Shown here: positions 1 to 64,000 of the stretch, piece by piece
Numbering within the stretch: the first letter of the stretch is position 1
Layout: each line of letters starts with the position of its first letter
NCBI GenBank assembly: GCA_028688055.1
Contig: JAQTYZ010000001.1
Span: forward strand, 242,910-306,909
Source: Patescibacteria group bacterium
GTDB taxonomy: Bacteria > Patescibacteriota > Patescibacteriia > Buchananbacterales > UBA6539
Direction of reading: 5' to 3'
DNA length: 64,000 nt
Program-made: the position numbers and the translations under genes
The notes under the pieces: model-generated
The model's input: the letters and a program-made list of their open reading frames with translations, nothing else
What the model was told of the DNA's origin: nothing
Databases searched by the model: none

Positions 1-998
1 ACCGCCTCACCTCTAATATCGAAACCGCCCAAGCCACGATTGATTTTTTCGCCAGCCTCAATAATTCTTTTAGTGATTGAAGCGACTTGAACGGTCGGAT
101 TTTGTCCATTATTAAAATTATAGTTGTTGGTGCCATTTAAGATTCTTAAAATAGTCTTGGGAATTTCCAGATGGCACAGGTGAAAGGGTTTAGTAATGAC
201 ATAGTATGGCCCTGGCCCGAGCTTAAGATATTCCAAGTAAGGTTTTTGTTCACAATCATGAGTGGCAACAATAAAGATACCAGCTGGACCGGTTGGGCAT
301 AGAACGTAGTCGCTAATTATTTTTTTCATCCCCGCCGCGATTTCCGCTAACCGATTGGCTCCGTCTTCAATATTGGCGCAGTTAATACCCGATAAATTTC
401 GGCAGGCGATGGTGGCCTTTAAGGCATTGGCGACCAGGGCCTGCTCAATCTGCAATTTTGTGCCGTCGGTAAAAGCCGTTACTTGAGTTAATGAGATACC
501 TTGTCTTTTAGACCAGTATGCCATTTCTTCAGGCGTTGGGTTGATGTTCAAAAATCTTTTAATATTGCCAAAGACTAACGGTTTAAAACCCATCGCTTTG
601 ACTTCTTCATTCAAAACCGCGAGTGATCCGGGTTGATCGCCTTCAGCTTCAACAAATTTTCCGAGACGACTTAACACTGTCCCCGAAACAATTTGTAGTT
701 CCGAGTTCATTGTCACTACCGGCAGTCCGGCTCGCAGGACTTTTTCGACTGTGGCAGTGCCATGAATGACGTCCCCGCTGCACTCAACCACTAAGTCGCT
801 ATTATCAATTACCGTTTGGATATCAGCAGTAAATTTAACGCCCCTTAATGATTCATCGCTAATCTCGTCAAACTGGCGGCGGGTTAAGACGTAGCTTACT
901 TCCAACTCGTGATAGTGGTTGAGGGCTAAAATTAAACCGCGCCCGATAAAGCCAGTTCCAATGACGCCAACTTGAAATTTTCGTCCCTGAGAATTCAT
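1..998 (-). CDS. NAD(P)-binding oxidoreductase with C-terminal SAF domain (homoserine-dehydrogenase-like, COG4091-type); 3' end runs off the window
   Basis: Hand translation of the reverse strand from ATG (rc) at 996-998: MNSQGRKFQVGVIGTGFIGRG... (Rossmann GxGxxG), C-terminal SAF-like ...GEKINRGLGGFDIRGEA. No stop before the window edge. Only 1 nt from the stop of the upstream giant GT gene, so likely operonic. Not in the ORF track because it is truncated. Confidence 0.55.
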   Translation of the reverse strand, partial: MNSQGRKFQVGVIGTGFIGRGLILALNHYHELEVSYVLTRRQFDEISDESLRGVKFTADIQTVIDNSDLVVECSGDVIHGTATVEKVLRAGLPVVTMNSELQIVSGTVLSRLGKFVEAEGDQPGSLAVLNEEVKAMGFKPLVFGNIKRFLNINPTPEEMAYWSKRQGISLTQVTAFTDGTKLQIEQALVANALKATIACRNLSGINCANIEDGANRLAEIAAGMKKIISDYVLCPTGPAGIFIVATHDCEQKPYLEYLKLGPGPYYVITKPFHLCHLEIPKTILRILNGTNNYNFNNGQNPTVQVASITKRIIEAGEKINRGLGGFDIRGEA

Positions 999-999
999 A

Positions 1000-3900
1000 T
1001 TATTTATTTATAATCGCCAGAAAATTATTGCTAGTTTTTATCCAATCAAATTTGTTGGCCCAGTCCAAGCATTGAACCATCATTGAATGGCGTAGTTTTT
1101 CGTTGATTATCAGCTCGACCATTTTATCGGCAAATTCTTGGCGGTTGCCATATTCAACTAAGTAACCGGTATGAGGATTACTAACCGAGTCACGTAAGCC
1201 CGGAACGTCAGACGCAATCACCGGCGTGGCGCAGGCGTTGGCTTCAATCGTCGTGATACCCCAGCCTTCCATAAAAGACGGATTAACTAAAACCCAAGCT
1301 TTTTGCAGGAGGCTGATTTTTTGTTGCTCATTAACTTTTCCGGTAAAAGAAACTTTGTCTGACAAATTTAAATTGGTCATCAATTTTTTAAGCTTGTAAT
1401 CTTCCTCACCGCTACCGGCAATGACTAATTTAGCATTCGGAATTTTTTCACTAACAATCTTAAACGCTTCCAGCAAAACATTAATTGATTTATATGCTTT
1501 TAACCGACCGAGATATAAAATTTCCGGGTAAACGCTTTTTTGGCCCGGTTTTAAATCATTAAGATGAACACCTGGATGGACAATCTCAATGCCTGCTTGG
1601 CCAAGACCCAATTCCATTATTTCTTCTTTGCTTGAATTAGAAACGGTGATAAACGGAATTTTTCGGTAAACCAAAGGCATTAAATCTTTTTCCAAAAAAC
1701 TGGCAATTATGGCTAACGGCTTAGCAAGCGATTGACGAAAAACTTCTTGATGAACGTGATGCATTAGGCAATATATTTTTTTTCTTGAATAGAGCGGTGT
1801 AAAAAACGGAATGCCATTTTGACAATCAATAATAACATCATAGTGGCCGCGGAAGCGCAAGCTGTAATAAATAAACGCCCAGAAATAAACAAAATAAAAT
1901 CCACCGCGGCGAATAATTTGTACTCCGTCAACCATTTCATTTCTTAGACACGTTGTATCGTTGCCGCAAAAAATGGTGACATAATGTCCTTGCTTGAGCC
2001 ATTGCTTGGCCATCTCTTGAATATAGGCCTCAGCCCCGCCAGCGAATTTATGTTTAGTATCACGCCAATTAAAAATAAGAATTTTTTTGGTATTGGCATT
2101 GTCAGCAATTGTCGGCAGATTGGCAAATACGCCGAGGAAGTCAATCAGGTTATTTTTAATTGAACCATAGAGGTATTCATAACGATTAAGCCAGGAAATT
2201 GATATTAAGCTCAGCGCGCTAGTTATAAAAATAACGCCGGTTATTTGATAAATATTTTGATGATAGATGATAATACCCAGCGACATCATTACGGAAAAAA
2301 TTAAAGACGCGCCGGCGAAGAAATAATTTTTTTTCGCCAAGTGGTATGAGACATAAACATTGCTAAGGGTAAACATGGCAATCGCCGGCAAATAGATATT
2401 TAAGTATGGCAGCACCACCAATGACTTCGCACCAAAAATAAACGGTATCACCAATCGGCCGAGGGTTAACAAACCAATTGAGCCAAAGCCGACTAAAACG
2501 GCGGTTGCAGCTAAAATAATTCTTAGTTTGTTTTCGGAGTTTTTATTTAAGCCGACGTCGCGACTAACCAGAGTTGTGATGAAAATACTCGGTAGGGCCC
2601 CAAAAAAGAAAACCATTTTTCCAATCAGTGCGAGTAGGGAATACTCGCCAGCAATTTGCGGTGATAAATAATGCTTAACCAAGATGATGTCAAAACTCAA
2701 AAAGACGATGGCGGAAATACCGGCGAACAGTGAAGCGGTATAGAATTTTACCGGGAATTCGATGATGGCGGCTGGTTCCGCTTTAAGGTTTAGTCTATTT
2801 TTGACTAAATAGACTGAGGCTGTCGCCGAAACAATGATTGAAAATGGAATTGAGATAAAGGCAAATTGCCCCAACCCAGCATAGACCAAAACAAACGCCG
2901 CTATCAATTTGCTTACGGACTCGGTCAAAATAATAAGCGCAACGGTTTTAAAATAGAGCGTTCCATTAAGGTAACCTTGGTTAGCAGCAGCAATGACACC
3001 GCCAATTAAAATTGGGGTAAATAACAACAGCGAAAGATAATTTGGCAGCTTAAAAAATATGGTTAAAGTTGGAATAGCTAAGAGCCAAGCCGCCGAGATG
3101 ACAACGGTGGCAATCGCGCCGCGCTTAATAATTTTTTTTAAAAAATTAACACTAGCTTGTTCGCCGACCGCCGTCGACAAGTAAGCGGTTCGGTAATTGA
3201 CTGTTGATGATAAAGCGCCAATAAATATTCCGGCAATAAACCACAGCGTGTTAATGAAAGTAATAAGTCCCAGATTTTCAAAAGTCAAAGCGCGCCCAAG
3301 AAAAGCGTTATATAACAAGTTTAAAACATTTGAAATCATCATCGCCGCCAAAAGTATTCCGCCGCTGGTTAAATTATCCAACTTAATTTTGTAAGGTATC
3401 TTTTCAGCGATGATATTTTGTACTAGCTTAGACGTTGAAGCAAAAAATGACAGCGGTGAACGCTTGCGTAAGTTGGGGCCATTATTATCCCAGCTCCAAT
3501 AATAATCCACCGTTGAGTATGGTAGTCGATCAGTAATCGACTGAAGATCTTGAGGGGTAGTTGATTCTGCCGGCGCTGACGGGATAATGATTTTAAAAAT
3601 TAATAAGCCAAATGATTTTGCCTTAGCTTTGGCAGCTTGGATAAATTCATAGGCCGAATGTTTTTTAATATGCAAACCGTTGTCATCCCAAGACCATTGG
3701 TAGGAACTTAGTCGGTACGAAATTGAACGATACAAATTAGTAACATTATTTTCAATTTTTTGAGTTGTCGCATTACCTTGAGGAATAAACTCGCCAAAAA
3801 ACTGCCAGGTTTTTTGAGCTGTTTGGATTAAGGGTGCCAAAAAAAATTCGCTTGGTTTTATTTTTAGGTGTAAACCGTGATGAGTTTTTTCCCAATAGTG

Positions 3901-6000
3901 AGGCTTAACAATTAATTGGTATAAGGCAAAGTATGAAGCAATACTAGTCATCAGCCAATAAAATGGCACCAAATAAATATATTTCATCAGTGACCAATGA
4001 TTTTTTCTAGCGCAACCAATCATGTAGTAATATAAAAACAAAAAGTTACCGAAGACTAAAGAAGTAGCCGCCATAAAGAAAATTAGCGGTGGAAATAATT
4101 GTTCAATCGTCGGACCAACAATCGAGTATAAAGTAAAATAGGCAATGGTGGCGAGCCATAAAAAAGGATTAATCATGGCAAAGGCAATTTTGCCGCCGAC
4201 CACCAGTTGAAAAATAATTGCATGAACCCCGTTGTAACGAAACAGTTTTAGCGGATGGCGCATATGAACCAAGTAGGTCTGCATATAACCTTTCATCCAA
4301 CGCGATCGCTGACGGAGCCAATTTTTGGCGTGACTATTGGCCTCTTCAAGTGTCGTGGAATCAATAATGGCGGTTTTATAATTTTTTCTAAACAGTCTAA
4401 TGCCTAAATCGCAATCTTCGGTGACATTAAACGGATCCCAACCTTCGAGTTCAACTAAGCTGGCCGTTTTAAAATGATTACTGGTCCCACCGAGGGGAAT
4501 GTAAGTATTTAATGATTGCAAGCCCGTTAAGGTAACATCAAACCATAATGAATATTCGGCGGTAAAAAAGCGCGTCAGTAAATTCTGATGTGGGTTGTGA
4601 TAATTTAATTTTGCCTGTAGACAAGCCACGTCGGGCGCGACTCGCTGGAAGCCAAGATACGCTTTTTTAAGTTGAAGTGGGTCGGGAATATCTTCGGCAT
4701 CATAAATAACTAAATATTCCCCGCGGGCAAAACCTAGGCCATAGTTGCAGGCTTTTGGTTTGGTCTTGGGAAAAGAGTCGGGTACCACTATGGCCCTGAC
4801 GTAGTCGGGCAAATCAAGTTTGGTCGCCATTTCGACGGTGACCTGATCGTCTTCTTCCAATAGCAGCAAAACATCTAAACGATTTTTTGGCCAATCAATT
4901 TTTTTGATAGCTGACAAAAAACTAGGCAACACCTCAGCTTCTTTATACAGCGGACATAAAATTGAATAAACCGGCAAGCTGTTATCATCAAGTAATTTAA
5001 CGTCAGAATTTTTAATTTTAATTTCGGGTGAGTTTTTTAAACTTTTTGTAACAAGATAAAAATTAAATAACACGTCAATAAAATAAACGGCACTCATCAG
5101 GGCGGTAATGATAATGGCGGTGGTCATCGGATTATTGTATAAACCAGCGCTAATCAACAAGATAACGAAAAAAATAAATATTTTTTGCCAGCGGGCAAAA
5201 GTTTGAATGGCGGAAGTTTCTTGCTTCAAAGTGGTGTGAGTAATAAATCTTTTTTTTCTGAAGGCAACCCCGGCGCCAATCATTTTTAATTCAGGAATAA
5301 TTTCAAGAATCTGATTCGGCGTCAACTTGAGTTTAAGCGCGTTAAGGCCGATCTCGTAAGCAACTTTTAAAATTTTAACTTTCGATTGTCCACTTCGGCG
5401 ATTCTCAAACATAATGTCCACTTCGGCGATGCGATAGCCGTAGTGCCTTGATTTTAAAAGAAATTCTAGGTCAAAAGTCCAGGGTGTCGGAGAAACTTTA
5501 ACTTCGTTGAGAATTTTAGTTTTAAATATTTTAAATCCGGATTGAACATCGCAACCCAAGCCGTGTAACCATTTGGCGAATAGTAAATTAAAAACACGGC
5601 TCGCGAGCCGTCGTTTAAAGGATAATTTACTTTCGTTTCGTTTGGCGACCACAATGTCAAAACCCTTTTCAATTTTTTTTAACATTTGTGGCAAGGCTTC
5701 GGGCGGATATTGCAAGTCGCCGTCGATAAAGCCAATCAGATTATATTTAGCCTTGGCAAAACCTTCAAGTAGCGATTGCGCCTTACCCCGTTTACCTTTT
5801 TTTTCATACAGTGAAATCGGAAAAAAATTAGCAAGCTCTCTAACTTTGTCTCTGGTACCATCAGTTGAATGGTCATCAATAAAAATAAGCTCATAGTCTG
5901 CCGTGCCAGTCAGAGCTTGGTCGATGCGATTGATTAACTCAGCAATATTTCCCGCTTCATTTAGAACAGGGATAATGACTGATAGTCTGTTACGATTCAT
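1000..6000 (-). CDS. 1666-aa multidomain glycan-assembly fusion protein: GT2 (DPM1-like) + GT2 processive synthase-like (QxxRW) + Wzx-like polysaccharide flippase membrane domain + GT4
   Basis: Uninterrupted 5-kb ORF in AT-rich DNA. N-terminal SVIIPVLNE...FIDDHSTDGT (GT2, dolichol-P-mannose synthase-like). Second GT2 with DAEDIP and RQRSRWMKG (QxxRW processive synthase motif). W-rich duplicated linker (SYQWSWDDNGLHIKKHS / DYYWSWDNNGPNLRKRS). About 12-TM Wzx/MOP-like region. C-terminal GT4 (EGWGITTIEANACATPVIASDVPG). Confidence 0.85.
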   Translation of the reverse strand: MNRNRLSVIIPVLNEAGNIAELINRIDQALTGTADYELIFIDDHSTDGTRDKVRELANFFPISLYEKKGKRGKAQSLLEGFAKAKYNLIGFIDGDLQYPPEALPQMLKKIEKGFDIVVAKRNESKLSFKRRLASRVFNLLFAKWLHGLGCDVQSGFKIFKTKILNEVKVSPTPWTFDLEFLLKSRHYGYRIAEVDIMFENRRSGQSKVKILKVAYEIGLNALKLKLTPNQILEIIPELKMIGAGVAFRKKRFITHTTLKQETSAIQTFARWQKIFIFFVILLISAGLYNNPMTTAIIITALMSAVYFIDVLFNFYLVTKSLKNSPEIKIKNSDVKLLDDNSLPVYSILCPLYKEAEVLPSFLSAIKKIDWPKNRLDVLLLLEEDDQVTVEMATKLDLPDYVRAIVVPDSFPKTKPKACNYGLGFARGEYLVIYDAEDIPDPLQLKKAYLGFQRVAPDVACLQAKLNYHNPHQNLLTRFFTAEYSLWFDVTLTGLQSLNTYIPLGGTSNHFKTASLVELEGWDPFNVTEDCDLGIRLFRKNYKTAIIDSTTLEEANSHAKNWLRQRSRWMKGYMQTYLVHMRHPLKLFRYNGVHAIIFQLVVGGKIAFAMINPFLWLATIAYFTLYSIVGPTIEQLFPPLIFFMAATSLVFGNFLFLYYYMIGCARKNHWSLMKYIYLVPFYWLMTSIASYFALYQLIVKPHYWEKTHHGLHLKIKPSEFFLAPLIQTAQKTWQFFGEFIPQGNATTQKIENNVTNLYRSISYRLSSYQWSWDDNGLHIKKHSAYEFIQAAKAKAKSFGLLIFKIIIPSAPAESTTPQDLQSITDRLPYSTVDYYWSWDNNGPNLRKRSPLSFFASTSKLVQNIIAEKIPYKIKLDNLTSGGILLAAMMISNVLNLLYNAFLGRALTFENLGLITFINTLWFIAGIFIGALSSTVNYRTAYLSTAVGEQASVNFLKKIIKRGAIATVVISAAWLLAIPTLTIFFKLPNYLSLLLFTPILIGGVIAAANQGYLNGTLYFKTVALIILTESVSKLIAAFVLVYAGLGQFAFISIPFSIIVSATASVYLVKNRLNLKAEPAAIIEFPVKFYTASLFAGISAIVFLSFDIILVKHYLSPQIAGEYSLLALIGKMVFFFGALPSIFITTLVSRDVGLNKNSENKLRIILAATAVLVGFGSIGLLTLGRLVIPFIFGAKSLVVLPYLNIYLPAIAMFTLSNVYVSYHLAKKNYFFAGASLIFSVMMSLGIIIYHQNIYQITGVIFITSALSLISISWLNRYEYLYGSIKNNLIDFLGVFANLPTIADNANTKKILIFNWRDTKHKFAGGAEAYIQEMAKQWLKQGHYVTIFCGNDTTCLRNEMVDGVQIIRRGGFYFVYFWAFIYYSLRFRGHYDVIIDCQNGIPFFTPLYSRKKIYCLMHHVHQEVFRQSLAKPLAIIASFLEKDLMPLVYRKIPFITVSNSSKEEIMELGLGQAGIEIVHPGVHLNDLKPGQKSVYPEILYLGRLKAYKSINVLLEAFKIVSEKIPNAKLVIAGSGEEDYKLKKLMTNLNLSDKVSFTGKVNEQQKISLLQKAWVLVNPSFMEGWGITTIEANACATPVIASDVPGLRDSVSNPHTGYLVEYGNRQEFADKMVELIINEKLRHSMMVQCLDWANKFDWIKTSNNFLAIINK

Positions 6001-6389
6001 TATTATTTAGCAAAAAAACGTATGAATAAATCTACTGATTTTAAGTAAGTAAGCCTATAATTTTTACATTAATATTGCAGTTTTGTCAAGTATTTCAATA
6101 TAACAATTTGTATGACGAAGTATGATTTATTATTAGAATAAATTTTGCTAATTTTAGCAAATTTGCAAAAAAGTGGTTTTTGTGACATTGCTGTTGAAAA
6201 TTTTCTCTCGCTATGCTAAGGTTTCAGGACGGCTAAAATTAGCCAGATCAATGCAAGGACCGCCTCTTGCGGCTCCTTTAACAATAAACTCAACCGGAAA
6301 ATATATAGGAGGGAAGTGGAAGTAAAACGCCTTTTGTCGAGTACGAAACGATGAACCGGGCGAATGCCCAAAACTAGGAGTGTCCAAAG

Positions 6390-7781
6390 ATGAGAATCGT
6401 TCGTAGTGCCACCTTGCTTGCCTTGGTTATCGGCCTGGCAGGTTGCCCGCCGGTCCACCCGATATTCATTTGGGGTGCCGGCCTCTTCGCGACCGACGGC
6501 GGTTGCGAAAACAACTTTTCCGTTTTCGTTACGAACAACAATGCGGCCGAGGCGAGTTTCCAGCTTTGGCAGCAAAACAGCCAAGGTCAGTGGCTCCCGA
6601 CTCAGGACCAGCATAAGGTCCAGTTCGGTCCGGTCGAAAACGTGACACTGTATCGTGTCGACGCGACGTACCAGGGCCAGGACGTGTTCTACTGGAATGG
6701 TGCGTACATTTATTCGCCGTATGGCTATCCTTACCATTACAAGTCAAACGACAAGGACGCCAATGGCGAGAAAGTGTTGCCGGGCTATTACCCCTGGAAT
6801 TACGTGCCTTGGGGCTGGGTGCAGTCGCACGGCGTGTACGGCCATACGACCGAGACAGTTGAAGTCTCGCACATGGATATCATCCATAGTGAAGGTTTCG
6901 ACCTCTACTCGGTTTTTCCCAATCTATCGTCCAGCCCGTACCGAGTCAAAATCACTGGCGTCGATACGGACGGCAAGGCTTTTGTGGCCGCGACCACCGA
7001 TGTTTATTCGGTGGTCGACGATTGCACCGCCAATGGTGGCCCCTGTGGAACACCGAGTCTGCGCATCGACCGTACGCCGCTGTTTGGCGATAACAACGGT
7101 GTCGTCAGCGGCACTGTCTGTCTCGAAAACCCAGTCGGTTGGACCGTGGGCGTTTATGCTCACGTTACCAACGTGTGGCCGGATCCGTACAATCTCATCG
7201 GCGTCGTGCCAATCAACGCGAGTGGTAATTGGACGCAGCAAGGCGTCCAGACTGCGGACGACAAGTTCGCGATCGAATTCTTCGCGTCACTGGCGCCAAC
7301 TGGTACCGTTTACCCCTCGACTTCGCAGGGCATTCCCCAAATTGCGGGGCAGGTTGATTCCGATGTGAAACAACGGACACCGTTTGTGGTGTTTGTCGGC
7401 AACCCCTCTGTCTCGGGTGGCGCTGAGTGCCAGACGAATTATTTCCCAGCGCTATTCGGCGCGATTGCGTACGTCCAACAGGCGAACGGTAACGTTCACC
7501 AGCAGCCGATGTACAGTCCGCCGTCCGCGAGCACGTTGGTATCATTGATACCGGATGCGGGTGGGGCTTTCTGCACCTTCCACATCGCCCTTAACCAGGT
7601 CGCCGCCGGGTCAAGCTACGACCCCGGACAAGCGGCCACGGTCAAGGTGCAGGTCATCCCTCAGGGATACAATTACGTCAAAACGGAGACGGGCATAACG
7701 GTTGACAACCTCAACCTCAACCTGACTCCAGAGGGAGTGGCCGGACGAGGAGCCGATGTCGCCGCCACCTTAGCCCCGTAG
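6390..7781 (+). CDS. Secreted lipoprotein of unknown function, encoded in a high-GC island (atypical codon usage)
   Basis: AGGAG RBS 9 nt upstream. Signal peptide with lipobox LALVIGLAG-C. Trp/Tyr/Gly-rich mature part. GC and GC3 far above flanks. The overlapping ORFs in other frames (6216-6737-, 6655-7368+ etc.) are high-GC artefacts. Confidence 0.7.
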   Translation: MRIVRSATLLALVIGLAGCPPVHPIFIWGAGLFATDGGCENNFSVFVTNNNAAEASFQLWQQNSQGQWLPTQDQHKVQFGPVENVTLYRVDATYQGQDVFYWNGAYIYSPYGYPYHYKSNDKDANGEKVLPGYYPWNYVPWGWVQSHGVYGHTTETVEVSHMDIIHSEGFDLYSVFPNLSSSPYRVKITGVDTDGKAFVAATTDVYSVVDDCTANGGPCGTPSLRIDRTPLFGDNNGVVSGTVCLENPVGWTVGVYAHVTNVWPDPYNLIGVVPINASGNWTQQGVQTADDKFAIEFFASLAPTGTVYPSTSQGIPQIAGQVDSDVKQRTPFVVFVGNPSVSGGAECQTNYFPALFGAIAYVQQANGNVHQQPMYSPPSASTLVSLIPDAGGAFCTFHIALNQVAAGSSYDPGQAATVKVQVIPQGYNYVKTETGITVDNLNLNLTPEGVAGRGADVAATLAP

Positions 7782-7906
7782 CTTTTCGGGAAGAGTAACA
7801 CCGCTCGTCGGGAGCTTTGACTGTGGTACGCTGCAGTTAGGGTTCTCGGCGAGTCTTTTTTTACTTGATTTTAATCTAAAAAAAGCATATAATATTATAG
7901 TAATAT

Positions 7907-9601
7907 TTGGTTATGAAAAAACTTTTTAAATCTAAAATTCTGTGGTCGGTGGTCCTAATTCTAATTATCGGCGGCGTTTTTGCTTATCGATACTTTAATA
8001 AGCCTAAAACGGTTGAATATGTCACCGAGGATGTTAGGCGCGGTAATCTTACCCAAACCATTGATGCAACCGGTAAAGTTAAATCAGCGACCGAAATTGA
8101 CTTAAACTTTAAAAATGCCGGTCGACTGGCAACGGTAAATGTTAAAGTTGGCGATCAAATTAAGGAAGGCCAAATTTTAGCTCAGATTAAAGCCACTGAT
8201 TTGAAAATTAATGTTAATAAAGCGCAGGCTAACTTAAATGAAGCCCTGGCCAATTTAGCCAAGGTCGAAACCGGCGCCACTAAACAAGACATTGCTGTTT
8301 ATCAGGCTGCCGTTGAAAAGGCAAGCAGTGATTTAGACAGTGCCCAATCCGATTTATCGAATATAACCGAAACCTATACTCAGGCTGTGGTTAACCAAAG
8401 GCAAAATATTTTGGTTGATATTAATTCGACTTTGACTAAGGCAAATATTTCTTTACAAACTCTTTATGACACGATTTATTATAAAGGTGATGCCAATAAT
8501 TTAGTTACTTCAAATCAATCGTTATATCAACAAACGGTTAACGGATATTCATTGTCAATTAACAAACTTGATGATGCCGAACTTAGTTATAATATTGCCA
8601 AACTTAACCCAACTGATGATAAAATTAGTGATGCGATTGCAAAAAGTTTAACGGCGCTCGGTCAGGTGTCACAAACCTTAAATGATGGGGGAGCCTTGTT
8701 GGATTATGTAATTATTACTTCATCACTAACTCAGGCCAACTTAGATAGTTTAAAGTTGAATATAAATTCCGAGCGGGTAACAACTAACACGAGTCTTAAT
8801 ACGATCGAGACCGGTAAGCAAGCGTTAAACGATGCGAGTATCACTTTGCAAACAAAAGTGGACTCGGCTAAAAATGCGGTTACCGCGGCTGAAAAAAATT
8901 TAGCTAAGGCTAATGCCGATTTGTCGCTCAAATCAGCACCGGCCAGACCGGAGGATTTGACACTTTATCAGGCCCAGGTTGCGCGCGCGCACGGCGACTT
9001 GCAATTAGCTTTGGACCAATATAGCGACACAATTATTAAAGCCCCGATTGACGGAGTGATTACCGAAGTTAATTTCAGTGTTGGTGAACAAACCAATTTG
9101 AGTCAGCCTGCCATTGTGATGTTGGCCAATGAGGCTTTTGAAATTGAAGTAAATGTTCCGGAGTCTGATATTGTTAAAATAACCAGGGGTGATAATGCTG
9201 AAATCACTTTAGACGCATTTACCGATGCCGATATTTTTGACGGCGTCATCACCACCATTGATCCGGCTCAAACCGAAATTCAAGATGTTATTTATTATAA
9301 AGTTACGGTTGGTTTTCGTCCGGAGCAACCAGCTAAGGTTAAGAATTTAGTGGAAAGAATTAAGCCGGGGATGACTGCTAATTTAACGGTGAAAACCGGT
9401 GAGATCAATGACATTTTGATTATTCCAGCGCGAGCCGTCAAGGAGGAAAATGGCCAAAAATATGTTGAAATACTTGCTAACGGCACACCACAGCGAATAA
9501 ATATTACCATCGGACTTCGTGGCGACGATGGTTTAGTTGAAGTTACGTCTGGTTTAAGTGAAGGTCAAAAAGTCATTACCTTTGTTCGCAATCAGGGTTA
9601 G
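7907..9601 (+). CDS. HlyD-family periplasmic adaptor / membrane fusion protein with long coiled coil
   Basis: N-terminal TM, extended alpha-helical coiled-coil region, C-terminal beta-barrel/lipoyl-like segment (IKAPIDGVITEVNFSVGEQ), typical of efflux/secretion MFPs. Confidence 0.6.
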   Translation: MVMKKLFKSKILWSVVLILIIGGVFAYRYFNKPKTVEYVTEDVRRGNLTQTIDATGKVKSATEIDLNFKNAGRLATVNVKVGDQIKEGQILAQIKATDLKINVNKAQANLNEALANLAKVETGATKQDIAVYQAAVEKASSDLDSAQSDLSNITETYTQAVVNQRQNILVDINSTLTKANISLQTLYDTIYYKGDANNLVTSNQSLYQQTVNGYSLSINKLDDAELSYNIAKLNPTDDKISDAIAKSLTALGQVSQTLNDGGALLDYVIITSSLTQANLDSLKLNINSERVTTNTSLNTIETGKQALNDASITLQTKVDSAKNAVTAAEKNLAKANADLSLKSAPARPEDLTLYQAQVARAHGDLQLALDQYSDTIIKAPIDGVITEVNFSVGEQTNLSQPAIVMLANEAFEIEVNVPESDIVKITRGDNAEITLDAFTDADIFDGVITTIDPAQTEIQDVIYYKVTVGFRPEQPAKVKNLVERIKPGMTANLTVKTGEINDILIIPARAVKEENGQKYVEILANGTPQRINITIGLRGDDGLVEVTSGLSEGQKVITFVRNQG

Positions 9602-9604
9602 TTT

Positions 9605-10717
9605 ATGTTTCCAAAAAAATATTTAGTTTATCTTAAGAATTTTGATTGGATCTTATTTGGATCCTTTTTTTTGCTAATTTGTTTCGGGCTGGCGGCAATT
9701 TATAGTATTACCATTAGTTCGGACCAACCAGATTTTTCTAATTTTAAAAAACAAATTACTTTTACCATTATTGGTTTAGTCATTGTTTCAATTTTAACAA
9801 TGATTGATTATCATTATTGGCATGATTTCAGCTTAGTTGTTTACGGTTTGGTTTTTGTGCCATTAATATTAGTTTTGTTTTTAGGCCGAACCATTAGCGG
9901 CACGACTGGCTGGTTTTCTTTTTTTGGCATTAATTTTCAACCGGTTGAAATTGCCAAAATTTCGTTGATCATTTGTTTGGCGTGGTTTTTTAGCCATGTT
10001 GGCGAAAACATCAAACAATTGAAAAATTTTATTATTAGTGCCATCATTGTTGGCTCATATTTTGGGCTAGTTATTTTACAGCCAGATTTTGGATCAGGAA
10101 TGATTCTAATTGGCATTTGGTTTTTGATGATTATCTTTGCCGGCGTTAATAAGCGTCACTTATTGGTGTCCGGAATATTATTGGCAATCGTCGCGGTCAT
10201 AGCTTGGTTTTTTCTTTTCCATGATTATCAACAAGCGAGAATTATGACGTTTTTTAATCCGCAAGCTGATCCTTATGGTCGCGGTTATCACGTTAGACAA
10301 GCCGTTACCGCGGTCGGTGCCGGGGGATTATTTGGTCGCGGTTTAGGCTTTGGTTCACAAAGCCAGCTCAAGTTTATACCTGCTAGCGAAACCGACTTTA
10401 TTTTTGCGGTCATCGCTGAAGAACTTGGTTTTTTTGGGGTAAGCTTAGTTTTATTTTTCTGGGCGATTATATTTTATCGGCTAATTAAAATAGCAAAACA
10501 GATGAAAGACTCCTTTGCCCTCTACTTTGTGTTAGGCGTCTCGGCGCTGTTTTTTTGTCAGCTAATGGTTAATATTGGAATGAATATCGGCTTAGTGCCA
10601 GTAACGGGAATTTCGTTGCCCTTTTTGAGCTACGGCGGAAGTTTTTTGGTGGTCAGTATGGCGGCAATTGGTATGGTTGAAGGAATGATCGTAAAAAATC
10701 GCCTAGCCAGTAGTTAA
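9605..10717 (+). CDS. SEDS-family peptidoglycan polymerase FtsW/RodA
   Basis: Polytopic membrane protein with SEDS hallmarks QPDFGS... and ISLPFLSYGGS. Confidence 0.85.
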   Translation: MFPKKYLVYLKNFDWILFGSFFLLICFGLAAIYSITISSDQPDFSNFKKQITFTIIGLVIVSILTMIDYHYWHDFSLVVYGLVFVPLILVLFLGRTISGTTGWFSFFGINFQPVEIAKISLIICLAWFFSHVGENIKQLKNFIISAIIVGSYFGLVILQPDFGSGMILIGIWFLMIIFAGVNKRHLLVSGILLAIVAVIAWFFLFHDYQQARIMTFFNPQADPYGRGYHVRQAVTAVGAGGLFGRGLGFGSQSQLKFIPASETDFIFAVIAEELGFFGVSLVLFFWAIIFYRLIKIAKQMKDSFALYFVLGVSALFFCQLMVNIGMNIGLVPVTGISLPFLSYGGSFLVVSMAAIGMVEGMIVKNRLASS

Positions 10718-10766
10718 GATATTACTTGACTTATTCTAGAGTTTTAGCTATATTATTTAGGTATTT

Positions 10767-11102
10767 ATGGAGGATAAACTTTTTAATTTCTTAAGCGACA
10801 GCACAACGCTGATAACTCACTGTCCGGTGTGTAATTTGCGCTATGATCCGCTTGCGGCCAGGATTCTTGAAGAATCAAGTGCTAATCACTTGGTTCACAT
10901 TACTTGCCGATATTGCCAAGCGTCGGTCTTAGCTTTAATTATTACGAGCCAAATGGGCGTTAGCTCAATTGGGTTAATTACTGACCTAAACAGCGATGAG
11001 GTAGCAGACTTTAGAAAGAGCGGCAATATTACAACTGATGATGTCATTGAGATCCATCAGTTTTTAAACCGACAGCGCGCTCTGATAGATTATCTGAACT
11101 AG
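10767..11102 (+). CDS. Hypothetical small protein with CxxC...CxxC zinc-ribbon
   Basis: HCPVCN...CRYCQ motifs; no recognisable family. Confidence 0.4.
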   Translation: MEDKLFNFLSDSTTLITHCPVCNLRYDPLAARILEESSANHLVHITCRYCQASVLALIITSQMGVSSIGLITDLNSDEVADFRKSGNITTDDVIEIHQFLNRQRALIDYLN

Positions 11103-11131
11103 CGTTAGTTGTAGCATTAAACAATAAAAAT

Positions 11132-11806
11132 ATGACAAGCCAAGCATTGCAATTAACAGCCTCACTTCGGGAATTAACTAAAAAGAAGTCTGGTCAATTA
11201 CGTGAAGCCGGGAAAATTCCGGCGGTTTTATACGGTCATAAACTCGAATCCAAAAATTTGACTTTAGATTATATTGCTTTTGAAAAAGTATTAAAGGGTG
11301 CTGGTGAAAGCACTTTGGTTGACTTGGCTGTTGATACGACCGCCCCGGTCAAGGTTCTGATTCAAGATTATCAACAGGATCCGCGAAGCGGTAAAATTCT
11401 TCACGTTGATTTTTATCAAGTCAGAATGGACGAAAAATTAACCACCGAAATTACCTTAAAGTTTATCAATGAAGCACCGGCCGTCAAGGAGTTAAGTGGC
11501 AACCTATTTACCAATATGCACCATCTTGAGGTTGAATGTTTGCCTCAATATTTAGTTCACGAAATCGAAGTTGATTTATCAGTTTTGAAAACCTTCGACG
11601 ATGTTATTCACGTTAAAGATATTAAATTACCTGAAGGCCTGGAAGTTTTAAGTGTGCCAACAGATGTTGTCGTGATGGTACAGGAGCAAAGAAGTGAGCA
11701 AGAGTTAGCTGATTTAGAAGCTAAGCCGGAAGAGCAGCTACCCGCTGACGTTACCGAAAGTGTTGGGGGAGAGGCTGGACAAGCGGAAACAAAAGAAAAA
11801 AAATAA
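11132..11806 (+). CDS. rplY: 50S ribosomal protein L25 / general stress protein Ctc
   Basis: KIPAVLYG motif, L25 N-domain plus acidic C-terminal extension. Confidence 0.85.
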   Translation: MTSQALQLTASLRELTKKKSGQLREAGKIPAVLYGHKLESKNLTLDYIAFEKVLKGAGESTLVDLAVDTTAPVKVLIQDYQQDPRSGKILHVDFYQVRMDEKLTTEITLKFINEAPAVKELSGNLFTNMHHLEVECLPQYLVHEIEVDLSVLKTFDDVIHVKDIKLPEGLEVLSVPTDVVVMVQEQRSEQELADLEAKPEEQLPADVTESVGGEAGQAETKEKK

Positions 11807-11816
11807 TGTTAATTCT

Positions 11817-11848
11817 AAAATCCCCCCGTTAATCGGGGGGATTTATGA
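11817..11848 (+). terminator. Rho-independent terminator after rplY
   Basis: AAAATCCCCCCG-TTAA-TCGGGGGGATTT hairpin followed by T-run. Confidence 0.6.
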
Positions 11849-12876
11849 TTGTCATGAATTACGATCAAATAAAAAAAATAAGCTATTATTATCGTTATTT
11901 AATCTTGTTATCTTTATATTCGCTGGTTGTTTTTACGATCTTATTTTATGTGGCCTTTTTTCAGCCCGCAAATTTAAATTGGGATAGTTCAGTTAATCAT
12001 CGGGTTGGTCCAACCGGTTTTAGGTTACTTGACGGCGTTGCCGTCTCGCGCGCTAAAATAGCGCTTCGACCGTTTGCCACCATTATCGAAAATCAGGTCG
12101 ACTCTCGACCGACTGCCGGACTCGAATATGCCAGCGTTGTCTATGAAACAATTGTTGAAGGGGATATTACTAGATATTTGGCGATTTTTGATGGTAGTTC
12201 CCAGGTAAAAAAAATTGGTCCTATCAGATCGGTGAGGCCCTTTTTTATCTCTTTAGCTAAACAATGGGATTCGGTGTTATTCCATGCCGGTGGCAGCGAG
12301 GAAGCCTTAAATTCCTTAAAAAATGGCGCGCTTGATCATATTAACGAAATTTCTGGTGATGGCCTATTTTTTTGGAGAGATTATTCGCGAGTTGCGCCGC
12401 ACAATTTGTTTACGTCTTCAGATTTAATTGGCCGGGCGTTTGCTGCTAAGGGTTATAATGAACAAGCTAATTTTAAGCCCTGGCTATTTAAAAATGACTC
12501 CCGACCGCCAACCACCACTAATCAGCTAATTGAGGTTAACCTTTCACCAAACCCTGATTATAATGTTTCATTTTCATACGATTTTAGGACTAATGGTTAT
12601 CTGAGGTATTTAGGAGGCAGTCTTCACAAAACCGACCGAGGAATTATTCTGGAGGCTAAAAATGTGATTATTGAACATGTCAGGCATGTTGTTATTGATG
12701 ACTATGGTCGGCTTAATATTAATGTGACCGGCGGCGGTCAAGCCGAAATTTATCAGGATGGCTCGCGAATTAATGGCAGCTGGCGGTCAGTCAATGGCCG
12801 AACAAAATATTATGATGAAAATAATAACGAAATCAGTTTAAATCGCGGTAGCACTTGGATTGAGCTGGTTTTTTAG
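11845..12876 (+). CDS. DUF3048-domain protein (YerB-like)
   Basis: N-terminal TM. ENQVDSRPTAGL motif, matching as I recall the DUF3048 ENHxDARPQSGL signature. The true start may be the ATG at 11854. Confidence 0.6.
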   Translation: MIVMNYDQIKKISYYYRYLILLSLYSLVVFTILFYVAFFQPANLNWDSSVNHRVGPTGFRLLDGVAVSRAKIALRPFATIIENQVDSRPTAGLEYASVVYETIVEGDITRYLAIFDGSSQVKKIGPIRSVRPFFISLAKQWDSVLFHAGGSEEALNSLKNGALDHINEISGDGLFFWRDYSRVAPHNLFTSSDLIGRAFAAKGYNEQANFKPWLFKNDSRPPTTTNQLIEVNLSPNPDYNVSFSYDFRTNGYLRYLGGSLHKTDRGIILEAKNVIIEHVRHVVIDDYGRLNINVTGGGQAEIYQDGSRINGSWRSVNGRTKYYDENNNEISLNRGSTWIELVF

Positions 12877-12915
12877 CTTGATTTTAAAGTCTAAATAGTC
12901 TAAAATGCTAGTGCT

Positions 12916-14484
12916 ATGACATTGGCATTATACCGAAAATATCGACCGCAATCTTTTTCCGAAGTGGTTGGACAAAACCACATTAAGACGACTATCCAAA
13001 GTGAGCTAGAAACTGATAAAGTAGCTCACGCTTATTTATTTTCCGGTCCAAGGGGTTTAGGTAAAACGACAACGGCCAGGTTGCTAGCTAAATCACTGAA
13101 CTGCCTTAATCGCCAGCCGGGCGAAAGTGAGCCCTGTAACAAATGTGATTCGTGTCTGGAAATGATCGAAGGCCGGGCGTTAGATGTGATTGAAATTGAC
13201 GCTGCTTCCCACACTGGCGTTGATAATGTCAGAGAAAATATTATAAATAATTCGCGCTTTACGCCGACGAGCCGAAAATTCAAAGCATTTATTATTGATG
13301 AAGTTCATATGCTTTCGACCTCGGCCTTCAACGCTTTGCTAAAAACGCTTGAAGAACCGCCGGCTCACGCCGTGTTTATTTTAGCCACAACGGAAATTCA
13401 CAAGGTGCCACAAACAATAATTTCTCGCTGTCAGCATTTTGATTTTAGGCGAGTCAGCGACAATGAAATATTTGAGCGACTTAAAATACTTTCAAAAAAA
13501 GAGCACAAAAAAATCGACGATAATATCCTGGAAAATATCGCTCATCATGGCCAAGGTTCCTTTCGTGATTCGGAAAGTTTGTTGGGCCAAATCCTATCGT
13601 TAGATGATAAAGAGATTACAGCCGAGCAGGCGGAATTGGTGATGCCAACATCCAAATATGATCTTGGTTTACAATTTATTGACCTGATTAATAAATCAGA
13701 TGCCAAATCGGCCATTGAGCTGGTAAACAAATTAGTGTCCGACGGGGTTGATTTAGAGCGATTTAATCTGGACACTATTTTATTGTTGAGAAAAATATTA
13801 TTATTTAAAATCAACCCAAAATTAGGACAATATGCCGTTAGTCTAAATAAGAATTTAGAATCATCAATTACAATGCTCTCGACGTCGATTACTGAAGAAA
13901 AGCTCATTATGATGATCGAAATATTTTCGCTCAAACGTTTGGAGTTCAAAATAAGCGATATTCCTCAGCTACCGCTCGAGATGGCCGTCTTACAAATTAT
14001 TGGCACCAATGATTCAAACAATGTTTCAGTTTCTAAAGATGACGACTCAGATAATCAGGCGGCAAGGGTTGAGCCAACTGTAAAAGTAACACCGGAGATT
14101 GAGTCTAAAAAAGAGGAAAAATCAAAAATGGCAAAGGTTGAATTAAATATCAATCAATTCAAGGAGAAATGGTCTGAATTTTTGGATGTTACCAAGGGCC
14201 ACAACCAAAGCCTCGCTTCAGCGATTAGAATTGGTGAACCAAGAATCAATAATGGAAACTTTGAGATTGCCTTCCCCCACCGTTTTCACCAGCAGCGGGC
14301 CAATGAAACAAAAAATCGCCAGATTTTGGAAAAAGTCATTGAACAGGTTTATGGCTTGATAATTCCAGTCCATTCCGTAGTTGACGAAAATCTGATAAAC
14401 GTTAATAATAATGAAGTTGACCCAGCAGCTAGTAATCAAATAGGTAGCATTTTGGATAATTTCGGGGGTCAGCTGATTGATTAG
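12916..14484 (+). CDS. dnaX: DNA polymerase III subunit gamma/tau
   Basis: YRPQSFSEVVGQ, GPRGLGKTT (Walker A), zinc-module CNKCDSC, SRC motif (ISRCQHF). Confidence 0.95.
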   Translation: MTLALYRKYRPQSFSEVVGQNHIKTTIQSELETDKVAHAYLFSGPRGLGKTTTARLLAKSLNCLNRQPGESEPCNKCDSCLEMIEGRALDVIEIDAASHTGVDNVRENIINNSRFTPTSRKFKAFIIDEVHMLSTSAFNALLKTLEEPPAHAVFILATTEIHKVPQTIISRCQHFDFRRVSDNEIFERLKILSKKEHKKIDDNILENIAHHGQGSFRDSESLLGQILSLDDKEITAEQAELVMPTSKYDLGLQFIDLINKSDAKSAIELVNKLVSDGVDLERFNLDTILLLRKILLFKINPKLGQYAVSLNKNLESSITMLSTSITEEKLIMMIEIFSLKRLEFKISDIPQLPLEMAVLQIIGTNDSNNVSVSKDDDSDNQAARVEPTVKVTPEIESKKEEKSKMAKVELNINQFKEKWSEFLDVTKGHNQSLASAIRIGEPRINNGNFEIAFPHRFHQQRANETKNRQILEKVIEQVYGLIIPVHSVVDENLINVNNNEVDPAASNQIGSILDNFGGQLID

Positions 14485-14487
14485 TAT

Positions 14488-14561
14488 TCGGGGGTCGTCT
14501 AAAGGTAGGACGCCAGATTCTGGCTCTGGTAATCGGGGTTCGAGTCCCTGCCCCCGAGCCA
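14488..14561 (+). tRNA. tRNA-Gln (anticodon CUG), CCA encoded
   Basis: Hand-folded cloverleaf: acceptor TCGGGGG/CCCCCGA (U1-A72, typical of Gln), anticodon stem CCAGA/TCTGG, loop TTCTGGC, T-loop TTCGAGT, 4-nt variable loop. Confidence 0.8.
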
Positions 14562-14612
14562 AGGTTATATAAAATTGTAGTCTAATGAATATACTAAGTA
14601 AAACACTAAGAT

Positions 14613-14637
14613 CAGGCTTCCGTATGCCTGTTTTTGG
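14613..14637 (+). terminator. Putative terminator after tRNA-Gln
   Basis: CAGGC-ttccgtat-GCCTG hairpin followed by TTTTTGG. Confidence 0.35.
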
Positions 14638-14728
14638 TTTAGGTGCTGACAGGGGAAGAAGGGTGCTAAATTATTAAATATCCGGATCAGTAGGTTGTTC
14701 CAGCCGCTGTTCCGTTAAACTTATAAAT

Positions 14729-14983
14729 ATGTTTGATAAATTAAAACAATTACGTGAATTAAAAGCGTTACAGGACCAGATGCGCCATAAGAAATATGAA
14801 GTATCCGAAGGTGGTATAACGGTCGTTGTAAATGGCAATCTAATTTTGGAATCGCTTGATATATCAAGCGATAGTAGTCAAAATATTTCCGGTGAAGCAA
14901 TTAAGCAGAGTGTTAATAAAGCCATAAAAAAAGCCCAACAGGGGATGGCTCAGAAGCTTCAGGGCATGAATCTTGGTCTATAA
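14729..14983 (+). CDS. ybaB: Nucleoid-associated protein YbaB/EbfC
   Basis: 84 aa, YbaB-family pattern (QMQ..., ITVTMNG-like GGITVVVNGN); conserved position after dnaX. Confidence 0.8.
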   Translation: MFDKLKQLRELKALQDQMRHKKYEVSEGGITVVVNGNLILESLDISSDSSQNISGEAIKQSVNKAIKKAQQGMAQKLQGMNLGL

Positions 14984-14984
14984 A

Positions 14985-15704
14985 ATGGAATCAAAAAAAA
15001 ATAAATTAAAGTCGGCCGACATTTTAGGTGAATTATATTATTACGCTGACCAAAAAAAAGCTGCAATTTTGCAGCGTTTTTTTAAAACCGGAAGAGGCGA
15101 ATACGGATTTGGTGATATTTTTTTAGGGGTCAATGTCCCAACCCAAAGAAAAATTGCCAAAAAATATACTACCATTGAGTTAAAAGAGGTAGTAAAACTT
15201 TTGAAAAGTAAAATTCATGAATCACGATTGGTCGGTTTAATTATTTTAACGGATAAATTTAGTAAGGCCACCGCGGCGACTGACCGCCAGGAAATTAAGG
15301 ATTTTTATAGCCATAACATCGCGCGGGTAAATAGCTGGGACTTAGTCGATCTGTCGGCACCAAAAATTCTTGGCAAATATCTGCTGGGTAAGCAAAAATT
15401 AGAACTTGCAGGGATGGCCAAGTCACCATCAGTTTGGGTCAGAAGAATAGCGATTGTTTCAACCTTTGAGTTTATAAAACATAAAAAATATTCTGAAACT
15501 ATAAAATTGTGCAATATTATGATTAATGATCAGCATGACTTAATTCATAAGGCCTGCGGCTGGGTGTTGCGAGAAGTTGGAAAAAGAGACCTAAATGTTT
15601 TACTAAAATTCTTGGCTAAAAATAAACTGAAGATGCCTAGAACAATGCTTCGGTATGCAATCGAAAAATTGCCTGAGCACCGCCGGCAAGCTTATTTGAA
15701 TTAA
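14985..15704 (+). CDS. DNA alkylation repair protein (AlkD/AlkC-like HEAT-repeat glycosylase family)
   Basis: AAILQRFFKTGRGEYGFGDIFLGVNVPTQRKIAKKY matches the family N-terminal signature. The track start at 14973 overlaps ybaB; the ATG at 14985 is preferred. Confidence 0.7.
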   Translation: MESKKNKLKSADILGELYYYADQKKAAILQRFFKTGRGEYGFGDIFLGVNVPTQRKIAKKYTTIELKEVVKLLKSKIHESRLVGLIILTDKFSKATAATDRQEIKDFYSHNIARVNSWDLVDLSAPKILGKYLLGKQKLELAGMAKSPSVWVRRIAIVSTFEFIKHKKYSETIKLCNIMINDQHDLIHKACGWVLREVGKRDLNVLLKFLAKNKLKMPRTMLRYAIEKLPEHRRQAYLN

Positions 15705-15742
15705 AATTTTGCCGTTAGATATAATGGTATATAATTAATCCT

Positions 15743-16819
15743 ATGGCCATGGCCTTGTTAGTAAAAAGTATGTTGGGTTTAGCCCTTATCTTACTGCCGC
15801 TTTTTGGTAATTTGGATTTTTTTAGTTCTACAATAGTGCTGCATAAACCCGATAAAATCGAAAATAGGGGAATATATGTGACAGCTTATACTGCAGGGTC
15901 AAAAGATAAACGAGCAGCATTGGTTAACTTAATTGAAAGAAGCGAGCTTAATTCAATTGTGATTGATCTTAAAGACTATAGTGGTCTTATTTTTTTTCAA
16001 TCAAATGTTCCACTGGTGAATAAAATTGGTGCGGCTGACATTAGAATTTCTGATTTGAAGGACTGGTTGGCTGACTTAAAAAAAAGAAATATTTATACTA
16101 TTGGTCGAATAGTGGTATTTCAGGATCCCAAGTTAGCTGAAAAAATGCCTGAAATTGCCTTAAAGTCAAAATCAGGTGGTATCTGGCGCGACTTTAAGGG
16201 TCTATCGTGGGTTGACCCTACAAACATCATTGTCTGGAAGTACAATCTGGATATTGCCAAGTCGGCCGCCAGACTTGGATTTGATGAAATAAATTTTGAC
16301 TATGTCAGATTTCCGTCAGATGGTGATATTAAGAATATTGTCTACTCTAACCTAGACAATAACGATCATAAGTCACAAATTATGGCGGCGTTTTACAAAT
16401 ATGTTGACGATAGTATGAAGTTTGAACCAGTTTTAACCTCGGCTGATTTATTTGGCATGGTTTTGTGGCGATCAGACGGATTAAATATCGGCCAAAGGTA
16501 TGAAGATGCCGCTAATCACTTTGATTATATTTGTCCAATGGTTTACCCATCACATTATCCGGCTGGTTTTCAAAATTTTAGTAATCCGGCGGTCCACCCA
16601 TATGATGTCATCTATAAGAGCCTAATTCGAGCCAAGGATTTGGTCCCTAAACCAAGGGCAGACCTTAGACCGTGGATTCAGGTCTTTAATCTTGGGGCGG
16701 TATATACTCCGGAAATGGTTAAGGCAGAAAAACAAGCTGTTTATGATTCCAATTCAAATGGCTGGCTGATGTGGAATGCCACAAATAGGTATAAAGAAGA
16801 AGATCTTACCATCGAGTAG
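15743..16819 (+). CDS. Putative glycoside-hydrolase-like TIM-barrel protein (DUF4015-like), signal peptide/TM at N-terminus
   Basis: N-terminal hydrophobic segment; conserved RGIYVT, DYVRFP-like motifs reminiscent of DUF4015; assignment tentative. Confidence 0.45.
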   Translation: MAMALLVKSMLGLALILLPLFGNLDFFSSTIVLHKPDKIENRGIYVTAYTAGSKDKRAALVNLIERSELNSIVIDLKDYSGLIFFQSNVPLVNKIGAADIRISDLKDWLADLKKRNIYTIGRIVVFQDPKLAEKMPEIALKSKSGGIWRDFKGLSWVDPTNIIVWKYNLDIAKSAARLGFDEINFDYVRFPSDGDIKNIVYSNLDNNDHKSQIMAAFYKYVDDSMKFEPVLTSADLFGMVLWRSDGLNIGQRYEDAANHFDYICPMVYPSHYPAGFQNFSNPAVHPYDVIYKSLIRAKDLVPKPRADLRPWIQVFNLGAVYTPEMVKAEKQAVYDSNSNGWLMWNATNRYKEEDLTIE

Positions 16820-16878
16820 GTTGACATTAGTTAAATAAAATATTGTAATCAAACTGTGACTAAATGGCAAAATTTATC

Positions 16879-16907
16879 TTGACAGTAGTTGTTAAGTTGT
16901 GATAATT
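16879..16907 (+). promoter_or_regulatory. Sigma70-like promoter candidate upstream of the giant surface-protein gene
   Basis: TTGACA - 17 nt - ATAATT. Confidence 0.35.
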
Positions 16908-17074
16908 TTAAATAACTAATTGCCGCACTTCTAAATTAAAAAGAATAGCGGCACCCATTTGAAACAAAAACCAATAAGTTTGACCTTAAAGTTTCCGCGT
17001 GGAACATTTCAGCAGTTTGAGTAGGAGGTTAAATATTGGTTTATTTTTTTTGAAAAATAATAAATAACAACATT

Positions 17075-20000
17075 ATGGTTAATAAAAAGTTGGTTAAACC
17101 GGCTTGGAATTTCTTTAGCTGGTTTATGATTGTGATGACGGTGGTTCCGTTTTCAGCAATCAGTATATCCCCAAGGGCGGCGCAAGCTAGCACTGGGGTT
17201 GTTTTATTCCAAGATGATTTTGAGTCTGGCTTAGCGAGTTGGACTTCAGACTCAGGCACCGTTGGTACCGACGACTCATCAAGTTATCGACGAAGTTGTC
17301 CTGGTGATTTTAGTAGTTGCGGCGTTGATGCCCAAAATGACTATTTATACTTTCAAAACGATGCTGAAATAATCAAAACGATTAATACAACCGGGTATAC
17401 TGACGCAACTTTTAGCTACTGGCGCCGGGGTGTTGGTTTATCCTCAAATGACCGATTTGAAACGGCCTGGAGGATTGGAACTTCAGGTAGCTGGACACCA
17501 TTAGAATCAGACAAAGATTCTACTTGGACTAAAAAAACGTTTGTGCTTTCGGGCTCAGCTGACCAGACGGCAATTCAGATAAGACTGCGTTTAACAAATG
17601 CCGAATCTTCAGATAAGGCTCTTTTTGATGATATTCAGACAGTGGCTGACGACTTAACCCAGCCGGGAATTCAAATTACAACAATAAATAACGGCCAACC
17701 GGATGATTTCTCTTGTCCAAATAACCCGCCGTCAAATCCGATAACACTCAGTGGTTCTGGCGCCGGTAGTACGCCGCCAGGTCTTATTGAACAGTATAAG
17801 GTTCAGGTTGACTGGGGCGATGGTAATGTTGAAAATGATTTAGGAGTTTTTACTCCAAGCAGTGGTCACGGTAATTTTACTTTTACTTTTACCGCCTCAG
17901 CTCATAGTTATACCAGTAGTGGCACCTATACCGTTAAAGCTCGTCTTTATCATCAAGCCGCACCAGGAAATGATGGTGATGCCGACGCTGTTACCACATT
18001 TGAAACGTGTGCCACGGTTATTTCCTGCGGCGACGGTATAAAAAATGGCAGTGAAGAATGTGATGGTACTGATGGCATTGGGACTCACCAAAGCTGTTCT
18101 CAAGACTGTACTTTAGTTAGCGAGCCATATTGCGGCGATAGTATTGTTAATGGCACTGAACAGTGCGATGCTGGTCCAAATGGATCTGATACCTGCTCAA
18201 CCGATTGTACTACTATTGATCAACAGCCAGTTGCCGTTTGCGGCAATGGCGCTATTGAAGACGGAGAACAGTGTGATGACAGCAATACTACTAATGGCGA
18301 CGGCTGTAGCAATGTCTGCCAGCTGGAAGTTTTACAGTGTGAAGAAATTACCAGCCAAGAAAATGGTTGGTTTGGTCAATATTACAATTATTTTGCGACT
18401 GACTTTGGCATGAATGTTCAGAGCATTTACTGGCCTGATAGTAACCACGGTGATCCATTGAGCGTTAACCAAGCTTTTGATGCCGATTGGTATCAATCTA
18501 ATCATTTCCGTTTCTCAAGGGTTGATAGTTCTATTGATTTTGGTGATAACTTTTTCCCGTTTGACATTGCCCCGGAATCGGCCACTCCCGATGATATCGA
18601 AAATGGTCACGATTTCCACTTTGGGGTTCACTGGAGCGGTATTGTTCATGTTGATAACCCAGGAGAATATATCTACACTGTTCGATCAGATGATGATTCA
18701 TGGATCTATGTTGACGGTGTCCTGATTAATAACGATTTACAGGGTATTCACGCCCCAACTGCCACCAGCGGATCAATGCTTTTGACTGGCGACAATGTTG
18801 TTGATATTTATTTTGCGGAACGACATCGATCAGAATCGGCATTTTCCTTCAATTTTGACAGCGAAGGTGTCAGTATCAAACCATATTCTAAAGATTGTCC
18901 GGAGTGCGGTAATTATGTAACCGACGGGCAGGAGGAATGTGACGCTGGTCCAAACGGTTCAGCTACTTGCTCCGTTGAATGTACAATTTCGATTTGTGGT
19001 AACGGTCGTGTTGAATATGGTGAACAGTGTGATGATAATAATACTGTTAATGGCGACGGCTGTAGCAATGTCTGCCAGCTGGAAGTTTTACAGTGTGAGG
19101 ACATACCAGGCGATAATAATGGTTGGTTCGGTCAATACTATAATTACTTTGCAACTTTATTTGGTATGAATGTTCAGGACATTTACTGGCCTGATAGTAA
19201 TCACGGTGATCCATTGAGCGTTAACCAAGCTTTTGATGCCGATTGGTACACCGCACCATATTTCAGATTTTCGAGAATTGACAGCTCAATTAATTTTGGT
19301 GATAACTTTTTCCCATTTGACATTGCTCCGGAATCGGCCGATTCTGACGACATCGAAAATGGCCACGATTTCCACTTTGGGGTTCACTGGCAGGCTACTG
19401 CTCATGTCAATACGCCTGGAGAATATAGCTATACCATGCGTTCAGACGATGATTCATGGGTATACCTAAATGGTGCTTTAGTTAATGACGACTTAAATGG
19501 TATCCACGCCCCGTCCGCTACCAGTGGAACAATGTATCTCGATGGTTCTGATAACATTGATATTTTCTTTGCGGAACGACATCGTTCACAATCAGCATTT
19601 TCATTTAACTTCGATGGCGAGGATGTGACCTTAACCCCGGTTAACAATCAGTGTGTCGAGAATCCGGTTTGTGGTAATGGTGCTGTTGAACAAGGTGAAC
19701 AATGTGATGACGGAAATACCACTTCCGGCGACGGTTGCAGTGATTTATGTCAACTTGAAAGTATAACGACAAATATTTGTGGCTTTAAATGGAATGATTC
19801 AGATGGCAATCAGTCGTTTGATGAAGGTGAGTCAAAATTAGCCAATTGGACCATTGATTTACTTAAGTTTGGTATTTGTCAGGCAGACGATGAATGGGCT
19901 GATGATATTATCAGCTATACGCCTGGAACCAGAAAGAACGGAACACCAGTGACAGTTGAGCGATCAGATGCTAGCAATGCCTTGGGCGTAGCAGAAAATA

Positions 20001-22057
20001 ATTACACTCTTAATTTTGTGTCGTTAGGATTTGGCGGTGAACTGGTCCTTCATTTTAACAATTTAATTGTTAATGGTGCCGGCGACGACCTGCAATTAGT
20101 TGAATCATCATATAAGCTAGTTGGCTCAGTCTATAGTAGCCCTGACTGTAGTAGCTACCCGGAGCAGGCTCAGGTTTTTGCTTCACAGGACGGCTCAAAT
20201 TGGGTTGAATTGGGTACTAAATGTTTAGATAGTACCTTTGATCTCGCTTCATTACCGTGGGCTAGTTATGTTAAAATTGTTGATGCCTCTAATAAAAATT
20301 CAACATATTTCCCAGCCGATGCTGATGGTTTTGATGTTGACGGCATCAAGGCGCTAAATTGTTCATCAGGTTATGAGACTATTTCAACCCAGGTAACTGA
20401 TGAAGATGGTAACTATTGTTTCAGCGATATTAACCCTGGCGATTATCGCGTCCAGGAAGAAATGCAAAACGGCTGGGTTAATTCGACTCCATTTTATCAA
20501 GATGTAACCGCCGGCCGAGGCGATAGTCTGGAAGTTAACTTTGGCAATAAGACAAGTCAGCCAGTCCAACCAGGTAGTATTTGTGGGTATAAATTCGAAG
20601 ATAATAATCAGAATGGCTTATTTGATGGCAGCGAATTCGGCATTCCAGGCTGGCGAATATTTGCCACCTCAACTGACTTATTTACTGACACAATAACTAA
20701 CGATGATGGTTATTACTGCTTTAATGGTTTAAGTAATGGCATCTTTGATGTTTTTGAGGAAATTGTGTCAGGTTGGGCAACAACAACCGCTGCCACTAGC
20801 ACCATCAACCTTATTGATGTTGGTGTTAATAATATCAATTTTGGAAATTTCCGGTGTGTGGATAATGATGATGATGGATATTATATCGGTGGTGGTAATT
20901 GCGGACCGATTGACTGCAATGATGATAATTCAAACATTAACCCAGGTGCCGCTGAGGTATGTGACGAACTTGATAATAATTGCAACGCCCAGATTGATGA
21001 AGGTGGCGTCTGCGAAGAGCCGACAACCGAATGTACTTCGGGCGCTGTCCAATCATGTGGTTCAAGTGAAGTTGGCGAATGTCAATTAGGAACAAAAACT
21101 TGTGACGAAACCGGACACTGGGGATCATGCGTTGGTTCTGTTGAGCCAACCTCGGAAATCTGCGACGAAAAAGATAATAATTGTAACGGCCAAACTGATG
21201 AAGACAATATCTGCCAAGGTCCAAGCGTAACTACCACCGGAACCGGTGGTGGCGGCGGTGGTGGAATTTCCACCCTGTATATCCATAATGAAGCGCTTCA
21301 GGATGGAACCACAAATTCAATAACCATTACCTGGTTTACCAACATACCGGCCGATAGTCGAATTGTTTATGACACTGTTTCTCACCCCATACTTGGTTTT
21401 GCACCAAACTATGATTATCAGTGGTCGACAAATACGTATGATGATTCATCACTTGTTACCTTCCATACGGTTATTATCACCGGTCTCAATTCAGGCACAA
21501 CCTATTACTTCCGGCCTTTGTCAGCTGATTCTTCAAATCACGCCAACGGTATTGAATTAAGTTATTTCACCTCTAACGGCAATGACGAAAATCAGCCAGA
21601 AGGCAATCCTCCAACAAACACTAACAGTAATACTAATGCCAACACCAATACTAACCAGGGGATAGTTCTTGGAGTATCAACCGAAAATAACAGCGCCGGA
21701 AATGGCACGGTTGCTGGTGAAGAATATGTGGAGCCAACTTCATCATCAACGCCAACTACGACGCCTGAAGTTATTGAAACAGGCAAAACTGAAGAAACTC
21801 CCCAGAATTGCTCACTATACATATTAATTCTGCTACTACTTAACATTATCACGGCGGCCTTTGCTGGCTATCGTTCAAGGGATAACAAGAATAATGTTAT
21901 TAAAAATCTCTGGTGGTTAGTTGGAATACTAGCTGTTTTGCCAGTCATTATTTGGTACCCAGCCTGTTGGCTAACTTGGTGGCTTGTTATTACTCTTATT
22001 GCCTCAATTGTGGCTGTTGCAATTGGAAACGATGGTCAACAAAATCAAAACAGTTAA
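17075..22057 (+). CDS. Giant (1660 aa) cell-surface adhesin-like protein: signal peptide, Myxococcus-type Cys-rich repeats, 2 tandem PA14 domains, Cna-B-like domains, MopE-like metal-binding motifs, Fn3-like domain, NT-rich linker, C-terminal TM anchor
   Basis: Signal peptide ...SPRAAQA. Repeats CGNGxxExGEQCDDxNTxxGDGCSxxCQLE. PA14-like modules ending IYFAERHRSESAFSFNFD (two copies). Cna-B-like GDYRVQEEMQNGW. CxDxDxDG / CDExDNNCNGQxDE motifs. C-terminal hydrophobic helices after a PTNTNSNTNANTNTNQ linker. Confidence 0.85.
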   Translation: MVNKKLVKPAWNFFSWFMIVMTVVPFSAISISPRAAQASTGVVLFQDDFESGLASWTSDSGTVGTDDSSSYRRSCPGDFSSCGVDAQNDYLYFQNDAEIIKTINTTGYTDATFSYWRRGVGLSSNDRFETAWRIGTSGSWTPLESDKDSTWTKKTFVLSGSADQTAIQIRLRLTNAESSDKALFDDIQTVADDLTQPGIQITTINNGQPDDFSCPNNPPSNPITLSGSGAGSTPPGLIEQYKVQVDWGDGNVENDLGVFTPSSGHGNFTFTFTASAHSYTSSGTYTVKARLYHQAAPGNDGDADAVTTFETCATVISCGDGIKNGSEECDGTDGIGTHQSCSQDCTLVSEPYCGDSIVNGTEQCDAGPNGSDTCSTDCTTIDQQPVAVCGNGAIEDGEQCDDSNTTNGDGCSNVCQLEVLQCEEITSQENGWFGQYYNYFATDFGMNVQSIYWPDSNHGDPLSVNQAFDADWYQSNHFRFSRVDSSIDFGDNFFPFDIAPESATPDDIENGHDFHFGVHWSGIVHVDNPGEYIYTVRSDDDSWIYVDGVLINNDLQGIHAPTATSGSMLLTGDNVVDIYFAERHRSESAFSFNFDSEGVSIKPYSKDCPECGNYVTDGQEECDAGPNGSATCSVECTISICGNGRVEYGEQCDDNNTVNGDGCSNVCQLEVLQCEDIPGDNNGWFGQYYNYFATLFGMNVQDIYWPDSNHGDPLSVNQAFDADWYTAPYFRFSRIDSSINFGDNFFPFDIAPESADSDDIENGHDFHFGVHWQATAHVNTPGEYSYTMRSDDDSWVYLNGALVNDDLNGIHAPSATSGTMYLDGSDNIDIFFAERHRSQSAFSFNFDGEDVTLTPVNNQCVENPVCGNGAVEQGEQCDDGNTTSGDGCSDLCQLESITTNICGFKWNDSDGNQSFDEGESKLANWTIDLLKFGICQADDEWADDIISYTPGTRKNGTPVTVERSDASNALGVAENNYTLNFVSLGFGGELVLHFNNLIVNGAGDDLQLVESSYKLVGSVYSSPDCSSYPEQAQVFASQDGSNWVELGTKCLDSTFDLASLPWASYVKIVDASNKNSTYFPADADGFDVDGIKALNCSSGYETISTQVTDEDGNYCFSDINPGDYRVQEEMQNGWVNSTPFYQDVTAGRGDSLEVNFGNKTSQPVQPGSICGYKFEDNNQNGLFDGSEFGIPGWRIFATSTDLFTDTITNDDGYYCFNGLSNGIFDVFEEIVSGWATTTAATSTINLIDVGVNNINFGNFRCVDNDDDGYYIGGGNCGPIDCNDDNSNINPGAAEVCDELDNNCNAQIDEGGVCEEPTTECTSGAVQSCGSSEVGECQLGTKTCDETGHWGSCVGSVEPTSEICDEKDNNCNGQTDEDNICQGPSVTTTGTGGGGGGGISTLYIHNEALQDGTTNSITITWFTNIPADSRIVYDTVSHPILGFAPNYDYQWSTNTYDDSSLVTFHTVIITGLNSGTTYYFRPLSADSSNHANGIELSYFTSNGNDENQPEGNPPTNTNSNTNANTNTNQGIVLGVSTENNSAGNGTVAGEEYVEPTSSSTPTTTPEVIETGKTEETPQNCSLYILILLLLNIITAAFAGYRSRDNKNNVIKNLWWLVGILAVLPVIIWYPACWLTWWLVITLIASIVAVAIGNDGQQNQNS
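18238..19680 (+). repeat. Tandem direct duplication (2 x ~757 bp, ~85-90% nt identity) of the Cys-rich-repeat + PA14 module inside the adhesin gene
   Basis: Runs of exact identity such as AATGGCGACGGCTGTAGCAATGTCTGCCAGCTGGAAGTTTTACAGTGTGA at 18293 and 19049, and TTTACTGGCCTGATAGTAA-CACGGTGATCCATTGAGCGTTAACCAAGCTTTTGATGCCGATTGGTA. Confidence 0.85.
21610..21660 (+). repeat. Low-complexity Asn/Thr codon repeat (PTNTNSNTNANTNTNQ linker) inside the adhesin gene
   Basis: (AAC/ACT/AAT) microsatellite-like run CCAACAAACACTAACAGTAATACTAATGCCAACACCAATACTAACCAG. Confidence 0.6.
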
Positions 22058-22083
22058 TAAATCGTTGATACTAAACTAAACCA

Positions 22084-22112
22084 AAAGCCCCCGCGTTAAC
22101 GGGGGCTTTTGA
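22084..22112 (+). terminator. Rho-independent terminator after the adhesin gene
   Basis: AAAGCCCCCG-CGTTAA-CGGGGGCTTTT. Confidence 0.7.
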
Positions 22113-22152
22113 CAAAGTAGAAATCTTATGTTATAATAAAGTAAGATAATAA

Positions 22153-23364
22153 TTGCTGAACATTATGTTTAATAAAAAAAATCAGCAGAATAAAGATACA
22201 ATCAGTTTTTGGGCTAAATTTAGCCTAATTATGATTGTCCTACAAGCAATTGGTGGGGTATTAATATTTTTAATCAATCCGAAGCGCTGGCTGCGTTTTT
22301 TTAAAAAACAAAAAAAGGAGATAAATGATCTTACGGATGGTAAAGAAGGGACAAAGGATTTTCTTCTAAATTCTAGTGTATTGCTAAAGGATTTGTTCAT
22401 TCCGCATTTAGGCAATGGTCATAAACCTAAAATTTTGAGGCCAAAGAGCCTACTGACATTTGCTGTTTCGGCAATAATTATTAAAGCGGCGGTAACTGGT
22501 TTTCTGTTTTTTACTTATCCGACGCCAGCCGAATTATCAGCCATAATGACCAGCAATATGATCGCGCTGATTAATGACGCGAGAAATGATGCCGGTGCTG
22601 AGCCGTTACGAGAAAATTTGATGTTAGATGAATACGCAAAACAAAAGGGGACAGACATGATCAGTCGAGGTTATTTTGCTCATGATACGCCGGATGGAAA
22701 AAGACCATGGGAGTGGATTGATCGAACGGATTATGATTATGTTTATGCTGGTGAAAATCTGGCGATGGACTTTATCTCGGCCGAGGTTGTTCAGGACGCT
22801 TTTATGAAAAGCCCTGGCCATCGACGTAATATCTTAAATCCTAAGTATAAAGATGTTGGAATTGCGGTTTTGAATGGTAAATTAGGTGGTCATGAAACCA
22901 CTTTATTAGTCGAGTTTTTTGGTACGGAACGAAAAGATTTGTCTTCGCTGGTGGCAGTTAATAAAGCTCCATCAGCTAAGACAACCGTTACTCAACCCAA
23001 TCCTAGTACCCCCGTCCAACCAATGGTAATTTCCAATACCAACGCCAGTAATCCAAATGTCAATAATAATTTAGTACCCGAAAATGTTCAGTCGGCAAAC
23101 ACGGAGGCTCTTATTGTCGTTGCACCCAACCAATCTTCAAATTCGGACTTAATTAATTTTGTTATTGAATACTCAAATATTTTTTTCATCGCCTTTCTTA
23201 TCTTTATGTTGATATCGCTGATACTAAATATTGTTATTAAATTTAGAATTCAGCATCCGGCGTTGATTTTACAAAGCGTGGTGGTTATCGCCCTAATGGC
23301 GGCCATGGTTTTGGTCAAGTTCCATTTTGCCGAAACAATCTCACCCCATTTGCTCATTTTATAG
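22153..23364 (+). CDS. CAP/SCP (PR-1-like) domain protein with N- and C-terminal TM segments
   Basis: CAP-domain pattern: LINDARNDAGAEPL..., YFAHDTPDG, GENLAMDF, MKSPGHRRNILNPKYKDVGIAV. Confidence 0.7.
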   Translation: MLNIMFNKKNQQNKDTISFWAKFSLIMIVLQAIGGVLIFLINPKRWLRFFKKQKKEINDLTDGKEGTKDFLLNSSVLLKDLFIPHLGNGHKPKILRPKSLLTFAVSAIIIKAAVTGFLFFTYPTPAELSAIMTSNMIALINDARNDAGAEPLRENLMLDEYAKQKGTDMISRGYFAHDTPDGKRPWEWIDRTDYDYVYAGENLAMDFISAEVVQDAFMKSPGHRRNILNPKYKDVGIAVLNGKLGGHETTLLVEFFGTERKDLSSLVAVNKAPSAKTTVTQPNPSTPVQPMVISNTNASNPNVNNNLVPENVQSANTEALIVVAPNQSSNSDLINFVIEYSNIFFIAFLIFMLISLILNIVIKFRIQHPALILQSVVVIALMAAMVLVKFHFAETISPHLLIL

Positions 23365-23377
23365 AATTTAGCAGGCC

Positions 23378-23402
23378 AAACCGGCGGTCAGCCGGTTTTT
23401 TT
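23378..23402 (+). terminator. Rho-independent terminator
   Basis: AAACCGGC-GGTCA-GCCGGTTTTTTT. Confidence 0.65.
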
Positions 23403-23430
23403 GTTTGGTTTTTTGTGATATAATGTAACC

Positions 23431-24960
23431 ATGAAAACAACGAAAACAACACCATCAGAACTGACTAATTTGGAGGAAATTAAGCGTAATTTTATCACCA
23501 TTGCCTCTCATCAACTCCGAACGCCGATTTCAGCTATTCGTTGGTCACTTGATACTTTGCTTGACGGCAAAAATGGCAAATTGACAGTCAGTCAGCGCGA
23601 AGTTATTAAAGATGCCTATCAGAATAATAATTATATGGCGCGAGTTGTGACGGAACTTCTAAAAGTGTCGCGCATTGAGCAGGATGGCGTTGAGTTGCGG
23701 CCACAGGTTGTAAACTTTGTAGCAATTGTTAAAAAAGTAATTAAACAAAATAAGGATTTAGCAAAAGCGCTTAATTGCGGCATTGAATTTTCGGTGCCAC
23801 AGAGTAACTTCAAAATTAATATTGATCCGCTTCAAATTGAATCAGTGGTAAACGCTTTACTATTCAACTCATTGTCTTATAGCCGTGGTCACGGCAAAAT
23901 TAAAATATCACTCAAAAAAGATAACGAGTTTATCATTTTTAAAATTGAGGATAATGGCATCGGAATTAGCTTATCGGAACAAGCGCGAGTTTTTACTAAA
24001 TTTTTTCGAGGTAAAAATGCCCTCAAAGTACAAACCGAAGGGCTGGGGCTTGATCTTTACCTGGCCAATAAAGTTATTAAGGCCTCCGGTGGTAAAATTA
24101 ATTTTACCACTCGGGAAAATCGGGGTACCACCTTTACGGTTTATCTGCCGCTGAAACCTAATAACTCTGAATCTAAAGTACCCGAGGAACCTCAGGATAT
24201 TTTAAAAAAAGAACGAGAATTTGTTTCTTTAACAGTTCATGAATTAAAAGCGCCACTTGGGGTCAGTCGTTGGAGCCTCGAATTGTTAAAAAGTGAAAAA
24301 CCAGGTAAGCTGACCCCCGAACAGCGCGAATTAATTGATCATATCTACCGCGGCAATGAGCGACTGCTTATCTTGGTCAATGATTTGTTGAATTTAGCTA
24401 AACTTCAGCAGGGGACATTTGAAATTGATCTGAAAAAGATCAATTTGGTTGATTTAATTAGTGAGGCGATTTCAACTTTCAAACTTCAAGCTGAAAGTAA
24501 AAACATCACGATTTCTTTAGCTGGGTCGACCACAAAATTTATCGCTAAAGCTGACCCGAACCGTATGCTTCAAGTTTTTAGTAATTTGTTATCAAACGCC
24601 ATAAAATATACCCAAGTCAACGGAAAAATAGATGTTTTGTTGACCAAAAAAACCGGTAGCGAATTGCTTAAAATTAGCAGTCGCTCAAAGACCGCCGGCA
24701 TTTCAAATGTTAATAACTCTCAAGGTTATGTCGTCGTATCGGTTAAAGATAATGGAATGGGAATTTCTGAAGCAGATCAAAAAAAGATGTTTAGCCGTTT
24801 TTTCCGAAGTCGCAATGTTTTGAAGTCAAAAATAGAGGGAACGGGTCTAGGTTTATTCATTACTAAATCAATTTTAAATTTACATCAAGGGGATATTTGG
24901 TTTGATAGTCAATTAAAAAAAGGGTCAACTTTTAATTTTAGTTTGCCGTTAGCTAAATAA
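23431..24960 (+). CDS. Cytoplasmic sensor histidine kinase with two tandem HisKA-HATPase_c cores
   Basis: Two H-boxes (IASHQLRTP and VHELKAPL), each followed by N/G1/G2 ATP-lid motifs (EDNGIGIS...GLGL; KDNGMGIS...GTGLGL). No TM or sensor domain recognised. Confidence 0.8.
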   Translation: MKTTKTTPSELTNLEEIKRNFITIASHQLRTPISAIRWSLDTLLDGKNGKLTVSQREVIKDAYQNNNYMARVVTELLKVSRIEQDGVELRPQVVNFVAIVKKVIKQNKDLAKALNCGIEFSVPQSNFKINIDPLQIESVVNALLFNSLSYSRGHGKIKISLKKDNEFIIFKIEDNGIGISLSEQARVFTKFFRGKNALKVQTEGLGLDLYLANKVIKASGGKINFTTRENRGTTFTVYLPLKPNNSESKVPEEPQDILKKEREFVSLTVHELKAPLGVSRWSLELLKSEKPGKLTPEQRELIDHIYRGNERLLILVNDLLNLAKLQQGTFEIDLKKINLVDLISEAISTFKLQAESKNITISLAGSTTKFIAKADPNRMLQVFSNLLSNAIKYTQVNGKIDVLLTKKTGSELLKISSRSKTAGISNVNNSQGYVVVSVKDNGMGISEADQKKMFSRFFRSRNVLKSKIEGTGLGLFITKSILNLHQGDIWFDSQLKKGSTFNFSLPLAK

Positions 24961-24962
24961 AT

Positions 24963-25985
24963 ATGGTGAAAAAAAATAAAAAATATTTTGACGTCATTTC
25001 AATTGGTGGGGCATCTCGTGACTACACCTTTTATACTGATAAAGGAAAAATAATTTCGACGCCCCAAAACTTAACATCACAAAAAATGTTAGCCTTTGAG
25101 TACGGCGGTAAAATTCATTCACCGGAAGCCTATGTTAATTTTGGTGGTGGTGGTGCCAATACGGCCGTCTCTTTTGCCAAGTTAGGATTAAGGACGAGCA
25201 CGCTTTTAGCGGTCGGTGATGATGATTCTGGGAAGGCCATTATTGAAAATTTGAAAAAATATAAAATTGATAGCTGGCGAGTACAAATTGATAAAAAACG
25301 CTCAACTGGTTTTTCATTTCTAATATGTGTCGATCGCAAGGATCATGATCATATCGCCTTTGTCTATAGTGGCGCCAGCAAGGGATTTTTGCTGAATCCA
25401 AAAAGCACCAACGATTTGAGTTCGAGGTGGATTTATATCGCGCCGTTATCACACGAAAATGCCTCAAAAAATTTAAAAATTATTTTTGATTCGGCAAAAA
25501 AAAATAGTATGATGGTTGCTTGGAATCCCGGAACGACCCAAATTCAAACCGGCAAAAGATTAATTGGGCCATATTTAAAATATACTGATGTCTTAATATT
25601 GAATAAGGATGAAGCTATCGAGCTGGTCTTGTCCGGTGTCCGACTTGGCAGAAAAAATCCCAATCACTTAAATCGGCCCGTTTATTTACTCAATATTTTA
25701 GGTGAATGGGGGGCTAAAATAGTTGTCATTACTGACGGTAAAAAAGGCTCTTGGGCTTATGATGGAAAAAAAATCTACCATCAGAAATCAGTCAGGTCAA
25801 AAGCCATTGATACCACGGGGGCCGGTGACGCTTTTGGTTCAGGTTTTATCGCTGGCTTGATTTTAAAAAATGGGGCGCTTCAGTCTGCACTCAAGTTAGC
25901 GGCGGTAAATAGTGCCTCAGTTGTTGGTGAAATTGGTGCTCAAAATGGTCTATTGACTATTAATAAAATTAATAATAAGTTGTAA
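24963..25985 (+). CDS. PfkB-family carbohydrate kinase (ribokinase-like)
   Basis: GGGGANTAV, DTTGAGDAF motifs. Confidence 0.8.
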   Translation: MVKKNKKYFDVISIGGASRDYTFYTDKGKIISTPQNLTSQKMLAFEYGGKIHSPEAYVNFGGGGANTAVSFAKLGLRTSTLLAVGDDDSGKAIIENLKKYKIDSWRVQIDKKRSTGFSFLICVDRKDHDHIAFVYSGASKGFLLNPKSTNDLSSRWIYIAPLSHENASKNLKIIFDSAKKNSMMVAWNPGTTQIQTGKRLIGPYLKYTDVLILNKDEAIELVLSGVRLGRKNPNHLNRPVYLLNILGEWGAKIVVITDGKKGSWAYDGKKIYHQKSVRSKAIDTTGAGDAFGSGFIAGLILKNGALQSALKLAAVNSASVVGEIGAQNGLLTINKINNKL

Positions 25986-25991
25986 TTTATT

Positions 25992-26078
25992 ATGAATGAT
26001 TATCAAATGTGGTTTGTCCTTGGAGCCGTATTCATCGGCGTCGTCGCGGCTTTGATTATAAAATCAAAACTTGAATAG
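25992..26078 (+). CDS. Possible 28-aa single-TM micro-protein
   Basis: MNDYQMWFVLGAVFIGVVAALIIKSKLE; intergenic between pfkB-like and murJ; below the ORF-track size cut-off. Confidence 0.25.
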   Translation: MNDYQMWFVLGAVFIGVVAALIIKSKLE

Positions 26079-26095
26079 ATCAGCAATAAATAAAA

Positions 26096-27703
26096 ATGTT
26101 AGGTAAATTTTTTAACCGGCAGTCTCAGACAATTACGTCGGCCGCTATTGTGTTGGGAGCGGCTTCTTTGTTGTCACGGTTATTAGGCGTGCTTCGAGAC
26201 AGAATATTGGCCGGTCAGTTTGGCGCTGGTCGAGAATTAGATATGTATTATGCGGCTTTTAGAATTCCTGATTTAATATTTAATCTCTTGGTCGTCGGTG
26301 CTTTGTCAGCCGGATTGATTCCGGTTTTAACCAAATCACTGGGCAACTCCAAAAAAACCTGGGAAATTGTCAATATTTCGTTGAATGTCTTGTGTTTTGT
26401 GCTAGTTCTATTTGGCTTACTAATATTTATTTTAGCCGATTGGGTGATGAAAATTATTACCCCTGGTTTTTCTGCGCCCGACATTCACATCGCCGCTAAT
26501 TTAACCAGAATTATGATGTTAAGTCCGATGTTTTTAGGAATGTCTGGAATATTTGGCAGTGTCCTGCAGTCTTATAAACGATTTTTTTTGTATTCGATTG
26601 CGCCAATTATGTACAATATCGGAATTATGATTGGCGCTTTATTCTTGGCGGAATATTTTGGTATTTACGGTTTAGCGCTGGGAGTTGTGCTCGGAACGGT
26701 TTTGCATATGTCAATTCAACTGCCCGCTGTTGTAGCTCTAGGTTTCAAGTATCAGCCTATTTTTGACCTGACAAACACGGAGTTTAGAAAAATTGTTAAG
26801 CTAATGGTTCCTCGAACAATGGGTCTAATAATTTCCCAAGTTAATTTTTTAGTCGTTACTATCCTAGGTTCAACTCTCGCGGCGGGTAGTATCGCGATTT
26901 TCAGTTTCGCCAACAATATTCAAAGTTTTCCGCTTGGCATATTTGCTATTTCCTTTGCCGTGGCCGTGTTTCCAACGTTATCACAGCTAGCTGAACAAAA
27001 AAAGGAATTTATTAATACGCTATCTTTGGCTGTTAGACAAATTTTATTTTTAATAATTCCATCATCAGCTTTACTTATTGTCTTAAGGGCACAAGTTGTT
27101 CGGGTGGCGCTGGGAACCGGCCGCTTTGATTGGCAGGACACTGTTTTAACTTTAGAAACCGTAGCACTATTTGCCTTTAGTTTATTTGCTCAGGCCCTAG
27201 TGGCTGTTTTTGTTCGGGCCTTTTATGCTCAAAACGACAGCCGAACTCCCTTTTTTATTGGTCTTATTTCCGAAATATTTAACTTAGGGTTGGCGGTAAT
27301 GTTAATTAAAACTTCGGGCGTGGCCGGGTTGGCACTGGCTTTTTCGCTGGCCAACATTTTGAATTTGGTTTTGCTTATTTTGGCTCTGCATTATCGTATG
27401 GGTAAATTAGATGGCCATCAGGTAACTGTTTCGGTAACCAAGATTGTCATTGCAACCAGTTTATTGGTCTTAGTGGCTCAGGCGGTTAAATATCCGATGG
27501 AACAATATTTTGGCACAGTGACACTGTTTGGCGTTTTTCTTCAGGCGACCGTCGCGACCGTCGCCGGGGGCGGTACCTATCTGTTAATTTGTTTATTACT
27601 CAAAAGTGAAGAAGCGTTATTATTTATTAACTCATTTAAACGTAAATTTTTAAAGAATTCGATATTGCCCGAAGAAATAATTGAAAATGATAAATTGGTA
27701 TGA
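26096..27703 (+). CDS. murJ: Lipid II flippase MurJ (MviN)
   Basis: N-terminal LGVLRDRILAGQFGAGRELDMYYAAFRIPD signature, 14-TM MOP family. Confidence 0.9.
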   Translation: MLGKFFNRQSQTITSAAIVLGAASLLSRLLGVLRDRILAGQFGAGRELDMYYAAFRIPDLIFNLLVVGALSAGLIPVLTKSLGNSKKTWEIVNISLNVLCFVLVLFGLLIFILADWVMKIITPGFSAPDIHIAANLTRIMMLSPMFLGMSGIFGSVLQSYKRFFLYSIAPIMYNIGIMIGALFLAEYFGIYGLALGVVLGTVLHMSIQLPAVVALGFKYQPIFDLTNTEFRKIVKLMVPRTMGLIISQVNFLVVTILGSTLAAGSIAIFSFANNIQSFPLGIFAISFAVAVFPTLSQLAEQKKEFINTLSLAVRQILFLIIPSSALLIVLRAQVVRVALGTGRFDWQDTVLTLETVALFAFSLFAQALVAVFVRAFYAQNDSRTPFFIGLISEIFNLGLAVMLIKTSGVAGLALAFSLANILNLVLLILALHYRMGKLDGHQVTVSVTKIVIATSLLVLVAQAVKYPMEQYFGTVTLFGVFLQATVATVAGGGTYLLICLLLKSEEALLFINSFKRKFLKNSILPEEIIENDKLV

Positions 27704-29475
27704 TAAAAAAACACATTAGAAATTTTTGCATCATTGCGCACATTGATCATGGCAAGTCAACTTTAGCCGATCGACTATTGGAATTTACTAATACCGTGAG
27801 TAAGCGCGAAATGAAGGAGCAACTTCTTGATCAAATGGATATTGAACGAGAAAGGGGAATCACCATCAAATTGCAACCGGCTCGAATGAGTTGGGAAAAT
27901 TATGAATTAAATTTAATTGATACTCCCGGTCATGTCGACTTTAGTTATGAGGTATCGCGATCGTTAGCGGCAGTGGAAGGAGCAATTTTATTAGTTGATG
28001 CGAGTCAGGGAGTCCAAGCCCAGACGGTTGCTAATTTATATTTAGCGATTGAACAAGGGCTGACGATCATTCCGGTGTTAAACAAAATTGATTTGCCTAA
28101 TGCCGATATTGAAAAATCCAGTCACGAAATATGCAAATTAACTGATTGCCAGCCTGAAGATGTTATTTTAGCTTCCGGCAAAACCGGTCAAGGAGTTGAG
28201 GACATTCTTAGGGCTATTATTGCCAAAGTTCCGCCACCTAAAGATTCCGGATCAGAGCCACTTCGGTCTCTCATTTTTGATTCTAACTATGATGAATTTC
28301 GAGGCATTGTCGCACAAATCAGAGTTGTCGATGGCACAATTAAAGCCGGTGATAAAGTTAAGTTTTTTTCAACTAATAAAGCCGCCGAAGTTCTGGAGGT
28401 AGGTTATTTTACTCCTAAATTAAAAAAGACTGATATCCTAGAGTCGGGTGAAATTGGCTATGTCGTCACAGGCTTAAAAGATATCCAATATTGTCGCGTT
28501 GGCGATACTATCTCGGCCACTGGGACGCAAATAAAGCCATTGGTAGGCTATCAAGAAGTTAAGCCAATGGTTTTCGCCGGCTTATTTTGCCGTGAAGGCA
28601 ATGAATTTCCTCAGTTACGAGAGGCGCTTGATAAATTAAAACTTAATGACGCGTCCTTAAGTTTTGAACCGGAAAATTCTCAGGCGCTGGGCTTTGGTTT
28701 CCGTTGTGGATTTCTTGGTTTATTGCACTTAGAAGTTGTCCAAGAACGATTAAACCGCGAATATGATTTGGACTTAGTAGTCACCGTGCCCAGTGTGGCC
28801 TACCGCGTGACTCAAACTGACGGCCAGACTTTAACAATTCACAGCCCGACCGAGTTACCGGCCAGTGAAAAAATTAGTTTGGTCGAAGAGCCGATTATGA
28901 ATGTCGATATTTTTTCGCCCAGACCGTACCTTGGGTCGTTGATGCAATTAGTGACACAAAAAAGAGGTGAGTATTTAAATACTGAATATTTGGACGAAAC
29001 CATTGCTGTTTTACATTATCGAGTGCCGTTGACATCGTTACTCGTCGATTTTTATGATAAATTAAAAAGTGTTTCAGCTGGTTACGCCTCATTAACTTAT
29101 GATTTTCACAAATATAGTTCGACTAATGTCGTCAGATTGGATATCTATGTCGCTGATGAAAAAGTTGAAGCTTTAAGTTCAATTGTCTATCGTGATGAAG
29201 CGTTTAGTGTTGGTAAAAAAATAGTTAATTCACTTAAGGATGTTTTGCCGCGCCAACAATTTGTGGTTAAAATTCAGGCGTCCATCGGCTCAAAAGTTAT
29301 TGCGGCTGAACGAATATCAGCGCTCCGTAAAGATGTCACCGCTAAGTTGTACGGCGGTGATTATTCTCGTAAGCGTAAACTGCTTGAAAAACAGAAAAAA
29401 GGTAAAAAGAAAATGATGCACCATGGCAAGGTCGATATCCCTTCGGAAGCTTTTTTGGCAGTTTTAAAAAAATAA
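27700..29475 (+). CDS. lepA: Elongation factor 4 (LepA)
   Basis: IRNFCIIAHIDHGKSTLADRLL, DTPGHVDF, NKID GTPase motifs; LepA C-terminal domain. Confidence 0.95.
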   Translation: MIKKHIRNFCIIAHIDHGKSTLADRLLEFTNTVSKREMKEQLLDQMDIERERGITIKLQPARMSWENYELNLIDTPGHVDFSYEVSRSLAAVEGAILLVDASQGVQAQTVANLYLAIEQGLTIIPVLNKIDLPNADIEKSSHEICKLTDCQPEDVILASGKTGQGVEDILRAIIAKVPPPKDSGSEPLRSLIFDSNYDEFRGIVAQIRVVDGTIKAGDKVKFFSTNKAAEVLEVGYFTPKLKKTDILESGEIGYVVTGLKDIQYCRVGDTISATGTQIKPLVGYQEVKPMVFAGLFCREGNEFPQLREALDKLKLNDASLSFEPENSQALGFGFRCGFLGLLHLEVVQERLNREYDLDLVVTVPSVAYRVTQTDGQTLTIHSPTELPASEKISLVEEPIMNVDIFSPRPYLGSLMQLVTQKRGEYLNTEYLDETIAVLHYRVPLTSLLVDFYDKLKSVSAGYASLTYDFHKYSSTNVVRLDIYVADEKVEALSSIVYRDEAFSVGKKIVNSLKDVLPRQQFVVKIQASIGSKVIAAERISALRKDVTAKLYGGDYSRKRKLLEKQKKGKKKMMHHGKVDIPSEAFLAVLKK

Positions 29476-29671
29476 CTGGCCGCTGGCTAAAGCTAGTTAT
29501 TTTTTTTAATATGCTTAATAGAAGCTCGGACCAATGGTCCAAATAATCATCATGGTTGCAACCATTAATGATACAATAATCCAAATTATTTTGCGTATTC
29601 TTTTATGGGCTTTCATACCATTAAATAGTAACACTTTATTATTTTTCCGTAAAATTGTATAATTAACCCCT

Positions 29672-31396
29672 ATGTCAAACAGTAAAAATCGGACCTGGAT
29701 TGTAAAAAATCAGCGTAGAATATTGTCACCGGATAATTCATTAAGCCCAATTATTAGTCAACTTTTAATAAATCGAGGGTTAGATACCAAGGAAAAAGTA
29801 GAAATATTTTTACAGCCAGACTATAGCCGCGATTTGCACGATCCGTTTTTGTTTAAAAATATGGCTCAGGCGGTGGCTCGAATTTTGCAAGCTGTTGAGG
29901 CTAAGGAAAAAATATTCATTTACGGCGACTATGATGCCGATGGCGTTTGTTCAACAGCAATAATGTCCGAATATTTGCGTGAAATTGGTGCTAATTTCGA
30001 TATTTACATTCCGTTTCGGGAAAAAGAAGGGTATGGCTTAAATTTAAGTGCTGCCGAAGAAATTGTCACCAAGGGGGCTAAATTAGTTATAACTGTTGAT
30101 TGTGGCATTTCTAATTCGGCGGAAGTCGATTTTTTTAACACCAAAAATGTTGATGTCATTATTAGCGATCACCACCAGCAACCATTAATAATGCCAAAAG
30201 CCTTGGCCATTATTAACCCTAATGTTGATGATGAAAATTATCCTTTTCACGGCCTCACCGGCAGTGGTGTTGCCTATAAATTAGTAACGGCCATGGTCGC
30301 TAAACAGTATAATTACAAAATCGCTCATACTATTCAGGGTTGGGAAAAGTGGTTATTAGATCTTGTAGCAATTGGCACAGTTGCTGATTTGCAACCATTG
30401 ACTGACGAGAATAGGACCATTGTAAAATATGGCTTAATGGTTTTAAATAAGGGCAAAAGGTTAGGACTGGCAAAAATGTTTTCTTTAATGTCATCAGAAA
30501 TTAAATCGGCCGACGAAAAAACTGTTGGTTGGCAAATTGCGCCCCGACTAAACGCCGCTGGTCGATTGAATCATGCCAGCGTGGCCTATAAGCTATTAAT
30601 CACAACCGATGAGGAAGAAGCCACGCGCTTAGCAATAGAATTAAATAAGACCAATAGCGAACGCCAACAGCTTACCGATAAAATTAAAATTGAAGCGCGG
30701 GCCCAAATTGGCGAAAATCCCACCGACGAGATTTTGATTGTTGTCGGCGATAACTGGCCAACCGGAGTTGTCGGTTTAGTATCGGGCCGGATTACGGATG
30801 AATTCCACCGTCCCAGTCTGGTCATTAGCCGTTTTAACGGTGAAATTATTGGTTCCGGTCGCAGTATCCCTGAATATAATATTGTCGCCGAATTAAAAAA
30901 GTGCGACCAGTACTTAAAACGCTATGGTGGCCATCCCCAGGCCTGCGGTTTTACAATTAAAGACGAAGCGTCCTTGCAGGAAATTATCAAATTAATGAAG
31001 TCCAGCGCCCAACAACAGCTGGCCAATCAGAATTTAAAACCGGAGCTCGAAATTGATTGTGAGGTAGATCTAGAAAATGTTGATTGGCCAATGTATAATT
31101 TACTGACACAATTTGCTCCGTTCGGCGAAGCTAACCCGAAACCAAAATTCGTTGCGTATAATTTGACAGTTGTCGAAGTACGGCAAGTTGGCAAAGATAA
31201 TCAGCATCTGCGACTCTTGGTTAAACATAACAGCGAACTAATTAAAAAAACGATTGCCTTTTCCTTTGGTGATTGGCATGATAAGCTTAGTGAAGGGGAT
31301 AATATTGATATTGTCTTTGAAGTGGACAAAAATGATTGGAATGGCTCAAGCGAGCTTCAATTGAGAATAATTGATATTAAAAAAAATCATGAGTAA
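29672..31396 (+). CDS. recJ: Single-stranded-DNA-specific exonuclease RecJ
   Basis: DHH motifs: IYGDYDADG, DCG, DHH; DHHA1 C-terminal region. Confidence 0.9.
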   Translation: MSNSKNRTWIVKNQRRILSPDNSLSPIISQLLINRGLDTKEKVEIFLQPDYSRDLHDPFLFKNMAQAVARILQAVEAKEKIFIYGDYDADGVCSTAIMSEYLREIGANFDIYIPFREKEGYGLNLSAAEEIVTKGAKLVITVDCGISNSAEVDFFNTKNVDVIISDHHQQPLIMPKALAIINPNVDDENYPFHGLTGSGVAYKLVTAMVAKQYNYKIAHTIQGWEKWLLDLVAIGTVADLQPLTDENRTIVKYGLMVLNKGKRLGLAKMFSLMSSEIKSADEKTVGWQIAPRLNAAGRLNHASVAYKLLITTDEEEATRLAIELNKTNSERQQLTDKIKIEARAQIGENPTDEILIVVGDNWPTGVVGLVSGRITDEFHRPSLVISRFNGEIIGSGRSIPEYNIVAELKKCDQYLKRYGGHPQACGFTIKDEASLQEIIKLMKSSAQQQLANQNLKPELEIDCEVDLENVDWPMYNLLTQFAPFGEANPKPKFVAYNLTVVEVRQVGKDNQHLRLLVKHNSELIKKTIAFSFGDWHDKLSEGDNIDIVFEVDKNDWNGSSELQLRIIDIKKNHE

Positions 31397-31793
31397 ATTT
31401 GCTGTTGTCCATACCGATGGCGGTGCCAGAGGCAATCCCGGCCCAGCCGGAATTGGCGTGGTTATTGATTTTAATGGCAAGATTATTGAATTAAAAAAAT
31501 ATCTTGGTGAAGCAACTAATAATCAAGCGGAATATCAAGCGGTAATTTTAGCGCTTGAAAAATTAGTTGAACTTGATGTTAAGGAAGCTGATTTTTATTT
31601 GGATAGTGAACTGGTTCAGCGTCAGCTGTCGGGAATATACAAAGTAAAAAATAAAGATTTGGCGCCACTCTTTGTTAAAGTTTGGAATTTAAAACAGAAG
31701 TTTGGCAAGCTTAAGTTTACTCATATTTATCGCGAAGATAATAAGCAGGCCGACCAGCTCGTTAATCAAGCGATTGACAAAGCATTAAAATAA
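31389..31793 (+). CDS. rnhA: Ribonuclease HI
   Basis: TDGGARGNPGPAG, NNQAEYQAVI, DxxD near the C-terminus; start overlaps the recJ stop (ATGAGTAA). Confidence 0.85.
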   Translation: MSKFAVVHTDGGARGNPGPAGIGVVIDFNGKIIELKKYLGEATNNQAEYQAVILALEKLVELDVKEADFYLDSELVQRQLSGIYKVKNKDLAPLFVKVWNLKQKFGKLKFTHIYREDNKQADQLVNQAIDKALK

Positions 31794-31807
31794 GCCAATT
31801 AAAAAAT

Positions 31808-31836
31808 TCACCAGCATAATATGGTGAGTTTTTTAA
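31808..31836 (+). terminator. Rho-independent terminator after rnhA
   Basis: TCACCAG-cataata-TGGTGAG followed by TTTTTT. Confidence 0.6.
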
Positions 31837-31838
31837 TA

Positions 31839-32206
31839 CCTAAGTAAACCGATAAGCCGAATTCTGTATCCCGTTGCCGGGATGATGATCATCTATCTAG
31901 GTCCAATATTGCTAATGGACTCAAGCTGCCTACCTAATTTGGCATTGCACCTGGCAGGAGTTTACCACACCGACTGTTACCAGTCAGTCATGCGTGGGCT
32001 CTTACCCCACGATTTCAACCTTACCGCTCGCAGAAGCGAGGTTGGCGGTGTATTTTCTGTTGCACTTGCCCTGAGCTTGGCAAAAAAACAGAAGTCTTAA
32101 GCACTTCTATCATTTTGTTACTCTCGGCTCCCGTTAGGAGTTGCCGTTTTGTGGTGTTCGGACTTTCCTCCCGAAATTAATCGGGCGATCATCTAGTTTA
32201 CTTAGG
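31839..32206 (-). ncRNA. rnpB: RNase P RNA, bacterial type A
   Basis: Reverse strand contains the universally conserved blocks GGAGGAAAGTCCGAAC (P4 5' strand), GTGCAACAGAAAA, GGTAAGGTTGAAATCGTGGGGTAAGAGCCCAC, GGTAACAGTCGGTG...GTAAACTCC, ACAGAATTCGGCTTATCGGTTTAC (P4 3' strand). P1 pairing is CCTAAGTAAAC / GTTTACTTAGG at the ends. Length about 368 nt. Confidence 0.9.
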
Positions 32207-32293
32207 ATAGATAAAACAATAGCACTAAATTTAAAAAATGTCAAGCTGGGGTTGATTTTAAGGCCGATTTTTGTTATTATTCTGATATAAAGT

Positions 32294-33697
32294 ATGAAAA
32301 AATCTGAACTCGCATTTGTCGCCGTTAAACCGCCCCTCGATTATTTGGCAATCGTCGCTGCCGCGCTGGTCTCTTACCTGATTCGATATTTATCAGCCAT
32401 CCAAAGTATCAGGCCGGTCGTTTTTGATTTGCCTTTTAAGACTTTTTTTAGTTTGACTTTGATTATGGCCATAATTTGGGTAGTTATTTTTGCTATTTCA
32501 GGATTGTACAATATCTCTGGCCCGCAAAAATTTTTTAAGGAACTAGCCAAAATTTTTGTCGCCTGCTCAGCAGGCCTCGCGGCGGTTTTGGCTGTAATGG
32601 TTTTTTCAAGATATTTATTCGATTCACGTTTTATTATTTTATCAGCTTGGTTTTTGTCAATTATATTTATCAGCCTCATCCGCTTAATTATCAATGTCAT
32701 TCAAAAAATATCATACCGAGCCGGCATTGGCGTTCATCGGGTAGCTATTATTGGTGATGGCGATACCGTCTCAGCGCTGACGGATGAATTTTCCGCGCGT
32801 CCGACTCTTGGCTACAAAATAATATCAACCTTTCCTTTTTTTGATCCAACGGTTGAAACCCAACTTCGACAAATGGTTAAAGACGATAAGCTCGATGAGA
32901 TTATTCAAATTAATCCAAACTTTGATCGAGACAAAACTATTAGTCTGATAAATTTTGTCAACGAGTTTCATCTAGACTATCGCTACACTGCCGATCTACT
33001 CGGTACTCAATTAACGAATATCACAGTCAACACGATTGTCGGTACACCGATTGTTGAAGTTAAAAAAACTCGACTTGATGGCTGGGGTCGTATTGCTAAA
33101 CGAATATTTGATATATTTGGTTCGATGATTTTAATTATTTTAACCTCGCCAGTAATGTTATTAGCGGTCGTTTTAATTAAACTTGATTCAAAGGGGCCGG
33201 TCCTGTTTAAATATAAAAGAATTGGTCAGTATGGAAAACCGTTTACCTATTTTAAGTTAAGATCAATGTTTTCTAACGCCCATCAGCTAAGATATGACTC
33301 CGATTTTCAAATGCAAAATAAGAATTTGCGTGAGGGTACCCCAATGATTAAATTTAAACGTGATCCTAGAATAACCAGGGTTGGCCGAGTTATCCGGCGC
33401 TTTAGCATTGATGAACTGCCAGAATTATTTATTTCTTTAATTGGCCAAATGAGTTTAGTTGGGCCAAGACCACACGAAATTGAGGAGGTTGAAAAATATC
33501 AGCGGCATCATAAAAAAGTTCTGACCATCAAACCCGGCATTACTGGTCTGTCACAAGTTTCCGGACGATCAGATTTAGATTTTGAAGATGAAGTTAAATT
33601 AGATACTTTTTATATTGAAAATTGGTCTTTAGCTAAAGATATTCAAATTATTTTAAAAACGCCATTGGCGATTATTAAAAGGAGAAAAACCGAATGA
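32294..33697 (+). CDS. Polyprenyl-phosphate sugar transferase (WbaP/bacterial sugar transferase family), initiating glycosyltransferase
   Basis: N-terminal TM bundle; C-terminal sugar-transferase domain with FKLRSM, PMIKFKRDPRITRVG, DELPQL-like DELPELF and VGPRP motifs. Confidence 0.85.
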   Translation: MKKSELAFVAVKPPLDYLAIVAAALVSYLIRYLSAIQSIRPVVFDLPFKTFFSLTLIMAIIWVVIFAISGLYNISGPQKFFKELAKIFVACSAGLAAVLAVMVFSRYLFDSRFIILSAWFLSIIFISLIRLIINVIQKISYRAGIGVHRVAIIGDGDTVSALTDEFSARPTLGYKIISTFPFFDPTVETQLRQMVKDDKLDEIIQINPNFDRDKTISLINFVNEFHLDYRYTADLLGTQLTNITVNTIVGTPIVEVKKTRLDGWGRIAKRIFDIFGSMILIILTSPVMLLAVVLIKLDSKGPVLFKYKRIGQYGKPFTYFKLRSMFSNAHQLRYDSDFQMQNKNLREGTPMIKFKRDPRITRVGRVIRRFSIDELPELFISLIGQMSLVGPRPHEIEEVEKYQRHHKKVLTIKPGITGLSQVSGRSDLDFEDEVKLDTFYIENWSLAKDIQIILKTPLAIIKRRKTE

Positions 33698-34809
33698 AAG
33701 TTGGATTAGTACATGACCATTTAATTCAAGAAGGTGGCGCCGAACGAGTCTTAGAAATTTTTCAGGAGATGTGGCCACAAGCGCCGACCTATACCTTGCT
33801 TTACGATAAAAAAAAGCTTGGGGCAATTTTTGATAAGCGCGATATCAAAACTTCATGGCTTCAGAGTCTGCCGGGCGCGCTTAATCATTATCAATGGTTC
33901 TTACCGCTGATGCCAAGTGCTACTGAAAGCTATGATTTAACGCCATATGATGTTGTGTTGTCAAGTTCATCGGCGATGGCTAAGGGTATTATTACCAGAT
34001 CAAATACCCTTCATTTTTGCTATTGCCATACGCCTACCCGCTATTTGTGGTCAGACACTCATCGTTATGTTGACGAATTAAAATATAATCGAATAATTAA
34101 GCGCTTGATTCCGCCGGTTTTAACGAGATTGAGGACGTGGGATCAGATCGCTGCTCAACGCGTTGATTATTATATTGCAAATTCTAAGGATGTGGCTGAT
34201 CGAATTAAAAAATATTATCGCCGCGACAGTATTGTCATTCATCCACCGGTGACCACCAGTCAGTTTAAAATTAGCCCCGCGCCGGAAAATTATTTTCTCA
34301 CTGGCGGTCGATTAGTTACTTATAAAAAATTTGATTTAACAATTAAAGCCTTCAATCGCTTGGGTATTAAATTAAAAATTTTTGGGCAGGGCCCCGAGGA
34401 AACCAAGCTGCGGGCATTGGCAAAATCTAATATTGAATTCCTAGGTAAAGTTAGCCAGGAACAATTAGCTGATTTGTATAGCAAGGCGATCGCTTTCATC
34501 CACCCGCAAATTGAAGATTTTGGTATCACGGCCGTTGAGTCAATGGCATCCGGCCGACCCGTTATTGCCTTTTGGGGTGGCGGGGCGAGAGAAACGGTTG
34601 TCCAAAATAAGACGGGTGTCTTTTTTGATGAGCAAAGCTGGGAATCGCTGGCTGACACGGTGGTCAGATTTAAACCGGAAAACTTTAAGTCAAGCGACAT
34701 CAAGTTATATGCCGAGCAATTTGGCGTTGACCGATTTAAACGAGAAATAAAAAACACCATTGATGCGGAGTGGCAAAAGTTACTAAGCTCACAAATTAAA
34801 TGTCTGTAG
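33694..34809 (+). CDS. Glycosyltransferase family 4 (GT-B)
   Basis: EDFGITAVESMASGRPVIA EX7E-type motif. Confidence 0.8.
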   Translation: MKVGLVHDHLIQEGGAERVLEIFQEMWPQAPTYTLLYDKKKLGAIFDKRDIKTSWLQSLPGALNHYQWFLPLMPSATESYDLTPYDVVLSSSSAMAKGIITRSNTLHFCYCHTPTRYLWSDTHRYVDELKYNRIIKRLIPPVLTRLRTWDQIAAQRVDYYIANSKDVADRIKKYYRRDSIVIHPPVTTSQFKISPAPENYFLTGGRLVTYKKFDLTIKAFNRLGIKLKIFGQGPEETKLRALAKSNIEFLGKVSQEQLADLYSKAIAFIHPQIEDFGITAVESMASGRPVIAFWGGGARETVVQNKTGVFFDEQSWESLADTVVRFKPENFKSSDIKLYAEQFGVDRFKREIKNTIDAEWQKLLSSQIKCL

Positions 34810-34810
34810 T

Positions 34811-35932
34811 ATGAAAATCGGCGTTGATATTCGTAGCCTACTGGAATCACAGTATTCGGGCATTAGCGAATATACTTATAATTTATTGGCGTACTTATTG
34901 GCAATTGACAAAAAAAATCATTATTTTTTGTTTTATAACTCCCGAAAATCATCGCCGCCGCCGGTTTTCAATCAGTCAAATGTTACCTTAAAGGGTTTTA
35001 ATTTTCCTAATCGATTTTTTAATCTTGCCATTGAATTACTCAAAGTAGCCAGTATTGATAAAATGATCGGCGGGGTTGATGTTTTTTTAAGTCCTCATTT
35101 TTTATTCTCCAATTTGTCAAAAGACTGTCGCAAAATAAACATTGTTCATGATCTAACATTTGAGCTATACCCAGAATTTTTTACTTTCAAGAAAAGAGTT
35201 TGGCATCATTTAATCAATCCCTCAAAAAAGTGCCACGACGCGGACAAAATTATTGCGATTTCTCAAAGCACCAAAAATGATATTGTCAAAATATATAATA
35301 TACCACCTGAAAAAATTACCGTTATTTACAATGGTATTAATGATAAGTACTTTCAGCCTATCACTGATGAGCAGAAAAACTTGGTAATTAGTAAATACAA
35401 CCTGACTTTGCCATATATTTTGTATTTAGGTAATTTAGAGCCTCGAAAAAATGTTGAGTCACTTGTTAAAGCTTTCGGTAGGCTTGACGATCCAAATGTT
35501 CATTTGGTTATTGCCGGCAGTCAAGCGTGGAAATATAAGCCCATTTATCAGCAGTGGTCAAAATCTCAAGCTAAGGACCGAATTAAATTCCTTGGTTATG
35601 TTGATAATAATGATAAGGCTGGCCTCTATGCGGCCGCTAAAATTTTTGCTTACCCTTCCATTTATGAGGGGTTTGGCTTACCGCCGCTTGAAGCGATGGC
35701 TTGTGGTGCGCCGGTTATTGCTGGTGCAAATTCAGCGCTTATTGAATCAGTGGCTGATGCCGGAATTTTAGTTAATCCTTACAATATTAGTGAAATTACT
35801 GAGGCGATCAAGCTTATCTTAACTGATGACGTACTGTATAATCGCTTAAAGGAAAAAGGCATAAAGCAAAGTCAAAAATTCAGATGGGAAAATACCGCTA
35901 ATAAAATTTTGAATATCCTGGATTCCAATTAA
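34811..35932 (+). CDS. Glycosyltransferase family 4 (GT-B)
   Basis: EGFGLPPLEAMACGAPVIAG. Confidence 0.8.
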   Translation: MKIGVDIRSLLESQYSGISEYTYNLLAYLLAIDKKNHYFLFYNSRKSSPPPVFNQSNVTLKGFNFPNRFFNLAIELLKVASIDKMIGGVDVFLSPHFLFSNLSKDCRKINIVHDLTFELYPEFFTFKKRVWHHLINPSKKCHDADKIIAISQSTKNDIVKIYNIPPEKITVIYNGINDKYFQPITDEQKNLVISKYNLTLPYILYLGNLEPRKNVESLVKAFGRLDDPNVHLVIAGSQAWKYKPIYQQWSKSQAKDRIKFLGYVDNNDKAGLYAAAKIFAYPSIYEGFGLPPLEAMACGAPVIAGANSALIESVADAGILVNPYNISEITEAIKLILTDDVLYNRLKEKGIKQSQKFRWENTANKILNILDSN

Positions 35933-35934
35933 TT

Positions 35935-37050
35935 ATGAAAATTGCCATCGACGCAAGAATGTTTGGCCCCGAAGTAGCAACTGGCATTGGCCTCTATATC
36001 AAAAAGATTATTGAGGGTTTAGTTATGAGTGATAGCAAAAATAGCTATGATCTACTGGTAACTCAGGAAATGTATGATAAAATTGGCAACCTCGGACCAA
36101 AATTTAGAAAAATTGTTGTAAAGTCTAAGTGGTATTCAATTTTTGAACAGTTGGAACTGCCATTTATTTTATACAAAAATCGGTATGATTTGGTCCACTT
36201 TCCTCAATTTAACGTCCCTGTCTTATACCGAAAAAAATTCGTTGTAACAATTCATGATCTAACGCAATATTTTTACCCAGGTCCAAGTTCTAAAAAAAAT
36301 TTCTTAAGACGACTGGCCTACCGTGCCATTCTAAAAAATGCTATTTTGTCCAGTGCGAAAATTATTACCGTCTCACAGCACACTAAATCAAATATCATTA
36401 AATATTTTTTGGCTGACCCGGAAAAAATAATTGTTACTTATTTGGGAGTTGATAAAATATTTGGAATGCCAATTGATGAGCTGGAAACAAAAAAAGTATT
36501 AAGTAACTATCATATTATTGGTGACTATGTTTTATATGTTGGAGTTTTTAGGGACCACAAAAATATTGTTGGCCTAATCAAAGCGTTTAACATATTTAAA
36601 AAAGATAATACTAAGGCAAAATTGGTGCTTGTTGGCGAACTTGATCCCAGATATCCGGAAGTCGAAACCGAAATAAGTTTGAGCCAATACAGCAACGATA
36701 TTATTGTTACCGGATTTATCAATGAAAACCACTTAGCCCATATATTTGGCGGCGCAAAAATATTTATCCTACCTTCATTTTGTGAAGGTTTTGGCCTCGT
36801 CGCTATTGAGGCAGCCATCAGCGGGGTACCGGTGTTATCATCTAAAACAAATAGTATTCCCGAAATTTTAGGTGCCACCGCCGCTTATTTTGATCCAAAT
36901 AATATCAAGCAAATTGCCGAACTAATGGCTAAATATTGGAACGATGATAATTTAAGGAATAGTTTGAGTTCTCAGGCGTTGTTAATGGTTAAGAAATATG
37001 ATTGGCACACAACAGTGAGTGAAACAATCGCTGTATACGAACATAGTTGA
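35935..37050 (+). CDS. Glycosyltransferase family 4 (GT-B)
   Basis: EGFGLVAIEAAISGVPVLSS. Confidence 0.8.
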   Translation: MKIAIDARMFGPEVATGIGLYIKKIIEGLVMSDSKNSYDLLVTQEMYDKIGNLGPKFRKIVVKSKWYSIFEQLELPFILYKNRYDLVHFPQFNVPVLYRKKFVVTIHDLTQYFYPGPSSKKNFLRRLAYRAILKNAILSSAKIITVSQHTKSNIIKYFLADPEKIIVTYLGVDKIFGMPIDELETKKVLSNYHIIGDYVLYVGVFRDHKNIVGLIKAFNIFKKDNTKAKLVLVGELDPRYPEVETEISLSQYSNDIIVTGFINENHLAHIFGGAKIFILPSFCEGFGLVAIEAAISGVPVLSSKTNSIPEILGATAAYFDPNNIKQIAELMAKYWNDDNLRNSLSSQALLMVKKYDWHTTVSETIAVYEHS

Positions 37051-37085
37051 TTTGTGTTATAATAAAATCAATTTGAATTATAAAA

Positions 37086-39506
37086 ATGACAGCCAAAATA
37101 AAAACAAATAAGGGAAAAAAGCAAACCACTAGAACTAATTCTTCCACGACAAAACCGACCCAAATCAAGATAAGAGATCAGGCGGTTAAATCACCTCATC
37201 TGATTAACCTGAAGAATCCTTTTAGCGGCTCATTTGAACAACCCAAAAATTTATCAACCAAATTTGGGTCTCAGCAGCCAAAGTTTTTTGGTTCAGCAAA
37301 TCAATCTGTCCCCAGACCGCCCCGGCCGCCAAAAAATGGTAAAAAAAGCGGTGTTGATTTTATGTCAGGTGCAAGTTTCGGTCGTAATCTTAGGCCAGTC
37401 AATTCGAGGCTCCCTAATTTTTTTAAAAAAAATCAGCCCGCAGTGGTGCAAAATTTTTCAACTGGTTTAGATTTAGATGAACATAATAATGATGAAATTG
37501 AAGATATTTTTGCCCCGGCGACAACCTATAATTTTTCAAAATTTAAAATTCAAAAAAATTGGTACCGGCAATTTTCTTTTTTTATTATTTTAGCATTGCT
37601 AGCGGTTTTGCCACTCGAGGTCTTTAGCTATTTTAATAATTTGGCTGGGACCAAAAATCAGATTATGCAAAAAACTTCAATGGCGATTGATAATCTAAAG
37701 GCTGGTGAGGACGCCATAACAAAATTTGACTTAGCTGAGGCCGGGGATAAATTTGGTTTAGCCAAAAAGGATTTTACTTCGGCCAATGATCAAATTAGTC
37801 AACTAAACCAACTAACAACTGACCTAATTAATATGGTCCCTGGTCAGAGTGGTAAATTCCAATCAGGAATAATATTACTTAATGCCGGTCAAGTTATTTC
37901 AAATTTGGGAGAAACCCTAGCTAGCGACGGTAAAAATCTTTTAGCAAGCAATAACATTAAAGAATACTATCGAGCGCTTGAAAAGTTTAATGATGACCTG
38001 AAGATTTCTATCTCCCAGTTTGAGCAGGTTCAGTTCAAGATGGAACAAATTAACTTAGCCGATTTGCCTGAGTCAAACCGATCGTCATTCGGTAATATTT
38101 TGTCGTATTTGCCAAAAATTGACAATGGTCTCAAGAGTGTTTACAAGTTTAATTCGGCCTTGCTAAAAATACTCGGCCAACAGCAGTGGCAAAGATATCT
38201 TGTTATTTTCTTAAACAACAACGAAATGCGGGCGACCGGCGGTTTTATGGGAAGTTTTGCGATTGTTGATGTTGATCGTGGCCAAATTAAAAATATTAAT
38301 ATCCCTGGCGGTGGAACTTACGACATCCAGGGGCAACTCGCGCCAAAAGTAATTTCGCCCCAACCGCTACATCTCATAAATTCGCGATGGGAATTTCAAG
38401 ATGCTAATTGGTGGCCTGACTTTCCAACCAGTGCTAAAAAAATTGAATGGTTTTATCAGAATGCCGGTGGACCAAGCGTCGATGGTGTCGTAACAATAAC
38501 CTCAACAGTTATGGAAAAATTACTCAAAATTTTTGGCCCGATTGCTATGCCTGATTATCAGCGAGTCATAACCGCTGAAAACTTTGTTACTGAAACTCAG
38601 AAAATAGTTGAGCTGGAGTATGATAAAACAATCAACAAACCAAAACAATTTTTAGCGGATCTTCAACCAAAGTTGCTTGAAAAAATATTTAATGCCGATT
38701 CGTCGCAATTAGTTGAACTCACGGAAATCCTAAAACAATCACTCAATGAAAGGCAAATACAGCTATATTTTAATGATTCCGATCTTGAGGCCCTGATTGG
38801 TGATGTCGGCTGGGCTGGGCGGCAAGCGAAAACCAAGGGTGATTTTTTATCGGTCATTAATACGAATTTAGCGGGCGGAAAGACTGACGGGATTATTGAT
38901 CAAACTATTACGCATCGAGTCAGTATCGGTTTGGATGGTAGTCTTATTGATACTGTTAAATTAACTAAGCATCACAATGGAATTAAGGGTAAAAATATTT
39001 TTACGGGCGTTCAAAATAATAGTTACATCAGATTCTATGTACCGCAGGGGAGTAATCTGATGAGCGCGACTGGTTTTGAGGCCCCGCCGGCCAAGTTGTT
39101 TGAAAAGTCGACTTTAGCTTTGGGCCCAGATTTAGATTTATTAAGTTATGAAGGTAACCATACCGTCGATACTCTAAGCGGTACGGACATCTATAATGAA
39201 AATGGCTTTACGGTTTTCGGCAATTGGCTAATGATCAAGCCGGGCGAAACAAAAACCGTTGAAATAACGTATAAATTACCCGACATCATCCAGTCTTCAG
39301 GTTTAGGCAGTTATTTTTATACCCTCTTAATTCAAAAACAGTCAGGCAGTAATAACGTTAAATTTGTCGCGCATTTGGATGCCGGGATAAATTATGATAT
39401 CTTATCAAAGTATCCGCCCCAAGCTATAACTAATACTAGTAGCCTTGATTATTCTGGTATATTGCAAACCGATTTGATCTACGGTGCAATATTAAATAAA
39501 AAATAG
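37086..39506 (+). CDS. DUF4012-domain membrane protein (cell-wall polysaccharide cluster associated), basic disordered N-terminus
   Basis: Hallmark NNNEMRATGGFMGSFA motif after a single TM; Lys/Pro-rich N-terminal tail. Confidence 0.7.
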   Translation: MTAKIKTNKGKKQTTRTNSSTTKPTQIKIRDQAVKSPHLINLKNPFSGSFEQPKNLSTKFGSQQPKFFGSANQSVPRPPRPPKNGKKSGVDFMSGASFGRNLRPVNSRLPNFFKKNQPAVVQNFSTGLDLDEHNNDEIEDIFAPATTYNFSKFKIQKNWYRQFSFFIILALLAVLPLEVFSYFNNLAGTKNQIMQKTSMAIDNLKAGEDAITKFDLAEAGDKFGLAKKDFTSANDQISQLNQLTTDLINMVPGQSGKFQSGIILLNAGQVISNLGETLASDGKNLLASNNIKEYYRALEKFNDDLKISISQFEQVQFKMEQINLADLPESNRSSFGNILSYLPKIDNGLKSVYKFNSALLKILGQQQWQRYLVIFLNNNEMRATGGFMGSFAIVDVDRGQIKNINIPGGGTYDIQGQLAPKVISPQPLHLINSRWEFQDANWWPDFPTSAKKIEWFYQNAGGPSVDGVVTITSTVMEKLLKIFGPIAMPDYQRVITAENFVTETQKIVELEYDKTINKPKQFLADLQPKLLEKIFNADSSQLVELTEILKQSLNERQIQLYFNDSDLEALIGDVGWAGRQAKTKGDFLSVINTNLAGGKTDGIIDQTITHRVSIGLDGSLIDTVKLTKHHNGIKGKNIFTGVQNNSYIRFYVPQGSNLMSATGFEAPPAKLFEKSTLALGPDLDLLSYEGNHTVDTLSGTDIYNENGFTVFGNWLMIKPGETKTVEITYKLPDIIQSSGLGSYFYTLLIQKQSGSNNVKFVAHLDAGINYDILSKYPPQAITNTSSLDYSGILQTDLIYGAILNKK

Positions 39507-39507
39507 T

Positions 39508-41418
39508 ATGAAAAAAGACCGATTTAACGAAGTAAAAAATAAAATTAACCAAAATAATCAGTCCGTCCAAAAAGGTTTACTTAAAATATATAGTAATTCC
39601 GACGGCTCCCTGCCAGATATTTCTCATTTAGAAATTAACCGCCAACCCAAATGGAAGCTCTTACTCTTCTTGTCTACCGCGTTGATTTTAATTGCTTCAG
39701 CCACGGCGTGGGCCGGGTTTATTTTTTTTAATTCTAATGGAGCTTTAGGAAATAATCATAGTGTCCGTCTCGACATCACTAGCCAGCAAAGTATCGCATC
39801 TGGTGATGAAGTTGATTATGTCATTAGTTATAAAAATATTGATAAAGTAAATTTAAATAATGTTGAAATTATTGTCCGCTATCCAGATGGCTTTACTTTT
39901 ACGTCGGCCGATCCGGCACCGAGCAATGAATTCAATACATCATGGAAAATTGGCATTTTATCGAAGGATCAAGCGGGCCGAATTGAGATTAAAGGAAAAA
40001 TTATCGGCGAAGTTGGATCAATCAAAACAATTTCCGTAACCGCTTCATTCACACCTGAGAATTTCAGCTCAACTTTCAAGGAAGACCAGTCATATAGTAG
40101 CCAAATTACTTCATCCATTTTAGCTATTAATATTGATGGTCCAACTCAGGCCTTGCCAGAGAAAAAAGTTACCTACAAAATTCAATACCAAAATAACTCT
40201 GATCAAGATTTAAATAATATAAAAATTGAGGTTGATTATCCGGCTAATTTTATCTACCAAGATTCTGTTCCTAAGCCCTATAGCCGACCCGATGATGCCA
40301 GAAATCTAAATAATCAATGGGTTATTGATTCACTCGGTAAAGGTGAACAGGGTGAAATTGACATTACTGGGGGCTATGTAGCGGACGATAATATTACCGC
40401 CGCCAATTTTACGGCGCGCATTGGCTTTTTTGATCCCAAGTCAGACCAGTTGTCCATTCAGCAGGATAAAACCGTGGTAACGCAACTAATAAGTCCTAAT
40501 TTAAGCCTTAATTTAATTGTTAATGGATCTAATACGGACCAGCCCATTAGTTTTGGTAGTACCCTTCATTATTCATTGGTCTACAAAAATATGGGCCAAA
40601 AAGATTTAAATGGAGTTTCTTTTACCGTCACGCTTGACTCAGATATTCTCGATTGGTCGTCACTGGATGATAAACACAACGGGGTTGTTAAAGGAAATCA
40701 AATCACTTGGGGTAAAGATCAAATATCTGAGTTGGACGTTGTCCGGGCACTTTCTGAGGGTACCATTGACTTTGCAATTAACGTTAAAGATCCGGACAAA
40801 ATAAACACCAATCGGGATCGACTGCAGGTCACTAGTTCAGCCCAGGCCGACATTACCAATATTGCTGATTTGCCAGATCAACCCTTGACCGTTAAAAGCC
40901 CGGAAATAAAAAATAATATTACTACCGACCTTCAGTTAAAAGTTCAAGGACGATATTTTGACGATGACAATATCGCCGTTGGTACCGGACCATTACCACC
41001 AGTAGTCGGCCAGACCACCAGTTTTAGAATATACTGGTCAGTGGCTAATAGTTTGCATGACGTGACCAATGCTAAAGTGACGGCAAACTTACCGTCAGGT
41101 GTTATGTGGAGTAATAAAAAAATGACGTCATTAGGTTCAGTTGCTTATGACGCCAGCGCGCGAACAGTGACCTGGGATATCGGAAATATTAAAGCTAATA
41201 AAAATTTTAGCGATGTCAATGCTTGGTTTGATGTTTCGGTTACTCCAACCAAAGCCCAAGTTAAAAAAATATTAATTCTAACTGATCAAACCACCCTGAC
41301 CGCAATTGATAGTTCAACTAATTCAAACGTCAGCAAGGACGGTGGATCAATCACTTCAAATCTGGAAGGGGACACGGTTGGTGGTGGCAAAGGTCTCGTT
41401 ATTGATATAACTGAATAA
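39508..41418 (+). CDS. Membrane-anchored protein with at least 3 DUF11/CARDB-like repeat domains
   Basis: N-terminal TM. Repeated blocks VDYVISYKN...NVEIIVRYPDGFTFTSADP, VTYKIQYQN...NIKIEVDYPANFIYQDS and LHYSLVYKN... Confidence 0.55.
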   Translation: MKKDRFNEVKNKINQNNQSVQKGLLKIYSNSDGSLPDISHLEINRQPKWKLLLFLSTALILIASATAWAGFIFFNSNGALGNNHSVRLDITSQQSIASGDEVDYVISYKNIDKVNLNNVEIIVRYPDGFTFTSADPAPSNEFNTSWKIGILSKDQAGRIEIKGKIIGEVGSIKTISVTASFTPENFSSTFKEDQSYSSQITSSILAINIDGPTQALPEKKVTYKIQYQNNSDQDLNNIKIEVDYPANFIYQDSVPKPYSRPDDARNLNNQWVIDSLGKGEQGEIDITGGYVADDNITAANFTARIGFFDPKSDQLSIQQDKTVVTQLISPNLSLNLIVNGSNTDQPISFGSTLHYSLVYKNMGQKDLNGVSFTVTLDSDILDWSSLDDKHNGVVKGNQITWGKDQISELDVVRALSEGTIDFAINVKDPDKINTNRDRLQVTSSAQADITNIADLPDQPLTVKSPEIKNNITTDLQLKVQGRYFDDDNIAVGTGPLPPVVGQTTSFRIYWSVANSLHDVTNAKVTANLPSGVMWSNKKMTSLGSVAYDASARTVTWDIGNIKANKNFSDVNAWFDVSVTPTKAQVKKILILTDQTTLTAIDSSTNSNVSKDGGSITSNLEGDTVGGGKGLVIDITE

Positions 41419-42503
41419 TGTTAAAAATTGTCAAAAAGTCCAAGGTATCAAACGCCAGAGTGACGGAATTAAAAACGGCCCATGGAAAAATTATGGGCCC
41501 GTTTTTTATGCCTATCGCCACCAAGGCGGCGGTAAAAAACTTATCAACCGATGAAATAAAAAAAGTTGGAGCGCAAATAATATTGTCAAATACTTATCAT
41601 TTGATGATTACCCCAACCAATAAACTAATTAAAAAAGCTGGTGGCCTTCATAAATTTATGAATTGGCCCGGGCCAATTTTGACCGATTCTGGCGGCTTTC
41701 AAGTATATTCGTTGAGTAACTTAAGAAAAATTACCGAGCTGGGTGTTATTTTTAGCGATCCAATGAGTGGTAAAAAATATTCACTAACGCCGGAATTATC
41801 AATGGATATCCAGAGTGATTTGGGGGTTGATATTGCCATGGCTTTTGATGAAGTTATTGGCTATCCCGCCAGCAAGGAACTGGTAAAACAAGCCATGGAA
41901 AGAACCACCCGCTGGGCTCAACGATGCCTTAAGCACCGAGAAAAGCAGAAGCAGAAAAATATTTTATTTGGTATTGTTCAGGGAGGGATATATCAGGATC
42001 TTCGATTAAAATCGGTCAAAGCTTTGACCGATTTGCCTTTTGATGGTTACGCCATTGGCGGAATTGCGGTTGGCGAACCAAGAAATATGATGGCTAAAAT
42101 TTTGGATTGGGTGATTCCAGAATTACCAGAGCATCAGCCGCGATATTTAATGGGTTTAGGTCGACCCGATGAGATTGTCGCCGCTGTTAGGCTTGGTATC
42201 GACATGTTTGACTGTGTTATTCCGACCCGCGAAGCGCGGCATGGACGCTTGTATCTATGGCACAGCAAAAATTTAAAATCGAAAACTTTTTACAAAACAA
42301 TAAATATTACCAATGCTAAGTACGCCAAAGATTTTTCACCAATCAACAGCACAAATCTTAAACAATATTCCAAAGCCTATTTACATCATTTATTTAACAC
42401 TAAGGAGCCACTGGGAATGCGACTAGCAACCTTAAATAATCTTGATTTTTATTTAACCTTAATGTCTGAAATTCGTCAGACAATCAGGATAGGGAAGCTA
42501 TAG
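41418..42503 (+). CDS. tgt: Queuine tRNA-ribosyltransferase (tRNA-guanine transglycosylase)
   Basis: LTDSGGFQ, GLGRPDE, zinc-site region CVIPTR...H. Confidence 0.9.
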   Translation: MLKIVKKSKVSNARVTELKTAHGKIMGPFFMPIATKAAVKNLSTDEIKKVGAQIILSNTYHLMITPTNKLIKKAGGLHKFMNWPGPILTDSGGFQVYSLSNLRKITELGVIFSDPMSGKKYSLTPELSMDIQSDLGVDIAMAFDEVIGYPASKELVKQAMERTTRWAQRCLKHREKQKQKNILFGIVQGGIYQDLRLKSVKALTDLPFDGYAIGGIAVGEPRNMMAKILDWVIPELPEHQPRYLMGLGRPDEIVAAVRLGIDMFDCVIPTREARHGRLYLWHSKNLKSKTFYKTINITNAKYAKDFSPINSTNLKQYSKAYLHHLFNTKEPLGMRLATLNNLDFYLTLMSEIRQTIRIGKL

Positions 42504-42587
42504 CTTAACATAGGGCTCAAATAGCAAAAAGTATCATAGAAATATGGTATTTTTTGTTTTATTTAAGCCAAATTTTATTGATTTTTA

Positions 42588-42616
42588 TTGACAAATTTAT
42601 AATTTTATGCTATTAT
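42588..42616 (+). promoter_or_regulatory. Consensus sigma70-type promoter driving the high-GC island 2 gene
   Basis: TTGACA - 17 nt - TATTAT, about 115 nt upstream of the ATG. Confidence 0.55.
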
Positions 42617-42733
42617 ACAAATGTTGACAATGGATTAGTCTGATGGCGAGGAAGGTTAGATCTTCCAGTCCTGGTTTGTCTAGGATCGTAAGCTGTCAGG
42701 CCCAACCGTGCCTACGGGCATCGGAGAAGAAGA

Positions 42734-43285
42734 ATGCGCAAGATCTTAGCAGCAATGGCAGTTTTGTTGAGTATGTCCCTGTACAACCAGGTCGGCACCG
42801 TCAGTGCGGCGGACGGAATGACGAACTCGGCATGGGACAAGCCTCTCACGATCAACAACACGGATGTCTACTGGGTGGAACGGGACGTGAATGACGTTGT
42901 TCATTCAACCGTCACCAACGAGCCCAGGTGGTTCTCAAAGGAGTGCGGCCTCTTGGTTATTCCAACTCGGGTCGTCGAAGACCGCGTCTACTTTGCCAAG
43001 TTTGGCAAGGAGTGGTATATCCACAGGAGTGACCTGGCCGATAACCCCAGGGCGACTGTTCAGTGGCTGGAATCCTACTCGATTGGTGGTACAGCCATTC
43101 TCGGAGTTACGTCACTGTGGGACGCGATCGAAATCGCGGCCAGCAGCAGCAGCTACCCCGAAGTGACGGCGAAGATCATGAACCAGTTGGCCGCGGAACG
43201 GTTCTATGACCCCTGCAAGTACGCTGACCTCAATCGGCGGGATATCTTCAATACCCTAAAGGAAGCCCAGCTTCCCGTTCGGTGA
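42734..43285 (+). CDS. Secreted protein of unknown function encoded in high-GC island 2
   Basis: GGAGAAGAAGAATG RBS; signal peptide MRKILAAMAVLLSMSLYNQVGTVSA-AD; GC-rich codons; overlapping frames are artefacts. Confidence 0.7.
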   Translation: MRKILAAMAVLLSMSLYNQVGTVSAADGMTNSAWDKPLTINNTDVYWVERDVNDVVHSTVTNEPRWFSKECGLLVIPTRVVEDRVYFAKFGKEWYIHRSDLADNPRATVQWLESYSIGGTAILGVTSLWDAIEIAASSSSYPEVTAKIMNQLAAERFYDPCKYADLNRRDIFNTLKEAQLPVR

Positions 43286-43304
43286 AGTCCCCGCGAAGTC
43301 TTAT

Positions 43305-43352
43305 GGCCCCAGGAGTTTTGCGAAAGCGTCTCTCTGGGGCCGCTTTCTTTTT
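43305..43352 (+). terminator. Rho-independent terminator at the end of high-GC island 2
   Basis: GGCCCCAG ... CTGGGGCC stem followed by GCTTTCTTTTT. Confidence 0.6.
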
Positions 43353-43483
43353 AGATTTACTAAGTTTGGTTTAAACTTGACATATTTATAGTTCTCCTTT
43401 ACTGTTTTTAATAAAACAATAACCATCCAGTTTGTTTTTGCCTACGATCTAATTACAAAACAATAAATATTACCAACTCTATT

Positions 43484-44011
43484 ATGATTAATTTTTCAGC
43501 CGTTGCGGTTGTAACAATTGACGGTAAGATTGCGAAAAATAAAAATCATCACACGAATTGGTCTAGCCGGGCGGACAAAATTTTTTTAAAAACTCAGATT
43601 GAAAAATCCGACGTCATTGTTGTTGGGCATAACACCTACAACGTGGCAAAAAAAAATTTACCCAACCATATTTTCTTAAAAAGAAAATATATTGTGTTAA
43701 CTTCTAGGCCTAAAAAGAATGTTTTCGGCCATAATGTTTTATGGTGTGACCCTGAAAAAGTTGACCTGCTAGCGCTAGTAAAAAAATATAATTATAAAAA
43801 AATTTGTGTTTTAGGCGGAACTAAAACATACACGACTTTGATGAAACAAAATCTAATTAATGAACTATTTTTGACCATTGAGCCAATTATTTTCGGATCA
43901 GGATTAAATCTATTTGATGGTGAAAACTTCTCAGCTAAATTTAGGCTAAGGTCAATAAAAAAACTAAATAGTTTAGGCACGATTCTTTTACATTATCTTA
44001 AGCTTAACTGA
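43484..44011 (+). CDS. Dihydrofolate-reductase-like protein (RibD C-terminal / bacterial bifunctional deaminase-reductase C-terminal domain family)
   Basis: AVAVVTIDGKIAK ... VVGHNTY ... VLGGTKTY pattern of this family. Confidence 0.6.
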   Translation: MINFSAVAVVTIDGKIAKNKNHHTNWSSRADKIFLKTQIEKSDVIVVGHNTYNVAKKNLPNHIFLKRKYIVLTSRPKKNVFGHNVLWCDPEKVDLLALVKKYNYKKICVLGGTKTYTTLMKQNLINELFLTIEPIIFGSGLNLFDGENFSAKFRLRSIKKLNSLGTILLHYLKLN

Positions 44012-44130
44012 CCAAAACCGTTAGGTACACTACGATAAACCGTGTTTTCTTAGAAAACTAAAGGAGCCACCTAATAATCATGATTACCTTAAGGTGCCCC
44101 GTTGAATGCTAACAATTATGCCAGACCGTA

Positions 44131-44158
44131 AGCCGGACACGAGTCCGGCTTTTTTTTA
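44131..44158 (+). terminator. Rho-independent terminator
   Basis: AGCCGGAC-acga-GTCCGGCT followed by TTTTTTTT. Confidence 0.7.
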
Positions 44159-44190
44159 TTAACAATTTAATGTTATAATATAATCAAATA

Positions 44191-44559
44191 ATGAAGAAAG
44201 GATTGATTTACACTCCAGTAAAATATATTGCCATCGGTTTAGTTGGTGATGTTTTATATTGGCCAATTTGGTGGTATACCGTCGGGTTAGTTAAAACGCT
44301 AAAAATGTGTTTTCGTGAGATCGCGGCGCAGGAGTCGAGACTGGGTCTTTCAATTTGGGCCAAGAATATATTTACCCCGATGTTTGGACAGTATGACGTC
44401 GAGGGACGAATTATTAGTTTTTTTGCCAGACTAATCCAAATTATTTATCGCTCAGTTTTATTGCTGGTTTGGTCAATTTTTGTAATGATCATACTTATTG
44501 TTTGGATTTTTACGCCCTTTTTTGTTGTCTATCAAATATATTATCTATTTTTAAATTAA
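44191..44559 (+). CDS. Hypothetical membrane protein, translationally coupled to the downstream Clp-like ATPase gene
   Basis: TM helices at both ends; its stop TAA is directly abutted by the ATG of the next gene (TAAATG). Confidence 0.5.
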   Translation: MKKGLIYTPVKYIAIGLVGDVLYWPIWWYTVGLVKTLKMCFREIAAQESRLGLSIWAKNIFTPMFGQYDVEGRIISFFARLIQIIYRSVLLLVWSIFVMIILIVWIFTPFFVVYQIYYLFLN

Positions 44560-47325
44560 ATGAGTAATACCGGATCTAAAAAAGAAGTACAAATAATAAA
44601 GTGTGATGCTTGTAATTCTACCGGCAAGCAGGGGATTAAAAGGTGTGAAAATTGTGGGGGTATTGGTATTGCTGGCTGGACCGGGTCAGAATTATTATAC
44701 TGGGGCAAAATCATAAGTTATGCGAAAATTGCCGAGGACAGACTTTTTTATTTAGTTAATAAGACAATTAATGGAGTGCTGTATTTATTTGGTGTAATCG
44801 GCATTTCATTATTGGGTTATTCATTATTAAAAAATTGGCAATTAACCGGTGTGAATATTGCTTATCTTAATAAACCTAGTTTAATTCTGTTGGTGTTCTA
44901 TGTTTCAATTCTAACGGATACCTATTTAATTTATCGATTCAATCGAGAGCTAGAAAAAATTAGGTTTATTCCCAAAAAAAAATATGATGATGATTCGCGA
45001 GATGTTATTAATACTATCAACTGGGAAGTGATAAAAAAAATTAGTCGAAAAAAGAAAATTGATATCGCGGAATATTTTAATACTGACGCGGAAAAATCAG
45101 TAGCCGAGTCATGGAAAATAGCTAATAAATATCACGATGCCGTGGTGACGCCAATTCACTTGTTTGTTGCCCTACTAGGTAACTCACAAACGCAAATTAT
45201 TTTTAGTCGTCTAGGTATTTCATTTACGACGTTAAAAAATAAGATTAGAAACACTCTCGCGCAGCAACTTGAACTGACTGATTCTCAGGCCATTATCGGC
45301 GAAAATTTATGGGCTATTATTTTTAGCTCCTATTTGTTAGCTTATGAAAAAAGACAAAAAAAAGTCGATGTTATTGAATTATTAGAACAAATGGCCTCGC
45401 AGGAAAACGAAGTTACGACCCTACTTTATGATTTAGATGTGACAAAAAATAAAATAGTAAACGTTATTTCCTGGCTTCGGATTAGAAAACAACTCAGGGA
45501 AAACTGGCTCAAATTTAGACAACGCGCGTCCTTGAGACCAAAAAGTTCAATGAACAGGGCGATGACAGCTGTTGCGTCGCCAGTCTTGGATGTTTTCGGT
45601 CACGATATAACTTATTTAGCTCAATCAGGTTATTTATTCCCGTGTATCGGGCGCGACGACGAAATTGAAACTATTTTTCAAAATATTAAGGGCGGAAGCC
45701 GCAAAAGTACCCTCCTGATTGGAAATCCCGGAGTCGGCCGGAATACAATTATTGAAGGGGTTGCCCAAAAAATGGTGGCCGAAGCAGTGCCAAAATTTTT
45801 AGCAGACAAAAGATTAGTTAGTTTGAGCGTTGCCAAGTTAGTCAGCGGTGCTTCTCCGTCCGAAGCGCAGCAGCGCCTAATGTTAATAACTAACGAAATC
45901 CGCCGCGCCGGTAATATTATTCTGTATATTTCGGATATTCATAATATGATTGGTATAACATCCGGCCGGCAAGGTAGTATTGATCTGGCCGATGTTCTTT
46001 CTCAGTCGTTAAAAAATATTGTTTGTTTCGCCACCACGACGCCGTCGGACTATAGTCGATATATCGAAAATAAAAGCTCAATTGATAGCGTTTTTTCCAA
46101 ACTCAATATTGATGAAGTGACCGGCGATGAGGCAATCCAAATTCTTGAAGCCAAGGCCGGAACCGTCGAATATCAACAAAAAGTATTTTTTTCCTATGAT
46201 GCTATTTCAAAGATTGTCGATTTGTCTGATCGCTACTTGCATGATCGCTACTTACCCGAAAAGGCTATTGAAATTTTGCAGGAAGTGTCCACTAAAATTA
46301 GAGACAGTAAAGGAAAAAACAGCACCATTACCGGTAATGATGTTGCCATTATAATTTCGGATAAAACAAAAATTCCATTAGCTGACATAACTCAGGAGGA
46401 ATCAGAAAAACTTCTAAACTTAGAAACAAAGATTCATGAGCGGATGGTTGATCAACAAGAAGCTGTTTCAATGGTTGCTTCTAGCCTTAGGCGTGCCAGA
46501 GCTGAGATGAGAGACATCTCGCGGCCAATTGTAAATCTTCTATTTTTGGGTCCCACCGGCGTTGGTAAAACCGAACTTGCTAAAACTGTTGCCGAGGTTT
46601 ATTTTGGTGCCGCGGAAAATATGATTAGACTGGATATGTCAGAGTATCAGGAAAAAAATAGCGTTAACAGATTAATTGGCTCGCCCACTGGCTACTCTGA
46701 TTCGTCTGGCGGTGGATTTTTAAGTGACGCCGTTAGAAAAAATCCTTTCTCCTTGATTTTACTTGATGAAATTGAAAAGGCGCATCCTGACATTTTAAAT
46801 ATTTTTTTACAAGTTATGGATGACGGCCGCCTGACCGATAATAGCGGAAAAACAATTGATTTTACCAACACGATTATTATTGCAACTTCTAACGCCGGTA
46901 CGCAGTATATTCAAGACAGAATTGCGGCTGGCGATTCAGTTGAAAATATTAAAAATAGTCTTGTTGATTCTCAATTAGGGCAGTATTTTAGGCCGGAATT
47001 ACTTAACCGTTTTGATGGAATTATTGTCTTTAAGCCGCTTAGTATGGCTGATGTTGTGGCGATTGCCAAATTAATGATTAATAAAGTCGCCAAAAATTTA
47101 GAAACCAAGGGGATAGCCCTTGACGTTAGCCAGGTGGCGCTTGAGAAACTAGCCAGTGAAGGCTTTGATATAAATTTTGGCGCCAGGCCACTACGTCGAG
47201 TCATCCAGCAAAAATTGCAAGACCCAATTGCTAATTTGATTTTGGCCAGCCAGGCCACGAGACGCGACACTATCGTTTATGATGAAAATCAGAATTTGAG
47301 CCTTAAAAAAGCCCGGCCAATTTAA
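44560..47325 (+). CDS. Membrane-anchored ClpB/ClpC-like AAA+ ATPase with N-terminal DnaJ-type CxxCxGxG zinc finger; first ATPase domain degenerate
   Basis: CDACNSTGK...CENCGGIG zinc finger, 2-3 TM helices, Clp_N-like repeats. D1 Walker A is GNPGVGRNT (K->R, T->N) and D1 Walker B is ILYISDIHN (DE->SD). D2 is canonical (GPTGVGKTELAK; ILLDEIEKAHPD; sensor/Arg finger region present). Confidence 0.8.
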   Translation: MSNTGSKKEVQIIKCDACNSTGKQGIKRCENCGGIGIAGWTGSELLYWGKIISYAKIAEDRLFYLVNKTINGVLYLFGVIGISLLGYSLLKNWQLTGVNIAYLNKPSLILLVFYVSILTDTYLIYRFNRELEKIRFIPKKKYDDDSRDVINTINWEVIKKISRKKKIDIAEYFNTDAEKSVAESWKIANKYHDAVVTPIHLFVALLGNSQTQIIFSRLGISFTTLKNKIRNTLAQQLELTDSQAIIGENLWAIIFSSYLLAYEKRQKKVDVIELLEQMASQENEVTTLLYDLDVTKNKIVNVISWLRIRKQLRENWLKFRQRASLRPKSSMNRAMTAVASPVLDVFGHDITYLAQSGYLFPCIGRDDEIETIFQNIKGGSRKSTLLIGNPGVGRNTIIEGVAQKMVAEAVPKFLADKRLVSLSVAKLVSGASPSEAQQRLMLITNEIRRAGNIILYISDIHNMIGITSGRQGSIDLADVLSQSLKNIVCFATTTPSDYSRYIENKSSIDSVFSKLNIDEVTGDEAIQILEAKAGTVEYQQKVFFSYDAISKIVDLSDRYLHDRYLPEKAIEILQEVSTKIRDSKGKNSTITGNDVAIIISDKTKIPLADITQEESEKLLNLETKIHERMVDQQEAVSMVASSLRRARAEMRDISRPIVNLLFLGPTGVGKTELAKTVAEVYFGAAENMIRLDMSEYQEKNSVNRLIGSPTGYSDSSGGGFLSDAVRKNPFSLILLDEIEKAHPDILNIFLQVMDDGRLTDNSGKTIDFTNTIIIATSNAGTQYIQDRIAAGDSVENIKNSLVDSQLGQYFRPELLNRFDGIIVFKPLSMADVVAIAKLMINKVAKNLETKGIALDVSQVALEKLASEGFDINFGARPLRRVIQQKLQDPIANLILASQATRRDTIVYDENQNLSLKKARPI

Positions 47326-47396
47326 AAAATTACTCCTAATATAAAACATCAGTCGGAAGCACTATTATATTAATAACGACAAAACTGTTAATCATC

Positions 47397-48434
47397 ATGA
47401 ATTACATTTATTTGCTAACCTTGCTAATTGCCGTCTTATCGTCAATAATTTTAACTCCCATTGTTAAACAATTAGCAATAAAAAAAAATATTGTCGACTT
47501 ACCAAATCCAAGAAAAATTCATTCAAGACCAACGCCGTTATTGGGCGGTCTCGCCATTTTTGGCTCTTTTTTTATTTCAATTTATCTAATATTAACCCTA
47601 GCCGGAATTTATGATTCGAGAGTCAGTAGCTGGCAATTATTTGCCATATTTATCGGGGGGATTATTATTATGCTCGGTGGCTATTTTGATGATAAATTTA
47701 ATCTCAAGCCATCAACTCAAATAATATTTCCCGTTATTTCATCAATCATCATCGTGATGTCTGGAATCAGAATTAACTATGTTACTAACCCCGGCGGTGG
47801 TATCTACCATTTTTCGGTAATGTTTGGATCAATGATGGCTTTTATTTGGTTGTTAGGAATGAGCTACACGACCAAATTTTTAGACGGACTTGATGGGCTA
47901 CTTTCGGGGGTAACATTTATCGGTTCAATTATTATTTTTTTTGTCAGCTTACGCTGGGATTTGCCGTTGTCGCTAACGTCGATTATGTGTATGGCGCTTG
48001 CCGGTTCCACCCTTGGGTTTTTGTTTTTTAATTGGCATCCGGCCAAAATTTTTCTCGGCGAGGGCGGGAGTATCTTTTGTGGTTTTATGTTGGGTGTATT
48101 AGCGATAATATCAGGCTCGAAGATTGCCACCGCCCTCCTAATAATGGGCGTTCCAATTCTCGATGTGCTATGGGTCATCGCTCGAAGATTATTTGAAAAA
48201 AAATCACCAACCGCTAGCGATCGAAAGCATCTCCATTTTAGATTAATTGACGTTGGCCTTAGTCACCGACAAACGGTTATTTTTTTGTATTTTATTACGG
48301 CGATTTTTGGCATCACCTCATTATTCTTGCATTCAAAAGGAAAAATATATGCCTTAGCAATGCTAACTATTTTTATGGTTTTGCTGGCCCTAGTATTGGT
48401 TTGGTCTTATCGAAAAAAAAATGCGAAAATTTAA
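47397..48434 (+). CDS. Polyprenyl-phosphate N-acetylhexosamine-1-phosphate transferase (MraY/WecA/TagO family)
   Basis: RKIHSRPTPLLGGLAIF, DDKFNL, LDGLDGL, 10-11 TM. Confidence 0.75.
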   Translation: MNYIYLLTLLIAVLSSIILTPIVKQLAIKKNIVDLPNPRKIHSRPTPLLGGLAIFGSFFISIYLILTLAGIYDSRVSSWQLFAIFIGGIIIMLGGYFDDKFNLKPSTQIIFPVISSIIIVMSGIRINYVTNPGGGIYHFSVMFGSMMAFIWLLGMSYTTKFLDGLDGLLSGVTFIGSIIIFFVSLRWDLPLSLTSIMCMALAGSTLGFLFFNWHPAKIFLGEGGSIFCGFMLGVLAIISGSKIATALLIMGVPILDVLWVIARRLFEKKSPTASDRKHLHFRLIDVGLSHRQTVIFLYFITAIFGITSLFLHSKGKIYALAMLTIFMVLLALVLVWSYRKKNAKI

Positions 48435-48858
48435 TTTTGTTCTGCTCGTCGTTTTATTGTTCGTCTTAATTGTAATTGCTAAGGTCATTAATTTTAGTAG
48501 CTCAAAAGTTACCATTAATAACAGCCCATTTTACGTCACCGTCGCCCAAGATAATATTGCCCTGGCTCAAGGATTATCAGGAGCCACTAAACTCGCAGCT
48601 AACGAGGGCATGCTGTTTATTTTTTCCAACAGACAAAAACAATCTTTTTGGATGAAGGGTATGCTTTTTCCGCTCGATTTAATTTGGATCACAGATAATA
48701 AAATCGTCGGTCTGGCACCAAATTTGCCGATACCAACATCAACTGAATACACAATCTACAATTCGCCCGAACCAATAGACTACGTGTTGGAAATTAACGC
48801 TGGTACTATCAAAAAAATCAACGCTAAAATCGGTGATGAGGTAACAATAAAAAAATGA
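48421..48858 (+). CDS. DUF192-domain protein
   Basis: MLFIFSNRQKQSFWMKGMLFPLDLIWI matches the DUF192 core; signal/TM at the N-terminus. Confidence 0.6.
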   Translation: MRKFNFVLLVVLLFVLIVIAKVINFSSSKVTINNSPFYVTVAQDNIALAQGLSGATKLAANEGMLFIFSNRQKQSFWMKGMLFPLDLIWITDNKIVGLAPNLPIPTSTEYTIYNSPEPIDYVLEINAGTIKKINAKIGDEVTIKK

Positions 48859-50342
48859 TCGATTTAAGAAAAAAAATCGGCCCTTTAGAAATAATGATAT
48901 TTATTTCCGGTGCTGTAATCATGATCTTAGAACTAATTGGCTCACGTATTCTAGCGCCGTACCTGGGGACTTCCATCTTTGTTTGGTCGTCTTTAATTGG
49001 TGTCATCTTGGGCGCTTTAAGTCTTGGCTATTATCTTGGTGGTCGTTTATCGGTCGCCAAAGCAGATCTGAAGACTTTAGCATTAATACTGTTTATTGCT
49101 GGAGTATCAATTGCTTTCATCGGGATATTCAAAGACACCATTCTCTATCAGTCAGCTAAACTGGGAGTTAAGCTTGGATCAGTTGTTGCGACAATTTTAT
49201 TATTTTCAACTACCAGTGTCATCTTAGGAATGGTCTCCCCATATGCAATTAAACTAAAAGTTAAGGATTTGCAAAATTCGGGCAATGTCGCCGGCCGGCT
49301 TTATGCCCTATCGACACTTGGCAGTATCTTTGGCACGTTCACGGCTGGTTTTTTACTGATACCTAATTTTGGCAGTACCAATATAGTTTACGGCCTAAGT
49401 ATAATTTTGATTTTGACTTCGCTGCTTGGTGGGATTAATACTTTTAAAATTTTATTATTATTTTTAATTTCATCCATTTGGCTAAACACTTTTATCCTTC
49501 CGAGTAAATTTAAATATGAAACTGATTCGGCTTACAGCCATATTAAAGTTGAGGATGTTATGACAAAAGACGGCCAGCCAGCCAGACTGCTTATTCTGGC
49601 GACTGAAGTAAATTCAATAATATATTTGGACAGTGATAAACTTTTAACCGATTATGTTAAATATTACCGTTTGGACACGTTATTTAATCCAGGTATAAAA
49701 AATAGTTTAACTTTAGGCGGGGGAGCTTACACCTCGCCTCAAGATTATCAAAGGCGATTTCCCGACAATAATATGGATGTGGTTGAAATCGACCCTAAAG
49801 TAACCCAAACGGCCAGAACCTATTTTGGCCTTAAGGATAATCCAAAATTAAATATTATTCACGAAGACGGCAGAATTTTTTTGAACAATAACACTAAAAA
49901 ATATGATTCAATCTACGGCGACGCATTTTCGTCTTATTATTCCATCCCATTTCAATTAACAACGAGCGAGGCCATAAAAAAAATCTACGATTCCTTAAAT
50001 GAAGACGGTTTATACGCGTTGAATTTTATTGGGGCAATTTCTGGGTCAAAGTCAATTTTTTTTCAAGCCGAAATAAAAACCCTAGCTAAATTTTTCCCGC
50101 AGCTTTATATCTTTCCAAACATTGATCAAAATTTAAATTCAACCTTGGTTCAAAATATTGTCATTTTCGCCTCAAAAAAAACAACCCGAATAGCTAAAGG
50201 CGAATTAGTCGCAACGGCGACTCCGGAACTCAAAAGTTTAGCCAATAATTTAACTGCCATAAATATCAATACCAACTCTATAACCTTGTCTGATAACTAT
50301 GCACCAGTTGATAATTATGTCGCTAGCTATTTAAGTAATTAA
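48855..50342 (+). CDS. Fused membrane domain + spermidine/spermine synthase-like (aminopropyltransferase fold) protein
   Basis: About 7 N-terminal TM helices, then a PABS-like methyltransferase-fold region (LTLGGGAY..., DVVEIDP, IHEDGR, GDAFS). Confidence 0.55.
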   Translation: MIDLRKKIGPLEIMIFISGAVIMILELIGSRILAPYLGTSIFVWSSLIGVILGALSLGYYLGGRLSVAKADLKTLALILFIAGVSIAFIGIFKDTILYQSAKLGVKLGSVVATILLFSTTSVILGMVSPYAIKLKVKDLQNSGNVAGRLYALSTLGSIFGTFTAGFLLIPNFGSTNIVYGLSIILILTSLLGGINTFKILLLFLISSIWLNTFILPSKFKYETDSAYSHIKVEDVMTKDGQPARLLILATEVNSIIYLDSDKLLTDYVKYYRLDTLFNPGIKNSLTLGGGAYTSPQDYQRRFPDNNMDVVEIDPKVTQTARTYFGLKDNPKLNIIHEDGRIFLNNNTKKYDSIYGDAFSSYYSIPFQLTTSEAIKKIYDSLNEDGLYALNFIGAISGSKSIFFQAEIKTLAKFFPQLYIFPNIDQNLNSTLVQNIVIFASKKTTRIAKGELVATATPELKSLANNLTAININTNSITLSDNYAPVDNYVASYLSN

Positions 50343-50451
50343 TTTTGGCAACAACTAGCAGCAAAAGGTTAGTATTTGTCGTCTTTTTATATCCTTGACT
50401 TTTTCCCTAAATAAATATAAACTATAAGGGTTAATAATTAAGATTTTTCTT

Positions 50452-50760
50452 ATGTCTTTGGCAGTAATCAAAACTGGCGGTAAGCAATATCTCGTGAAAG
50501 AAGGGGATAAAATTAGTGTGGAAAAACTTAAGGGCGAGGCTGGCGATGCTATTTCTTTTGATACACTTTTAATTACCGATGATATTGGTGCTAAAATCGA
50601 AGTCGGCCAACCATTATTAAAAACCAAAGTTGAAGGCAAAATTGTGAAGCAGGCCGTTGGTGATAAAATTACCGTTGTAAAATATAAGGCAAAAACTAGA
50701 TATAATAAATTTGTTGGTCATCGACAACTCAGCACAACCGTTGAAATAGTCAAAATTTAA
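50452..50760 (+). CDS. rplU: 50S ribosomal protein L21
   Basis: AVIKTGGKQYLV... canonical L21 N-terminus. Confidence 0.9.
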   Translation: MSLAVIKTGGKQYLVKEGDKISVEKLKGEAGDAISFDTLLITDDIGAKIEVGQPLLKTKVEGKIVKQAVGDKITVVKYKAKTRYNKFVGHRQLSTTVEIVKI

Positions 50761-50776
50761 AATACTCAATTTAAGA

Positions 50777-50809
50777 AAACGCCTCGGATCAATAATCCGA
50801 GGCGTTTTT
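50777..50809. terminator. Bidirectional Rho-independent terminator between convergent rplU and recR
   Basis: AAAACGCCTCGG-atcaataat-CCGAGGCGTTTTT (A-run 5', T-run 3'). Confidence 0.7.
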
Positions 50810-50847
50810 AGTTAGATTTTGACATCAATAACTTGTATTTTACTAAG

Positions 50848-51450
50848 CTAAAGTTCCCGACGACCCCTTAAGGCATTACTTAAGGTTACCTGATCAACAT
50901 ATTCCAAGTCGCTGCCAATCGGCAGACCTTGAGCCAAGCGGGTGATTTTAACGTCTTTAAACTGTTTAAGAAGTTTTGTTAAATATAATATGGTCGTCTC
51001 GCCGGACATATCGGAGTTTAAAGCTAAAATAATTTCGGTGACACGATCAAGCTTTATCCGGTTTACCAGTTCTCTTATTTTTAAATCTTCAGGAGTAATG
51101 CCTTCAATCGGATCAATAACACCACCTAAGACATGATAAACCCCAACGTATTCGCTGGTTTTTTCTAAGGCAAACAAATCTTGGGGTTTAGCTACAATAC
51201 AAATAAGCTGGCGATCGCGTCGTTTATCTGAACAAATTAAACACGGATCATTCTCAGTAAAGTTTAAACAACTACGGCAGACCGTAATTTTGTCTCGTAA
51301 ATGTTCAAGCGCCATTCCAAACCTCGCTAAGTCTTCCTTCGGCTGCTTTAATAAAAAAAAGACTAACCGCTCAGCGGTCTTTGGCCCGATGCCAGGCAGT
51401 CTCGAAAATTGATCAAGTAAATTTTTTATTGAATCCGGATAATAAGCCAT
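50848..51450 (-). CDS. recR: Recombination protein RecR
   Basis: LPGIGPKTAERL HhH, C4 zinc finger CRSC...CLIC, Toprim region. Confidence 0.9.
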   Translation of the reverse strand: MAYYPDSIKNLLDQFSRLPGIGPKTAERLVFFLLKQPKEDLARFGMALEHLRDKITVCRSCLNFTENDPCLICSDKRRDRQLICIVAKPQDLFALEKTSEYVGVYHVLGGVIDPIEGITPEDLKIRELVNRIKLDRVTEIILALNSDMSGETTILYLTKLLKQFKDVKITRLAQGLPIGSDLEYVDQVTLSNALRGRREL

Positions 51451-51702
51451 TTAGCGATGAAGATTAGTCGTATACACCAAAGTAATGGCCCCGACCCAGA
51501 TCGGGGCTAAAACCGGCAAAATTACGTCAATTTTGACCCCGACAAAATGGAGTACTACGCCAATTACCAGCGCTACTAAAGTGGCAATTAACAACGCAGC
51601 CAATATTACTTTTATTTTGTGATTATTACCGGAAGGCAATTGATGATCGGGGCCGATTGGCTTTGGATGTTCTAAATGTGGTGGTAGGGGTGGATGAGGC
51701 AT
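51451..51702 (-). CDS. Small Pro/His-rich membrane protein (83 aa from the ATG right after the dnaB stop)
   Basis: MPHPPLPPHLEHPKPIGPDHQLP... then two TM helices. Sits exactly between the dnaB stop (51704-51706) and the recR start, so likely co-transcribed. The longer track ORF to 51741 overlaps dnaB. Confidence 0.4.
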   Translation of the reverse strand: MPHPPLPPHLEHPKPIGPDHQLPSGNNHKIKVILAALLIATLVALVIGVVLHFVGVKIDVILPVLAPIWVGAITLVYTTNLHR

Positions 51703-51703
51703 A

Positions 51704-53083
51704 TTAAAATGATATTTCTTCCGACGCAAATTTTTGATCAATGTTTTTAAAGGTTACATTTTTTTCGTCAAAATATAGTTTAACTTTACCAGTTGGTCCA
51801 TTGCGATGCTTGGCAATGATAATTTCGGCAATATTTTGTTTTTCATTAGGTAAATCCTGCTGGTACAACTTTTCTCGGTAGATAAATAATACTACATCAG
51901 CGTCTTGTTCAATTGATCCGGATTCGCGCAGATCGGCTAAACGGGGGACATGACTATCTCGAGATTCAACGGAACGAGAGAGTTGAGACAAGGCTAAAAC
52001 CGGCACATTTAACTCTCGGGCAATGGCCTTTAAATTTCGCGAAATCTCAGAAACCTCCTGAACACGATTTTCTTTAGAGCCACGGCCTTCCATTAATTGT
52101 AAATAATCAATCACAATCAAACCAAGTCCGTGTTCGGACTGTAAACGACGAGCTTTGGTTCTAATTTCCATCACATTAGCATTAGCCGAGTCATCAATAA
52201 AAATCTTAGCTTCAGATAGTACCCCCATGGCCCGATTTATTTTAGAAAAGTCGTCATTTTCACCTTGATCCGTTAGCTTGCCAGTTCGCATTTTCCACAA
52301 GTCAACACCGGCCTCGGAACACAGTAGGCGATCAACTAACTGCTCCTTGGACATTTCTAAGCTAAACACACCGACCGATTCTTTACCTTTGACCGCAATA
52401 TTTCTGGCGATATCAAGCGCTAACGTCGTCTTACCAACGGACGGCCGCGCCGCCAAAATTATTAAATCAGATTTTTGTAATCCAGCTAAAATATTGTCTA
52501 AATCTTTGTAATGAGTACGTACTCCCCGTAATTTGCCGGATTCCCGATGTAACTCGTCGATTCTATCAAAGGCTTCGGTTAAAACGTCATTAATAGAAAT
52601 AAAAGTCTTTTTCAAAAACTTTTGGGAAACGCTAAATAATTTTTGTTCCGCTTCATCTAAAAGGGTATCCACACTTTCTGTCTCGCGATAGCCCAGTTCG
52701 GTAATATCAGACGCCGCTGACAGCAAACGTCTTAAAGTCGCCTTATTCTGAACAACATTAGCATAGTGTACAACGTGGCTTGAGGTCGGCACCGAATTAG
52801 CCAAACCAGCTAGATAGGTGCGACCGCCAACCGTTTCAAGCTGACCTCGTTCTTCAAGTCGACTGCCTAAACTCAATAGGTCGATCGGCTCACGTTTTTC
52901 GTATAGCTCCCTAATAGCTTGGTAAATCAACCGGTGTCCATCCTTATAAAAATCATCAGGTGAGATGATATCGGCAATTTTAATAATGGCGTCGCGATCA
53001 ATCATAATTGAACCGAGCAAGGATTGTTCCATCTCAAGATTCTGTGGTGGTATTTTATCGTAATTATCGCTATTTTTAGCCAT
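51704..53083 (-). CDS. dnaB: Replicative DNA helicase DnaB
   Basis: N-terminal DnaB domain, Walker A ARPSVGKTT, H2/H3/H4 motifs (LIVIDYLQLM, SQLSR). Confidence 0.9.
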   Translation of the reverse strand: MAKNSDNYDKIPPQNLEMEQSLLGSIMIDRDAIIKIADIISPDDFYKDGHRLIYQAIRELYEKREPIDLLSLGSRLEERGQLETVGGRTYLAGLANSVPTSSHVVHYANVVQNKATLRRLLSAASDITELGYRETESVDTLLDEAEQKLFSVSQKFLKKTFISINDVLTEAFDRIDELHRESGKLRGVRTHYKDLDNILAGLQKSDLIILAARPSVGKTTLALDIARNIAVKGKESVGVFSLEMSKEQLVDRLLCSEAGVDLWKMRTGKLTDQGENDDFSKINRAMGVLSEAKIFIDDSANANVMEIRTKARRLQSEHGLGLIVIDYLQLMEGRGSKENRVQEVSEISRNLKAIARELNVPVLALSQLSRSVESRDSHVPRLADLRESGSIEQDADVVLFIYREKLYQQDLPNEKQNIAEIIIAKHRNGPTGKVKLYFDEKNVTFKNIDQKFASEEISF

Positions 53084-53250
53084 TTCTCTAAAATCTTTGT
53101 TATTAGTAGCTACTTTATACTACTACAGGCGAGTACATTTATTCAAGCCAATCTCATTAACATATTATCCACTAACTTTCACCCTGGACTTGATTTTTTG
53201 TAAAATATTTGATATTATCCTATAGTAAAATTAAAAGCCAAACATTTTAT

Positions 53251-53306
53251 GGGACGTTAGCTCAGCGCGCTAGATCCGCCAGCTGGCGGACTTTTAAGCA
53301 AATGGT
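53251..53306 (+). repeat. Pseudo-tRNA-Lys 5' fragment (direct repeat of the first 16 nt and of the anticodon-loop 16-mer of the downstream intact tRNA-Lys)
   Basis: GGGACGTTAGCTCAGC (53251-53266) and CTTTTAAGCAAATGGT (53291-53306) are identical to 53568-53583 and 53599-53614. The 24 nt between them (a perfect 16-nt palindrome TCCGCCAGCTGGCGGA) replaces the D/anticodon stems. Confidence 0.7.
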
Positions 53307-53577
53307 TATGATGACTTATGTCGTATATGTCTTAAAGTCTGAATCAACTGGAAAAATATACATTGGACAAACAAATAATATTGATGATAGATTAAAAAGA
53401 CATAATAGTTTACTATCTAATAAAAAATCTTCATACACATCTAAAAATAGAGGAACATGGACTTTAATTTATTCCGAAACATGTCAAAGTAGACAACTGG
53501 CGATCCAAAGGGAAAAACAGCTAAAAAGTTACCAAGGACGACAATTTATCAAAAATTTACAAAACATGGGACGTTAG
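53302..53577 (+). CDS. GIY-YIG nuclease family protein (about 91 aa, UPF0213/YhbQ-like)
   Basis: MVMMTYVVYVLKSESTGKIYIGQTNNIDDRLKRHN...LIYSE...REKQLK: GIY(VYV)-9aa-YIG, conserved Arg and Glu. The ATG lies inside the upstream tRNA-derived repeat and the TAG stop lies inside the 5' acceptor stem of tRNA-Lys. Confidence 0.65.
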   Translation: MVMMTYVVYVLKSESTGKIYIGQTNNIDDRLKRHNSLLSNKKSSYTSKNRGTWTLIYSETCQSRQLAIQREKQLKSYQGRQFIKNLQNMGR

Positions 53578-53643
53578 CTCAGCTGGTAGAGCAATTGCCT
53601 TTTAAGCAAATGGTCGGGGGTTCGAATCCCTCACGTCCCACCA
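53568..53643 (+). tRNA. tRNA-Lys (anticodon UUU), CCA encoded
   Basis: Acceptor GGGACGT/ACGTCCC, D-arm GCTC-AGCTGGTA-GAGC, anticodon loop CTTTTAA, T-loop TTCGAAT, discriminator A. Confidence 0.85.
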
Positions 53644-53690
53644 AAAATCCGTCTGTAATTTCCGGCGGTTTTTTGATATAATCAAGAAGT

Positions 53691-54620
53691 ATGATTAATA
53701 GTCTATTTATTTTTGTTTTGTCATTATTTTTGATTATCAAGGGTGCGACCCTGGCAACAAAATATTCGGCCAAACTAGCAAAAAATTTCCATCTGTCAAA
53801 ACATCTTATTGGCTTTATTGTGGTCGCTTTCATTTCAATTTTGCCCGAGGCGCTCATATCAATAAATTCAGCGATTGAAGGAGTCCCCGAGCTTGGGCTT
53901 GGAACTCTATTTGGATCAAATGTTGCCGACCTAACTCTAATTTTTTCTATTTTAATAATATATGCTGGCCGCGGTATAAAAATCGAAAGCAAAATATTAA
54001 AAAGTGTCCGTCTCTACCCATTTTTTCTTTTTTTGCCACTAATTTTTGGACTAAATGGCCATTATTCCCGCGTTGAAGGCATGGCTCTTATCATCTCTGG
54101 AGCGCTTTTTTACTACTTAGTTTTTAAAAATGGCTTGGGATCACCGGCCGACTTACGTAGCGAAGATGACAAATACAAAAATTCATTTTTTCTGCTTTTT
54201 GCTATGATTATCCTGCTAATCGGCTCACATTTTTTGGTGACTTCGGCAACCACCTTGGCCCACCTTCTAAAAGTTACTCCGATCCTTATTGGCATGCTTA
54301 TTGTCGGCCTAGGAACAACAATGCCTGAATTATTCTATTCTCTCAAATCAATAAAGAACAAGGATGACGGACTGGCGACTGGTGATATTTTAGGGACGGT
54401 TTTGGCTGACGCCACAATCCTGGTCGGTATCTTGGCTTTTATTAGTCCTTTTTCTTTCCCAATAAAAATAATTTACATTACGGCCGTATTTATGCTAATG
54501 GCTTCACTTATATTGTTGAAATTCATGCATTCAGGAAAAGTAATCTCAAAAAAAGAAGGCTATATACTTTTGGCCTTTTGGGTAACTTACATTTTAGTGG
54601 AATTTATAGCAAATATTTAA
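53691..54620 (+). CDS. Ca2+:cation antiporter (CaCA/YrbG-like Na+/Ca2+ exchanger family)
   Basis: Two alpha-repeat regions (GTLFGSNVADL and GDILGTVLADATIL), about 10 TM. Confidence 0.75.
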   Translation: MINSLFIFVLSLFLIIKGATLATKYSAKLAKNFHLSKHLIGFIVVAFISILPEALISINSAIEGVPELGLGTLFGSNVADLTLIFSILIIYAGRGIKIESKILKSVRLYPFFLFLPLIFGLNGHYSRVEGMALIISGALFYYLVFKNGLGSPADLRSEDDKYKNSFFLLFAMIILLIGSHFLVTSATTLAHLLKVTPILIGMLIVGLGTTMPELFYSLKSIKNKDDGLATGDILGTVLADATILVGILAFISPFSFPIKIIYITAVFMLMASLILLKFMHSGKVISKKEGYILLAFWVTYILVEFIANI

Positions 54621-54686
54621 AAAATCTAATTCCAACAATTGGCTAATATCATAAATTTGATTTCACCTATCAGTTGGTTCAAAAGA

Positions 54687-54721
54687 GTCCGAACTTCCTC
54701 CCTCATGTCCCACCAAAAAAA
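54687..54721 (+). repeat. Imperfect direct repeat of the tRNA-Lys 3' end (T-arm/acceptor/CCA/A-run)
   Basis: GTCCGAAC..TCCCTCATGTCCCACCAAAAAAA compared with tRNA GTTCGAA-TCCCTCACGTCCCACCAAAAA; lies about 1.08 kb downstream of the tRNA. Confidence 0.5.
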
Positions 54722-54813
54722 TGCCTCAATTAGAAGGTGTTTTTTGTTATATATAAAAAGGGCTATTGTATTTTGTCGCAATAATATTGTCGGTGTATAC
54801 ATAATGGTATATA

Positions 54814-56136
54814 ATGAAACCGCTTATTTCTATTAAAATTATGGATCAAAAAAAGTTTCTGTTTGTGTCTTACGATGCGCTGATCAGCGATATCGCTTGG
54901 CATGTTATTAAGGAAGGTCATCAAGCAAAATACTTTATCGAAAATAAAGATGAAAAAGAAATTGCCGACGGCTTTGTCGAAAAAACTGATAATTGGGAAA
55001 ATGAGGTTAACTGGGCTGATGTCATCGTTTTTGATGATGTATTAGGAATGGGTAAACTGGCGCAAAAAATGCGGGAAAAAGGAAAGTTAGTTGTCGGCGG
55101 AACCTCATATACGGATATGCTTGAAGATGACCGATCATTTGGTCAGGAAGAATTGAAAAAACTTGGCATCCCGATTATCCCTTATCAAACATTTGAAGCA
55201 TTTGATGATGCCATCAAATTTGTTGAGTCAAATCCGGCTAAGTATGTTATTAAACCAAGCGGCGAAGCCCAAAATGTCAAATTATATCTTTTTGTCGGCG
55301 AAGAAGATGATGGCAAAGATGTCATTCAGGTCCTGGAGGCCTATAAAAAAATCCTTGAAAAAAAACCGATGGTTTTCCAGTTACAACGAAGAGTTACGGG
55401 AGTTGAAGTGGCCGTCGGTGCCTTTTTTAACGGCCATGAGTTCGTTTATCCGATTAATGTTAATTTTGAGCACAAAAAACTTTTCCCCGGAAATATTGGG
55501 CCATCAACCGGCGAGATGGGCACCAGTATGTTTTGGAGCATGCCGACCAAGATGTTTAATGCTACTCTAAAAAAAATGGAACCAAAACTTGCTGAAGAAC
55601 ATTACGTCGGTTACATTGACTTAAATTGTATCGTTAACGGCTATGGCATTTATCCGCTTGAATTCACGGCCCGCTTCGGTTATCCGACCATTAGTATTCA
55701 ACAAGAGGGGATTCAAATGCCAATCAGCGAATTTCTTTACGGGTTGGCGACTGGCGAACTAAAAAAATTCAAGGCCAAGAGCGGTTTTCAAATTGGCGTC
55801 CGGATTGTGACGCCACCGTTTCCGTATGGGGGTGATGCCAAGATTCTTGGCAAACATTCGCGCAATGCGGCCGTGATTTTCAAAAAACCAAATCTCGAAG
55901 GTGTCCACATTGAAGACGTTAAGTTGGTTGACGGTCAATGGGTTTTAACTGGCACTTCCGGCGTCGCCCTAATTGTCGTCGGCAGCGGGGCAACTATGAA
56001 ACAAGCACATAATCAAGTCTATAACCGAATCAGCAATATCCTAATTCCTGACATGTACTATCGAACCGATATCGGCTATCGCTGGTTTGAGGACAGTGAT
56101 AAATTGCATAATTGGGGATATTTAAGAGAGGCTTAA
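54814..56136 (+). CDS. ATP-grasp enzyme, phosphoribosylamine--glycine ligase (PurD)-like
   Basis: HKKLFPGNIGPSTGEMGTSM (compare PurD [20 protein letters not shown]) and IDLNCIVNGYGIYPLEFTARFGYP (compare PurD EFNCRFGDPE). The alternative start ATG at 54841 is more likely. Confidence 0.55.
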   Translation: MKPLISIKIMDQKKFLFVSYDALISDIAWHVIKEGHQAKYFIENKDEKEIADGFVEKTDNWENEVNWADVIVFDDVLGMGKLAQKMREKGKLVVGGTSYTDMLEDDRSFGQEELKKLGIPIIPYQTFEAFDDAIKFVESNPAKYVIKPSGEAQNVKLYLFVGEEDDGKDVIQVLEAYKKILEKKPMVFQLQRRVTGVEVAVGAFFNGHEFVYPINVNFEHKKLFPGNIGPSTGEMGTSMFWSMPTKMFNATLKKMEPKLAEEHYVGYIDLNCIVNGYGIYPLEFTARFGYPTISIQQEGIQMPISEFLYGLATGELKKFKAKSGFQIGVRIVTPPFPYGGDAKILGKHSRNAAVIFKKPNLEGVHIEDVKLVDGQWVLTGTSGVALIVVGSGATMKQAHNQVYNRISNILIPDMYYRTDIGYRWFEDSDKLHNWGYLREA

Positions 56137-56198
56137 TATAATAGAATATTGGTCGGATATTAAATTGGGCTAAGGTGAGACCAAAAAAATCGCACTAA

Positions 56199-56864
56199 TT
56201 GCGATTTTTTTGTTATAATAAAAATATGTGGCTAAATAAAAGCATCCTATTTCTTAGTGCACCATTAACCATCCTATTTATCGTTTTTTATTTAATCATC
56301 TTAAATCCCATTTTTTACAATTTTAAACTCTCTAATGACAATTTTTTCGCCATTCACCCTCTTAATAAGAGGGAAATAATTAATAATATTTTTGGCTATC
56401 TTAACAATCAAGAAAATATTACCAGTAACTATTTTTCTCAAACGGAACTACACCATTTATCAGACCTAAAAAAACTTGGACAAAGGCTAAGTATTATTAC
56501 TATTGGTTTTTTCATCACCACGGTAGTTTCTTTTTTAACAATTTATACCAAACGAGGCAAAATGAAGTACCCGCTAATAATTATGGCTAAATCGCTATTT
56601 TTTTTCGGATTACTTATGCTATTGTGCCTATTATTGGTAAGCCGTAATTTTGAGTTCTTTTTTTTAACTTTCCATAAATTTAGCTTCAGCAATAATTATT
56701 GGCAACTTGACCCTAATGTTGATGTGCTAATAAATGTTTTTCCACCAAAAATTTTTTACCAGCTAATTACCAACATTTTTATTACCGTAATCCTAATTGA
56801 TTTTATAGGCAGCTCGCTAGCTTACTGGCTTTATAAAAAACAAAACCTAAATGAAAAAAAATAA
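56199..56864 (+). CDS. Integral membrane protein, DUF1461 / TIGR01906-like
   Basis: 4 TM; FSQTELHHLSDLKKL resembles the family EinHlxDVKxLF motif; tentative. Confidence 0.4.
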   Translation: MRFFCYNKNMWLNKSILFLSAPLTILFIVFYLIILNPIFYNFKLSNDNFFAIHPLNKREIINNIFGYLNNQENITSNYFSQTELHHLSDLKKLGQRLSIITIGFFITTVVSFLTIYTKRGKMKYPLIIMAKSLFFFGLLMLLCLLLVSRNFEFFFLTFHKFSFSNNYWQLDPNVDVLINVFPPKIFYQLITNIFITVILIDFIGSSLAYWLYKKQNLNEKK

Positions 56865-59535
56865 TTGGCACTCATTACCGCTGACTGAAGTCTATAAATT
56901 ACTAAATTCGGGAATAAACGGAATAAGCTTTCAGGATGCTTCAGAACGGCAAAAAAAAATGGGCCTGAATGAATTACCGACTGACTCTAAACTTAATGGA
57001 TTTAAAATATTATTTAGTCAGCTATCAAGCCCGTTAGTCTATATTTTAATTGCGGCGGCAATCATTTCCGCTTTCCTTCAGGACGGTGTTGATACCGTTG
57101 TTATTTTAATTGCGGTTCTCATTAATACGGTGGTTGGTTTTTATCAGGAATACAAGGCTAATAAAGCAATGTCTTATTTGAAAAAATTAATCGATCTTAA
57201 AGCCAAGGTGCTACGTGAAGGCAATGAGATAAAAATTAAAAGTAATCAGCTAGTGCCGGGTGACATTATTTATCTTGATCCGGGTGATAAAATTCAAGCG
57301 GACTGCCGATTAATATCAATTGATAACCTACAAATTAATGAAGCCGCCCTAACCGGTGAATCACTGCCGTCAACTAAAAGTGTTAAAAATATTGATATTG
57401 GCACCGCGCTCGCTGATCGAAAAAATATGGTTTATAGTGGCACCATTGTTTCATCGGGCAAAGGAATGGCGATAGTCTGCGAAACTGGACTTAATACGGA
57501 GCTGGGAAAAATTACGAAATTAGTTGCCGCGACCAATGAAGCAGACACGCCACTGCAAAAGCAGCTAAAAAAATTAAGTAAAACACTAAGTTACTTCGTG
57601 ATTATCATAACTGCCCTGATTATTACCATTGGTGTTTTTCAGGGTCGACCAATTTTTGCCTTTGGCGAGGCCGCTCGCGAAGGTATGCTCAGTACCGCCG
57701 CCGCCCTGGCCGTTGCTGCTATTCCTGAGGGCTTGCTAGTCTCGGTCACAACAATTCTCGCGATTGGTATGCAGGCTATTTTTAGAAAAAAATCCTTAGT
57801 CAGAAAATTAATTGCCGCGGAAACGTTGGGAAGTGTCTCAATAATTTGTACTGACAAAACTGGTACGCTAACTCAGGGTAATATGGAAGTCAATAAAATT
57901 GTCACTTTTGATCGTGAAACTTCCAAGCATCAATATGAAAACATTGAGACGCTTAAAGATCATGATTTAATCGAAAAAATATCACTCCTTTGCAACAACG
58001 CGGTGATCGAAAATCCCAATGAACCACTCGAAAATTGGAAGATGATTGGCGACTCAACAGAAAAAGCACTCTTGCTCAGTGCTATTCAGACCGGAATGCC
58101 CTACAAAAAAATTAGAGCTGATCAACCGAAATTAACAGAACTGTCCTTTAATTCCGAGCGTAAATTTATGGTGTCGTTGCATCAGTTGGATGACAAAAGC
58201 AATGTTATGTATGCTAAGGGCGCGCCAGAAAAAATTATTTCAATGGCTTCAAAAGTTAGAATCAACGGAAAAAAAGAAATACTAACTCCTGCTAAAACTA
58301 ATGAACTAAAAAAACGCTACGAAAAATTAACGGCTGAAGGCTTAAGATTACTAGCGTTTGCCTACCGACAAGTTCCCAAAAGTAAACATATTGATGATAT
58401 TGAAAAAGAATTGAACGATTTTATTTTTGTCGGTTTTGTTGCCCTTAAAGATCCGCTCCGGCCGGGCATTAAAGAAACCTTTGCCTTAGCAAAAGCGGCT
58501 GGCATCCGACCGATTATTGTCACCGGCGATCATCAATTGACGACGCGCGCTATCCTGCAAGAATTGGGAATTAAAATTGAAGCTCACAATATCATTGAGG
58601 GCGCTGAATTAGATAAGCTTAGCGACGAGGAATTATCCAAAAAAGTTAAATCAATTGATATTTATGCGCGAGTCGAACCGAGACACAAACTGAGGATTAT
58701 TCAAGCCTGGCAACAAAAAGGTGAAGTCGTGGCGATGACTGGTGATGGTATTAACGATGCACCAGCACTGAAATCCGCCGATATCGGCATCGCGCTGGGT
58801 TCCGGTACTGACGTTGCCAAAGAAACGTCGGACATGATTTTGCTGGATAATAATTTTAAAACTATCATTGCCGCTGTTGAGCAAGGTAGAGTTATCTATG
58901 ACAATATTAGAAAAGTTATTGTTTATCTTTTAGCGGACAGTTTCTCCGAAATTATTTTAGTTGGTGGCTCACTTTTACTCTATTTACCATTGCCAATTTT
59001 GCCCGCTCAAATAATATGGATAAATTTAATCGCTGATGGTTTTCCCAATTTAGCGCTAACAATGGAGGCCGGCGAAAAAGATATAATGTCGAACCCGCCC
59101 CGGAAAAAAAATGAAAAAATTCTAAATTCGGAAATGAAGGCCTTAATTTTTATCATTGGTATCTTTTCGGATTTAATTATGCTGGCACTTTTTTATATTT
59201 TGTGTCAATCTCAAATAGCCGAGCTCTCACATATTAGAACAATAATATTTGCGGCGGTTGGCTTAGACTCGTTAGTCTACGTATTTTCCTGTCGCAGTCT
59301 GCGCCATAGTATCTTAACCTCTAATCCATTTTCAAACGTATATTTAGTTGCAGCCGTTCTAATCGGATTTGCTTTGCAGATTACTGCCATTTATCAACCA
59401 GGCCTGGCAAATATTTTTGGAAATGTGCCCCTTGGCTTATACGATTGGCTATTAGTAACTTCCCTAACGCTAATTAAGATTACCGGAATTGAACTAACAA
59501 AACATCACTTTATAATTAAAAGAAAATATGCCTGA
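56851..59535 (+). CDS. P-type ATPase, Ca2+-transporting (type IIA/IIB-like)
   Basis: N-terminal cation-ATPase domain, TGES, phosphorylation site ICTDKTGTLTQ, MTGDGINDAPALK, 10 TM. Confidence 0.9.
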   Translation: MKKNNWHSLPLTEVYKLLNSGINGISFQDASERQKKMGLNELPTDSKLNGFKILFSQLSSPLVYILIAAAIISAFLQDGVDTVVILIAVLINTVVGFYQEYKANKAMSYLKKLIDLKAKVLREGNEIKIKSNQLVPGDIIYLDPGDKIQADCRLISIDNLQINEAALTGESLPSTKSVKNIDIGTALADRKNMVYSGTIVSSGKGMAIVCETGLNTELGKITKLVAATNEADTPLQKQLKKLSKTLSYFVIIITALIITIGVFQGRPIFAFGEAAREGMLSTAAALAVAAIPEGLLVSVTTILAIGMQAIFRKKSLVRKLIAAETLGSVSIICTDKTGTLTQGNMEVNKIVTFDRETSKHQYENIETLKDHDLIEKISLLCNNAVIENPNEPLENWKMIGDSTEKALLLSAIQTGMPYKKIRADQPKLTELSFNSERKFMVSLHQLDDKSNVMYAKGAPEKIISMASKVRINGKKEILTPAKTNELKKRYEKLTAEGLRLLAFAYRQVPKSKHIDDIEKELNDFIFVGFVALKDPLRPGIKETFALAKAAGIRPIIVTGDHQLTTRAILQELGIKIEAHNIIEGAELDKLSDEELSKKVKSIDIYARVEPRHKLRIIQAWQQKGEVVAMTGDGINDAPALKSADIGIALGSGTDVAKETSDMILLDNNFKTIIAAVEQGRVIYDNIRKVIVYLLADSFSEIILVGGSLLLYLPLPILPAQIIWINLIADGFPNLALTMEAGEKDIMSNPPRKKNEKILNSEMKALIFIIGIFSDLIMLALFYILCQSQIAELSHIRTIIFAAVGLDSLVYVFSCRSLRHSILTSNPFSNVYLVAAVLIGFALQITAIYQPGLANIFGNVPLGLYDWLLVTSLTLIKITGIELTKHHFIIKRKYA

Positions 59536-60157
59536 AAAAAATATTAAGCTTACGGCACCAGCAAGCGTCGGGATGATTATCCATCAATCAAAACTAATTC
59601 TGGCAAAAAAAATCGTCTGGCCGATAATCTTTATGTTAGCTGATTTTTTCTTTGCCTACCCATTACTTGTCAAGGGGGCTTTAACCACTGCTCTATTTTT
59701 AACAATATTGACCCTATCTTTTTTTTGGATTACTTCAAAAACCTATATTTGGTTTAATAAAAAATTGATTATATCAAATTTGACAATCATTGATGTGGAC
59801 CAAATAAATATTTTTAAAAAAATTGTTACCGTGGTAAAAATGGCAGAGGTTAATGAAGTAGCCGTCCACCGAGCAGGTTTTTGGCAGCGCGTTTTTCGAC
59901 TTGGTAACCTATACCTTATTTATAATGAGGGGAAAACCCGAATCGATTTTTTTAATATTACTAAACCCAAGTCAGTCCAAAAGTATCTTGCTACTTTTAT
60001 TCATAATGATTTAACGCCAGCTCCCGACCAAAAAATAGACGACCGTAAAATTATTGAATATTTAAAAGAAGTTAAAAAGAGTGTTGGGGAAAGAAAATTT
60101 CAAGAGATTATATCCAAGGTAGGTGAGTCAGATCGTGATGAATTAATTGAAGATTGA
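59528..60157 (+). CDS. Membrane protein with bacterial PH (bPH_2/YdbS-like) domain
   Basis: Two N-terminal TM helices followed by a roughly 100-aa beta-rich region; tentative. Confidence 0.35.
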   Translation: MPEKNIKLTAPASVGMIIHQSKLILAKKIVWPIIFMLADFFFAYPLLVKGALTTALFLTILTLSFFWITSKTYIWFNKKLIISNLTIIDVDQINIFKKIVTVVKMAEVNEVAVHRAGFWQRVFRLGNLYLIYNEGKTRIDFFNITKPKSVQKYLATFIHNDLTPAPDQKIDDRKIIEYLKEVKKSVGERKFQEIISKVGESDRDELIED

Positions 60158-60192
60158 ATGTAATTATGTTATAATATTGTCAGCCAATCACT

Positions 60193-60579
60193 ATGACCGT
60201 ACATTATGGCCGAACTAAATTAGGTAAAATAAAAAAATGGCTTACCTCCATTGTTCTTTTGTTAGTTTTAATGGTGGTTGTTTATAGTCTGGCTCAAAGC
60301 TGGCTGAAGAATCAAGAAGTAAACTCCGAGATCGTCGGCCTACAAACCAATATTGATAATCTTGAAAAAGAAAATGAACAATACCAACAGTTAATTGAGT
60401 ACTTGAACTCCAACGCCTACCTTGAAGAAAAGGCTAGAACCGACCTGGGACTAAAAAAACAAGGTGAAAAGGTAGTGGTTTTGCCCCAAAATTTGATTAA
60501 TAATCAAGCGACGGCAACTGACGATCAAGCATCAAGTCAATCCAATCTATCAAGTTGGATTAACTATTTTTTCAAATAA
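60193..60579 (+). CDS. Septum formation initiator family protein (FtsB/DivIC-like)
   Basis: Single TM, coiled coil (NIDNLEKENEQYQQL), then YLEEKARTDLGLKKQGEKVVVL, matching the DivIC/FtsB signature. Confidence 0.75.
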   Translation: MTVHYGRTKLGKIKKWLTSIVLLLVLMVVVYSLAQSWLKNQEVNSEIVGLQTNIDNLEKENEQYQQLIEYLNSNAYLEEKARTDLGLKKQGEKVVVLPQNLINNQATATDDQASSQSNLSSWINYFFK

Positions 60580-61686
60580 ATGATAGAAAAAACTAAAAAT
60601 AACATTGCCAGCACTGACACCGAAGAGATTAACCGACTTCGGGATGTCGTTTTGAAATGGGTTGACACTCAAAAGGCAGATAATCAACAAAAAAACAAAC
60701 CCACAAAAATCGCTAGCAAAGTAAAAACCACCGTCCCTAACCCCTCCCCGCCGCTGGTGAACCAAAGTTTAAAACAAAAGCATAAATTTCCTAAGTATCG
60801 TTTATTTTTTATTCTTCCACTGCTAACCGTTCTACTATTTTTTATTTTATTCTCTGGCTATCTTTATGCTTTTCATCCAGTCAATCAGGTAGTTATTGCT
60901 GTCACCAAAATTATTCCATACCCAATAATGTTTGTTGACTATCGAGCGGCTTATTACTACACCTGGGCTGAGCAAGTTTCATCGCTTAATAATTTTTACT
61001 CAAAACAACTATCTGATACCACCTTTAAAATACCGCCGATTTTGCAGACAGAAAAACATATTCTTGATAGAATGATAGAAGATTCACTGATCAAAAATTT
61101 AGCGAATCACTATGGATTAAAGGTCAGTCAATCGGAAATTGACTCACAAATTAAAAAACTTACAACATTTGTAGGTTCTACTAACACCTTGGCGGGACAG
61201 CTAGACAATTTATATGGTTGGAATGTGTCACAATTTAAGCAGGAATTGCTTGAGCCATTATTGCTTAAAAATAAAGTTGCCCTTGCCATCACGCTTGATG
61301 ACCGGCTTAATCAGCCAGCGCGTCAAAAAGCTCAAGAGGTCTTGCAAAAAATAAAGGTTGACGGTGAATCATTTGAAAAAATGGCTCAAGAGTATAGCCA
61401 AGATGTGACCGCGGTCCAAGGAGGCGATTTGGGATATTTCACCAAAGGCGAGATGGTTCCAGAATTTGAACAAGCGGCCTTTAGCCTGGGGCCAGGCCAA
61501 ATGAGTGATATTGTTAAAACCAGATTTGGCTACCACATCATAAAAGTAGTTGAAAAAATTAACGATGAAACCGGTAGTATTTCCCAGATTCGCGCCAGCC
61601 ATATCTTAATTAGATCAAAAGATTTAGACGCCTATCTTTCAGAGTTAAAGCATCAAATATGGGTTATGAGGCTAATTAAGGTATAA
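60580..61686 (+). CDS. Peptidyl-prolyl cis-trans isomerase, parvulin (PpiC) type, PrsA/SurA-like with N-terminal TM
   Basis: Parvulin domain HILI...GGDLGYF..GEMVPEFEQAAFSL..G..S.IVKT.FGYHIIKV. Confidence 0.8.
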   Translation: MIEKTKNNIASTDTEEINRLRDVVLKWVDTQKADNQQKNKPTKIASKVKTTVPNPSPPLVNQSLKQKHKFPKYRLFFILPLLTVLLFFILFSGYLYAFHPVNQVVIAVTKIIPYPIMFVDYRAAYYYTWAEQVSSLNNFYSKQLSDTTFKIPPILQTEKHILDRMIEDSLIKNLANHYGLKVSQSEIDSQIKKLTTFVGSTNTLAGQLDNLYGWNVSQFKQELLEPLLLKNKVALAITLDDRLNQPARQKAQEVLQKIKVDGESFEKMAQEYSQDVTAVQGGDLGYFTKGEMVPEFEQAAFSLGPGQMSDIVKTRFGYHIIKVVEKINDETGSISQIRASHILIRSKDLDAYLSELKHQIWVMRLIKV

Positions 61687-61691
61687 AAATA

Positions 61692-61764
61692 AGCCAACGG
61701 TGGGAGTCGAACCCACGACCTTTCCCTTACGAAGGGACTGCTCTACCAGCTGAGCTACGTTGGC
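61692..61764 (-). tRNA. tRNA-Thr (anticodon CGU)
   Basis: rc: GCCAACG-TA-GCTC-AGCTGGTA-GAGC-A-GTCCC-TTCGTAA-GGGAA-AGGTC-GTGGG-TTCGACT-CCCAC-CGTTGGC-T. Confidence 0.8.
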
Positions 61765-61767
61765 ACA

Positions 61768-61839
61768 AGCGGATGACGGGGATCGAACCCGCGATCTTCT
61801 GCTTGGGAAGCAGACGTTCTACCGCTGAACTACATCCGC
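61768..61839 (-). tRNA. tRNA-Gly (anticodon CCC)
   Basis: rc: GCGGATG-TA-GTTC-AGCGGTA-GAAC-G-TCTGC-TTCCCAA-GCAGA-AGATC-GCGGG-TTCGATC-CCCGT-CATCCGC-T; only 4 nt from tRNA-Thr. Confidence 0.85.
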
Positions 61840-61889
61840 GAAACATAAGCCATTATAGCAAATTATAAAAATAAGGAAAGTGAAACAAA

Positions 61890-62570
61890 ATGATAATCTT
61901 TAAAAATATTCAAAAAATTTATCCACCCGATGTTGATGCCTTAAAGGATGTTAATCTTCATATTAAGCCAAAAGAATTTGTTTCAATTGTTGGACGTAGT
62001 GGAACTGGTAAAACCACGATGATGAAAATTATGACGGCCGAAGAAAGGCCAACCAAGGGTCAAATCATTATCGGTGGCTGGGACATTACTAATATTCGTC
62101 CACGGGATATTCCCATTTTAAGAAGGCAAATCGGCGTCGTTTTTCAGGATTTTAAACTGCTGGGCAAAAAAACCGTATTTGAAAATATTCAATTCGCGCT
62201 GGAGGTTTGTGGGGTTGATGCAACCCGCAGCCGTGAAGTTATTCCACAAGTATTAAAGATTGTCGGCTTAACCGGCAAAGAGGATCGGTACCCAATTCAA
62301 TTGTCAGGTGGCGAACAGCAACGAGTAGCGATTGCCAGATCGTTGGTGCATCGACCGAAAATTTTGATCGCTGATGAACCAACCGGCAACCTCGACTCGA
62401 TTAATAGTCGTGAAATTGTCGACTTACTTCTCAAGATCAATGAATTTGGAACAACGGTTGTTTTGGTCAGTCACAATCGGGAGGTTATTAATTCGATTAG
62501 TAAGCGCGTTGTTGCCTTAGACAACGGCACAATTATCTCCGACCAAAAAGTCGGTAAATACATTTTGTAA
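61890..62570 (+). CDS. ftsE: Cell division ATP-binding protein FtsE
   Basis: GRSGTGKTT Walker [14 protein letters not shown] signature, [12 protein letters not shown] Walker B. Confidence 0.85.
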
Positions 62571-62571
62571 T

Positions 62572-63489
62572 ATGGTACTATCATCTTTTTTGAGAATATT
62601 TAAATTTGCCTGGCAAAGCTTTTGGCGAAACATTTGGCTTTCAATTGCCACCATCACGATTATTGTTTTAGCCTTTATTTCCATCAATTCCTTAATTATA
62701 ATCAAATTAGTAACCGACACTGCTATCAATGTTATTAAAGATAAAGTTGATATTAGTCTTTATTTCCGGCCAGATGTTACCGAGTCTCAGGTCCAGGAAG
62801 TACAGAGCTACTTAACTTCACTAACCCAAGTTAAGGACATTACCTATGTGTCTCAGGCTGACGCCTTAGAAAATTTTAAGCGCCTCCACCGTCAGGATTC
62901 GGTGATAATTTCATCATTAGATGAACTCGATTCAAATCCCATTGGCGCTACCCTTCAAGTTCAGGCCAAAAATATTGAGGATTATCCCGCCATTATGGAA
63001 GTGCTCAATAATTCAAAATATAGTGGTTTAATAATTGATAAAAACTTTGACGACCATCAGTTATACATCACAAAAATAAAAAACTTTTCTGACAACTTTA
63101 ATAAAATTGGGCTGATAACCTCGCTCATATTCTTATTCGTCGCGGCCTTGATTGTCTTCAATACCATTAGGGTTGCAATTTACACTCACCGTAGCGAAAT
63201 CGCAATTATGAAGTTAGTTGGGGCTTCCAACTGGTTTATTAGGAGCCCCTTCTTGATGGAAGCTATTTTTTATGGCATTATTGCTTGTTTGATATCAATT
63301 GCCGCTGTTTACCCAATTTTGAACTTCATTCAACCATATGTCAGTAATTTTTTCCTCACCGAGCAATATAGTATAACCAATCAATTCAACCAGTATTTTT
63401 GGGAAATATTTGGCCTTGAGTTAGTAGCTATTATTTTGTTAAATATTATTAGCAGTCTCATTGCTATTAGACGATACCTAAAGGTATAA
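62572..63489 (+). CDS. ftsX: Cell division permease FtsX
   Basis: TM1, large periplasmic loop, 3 C-terminal TM with MKLVGASNWFIR motif; immediately follows ftsE. Confidence 0.85.
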   Translation: MVLSSFLRIFKFAWQSFWRNIWLSIATITIIVLAFISINSLIIIKLVTDTAINVIKDKVDISLYFRPDVTESQVQEVQSYLTSLTQVKDITYVSQADALENFKRLHRQDSVIISSLDELDSNPIGATLQVQAKNIEDYPAIMEVLNNSKYSGLIIDKNFDDHQLYITKIKNFSDNFNKIGLITSLIFLFVAALIVFNTIRVAIYTHRSEIAIMKLVGASNWFIRSPFLMEAIFYGIIACLISIAAVYPILNFIQPYVSNFFLTEQYSITNQFNQYFWEIFGLELVAIILLNIISSLIAIRRYLKV

Positions 63490-63555
63490 TCGGACTTGAC
63501 TTTGAACCATTTTTCTATTAACGTATACTGTTGTTATCATATTCGGCGCCAGTGT

Positions 63556-63626
63556 TCGGAGGTCGTCTAAAGGCAGGACGACGGGCTTTGGACCCGTCTA
63601 TCCAGGTTCGAATCCTGGCCTCCGAG
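63556..63626 (+). tRNA. tRNA-Gln (anticodon UUG), CCA not encoded
   Basis: TCGGAGG-TC-GTCT-AAAGGCA-GGAC-G-ACGGG-CTTTGGA-CCCGT-CTAT-CCAGG-TTCGAAT-CCTGG-CCTCCGA-G. Confidence 0.8.
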
Positions 63627-63654
63627 CTTTGGCGCGGAATATCTAAAATAACTT

Positions 63655-64000
63655 ATGGAAATATTTACTTACTTTTGGCACTACTATCTCTTTATTCCAC
63701 TTTTTAATTTACTAATTTGGTTGTATTTAAATTATTCATCATATAATTTAGGCATTGCCATTATCCTACTGACCGTTGCTGTTAGAATAATACTGCTACC
63801 CTTTACGATTCTAACCGAACGGGGAAAAATTGTCAGCGAAAAATTAGCTGTTGAAGTAAAGGAAATCAAGCGAGACTATTCCAACGATCCGGTTAAACAA
63901 AAAATAATGATTCGCCGGCTTTTGAAAAAAAGAAGGATTAGACCTTGGTCAAAAGCTGTATCCTTGGGCTTTCAAGCTTTAATTTTAGTCTTGTTGTATC
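63655..64000 (+). CDS. yidC: Membrane protein insertase YidC/Oxa1 family (N-terminal part, runs off the window)
   Basis: LGIAIILLTVAVRIILLPFT matches the YidC core TM2 signature; ORF is still open at the window end. Confidence 0.6.
   Translation, partial: MEIFTYFWHYYLFIPLFNLLIWLYLNYSSYNLGIAIILLTVAVRIILLPFTILTERGKIVSEKLAVEVKEIKRDYSNDPVKQKIMIRRLLKKRRIRPWSKAVSLGFQALILVLLY

Follow-up and report, generated by a model that had tools for sequence, protein, structure and literature searches.

The 64,000-nt stretch of Patescibacteria DNA that was analysed here (the window) contains three consecutive genes on the forward strand: a gene for a small membrane protein of 122 aa (44191..44559, analysed with AlphaFold2 and profile searches), a gene for a membrane-anchored Clp/Hsp100-type AAA+ protein of 921 aa (44560..47325; Pfam, NCBIfam and ClpC alignment), and a gene for a WecA-like GT4 polyprenyl-phosphate HexNAc-1-phosphate transferase (47397..48434, Pfam Glycos_transf_4). 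The unit reaches past the originally noted 44191-47325 and takes in the GT4 gene. The stop codon of the first ORF (TAA, 44557-44559) touches the start codon of the second (ATG, 44560) in the identical frame (...TTT TTA AAT TAA ATG...), the coordinates of both ORFs and the TAAATG junction being as originally predicted. Programmed readthrough of the in-frame TAA was considered and rejected, as the stop-to-start offsets elsewhere are mostly not multiples of three. An intrinsic-type, terminator-like hairpin on the forward strand (44130..44159; 9-bp stem with six GC pairs, followed by T8) appears to end the upstream transcription unit, so that the cassette begins a new transcript; the sequence TGtTATAAT was found at 44171-44179, 12 nt 5' of the ATG of the 122-aa ORF. 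The 64-kb window shows no further Clp gene and no other AAA+ protease ATPase.

The small protein belongs to an unannotated family that is present in at least 549 GTDB species and forms no fewer than 669 clusters at 90% identity; their members all measure 120-145 aa and come from Patescibacteria. A profile search of 1.84 billion representatives yielded 562 members at 50% identity, stand-alone proteins of about 105-190 aa with the exception of one 414-aa protein, and no tie to any known family; nor was there a match in Pfam, NCBIfam or PADLOC. For the ATPase, PADLOC reported nothing beyond generic AAA+ similarity, and on this result a defence-system reading was rejected. The AlphaFold2 model of the small protein is a hairpin of two helices of about 50 residues each (3-51 and 70-121, pLDDT 91.6), for which Foldseek found in the PDB insignificant helical-hairpin matches alone (E>4). 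According to hydropathy and charge analysis, the hydrophobic ends (residues ~12-34 and 91-121) would lie in the membrane, and the predicted basic stalk is capped by a conserved tip loop, F-x-P-M-x-G-x-Y..EGRIISFF. The Clp-like gene lies directly 3' of the small-protein gene in 65 of 69 evaluable loci, and in 56 of 66 loci the stop-to-start gap lies between -8 and +16 nt, so the upstream ORF, originally noted as a coupled membrane protein, is a true conserved partner; this gene order points to a putative physical interaction between its product and the ATPase. In 46 of the 60 GTDB loci that could be evaluated, the GT4 gene follows the Clp-like gene on the same strand, often overlapping it or starting no more than 15 nt away. 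In the window the two are separated by 71 nt, where a terminator scan found no terminator-like site, and they probably belong to the same operon; gene order likewise suggests a link between GT4 and the ATPase. The assignment of the GT4 protein as WecA-like reflects a higher score with TIGR02380 (WecA, 106.6 bits) than with MraY (62 bits), both under the respective cut-offs.

Several features place the 921-aa protein in Clp/Hsp100 class I: it has the Clp_N fold and two AAA+ modules with AAA_lid_9 and ClpB_D2-small domains, AAA_2, AAA_lid_9 and ClpB_D2-small being above their Pfam cut-offs and D1 aligning with ClpC D1. A catalytically competent D1, also expected of this class, is absent from the window protein. 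Among NCBIfam models the highest score was that of ClpB (TIGR03346, 580.9 bits against a cut-off of 1232, in two separate stretches), followed by ClpA (TIGR02639, 541.2 against 993), ClpK and ClpG (488 and 484, respectively, against 1900), and ClpV/TssH (455.5 against 885). Of these models, that of ClpA alone aligns without interruption (residues 174-899 to positions 3-725). In the five loci annotated with Pfam, none of the called neighbours is a type VI secretion gene. The architecture had been described as non-standard for ClpA, ClpB and ClpC, and this is borne out by the failure to reach any NCBIfam cut-off and by the absence of an M-domain and of a ClpP loop.

The conservation of this protein is, judging by the alignments, far beyond chance, because more than 115 full-length homologues share 44-63% identity. 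More than 160 non-redundant sequences, and hundreds of species, retain the full architecture of about 920 aa, and all named matches are Patescibacteria, in agreement with the lineage-specific family proposed at the outset. Motifs were counted in three sets: 115 homologues, 66 GTDB species, and 166 non-redundant Patescibacteria sequences obtained by merging. Full-text literature searches aimed at this family turned up no account of an Hsp100 that is anchored in a membrane or specific to Patescibacteria; the pair of a small membrane protein and a membrane Clp/Hsp100 ATPase with one intact ring is real and conserved in Patescibacteria and apparently undescribed.

From the N- to the C-terminus, the 921-aa protein consists of a four-cysteine CxxCxGxG-type knuckle, a two-helix membrane hairpin, Clp_N and two AAA+ modules, of which D1 is degenerate and D2 canonical. 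The knuckle (44602..44667, residues 15-36, CDACNSTG-x6-CENCGGIG) uses C15, C18, C29 and C32, which are kept in 108-109 of the 115 homologues (consensus CPxCxGxG-x6-CxxCxGxG). Its conserved four-cysteine pattern and its AlphaFold2 model of beta-hairpins (pLDDT ~96) suggest the binding of a single zinc ion. The DnaJ CXXCXGXG family, PF00684, gives a hit in each of the ten members tested (E from 1.4e-5 to 0.11) and outranks every other Pfam family in seven; in the remaining three, one of them the window's own sequence, Anti-TRAP or HypA scores slightly higher. BSD2_CRD and Anti-TRAP models likewise match the cysteines, and zinc-finger models of the ClpX/ClpE type gave no match to the N-terminus even at E<=10. 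The PF00684 matches span profile positions ~42-65 of 65, with two of the four CxxCxGxG motifs and 13-26 bits against a gathering cut-off of 32.7. A DnaJ-type cysteine cluster, as originally predicted, is therefore present and conserved, and we treat it as a candidate DnaJ-CR-like half domain, not as a member of PF00684. The idea that the ClpG N1 domain is a zinc finger was dropped, zinc being unmentioned in the ClpG literature examined. Because the knuckle is missing in 24 of 166 family members, all from one subclade, these sequences indicate that it is dispensable there and that the core mechanism cannot depend on it.

The membrane hairpin (44767..44940) comprises TM1 (residues ~70-92) and TM2 (~106-127), separated by an outer loop of about 13 residues, with the conserved motif LIFWLSLLTDxYLxYR within TM2. 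KD-19 hydropathy peaks of 1.6-2.0 are centred at residues 78-82 and 109-118 (family mean 2.04 for TM1 and a weaker 1.1 for TM2), and AlphaFold2 places helices at 54-96 and 108-133 (pLDDT >88), that is, the predicted hydrophobic helices are long enough to cross a bilayer. Of the 2-3 transmembrane helices proposed originally, two are seen by both hydropathy and AlphaFold2, and the upper count is not upheld. With this predicted topology, the zinc knuckle, Clp_N and both AAA+ modules would face the cytoplasm. The Clp_N double repeat (45082..45528, residues ~175-323) gives a weak Pfam match; in Foldseek, the AlphaFold2 N-terminal model (pLDDT 92.4, pTM 0.88) superimposes on solved N-domains of ClpA, ClpB, ClpC and HSP101 with a target TM-score of ~0.8 and an rmsd of ~2 A over ~138 residues, confirming the Clp_N-like repeats of the original prediction as a true Clp_N domain. 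A profile of the zinc finger-TM module (residues 1-135) retrieved one 151-aa contig-end fragment, and did not recover the known family members themselves.

The D1 module (45595..46326) carries a lid without an M-domain: residues 406-454 of ClpC have no counterpart, and both the ClpB and the ClpC alignments break there. Residue-level comparison with B. subtilis ClpC showed the loss of several catalytic residues of D1, with the P-loop, sensor-1 and the LPxKAI lid motif retained. First, in Walker A (GNPGVGRNT, 45721-45747) GEPGVGKT of ClpC is replaced by GNPGVGRN (K394R, T395N). Second, in Walker B (ILYISDIH, 45919-45942) FIDELH is replaced by YISDIH, so that both acidic residues are altered (D to S458 and E to D459), not the glutamate alone. 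Two further losses go beyond the original prediction. The pore loop (45844-45876) has S-PSEAQQ in place of KYRGEFE and thus lacks the tyrosine, and both arginine fingers (46084-46098) are lost, ERRFQ having become DSVFS, with S and V at the finger positions. Among the 166 family members the catalytic glutamate is absent in 159 (kept in seven), both arginine fingers are missing in 164 (both kept in two), and none has the pore-loop aromatic residue; at the Walker A position K occurs in 118 and R in 48. The universal D1 defects are thus the catalytic glutamate, the arginine fingers and the pore-loop tyrosine, and not the Walker A lysine. The original claim that the Walker A lysine and the Walker B glutamate are both replaced stands for the window protein and, as regards the lysine, fails for the family, whereas conservation of a degenerate D1 among homologues was corroborated in all three sets. 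Mean pairwise identity among members is 0.49 for D1 (49-50%) and 0.66 for D2, compared with about 0.3 for the modules of the N-terminus, which indicates that D1 is under purifying selection.

The D2 module with its D2-small domain (46327..47274, Pfam and ClpC alignment) is canonical, as was originally predicted, all catalytic motifs being intact in the ClpC alignment: Walker A GPTGVGKT (46549-46572), Walker B LILLDEIE (46753-46776; LLDEIEKA in the alignment), sensor-1 N778, R817 and GAR876. In both of the sets in which these motifs were scored, of 115 and 66 sequences, they are invariant. The D2 pore loop, GSPTGYSDSSGGGFL (46678-46722), retains its tyrosine in the window protein; this PPGY-type loop is kept by 56 other members as well, and in 109 of 166 the loop is shortened from 16 to 10-12 residues with loss of the aromatic residue. 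The region from sensor-1 to the arginine finger (46885-46998) has a ClpB-like length and no ClpP-binding tripeptide. The search for a ClpP-docking loop suggested in the original prediction found no [LIV]-G-[FL] loop in the query, which has AAGD and a gap where ClpC has KYVGF, and no hydrophobic-G-F/L motif in the corresponding D2 columns of the family alignment. In both ClpE and ClpC the VGF tripeptide is required for ClpP docking (PMC13125188).

With moderate confidence we propose that this region specifies an Hsp100-type machine that is restricted to Patescibacteria, integrated into the membrane and independent of ClpP, with D2 as its sole motor; jointly with the small partner, it would act on clients in the envelope or membrane. 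The 921-aa protein would form a hexamer, as assumed from homology, whose N-terminal substrate-entry face would be held at the membrane by 12 TM helices and probably also by the small partner. D1 could serve as a nucleotide-binding (again assumed from homology), non-hydrolysing assembly or spacer ring, leaving D2 as the only motor. The zinc knuckle, Clp_N and the partner stalk would recruit clients from the membrane or from envelope biogenesis, the GT4 enzyme or the small partner itself possibly among them. In the window protein, with its tyrosine-containing D2, clients could be drawn through the inactive D1 into D2 and thereby be extracted, unfolded or remodelled, with no direct transfer to ClpP. 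By analogy, such a function would resemble those of Pex1/Pex6-Pex15, Msp1 and the ATPase part of FtsH rather than that of the DnaK-dependent ClpB disaggregase. The quality-control or disaggregase role put forward in the original prediction was only an inference, and the loss, in 109 of 166 members, of the D2 pore-loop tyrosine needed for canonical threading weakens it.

Since the D2 aromatic residue is lost in these members and the D1 aromatic in all 166, the conserved function of the family is not canonical threading, unless another residue substitutes. The protein could then be an ATP-driven switch or scaffold, in which the D2 cycle gates, assembles or regulates the small partner and/or GT4 with no translocation. 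The invariant D2 catalytic motifs, the obligate and conserved membrane partner and the conserved GT4 neighbour would fit such a role, and we regard it as possible, though rather unlikely, given that the PPGY-type loop persists in the window protein and 56 others and that, to our knowledge, every characterised Hsp100 relative is a threading motor. Moreover, pore loops without an aromatic residue can still work, as in AAA1 of ClpE, where the functional loop has an isoleucine, I194 (PMC13125188).

A DnaK-coupled, ClpB-type disaggregase of cytosolic aggregates would account for the top NCBIfam score, the ClpB-like D2 and D2-small and the lack of a ClpP loop, but is improbable for a protein that has no M-domain, a hydrolysis-dead D1 and a predicted membrane integration, and that matches the ClpB model in two pieces with 581 of the 1232 bits required. 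An ordinary ClpC/ClpA-type, ClpP-dependent protease ATPase, merely tethered to the membrane, is what the public annotation ('ATP-dependent Clp protease ATP-binding subunit') and the Firmicute ClpC proteins as best-scoring solved relatives would suggest; we consider it highly improbable, as no VGF, IGF or IGL tripeptide of the kind needed for docking in ClpE and ClpC (PMC13125188) is present, the sensor-1 to arginine-finger length is ClpB-like with a gap at KYVGF, and no Clp equivalog cut-off is reached. Finally, a decaying paralogue, or an N-terminal extension created by ORF calling, might explain the loss of several D1 catalytic residues and the K/R polymorphism in Walker A, but is effectively refuted by the conservation of the architecture in more than 160 sequences with an invariant D2 and a D1 ~49% identical on average, and by an N-terminus modelled at pLDDT >90.

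The preferred reading, a membrane-integrated machine driven by D2, can be extended, speculatively, to the three-gene cassette as a whole: it might be a Patescibacteria-specific envelope-biogenesis machine that extracts or recycles a membrane client, possibly the initiating glycosyltransferase or else the small partner, or, alternatively, a non-threading membrane switch in the two-thirds of members with both pore loops deleted. Patescibacteria are a major uncultured lineage with reduced genomes. With few proteins to spare, conservation in hundreds of species suggests that the cassette is likely important for envelope or membrane proteostasis. Hsp100/Clp proteins are textbook soluble unfoldases; one with its own TM hairpin, a dedicated partner, a dead first ring and a mostly deleted second-ring pore loop would broaden the known roles of the group. 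If the proposal is true, this would be a bacterial Hsp100 derivative doing the job of Pex1/Pex6-Pex15 or Msp1 in eukaryotes; a non-threading ATP-driven membrane switch, if that is the case, would mean that the Hsp100 clade has a mode of working that is new for it. Family members differ in whether they have the zinc finger, whether they keep the D2 pore-loop tyrosine, and whether the D1 P-loop has K or R, and so offer natural contrasts for studying the division of labour in double-ring AAA+ proteins.

Among known systems, the DnaJ CR, Anti-TRAP and BSD2 share the CxxCxGxG motif pair with the knuckle, although, compared with DnaJ, the window protein has two of four motifs, one predicted zinc centre and no J-domain. 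Among solved relatives, Firmicute ClpC proteins score best (482 bits for B. subtilis ClpC) and have Clp_N, two AAA+ modules and D2-small in common with the window protein, and ClpE has an extra N-terminal domain, as here. In ClpE, however, ATP is hydrolysed in both rings and VGF docks ClpP (PMC13125188). Unlike ClpC and ClpE, the window protein has neither an M-domain nor a VGF loop, its D1 is dead, and it is predicted to be membrane-integrated. ClpA has the same N-D1-D2 order without an M-domain, but is soluble; the window protein lacks its IGL loop and has a dead D1. ClpB/Hsp104 is similar in the D2 sensor-1 to arginine-finger length, the lack of a ClpP loop and D2-small, whereas the window protein differs by its inactive D1, TM anchor and zinc knuckle, a score below half the cut-off, and the lack of the M-domain coiled coil, which in ClpB is the docking site for Hsp70/DnaK. 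FtsH and Msp1/ATAD1 are described as having an N-terminal TM anchor, an entry pore toward the membrane and membrane-protein clients (PMC7949044, PMC12793716). They differ in having a single AAA+ ring and no Clp_N and in standing outside the Hsp100 clade, FtsH also having a fused protease. Pex1/Pex6 is likewise classified elsewhere among AAA+ proteins, with Cdc48/NSF and not in the Hsp100 clade. In Pex1/Pex6-Pex15, a peroxisomal type-II AAA+ system of eukaryotes, the D1 ring is inactive, all ATP hydrolysis takes place in D2, a small membrane protein holds the complex at the membrane, and clients pass through D1 to reach the D2 pore loops (PMC5762779). This likeness serves as a working analogy only, as Pex1/Pex6 is a heterohexamer recruited by a separate tail-anchored protein, whereas the window protein carries a TM hairpin of its own.

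The 921-aa Clp-like protein encoded at 44560-47325 (forward strand) has Pfam matches to AAA_2, ClpB_D2-small and AAA_lid_9, together with a weak Clp_N match. Among the best-scoring NCBIfam models none reached its cut-off: ClpB (581 bits, cut-off 1232, in two pieces), ClpA (541 bits, cut-off 993, in a single continuous piece), ClpK/ClpG (~486 bits, cut-off 1900), and ClpV (456 bits, cut-off 885). The closest relatives of solved structure are ClpC of B. subtilis and S. aureus, followed by ClpB, ClpE, and ClpA, and motif positions were set by residue alignment to ClpC. In the first AAA+ module (D1), Walker A changes from GEPGVGKT in ClpC to GNPGVGRN, the pore loop from KYRGEFE to S-PSEAQQ, Walker B from FIDELH to YISDIH, and the Arg fingers from ERRFQ to DSVFS, while the second module (D2) is canonical (GPTGVGKT, LLDEIEKA, TSN, NRFD, GARPLRR). 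The original prediction of a degenerate D1 combined with a canonical D2 is thus borne out, the Walker A and B substitutions lying at the true motif positions, and the damage extends further than it listed, to the pore loop and Arg fingers. The M-domain of ClpC (residues 406-454) is missing from the Clp-like protein, and the ClpP-docking loop KYVGF aligns with AAGD and a gap, so an equivalent of the ClpP-binding loop, which had been singled out for checking, is absent. With no curated cut-off reached and the M-domain missing, the architecture is indeed not a standard ClpA, ClpB, or ClpC one.

The N-terminal 345 residues carry a putative zinc knuckle, a predicted membrane hairpin and a Clp_N domain. 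Hydropathy reveals two hydrophobic segments (residues ~70-92 and ~106-127) and no others within the first 350 residues. An AlphaFold2 model built from 112 aligned sequences (pLDDT 92.4, pTM 0.88) has short beta-hairpins across the Cys cluster and the conserved LLYWGK motif, a hairpin formed by a 43-residue helix (54-96) and helix 108-133, and a helical domain at residues 155-323. The predicted anchor therefore stands, but the number of transmembrane helices, expected to be two or three, is two. The helical domain resembles the solved N-domains of HSP101, ClpA, ClpB, and ClpC (Foldseek, target TM-score ~0.8, rmsd ~2 Å), in agreement with the proposed Clp_N-like repeats. Two helices would place the zinc knuckle and the ATPase on one side of the membrane, which on the model is taken to be the cytoplasmic one, and, as the outer loop has only ~13 residues, the hairpin would be an anchor rather than a sensor domain. 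In ten family N-termini scanned with Pfam, the DnaJ_CXXCXGXG model matched the Cys cluster in all ten and was the top match in seven (E 1.4e-5 to 0.11); Anti-TRAP and BSD2_CRD also recurred, and the ClpX-type zinc-finger model gave no match. The DnaJ_CXXCXGXG match is confined to the third and fourth of the model's four motifs and scores below the cut-off, so the DnaJ-type assignment holds in part: the cluster is predicted to be a DnaJ-CR-like half domain binding a single zinc.

The protein database contains an identical protein in a Patescibacteria MAG, on a 309-kb contig. More than 115 full-length homologs (~920 aa, 44-63% identity) were also found there, and every named one comes from Patescibacteria (Buchanan-, Falkow-, Kuenen-, and Kerfeldbacteria, and the Parcubacteria group), as expected of a lineage-specific protein. 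Adding 51 further sequences from GTDB species representatives gave 166 non-redundant members. Within this set the D1 catalytic Glu is kept in 7 (most others have N or D), both D1 Arg fingers in 2, and a D1 pore-loop aromatic in none, so the degeneracy of D1 extends to homologs in these features but is not universal in Walker A, where Lys is still present in 118 members and Arg replaces it in 48. The D2 Walker A, Walker B, sensor-1, Arg finger, and sensor-2 motifs are invariant in the 115-sequence and 66-sequence sets. Mean pairwise identity is 0.49 for D1, 0.66 for D2, and ~0.3 for the N-terminal modules. D1 is thus well conserved despite its losses, and it retains the GxxGVG[KR] P-loop, the sensor-1 Thr and the DRYLPEKAI lid motif; it is most simply read as a ring that perhaps binds nucleotide and supports assembly, and would not hydrolyze. 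All four Cys are present in 142 of the 166 members, so the cluster is conserved among orthologs except in a subclade (~892-897 aa) which lacks it and keeps the motif that comes next, G-x-W-F-L-G-R-F-L-Y-W, and the hairpin. Judged by these alignments, the gene represents a conserved family and not an accident.

Directly upstream lies the gene of a 122-aa membrane protein (44191-44559, forward strand). Both ORFs and their TAA/ATG junction were confirmed from the DNA (TTT TTA AAT TAA ATG): the stop touches the next start, and one frame is common to both. The small protein had no match in Pfam, NCBIfam or PADLOC. In all five homologous loci reached via the Clp-like protein, a ~125-135-aa ORF immediately upstream encodes a product that aligns with it; the first three of these products are 37-57% identical, with 32 invariant positions. 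A profile search yielded at least 669 clusters, the matches listed all being 120-145 aa long and all named ones "hypothetical protein" from Patescibacteria, and an exhaustive search of representatives found 562 relatives, nearly all stand-alone and ~105-190 aa long. At least 549 loci were confirmed when GTDB species genomes were scanned with the small protein; 80 of these were kept, 69 of them with enough downstream sequence. In 65 of the 69 the small gene is directly followed by a Clp-like ORF longer than 800 aa that has the D2 Walker A, so the pairing is conserved; in 56 of 66 loci the stop and the next start are -8 to +16 nt apart. Of the four loci outside the 65, one is a frameshifted copy (locus L065) and another has a small inserted ORF (locus L063). 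In L065 the Clp-like N-terminus is broken after 102 aa, by a frameshift or an assembly error; the insert in L063 is a 96-aa ORF with GIY-YIG nuclease-like sequence, judged by eye. From gene order, the small ORF is a dedicated, obligate partner of the Clp-like gene. Its AlphaFold2 model (pLDDT 91.6) consists of two ~50-residue antiparallel helices, whose hydrophobic ends (~12-34 and ~91-121) would lie in the membrane; the basic stalk bears a conserved tip, F-x-P-M-x-G-x-Y-x-x-EGRIISFF. No solved structure was significantly similar to the model.

The next gene downstream (47397-48434, same strand) encodes a GT4 polyprenyl-phosphate sugar-phosphate transferase nearer to WecA (106.6 bits) than to MraY (62 bits), both scores being below the cut-offs. 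Of 60 evaluable GTDB loci, 46 have a GT4 homolog downstream in the same orientation, and in ~17 of these it overlaps the Clp-like gene or is no more than 15 nt away. One locus (L012, CAYXZR010000015.1, same contig as family member P0034) contains a 1234-aa Clp-GT4 fusion ORF starting at ~4230, also without the Cys cluster, which could be a true fusion or a stop codon lost in the MAG. Conservation is much weaker for other neighbors (tgt in 20 of 79 loci, a 636-aa surface protein in 12 of 79). In the subclade without the GT4 neighbor, a convergent T4SS_pilin-family gene is found just downstream of the Clp-like gene (L002 8824-9204 and L003 8821-9213, reverse strand). Next after GT4 in the window are overlapping DUF192 and fused MFS/spermidine-synthase genes.

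A strong hairpin of terminator type, with T8 after it (44130-44159), lies just 5' of the small ORF, and no terminator-like site was found in the 71 nt between the Clp-like ORF and the next gene; the transcription unit therefore begins at the small ORF and probably extends past the Clp-like gene. The extended -10-like element TGtTATAAT (within 44160-44193), directly after the terminator and 12 nt 5' of the small-ORF ATG, suggests by its position a leaderless or near-leaderless transcript.

Elsewhere in the window (~38% GC), a GC island (55-58%, 42650-43300) looks horizontally acquired. It contains an ORF (42734-43285, forward strand) between tgt and a RibD_C/DHFR-like gene; the 183-aa product begins like a signal peptide and matched nothing in Pfam or NCBIfam. 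A second GC-rich patch (GC 0.50 over 6001-8000) includes a gene for a 463-aa protein whose N-terminus is lipoprotein-like (..LAGCPP; 6390-7781, forward strand). It also has several spurious ORFs that overlap, as is typical of high-GC DNA, and is probably foreign. A 1666-aa ORF (1000-6000, reverse strand) looks by eye like glycosyltransferase-like segments fused to a long multi-pass membrane region. Housekeeping RNAs comprise a bacterial class A RNase P RNA (31837-32204, reverse strand) and five tRNA genes (14488, 53568, 61692, 61768, and 63556).

From the order of the domains, the state of the motifs, the predicted hairpin, the missing M-domain and ClpP loop, and the conserved gene triad, we give about an even chance to a membrane-pinned Hsp100 with D2 as the only motor. 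The hexamer would have its entry face pinned to the membrane, D1 would be a passive ring, possibly nucleotide-stabilized, the zinc knuckle, Clp_N and partner stalk would form a platform for a client or adaptor, and the clients may be membrane or envelope-biogenesis proteins. This unfoldase model is not rated higher mainly because of the D2 pore loops. The window protein has an intact loop (GSPTGYSDSSGGG, equivalent to GAPPGYVGYEEGG; residues 707-721, nt 46678-46722) with its Tyr kept, but in 109 of the 166 members the loop is cut from 16 to 10-12 residues and the aromatic is lost; when the members are clustered, short loops dominate several subclades. As D1 has no aromatic either, most members are without a canonical gripping residue in either ring. 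Short-loop members still have the partner gene and invariant D2 catalytic motifs, and a switch driven by ATP that works on the partner or GT4 without threading, the strongest of the rivals, is conceivable, if less likely. However, ClpE AAA1 functions with Ile at the pore-loop position (PMC13125188), and by this analogy missing aromatics would not be proof against threading. An ordinary ClpP partner, a ClpB-type disaggregase, or a decaying gene could each draw on the Clp-like fold or the damaged D1, and each is improbable beside the missing docking loop, the missing M-domain, and the invariant D2.

A full-text literature search for a membrane-anchored or Patescibacteria Hsp100 family found no description, and public entries carry generic names ("AAA family ATPase", "ATP-dependent Clp protease ATP-binding subunit"). 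The protein is clearly an Hsp100 derivative and not categorically new; its architecture, with an obligate partner, is new, and its function is probably a departure as well. The best-documented working analog of a membrane-pinned, D2-driven Clp-like protein with its partner is Pex1/Pex6-Pex15, in which D2 does all hydrolysis, the motor is held at the membrane by a small membrane protein, and clients must pass an inactive D1 to reach the D2 pore loops (PMC5762779); with FtsH and Msp1 the analogy is looser.

Follow-up and report, generated by a model that had tools for sequence, protein, structure and literature searches.

A candidate selfish cassette of an Ssn-like nuclease gene and a DNA hairpin in tRNA-Lys and tRNA-Asn genes of Patescibacteria

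What kind of arrangement places a small GIY-YIG nuclease gene between a broken and an intact copy of the same tRNA gene, and what maintains it? This question is raised by a tRNA-Lys(UUU) locus in the window, that is, the whole 64-kb stretch of DNA analyzed here. The initial annotation had reported two 16-nt pieces of the tRNA as exact direct repeats with spacings of 317 and 308 nt. Both were found with these spacings: the first repeat, ATGGGACGTTAGCTCAGC, is 18 nt long and consists of the reported 16 nt preceded by two leader bases (AT), and the second, CTTTTAAGCAAATGGT, has 16 nt. By our own arithmetic, chance would place two exact repeats of 16 nt or more in colinear order within 400 nt about 1e-7 times. 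ARAGORN called a single intact tRNA-Lys(ttt), which scored 73 bits in Rfam, and no tRNA was called at 53251. As had been proposed, the 5' side of a tRNA gene holds an insertion here, and duplication of the 5' part has preserved an intact tRNA. Ahead of tRNA position +1 the repeat continues for 0 to 15 nt, depending on the related locus, with AT being common, and therefore no fixed target-site duplication can be defined.

The two upstream repeats are separated by 24 nt (53267-53290) and not by 16 nt as originally described, although the 16-nt palindrome that ends this gap, TCCGCCAGCTGGCGGA, is indeed perfect and GC-rich. It occurs once in the window, also when up to three mismatches are allowed. 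As the window holds nine perfect 16-nt palindromes, a lone one is unremarkable, and it is the position of this element, named H here, and its conservation elsewhere that count. Upstream, a promoter-like site is probably the native tRNA-Lys promoter, which would now drive the whole cassette; in the related locus L084 the pattern TTGCAA-17-TATTAT, read by eye, precedes the pseudo-tRNA, and the correspondence in other relatives is looser. The terminator-like hairpin downstream was missed by a simple scan because its loop exceeds 8 nt. Beyond a Na/Ca-exchanger gene, where again no integrase is found, lies a degenerate copy of the 3' third of the tRNA, which may be what is left of an earlier pseudo-copy on the downstream side and whose membership in the present cassette is uncertain. 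All these features are listed in Table 1. The cumulative GC skew of the window peaks near 48-52 kb, a signal too weak for a replication-strand assignment.

Table 1. Features of the tRNA-Lys(UUU) locus and its surroundings, in positions of the window.
Feature	Position	Strand	Basis or remark
Promoter-like site, TTGATT-17 nt-TATTAT with TG	53190-53218	+	Consensus scan
Pseudo-tRNA segment A, 2 leader bases and tRNA-Lys positions 1-16	53249-53266	+	Exact copy of 53566-53583, 100%
GCGC and TAGA: altered D-loop bases, then tRNA positions 20-23	53267-53274	+	Alignment to tRNA
Hairpin H, TCCGCCAGCTGGCGGA, 6-bp stem, 4-nt loop	53275-53290	.	Takes the place of tRNA positions 24-31
Pseudo-tRNA segment C', tRNA-Lys positions 32-47 (anticodon loop, 3' anticodon stem, variable loop)	53291-53306	+	Exact copy of 53599-53614
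Single-domain GIY-YIG nuclease gene, 88 aa	53311-53577	+	Alternative starts 53302, 53308
Intact tRNA-Lys(UUU), CCA encoded	53568-53643	+	ARAGORN, Rfam
Terminator-like hairpin CCGTCTG..CCGGCGG and T run	53649-53674	+	Predicted from sequence; orthologous to the L082 terminator after tRNA-Lys
Degenerate copy of the 3' third of tRNA-Lys (T loop to CCA)	54682-54718	+	CCCTCAtGTCCCACCAAAAA matches 19/20

The assignment of the ORF to the GIY-YIG nucleases was correct. It matched Pfam PF01541 with 59.6 bits (cut-off 22.6, E=3.7e-16), and all 25 homologues that were aligned have Y6, Y17, G19, R27, H31, E56 and E68. The AlphaFold model (pLDDT 87) has the GIY-YIG fold with E-E-H-E-H-H topology, and its top solved structural matches are all GIY-YIG domains, the nearest in Foldseek being UPF0213 and Slx1 (TM 0.54-0.66, 25-32% identity). 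Searching solved structures with hmmsearch gave 35 bits (35.2) to the UPF0213 protein EF2693, and the TIGR01453 score of the ORF was 25 bits, below the cut-off of 56. Depending on the start codon, the protein has 88-91 aa, with the domain at residues 3-74 and no DNA-binding module, and its homologues have 82-105 aa. Of the two gene ends, the start had been placed inside the second repeat; an ATG does lie there (53302), but the homologue alignment favors the ATG at 53311 (or 53308), 2-5 nt past the repeat, and the start is thus probably outside it. The stop codon TAG (53575-53577) corresponds to tRNA positions U8, A9 and G10, just 3' of the acceptor stem and not inside it as was thought. RNase P would cut the transcript at the tRNA 5' end, as had been suggested; what had gone unremarked is that this cut would remove the stop codon and so leave a non-stop mRNA.

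Comparison with the recently characterized Ssn nucleases was made through an NTS-flanked ssnA-like gene (95 aa) in the CPR genome L078, which served as a stand-in for N. meningitidis SsnA. The family profile scored 44.9 bits against this gene versus 35.2 bits against UPF0213, and the window protein shared 34% identity with it (pairwise E=2e-11). As judged with this proxy, the sequence comparison indicates that the cassette nuclease belongs to a subfamily related to, but separate from, Ssn. CPR proteins were among the matches listed in a profile search of proteins, with no named Neisseria SsnA among them, and no Ssn structure was found among the solved structures. The description as a homing-type nuclease could not be kept in its classical sense, since the protein has 88 aa and no DNA-binding domain, with the Ssn proxy as its nearest relative and a fold of the Slx1/UPF0213 kind.

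The linkage to tRNA genes was followed in 80 related loci, mostly from Patescibacteria, holding 85 homologous ORFs. A tRNA gene starts on the same strand within 40 nt downstream of 57 of these ORFs (35 Lys, 20 Asn, 1 Cys and 1 His), and for a further 7 a tRNA abuts upstream. In 31 loci the stop codon is formed by U8-A9-G10 of the tRNA. The Lys-associated and the Asn-associated proteins form separate clades. Homologous ORFs showed dN/dS values of 0.08-0.27, with dS of at least 0.6 between the nearest loci, a substitution pattern that indicates maintenance by purifying selection. Viral contigs gave no close homologue, only distant or homing-endonuclease-type GIY-YIG genes with at most 32% full-length identity, and tblastn against plasmids gave only two weak and irrelevant matches.

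In most of the 80 loci a hairpin-split copy of the 5' part of the local tRNA lies upstream of the ORF. Rather than being an incidental scar, the palindrome is a conserved hairpin, found between tRNA-matching segments in at least 54 pseudo-tRNAs of other genomes. In the 54 cases defined by this context (a local tRNA 5' copy upstream of the ORF) it is the sole non-tRNA insert; 52 are perfectly paired and the mismatch in the other two is in neither case G:T. The consensus, TCCGCC-N4-GGCGGA, is common to the Lys and Asn clades and shows compensatory changes, with two-sided changes in 3 of the 6 pairs, one-sided changes in none of the 6, and 96.7% of cells paired. Hairpin variants track the protein lineages, and H is predicted to fold as a DNA hairpin. 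It is also found 3' of the ORF and 3' of the tRNA, within further pseudo-copies. By analogy with Ssn, H is probably the recognition element of the nuclease. Nor is the pseudo-tRNA a decaying copy: in other loci of the family it is identical to the live local tRNA, while between those same loci the ORF has reached saturation at synonymous sites. A role of the hairpin as terminator was ruled out, because the CUU and Asn versions, in which the same hairpin is placed in the D loop, are without a U tract.

We compared the orthologous tRNA-Lys locus beside dnaB in relatives whose DnaB identity is 80-84%, and the predicted presence/absence variation was found. The locus is empty in L135 and L138, scarred without the ORF in L082, L136 and L083, and filled in the window, L084 and L081, and in L137 it carries another, basal GIY-YIG gene with another hairpin. 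With empty, scarred and filled versions at hand, the situation named beforehand as speaking against an insertion, namely that relatives have no empty site anywhere, does not apply, and presence/absence polymorphism at a fixed site is also what is expected of homing endonucleases. However, empty sites do not prove gain, because precise deletion between the repeats can create them. Elsewhere in the family we observed directly identical tandem units (L042, L051 and L061), an array of at least six ORF-less 65-nt units that is MITE-like (L024), nested hairpins (L071 and L072) and a frameshifted copy of the ORF (L015). No empty allele of the source strain, with the upstream flank joined to an intact D loop, was found in a metagenome scan, which gave a single chance match, to tRNA-Trp. 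The separate Lys and Asn clades and the saturated synonymous sites fit long vertical residence and mobility equally well.

We consider it reasonably likely that the locus holds a selfish cassette of an Ssn-like nuclease and its hairpin, resident in tRNA-Lys and tRNA-Asn genes of Patescibacteria, for which we infer the following enzymology and recombination route. The cassette has two parts, a partial 5' copy of the resident tRNA broken by the conserved GC hairpin H, and a gene for a single-domain GIY-YIG nuclease of about 85 aa that runs into the intact tRNA. Both would be transcribed from the tRNA's own promoter, the site of which is predicted by the consensus scan. The nuclease would recognize H in single-stranded DNA, by analogy with the Ssn family, and its nicks or breaks would land inside tRNA-derived homology. 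Such breaks would drive the pseudo-copy and intact tRNA genes to recombine and to undergo gene conversion with one another, which would keep the repeats identical, yield tandem units and ORF-less derivatives, and permit precise loss. With tRNA sequence as portable homology arms the cassette could enter any genome with a similar tRNA, and duplication of the 5' part would let the host keep a working tRNA. The survival of H through repair templated by the intact tRNA is left unexplained by this model. Against it also stand the identity of just 34% to the Ssn proxy, the lack of a match between H and the published Ssn-related motif, the single occurrence of H in the 64 kb, and the absence of close homologues from the viral contigs.

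A more daring version, which we regard as decidedly unlikely, takes the tRNA-derived arms as a DNA guide that would base-pair the hairpin-bound nuclease onto single-stranded intact tRNA-Lys or tRNA-Asn genes. Ssn enzymes are able to cleave even a hairpin motif divided over two oligonucleotides (PMC11893778). The guide would explain why the arms are kept identical to the live tRNA despite the saturation between loci of synonymous sites in the ORF, and also the restriction of each nuclease clade to a single tRNA type. If true, an 85-aa protein would here suffice for a homing system that is natural, programmable and guided by DNA.

Instead of a selfish unit, the gene may be a domesticated housekeeping or genome-maintenance nuclease, for example one limiting recombination or transforming single-stranded DNA at these loci, with the co-transcription with tRNA-Lys or tRNA-Asn being incidental and the pseudo-tRNA a by-product of an ancient rearrangement. 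The strong purifying selection on the ORF, the separate and old Lys and Asn clades and the very wide distribution of the family (2,361 clusters at 50% identity, E<=1e-10) agree with this. A role of this kind has been proposed for SsnA/NTS in Neisseria, and domestication was discussed by the discoverers of Ssn (PMC11893778). We nevertheless find domestication unlikely, as close relatives are patchy at one and the same locus, where clean empty sites occur beside scars that lack the ORF and beside another nuclease/hairpin pair, and as tandem amplification, MITE-like arrays and a frameshifted copy occur; moreover, a by-product pseudo-copy is expected to decay, yet it does not. Regulation at the RNA level was also considered, with the pseudo-tRNA and hairpin acting mainly as a 5' leader that controls nuclease and tRNA output by stabilizing the mRNA, by blocking or directing RNase P or RNase E, or by attenuating transcription. 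The element does lie in the 5' UTR, 3' of the promoter-like site, its stem shows compensatory changes, and a short U run (CUUUUAA) comes after the hairpin in the Lys(UUU) loci. However, this run is absent from the CUU and Asn versions, the hairpin occurs also 3' of the ORF and of the tRNA, and there are no G:U pairs in 120 stem cells of 20 distinct variants, which differ by double changes or rare mismatches. In addition, H is not formed in the RNA minimum-free-energy fold of the window leader, and Rfam, searched at E<=10 for the region and at the gathering score for 12 loci, matched only tRNAs and group I introns, with nothing for the pseudo-tRNA or the hairpin. An RNA element would leave the duplication and the polymorphism unexplained; compatible as it is with the selfish cassette, we hold it to be very unlikely as the main explanation.

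The arrangement could also be the footprint of a classical element, such as the att duplication of an integrase-borne island, a tRNA group I intron, or a homing endonuclease like I-TevI or SegB. Genes for tRNAs are common integration targets. In phage T4, a tRNA cluster houses SegB, a free-standing GIY-YIG homing enzyme (PMC2330249), and some neighboring tRNA-Asn genes in our set contain group I introns. Against an island stand the lack of a recombinase gene next to the repeats or within the stretch they bound, a duplication that copies the 5' and not the 3' end of the tRNA, and a unit of only about 317 nt. The intact tRNA is contiguous, no RF00028 match was obtained in 52800-54000 even at E<=10, and wherever introns exist the ORF lies outside them. 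An I-TevI- or Seg-type enzyme would carry a linked DNA-binding domain, but the 88-aa protein is a catalytic domain only, with a fold nearer to Slx1/UPF0213 than to I-TevI. A classical footprint thus appears extremely improbable.

If the selfish cassette is real, Ssn-type hairpin nucleases, characterized only in 2025, would have a second way of life, powering a selfish element reduced to about 320 nt, one that splits and regenerates essential tRNA genes in the sampled Patescibacteria genomes. It would offer a natural system to study gene conversion driven by single-stranded DNA breaks, and would account for two features of CPR genomes, the pseudo-tRNA fragments and the genes annotated at excessive length as 'GIY-YIG nuclease family protein'. 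The orthogonal small nuclease/hairpin pairs with defined flanks could be possible tools for single-stranded DNA. Caution would be needed with CPR tRNA-Lys and tRNA-Asn genes, which may be co-conversion mosaics.

Among known systems, Slx1 acts on branched and hairpin DNA as a structure-specific nuclease, but it differs from the cassette protein in requiring Slx4 and a RING domain. For UPF0213 (YhbQ-like) proteins we know of no hairpin partner or tRNA linkage. T4 SegB (PMC2330249) resembles the cassette in that a GIY-YIG gene lies among or beside tRNA genes and that inheritance is expected via DNA breaks and gene conversion of flanks. However, SegB-type enzymes are multi-domain, sequence-specific cutters of double-stranded DNA in phages, whereas the cassette encodes a bare catalytic domain and is chromosomal in CPR bacteria, with a hairpin-tagged target duplication and no close viral homologues. 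The same host group has non-intron insertions encoding GIY-YIG ORFs in structural RNA genes, often at stem-loops; these break up rRNA genes and were regarded as sparse and unlike homing elements, and tRNA loci, a hairpin or target duplication were not described (PMC11270868). In REP/BIME-RAYT and IS200/IS605 systems, an analogy already raised by the Ssn authors (PMC11893778), a small nuclease gene is likewise paired with a palindromic hairpin recognized as single-stranded DNA. Unlike the GIY-YIG proteins, their HUH enzymes use covalent chemistry, and their repeats are dispersed and have no tie to tRNA gene duplications.

The tRNA association, the hairpin placement and the Lys/Asn specialization are undescribed in the searched literature, in which no GIY-YIG/tRNA arrangement of this kind was found, and the Ssn paper (PMC11893778) does not mention tRNA. 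Ssn proteins (cd10448; Chenal 2025, PMC11893778) are single-domain, site-specific GIY-YIG nucleases of about 90-100 aa that act on single-stranded DNA, where they bind a hairpin repeat and cleave immediately 5' of it. The cassette differs from them in the sequence of H, which fails the published Ssn-related motif (HGTCWYN(0-2)YYVSBRHN(0-5)WNVSBRGN(0-2)RNCYNB): this pattern found the NTS controls and, in 434 kb of loci, three sites (the L078 pair and one in L055), with no match to H in the window or any locus. The C-terminal motif is EKQLKSYQGRxFIK in the cassette family versus ERRLKKWERKWK in the L078 proxy, and NTS is present in hundreds of dispersed copies in Neisseria, whereas H is found only at the gene, inside the duplicated tRNA piece. 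What the two share is a single-domain protein of about 85-95 aa, encoded beside a short GC-rich hairpin repeat whose sequence changes together with the protein lineage. The canonical NTS-ssnA-NTS unit of L078 is the best-scoring relative of a characterized type, from which the cassette gene is set apart by its fusion to tRNA-Lys or tRNA-Asn.

A repeat search recovered two colinear pairs of exact direct repeats in the window, and the downstream copies of both lie within an intact tRNA-Lys(UUU), which was called by ARAGORN and matched by Rfam with 73 bits. The upstream copies correspond to tRNA-Lys positions 1-16 and 32-47 and belong to a partial copy of the gene (the pseudo-copy). Between them stand, in order, GCGC, TAGA (tRNA positions 20-23) and a perfect palindrome, H, which replaces positions 24-31. 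The initial annotation had described such repeats around a GIY-YIG ORF, with a perfect 16-nt palindrome between the upstream copies, and these observations were reproduced, as was the domain call (PF01541, E=3.7e-16). H was found once in the 64-kb window, where nine perfect 16-nt palindromes occur, so that being palindromic would by itself carry little weight. The source is a Patescibacteria MAG with a DnaB 80-84% identical to that of Candidatus Buchananbacteria relatives. Beyond the Na/Ca-exchanger gene, the 3' third of tRNA-Lys recurs in degenerate form, followed directly by a terminator-like hairpin of its own and a T run, and the locus thus has a 3' remnant besides the 5' pseudo-copy. Cumulative GC skew climbs over 1-50 kb and is flat or slightly negative from about 50 kb, a weak signal.

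Both ends of the ORF were reassessed. The start codon had been placed inside the second repeat (ATG 53302), whereas alignment with homologues favours one of two ATGs further downstream, and the stop codon, previously assigned to the acceptor stem, coincides with tRNA U8-A9-G10. As dnaB lies upstream and is divergent, the only plausible promoter for ORF and tRNA is one before the pseudo-copy, where a promoter-like site is present. With the stop codon inside the tRNA, RNase P processing gives a non-stop mRNA and full translation needs the unprocessed precursor, a consequence overlooked in the initial annotation. Both repeat copies open with the same four codons, so the transcript would begin with a three-codon mini-ORF equal to the last three codons of the nuclease plus its stop. 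The public protein P0001, through its TTG start, spans the pseudo-tRNA and the hairpin. In a 1.8-billion-protein library, lengths of 110-125 aa are recorded for many members of the family, whose domain begins near residue 35; they probably carry the same start artefact. Two extended -10-like promoters, marked by a 30-nt direct repeat, precede the cassette (pseudo-tRNA split by H, and ORF running into the intact tRNA) and the exchanger gene, respectively; the second is conserved after the tRNA terminator in the orthologous loci L082 and L137.

Coordinates of features in the window and in homologous or orthologous loci from other genomes (L handles)
Locus	Position	Feature	Detail
Window	~48000-52000	GC-skew turn	just upstream of the tRNA-Lys locus
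Window	53190-53218	Promoter-like site	TTGATT-17-TATTAT with TG
Window	53208-53237; 53672-53701	30-nt direct repeat	73% identity (TTTGATATtATC.. / TTTGATATaATC..)
Window	53209-53577	Public protein P0001	122 aa, annotated from TTG 53209
Window	53249-53266; 53566-53583	Exact direct repeat	ATGGGACGTTAGCTCAGC, spacing 317; upstream copy = segment A
Window	53249-53260; 53566-53577	Opening of both repeat copies	ATG GGA CGT TAG
Window	53275-53290	Palindrome H	TCCGCCAGCTGGCGGA
Window	53291-53306; 53599-53614	Exact direct repeat	CTTTTAAGCAAATGGT, spacing 308; upstream copy = segment C'
Window	53311 or 53308	Likely start codon	ATG
Window	53568-53643	Intact tRNA-Lys(UUU)	
Window	53575-53577	Stop codon	TAG
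Window	53594-53610	tRNA-Lys anticodon stem	ATTGC/GCAAA
Window	53691-54620	Na/Ca-exchanger gene	
Window	54682-54718	Degenerate tRNA-Lys 3' copy	CCCTCAtGTCCCACCAAAAA matches 19/20
L024	2440-2870	Tandem 65-nt ORF-less units	at least 6
L071; L072	~3253; ~2951	Hairpin inserted into loop of another hairpin	
L070; L074; L080	3263-3495; 3297-3510; 3281-3522	Group I introns in tRNA-Asn anticodon loop	RF00028, 65-92 bits
L063	3262-3307	Homologous ORF, then two copies of the same hairpin	Bacteroidales chromosome
L078	1258-1607	Canonical Neisseria-type NTS-ssnA-NTS unit	CGTCATTCCCGCGCAGGCGGGAATCTAG on both sides, inverted
L006; L014; L036; L043; L062; L082	3366; 874; 3459; 2201; 3393; ~2650	Second hairpin family	CCTGCC(TGCC)GGyAGGCAGG

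The cassette is a family and not an accident. Relatives of the window protein numbered 4,041 at E<=1e-3 in a word-indexed search, an exhaustive search gave 2,361 clusters (50% identity) at E<=1e-10, and nearly all of these thousands of relatives are 82-105 aa long. In 80 loci from species-representative genomes (45-63% protein identity; tRNAs by ARAGORN), a same-strand tRNA starts within 40 nt of the stop codon in 57 of the 85 ORFs (35 Lys, 20 Asn, 1 Cys and 1 His), and an intact tRNA abuts the start codon in 7 further ORFs. At about 45 tRNAs per Mb, we estimate the chance of a random gene ending so near a tRNA at about 1/1000. The stop codon is formed by tRNA positions 8-10 in 31 loci, and several homologues end in VAQR before the stop, the translated tRNA D-arm sequence GTAGCTCAGCGGTAG. 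Two protein clades are linked to two tRNA types, Lys and Asn. Three intron-bearing tRNA-Asn genes (L070, L074 and L080) lie directly downstream of an Asn-type nuclease, with the ORF outside the intron. Outside Patescibacteria, the hairpins of L063 are embedded in what resembles a small RNA gene's 3' end, duplicated together with a terminator; no tRNA was called at this locus.

Pseudo-tRNA and hairpin both belong to the conserved make-up of the cassette. In most loci, the 5' portion of the local tRNA is duplicated upstream of the ORF. When the insert was defined by context alone, as whatever separates two stretches matching the local tRNA, it was a 14-29-nt hairpin in 54 cases (one nested), bordered by no more than a few diverged bases of the tRNA; pairing was perfect in 52 of the 54, and the sequence was TCCGCC-N4-GGCGGA in the great majority. 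The usual place of the hairpin in tRNA-Lys copies is between positions 23 and 32. In tRNA-Asn and a few Lys copies it is found either within the D loop (13/17 or 14/18) or in place of the entire D arm (10/24), and extra pseudo-copies downstream of the intact tRNA can have it in the T loop (L004, L021). Stem variants arise by compensatory double changes (TTCGCC/GGCGAA, CCCGCC/GGCGGG, TCCGTC/GACGGA, TCCGGC/GCCGGA, TCAGGC/GCCTGA). Across 20 distinct variants, 96.7% of cells are paired, three of the six stem pairs show two-sided changes, one-sided G:T changes number zero, and no shuffle matched the observed covariation score. Four Lys-clade loci with TCAGGC or TCCGGC hairpins group together in a rough NJ protein tree. 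The second recurrent hairpin family occurs near the same tRNA loci, and in L082 splits a pseudo-tRNA-Lys with no nuclease ORF left.

Arrangements vary among loci. Six (L012, L016, L024, L044, L045, L048) show an intact tRNA, the ORF and then tRNA positions 12-23, H, positions 32-76 and a terminator, and L042, L051 and L061 carry identical tandem units, a tandem amplification. ORF-less derivatives also occur and in L024 consist of the pseudo-tRNA, the hairpin and the first and last few ORF bases. We also compared the dnaB-adjacent locus in eight relatives with DnaB identities of 80-84% and conserved dnaB-recR-L21 synteny. L135 and L138 have a clean tRNA-Lys without pseudo-copy, hairpin or nuclease, and L136 retains just a 12-nt 5' repeat. 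In L082 the pseudo-copy contains a different hairpin, and a remnant of 35 nt stands at the expected place of the ORF; L083 has a remnant downstream, and L084 and L081 have the nuclease in other arrangements. L137 encodes a basal relative of the nuclease (36% identical, scoring 69 bits with the family profile) beside a pseudo-copy split by an unrelated 60-nt hairpin. This comparison, proposed in the initial annotation, revealed a presence/absence polymorphism, with empty sites and no single arrangement throughout, so the outcome named there as refuting the insertion did not occur. Recombination between the repeats would excise the unit precisely, so empty sites alone are no proof of gain; the presence of different nuclease/hairpin pairs at a single site speaks for colonisation on more than one occasion.

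The ORF is under purifying selection, with dN/dS of 0.08-0.27 between the closest locus pairs (dS from 0.6 to above saturation). Even so, pseudo-copy and local tRNA are identical at most loci over positions 1-22/25 (for Lys) or 1-13 (for Asn), despite acceptor stems that vary widely among genomes. The pseudo-copy is thus maintained and not decaying, and its repeats are either homogenised continually, by gene conversion or unit turnover, or kept identical by selection on identity itself. In L002, L007, L009 and L049 its acceptor stem differs from the local tRNA, which would fit import along with the cassette. The anticodon stem of the window tRNA-Lys differs from the GCAGC/GCTGA of six of seven close relatives (the comparison included L082, L083, L084, L135, L136 and L137), and its acceptor and T arms resemble L136; the pattern, from a small sample, is a hint of a co-conversion mosaic beside the insertion point.

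By analogy with the Ssn enzymes and structure-specific relatives, the nuclease may recognise H in ssDNA. Breaks beside H would land within tRNA homology and could stimulate recombination with intact tRNA genes. Cutting 5' of one hairpin and again 5' of the next would delimit the unit H-C'-ORF-A, and insertion of this unit between tRNA-Lys positions 23 and 24 would yield exactly the observed arrangement. A circular or ends-in form might recombine 5' of H to give the common arrangement and 3' of H to give the reversed one, and the tRNA sequence itself could provide homology arms usable in many hosts. That the gene is instead a domesticated host nuclease appears unlikely; purifying selection and old clades fit it, whereas patchiness, scars and amplification do not.

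For the pseudo-tRNA and hairpin, a role as an RNA-level leader is very improbable, since a function at the RNA level alone does not account for the Asn and CUU versions or for downstream hairpins. For the window leader, the minimum-free-energy RNA fold omits H and the DNA fold forms it, which, with the lack of G:U-type intermediates, leans weakly towards a DNA-level element. An integrase att site, a group I intron or a classical homing endonuclease can hardly be entertained, as each is contradicted by the observed anatomy of the cassette.

The favoured reading, a selfish nuclease-hairpin cassette, concerns a system that is tiny, abundant and directly testable. In a full-text literature search we found neither a hairpin set within a duplicated tRNA-gene segment, nor ORF fusion to tRNA-Lys or tRNA-Asn, nor two tRNA-specific clades, nor concerted evolution of the repeats. 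GIY-YIG ORFs were noted earlier in non-intron insertions of CPR rRNA genes (PMC11270868), and a GIY-YIG enzyme that acts at tRNA clusters has a precedent in T4 SegB (PMC2330249). Solved structures matching the family profile were UPF0213 proteins, I-TevI and Slx1, and the AlphaFold model (pLDDT 87) was nearest UPF0213 and Slx1 (TM 0.54-0.66), with I-TevI more distant. The enzyme class and the pairing of gene and hairpin have been known since 2025: Ssn proteins are single-domain GIY-YIG enzymes of about 94 aa (cd10448; Chenal et al. 2025, PMC11893778) whose binding to a hairpin repeat (NTS/SRM) is confined to ssDNA and whose cut falls immediately 5' of the repeat, and their genes are typically flanked as NTS-ssnA-NTS, an arrangement compared by the authors with IS elements and REP/RAYT (PMC11893778). 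L078, from a patescibacterium, carries a tRNA-Asn cassette besides its Ssn-type unit, and thus two nuclease/hairpin systems in one genome. The 95-aa GIY-YIG protein of this unit shares 34% identity with the window protein, and its score of 44.9 bits to the window family profile exceeds that of UPF0213 (35.2 bits), yet it belongs to a clearly separate subfamily. As the published SRM pattern also has no match to H, we file the window protein as Ssn-like and not as a demonstrated Ssn member. Neither tRNA nor Patescibacteria appears in PMC11893778.
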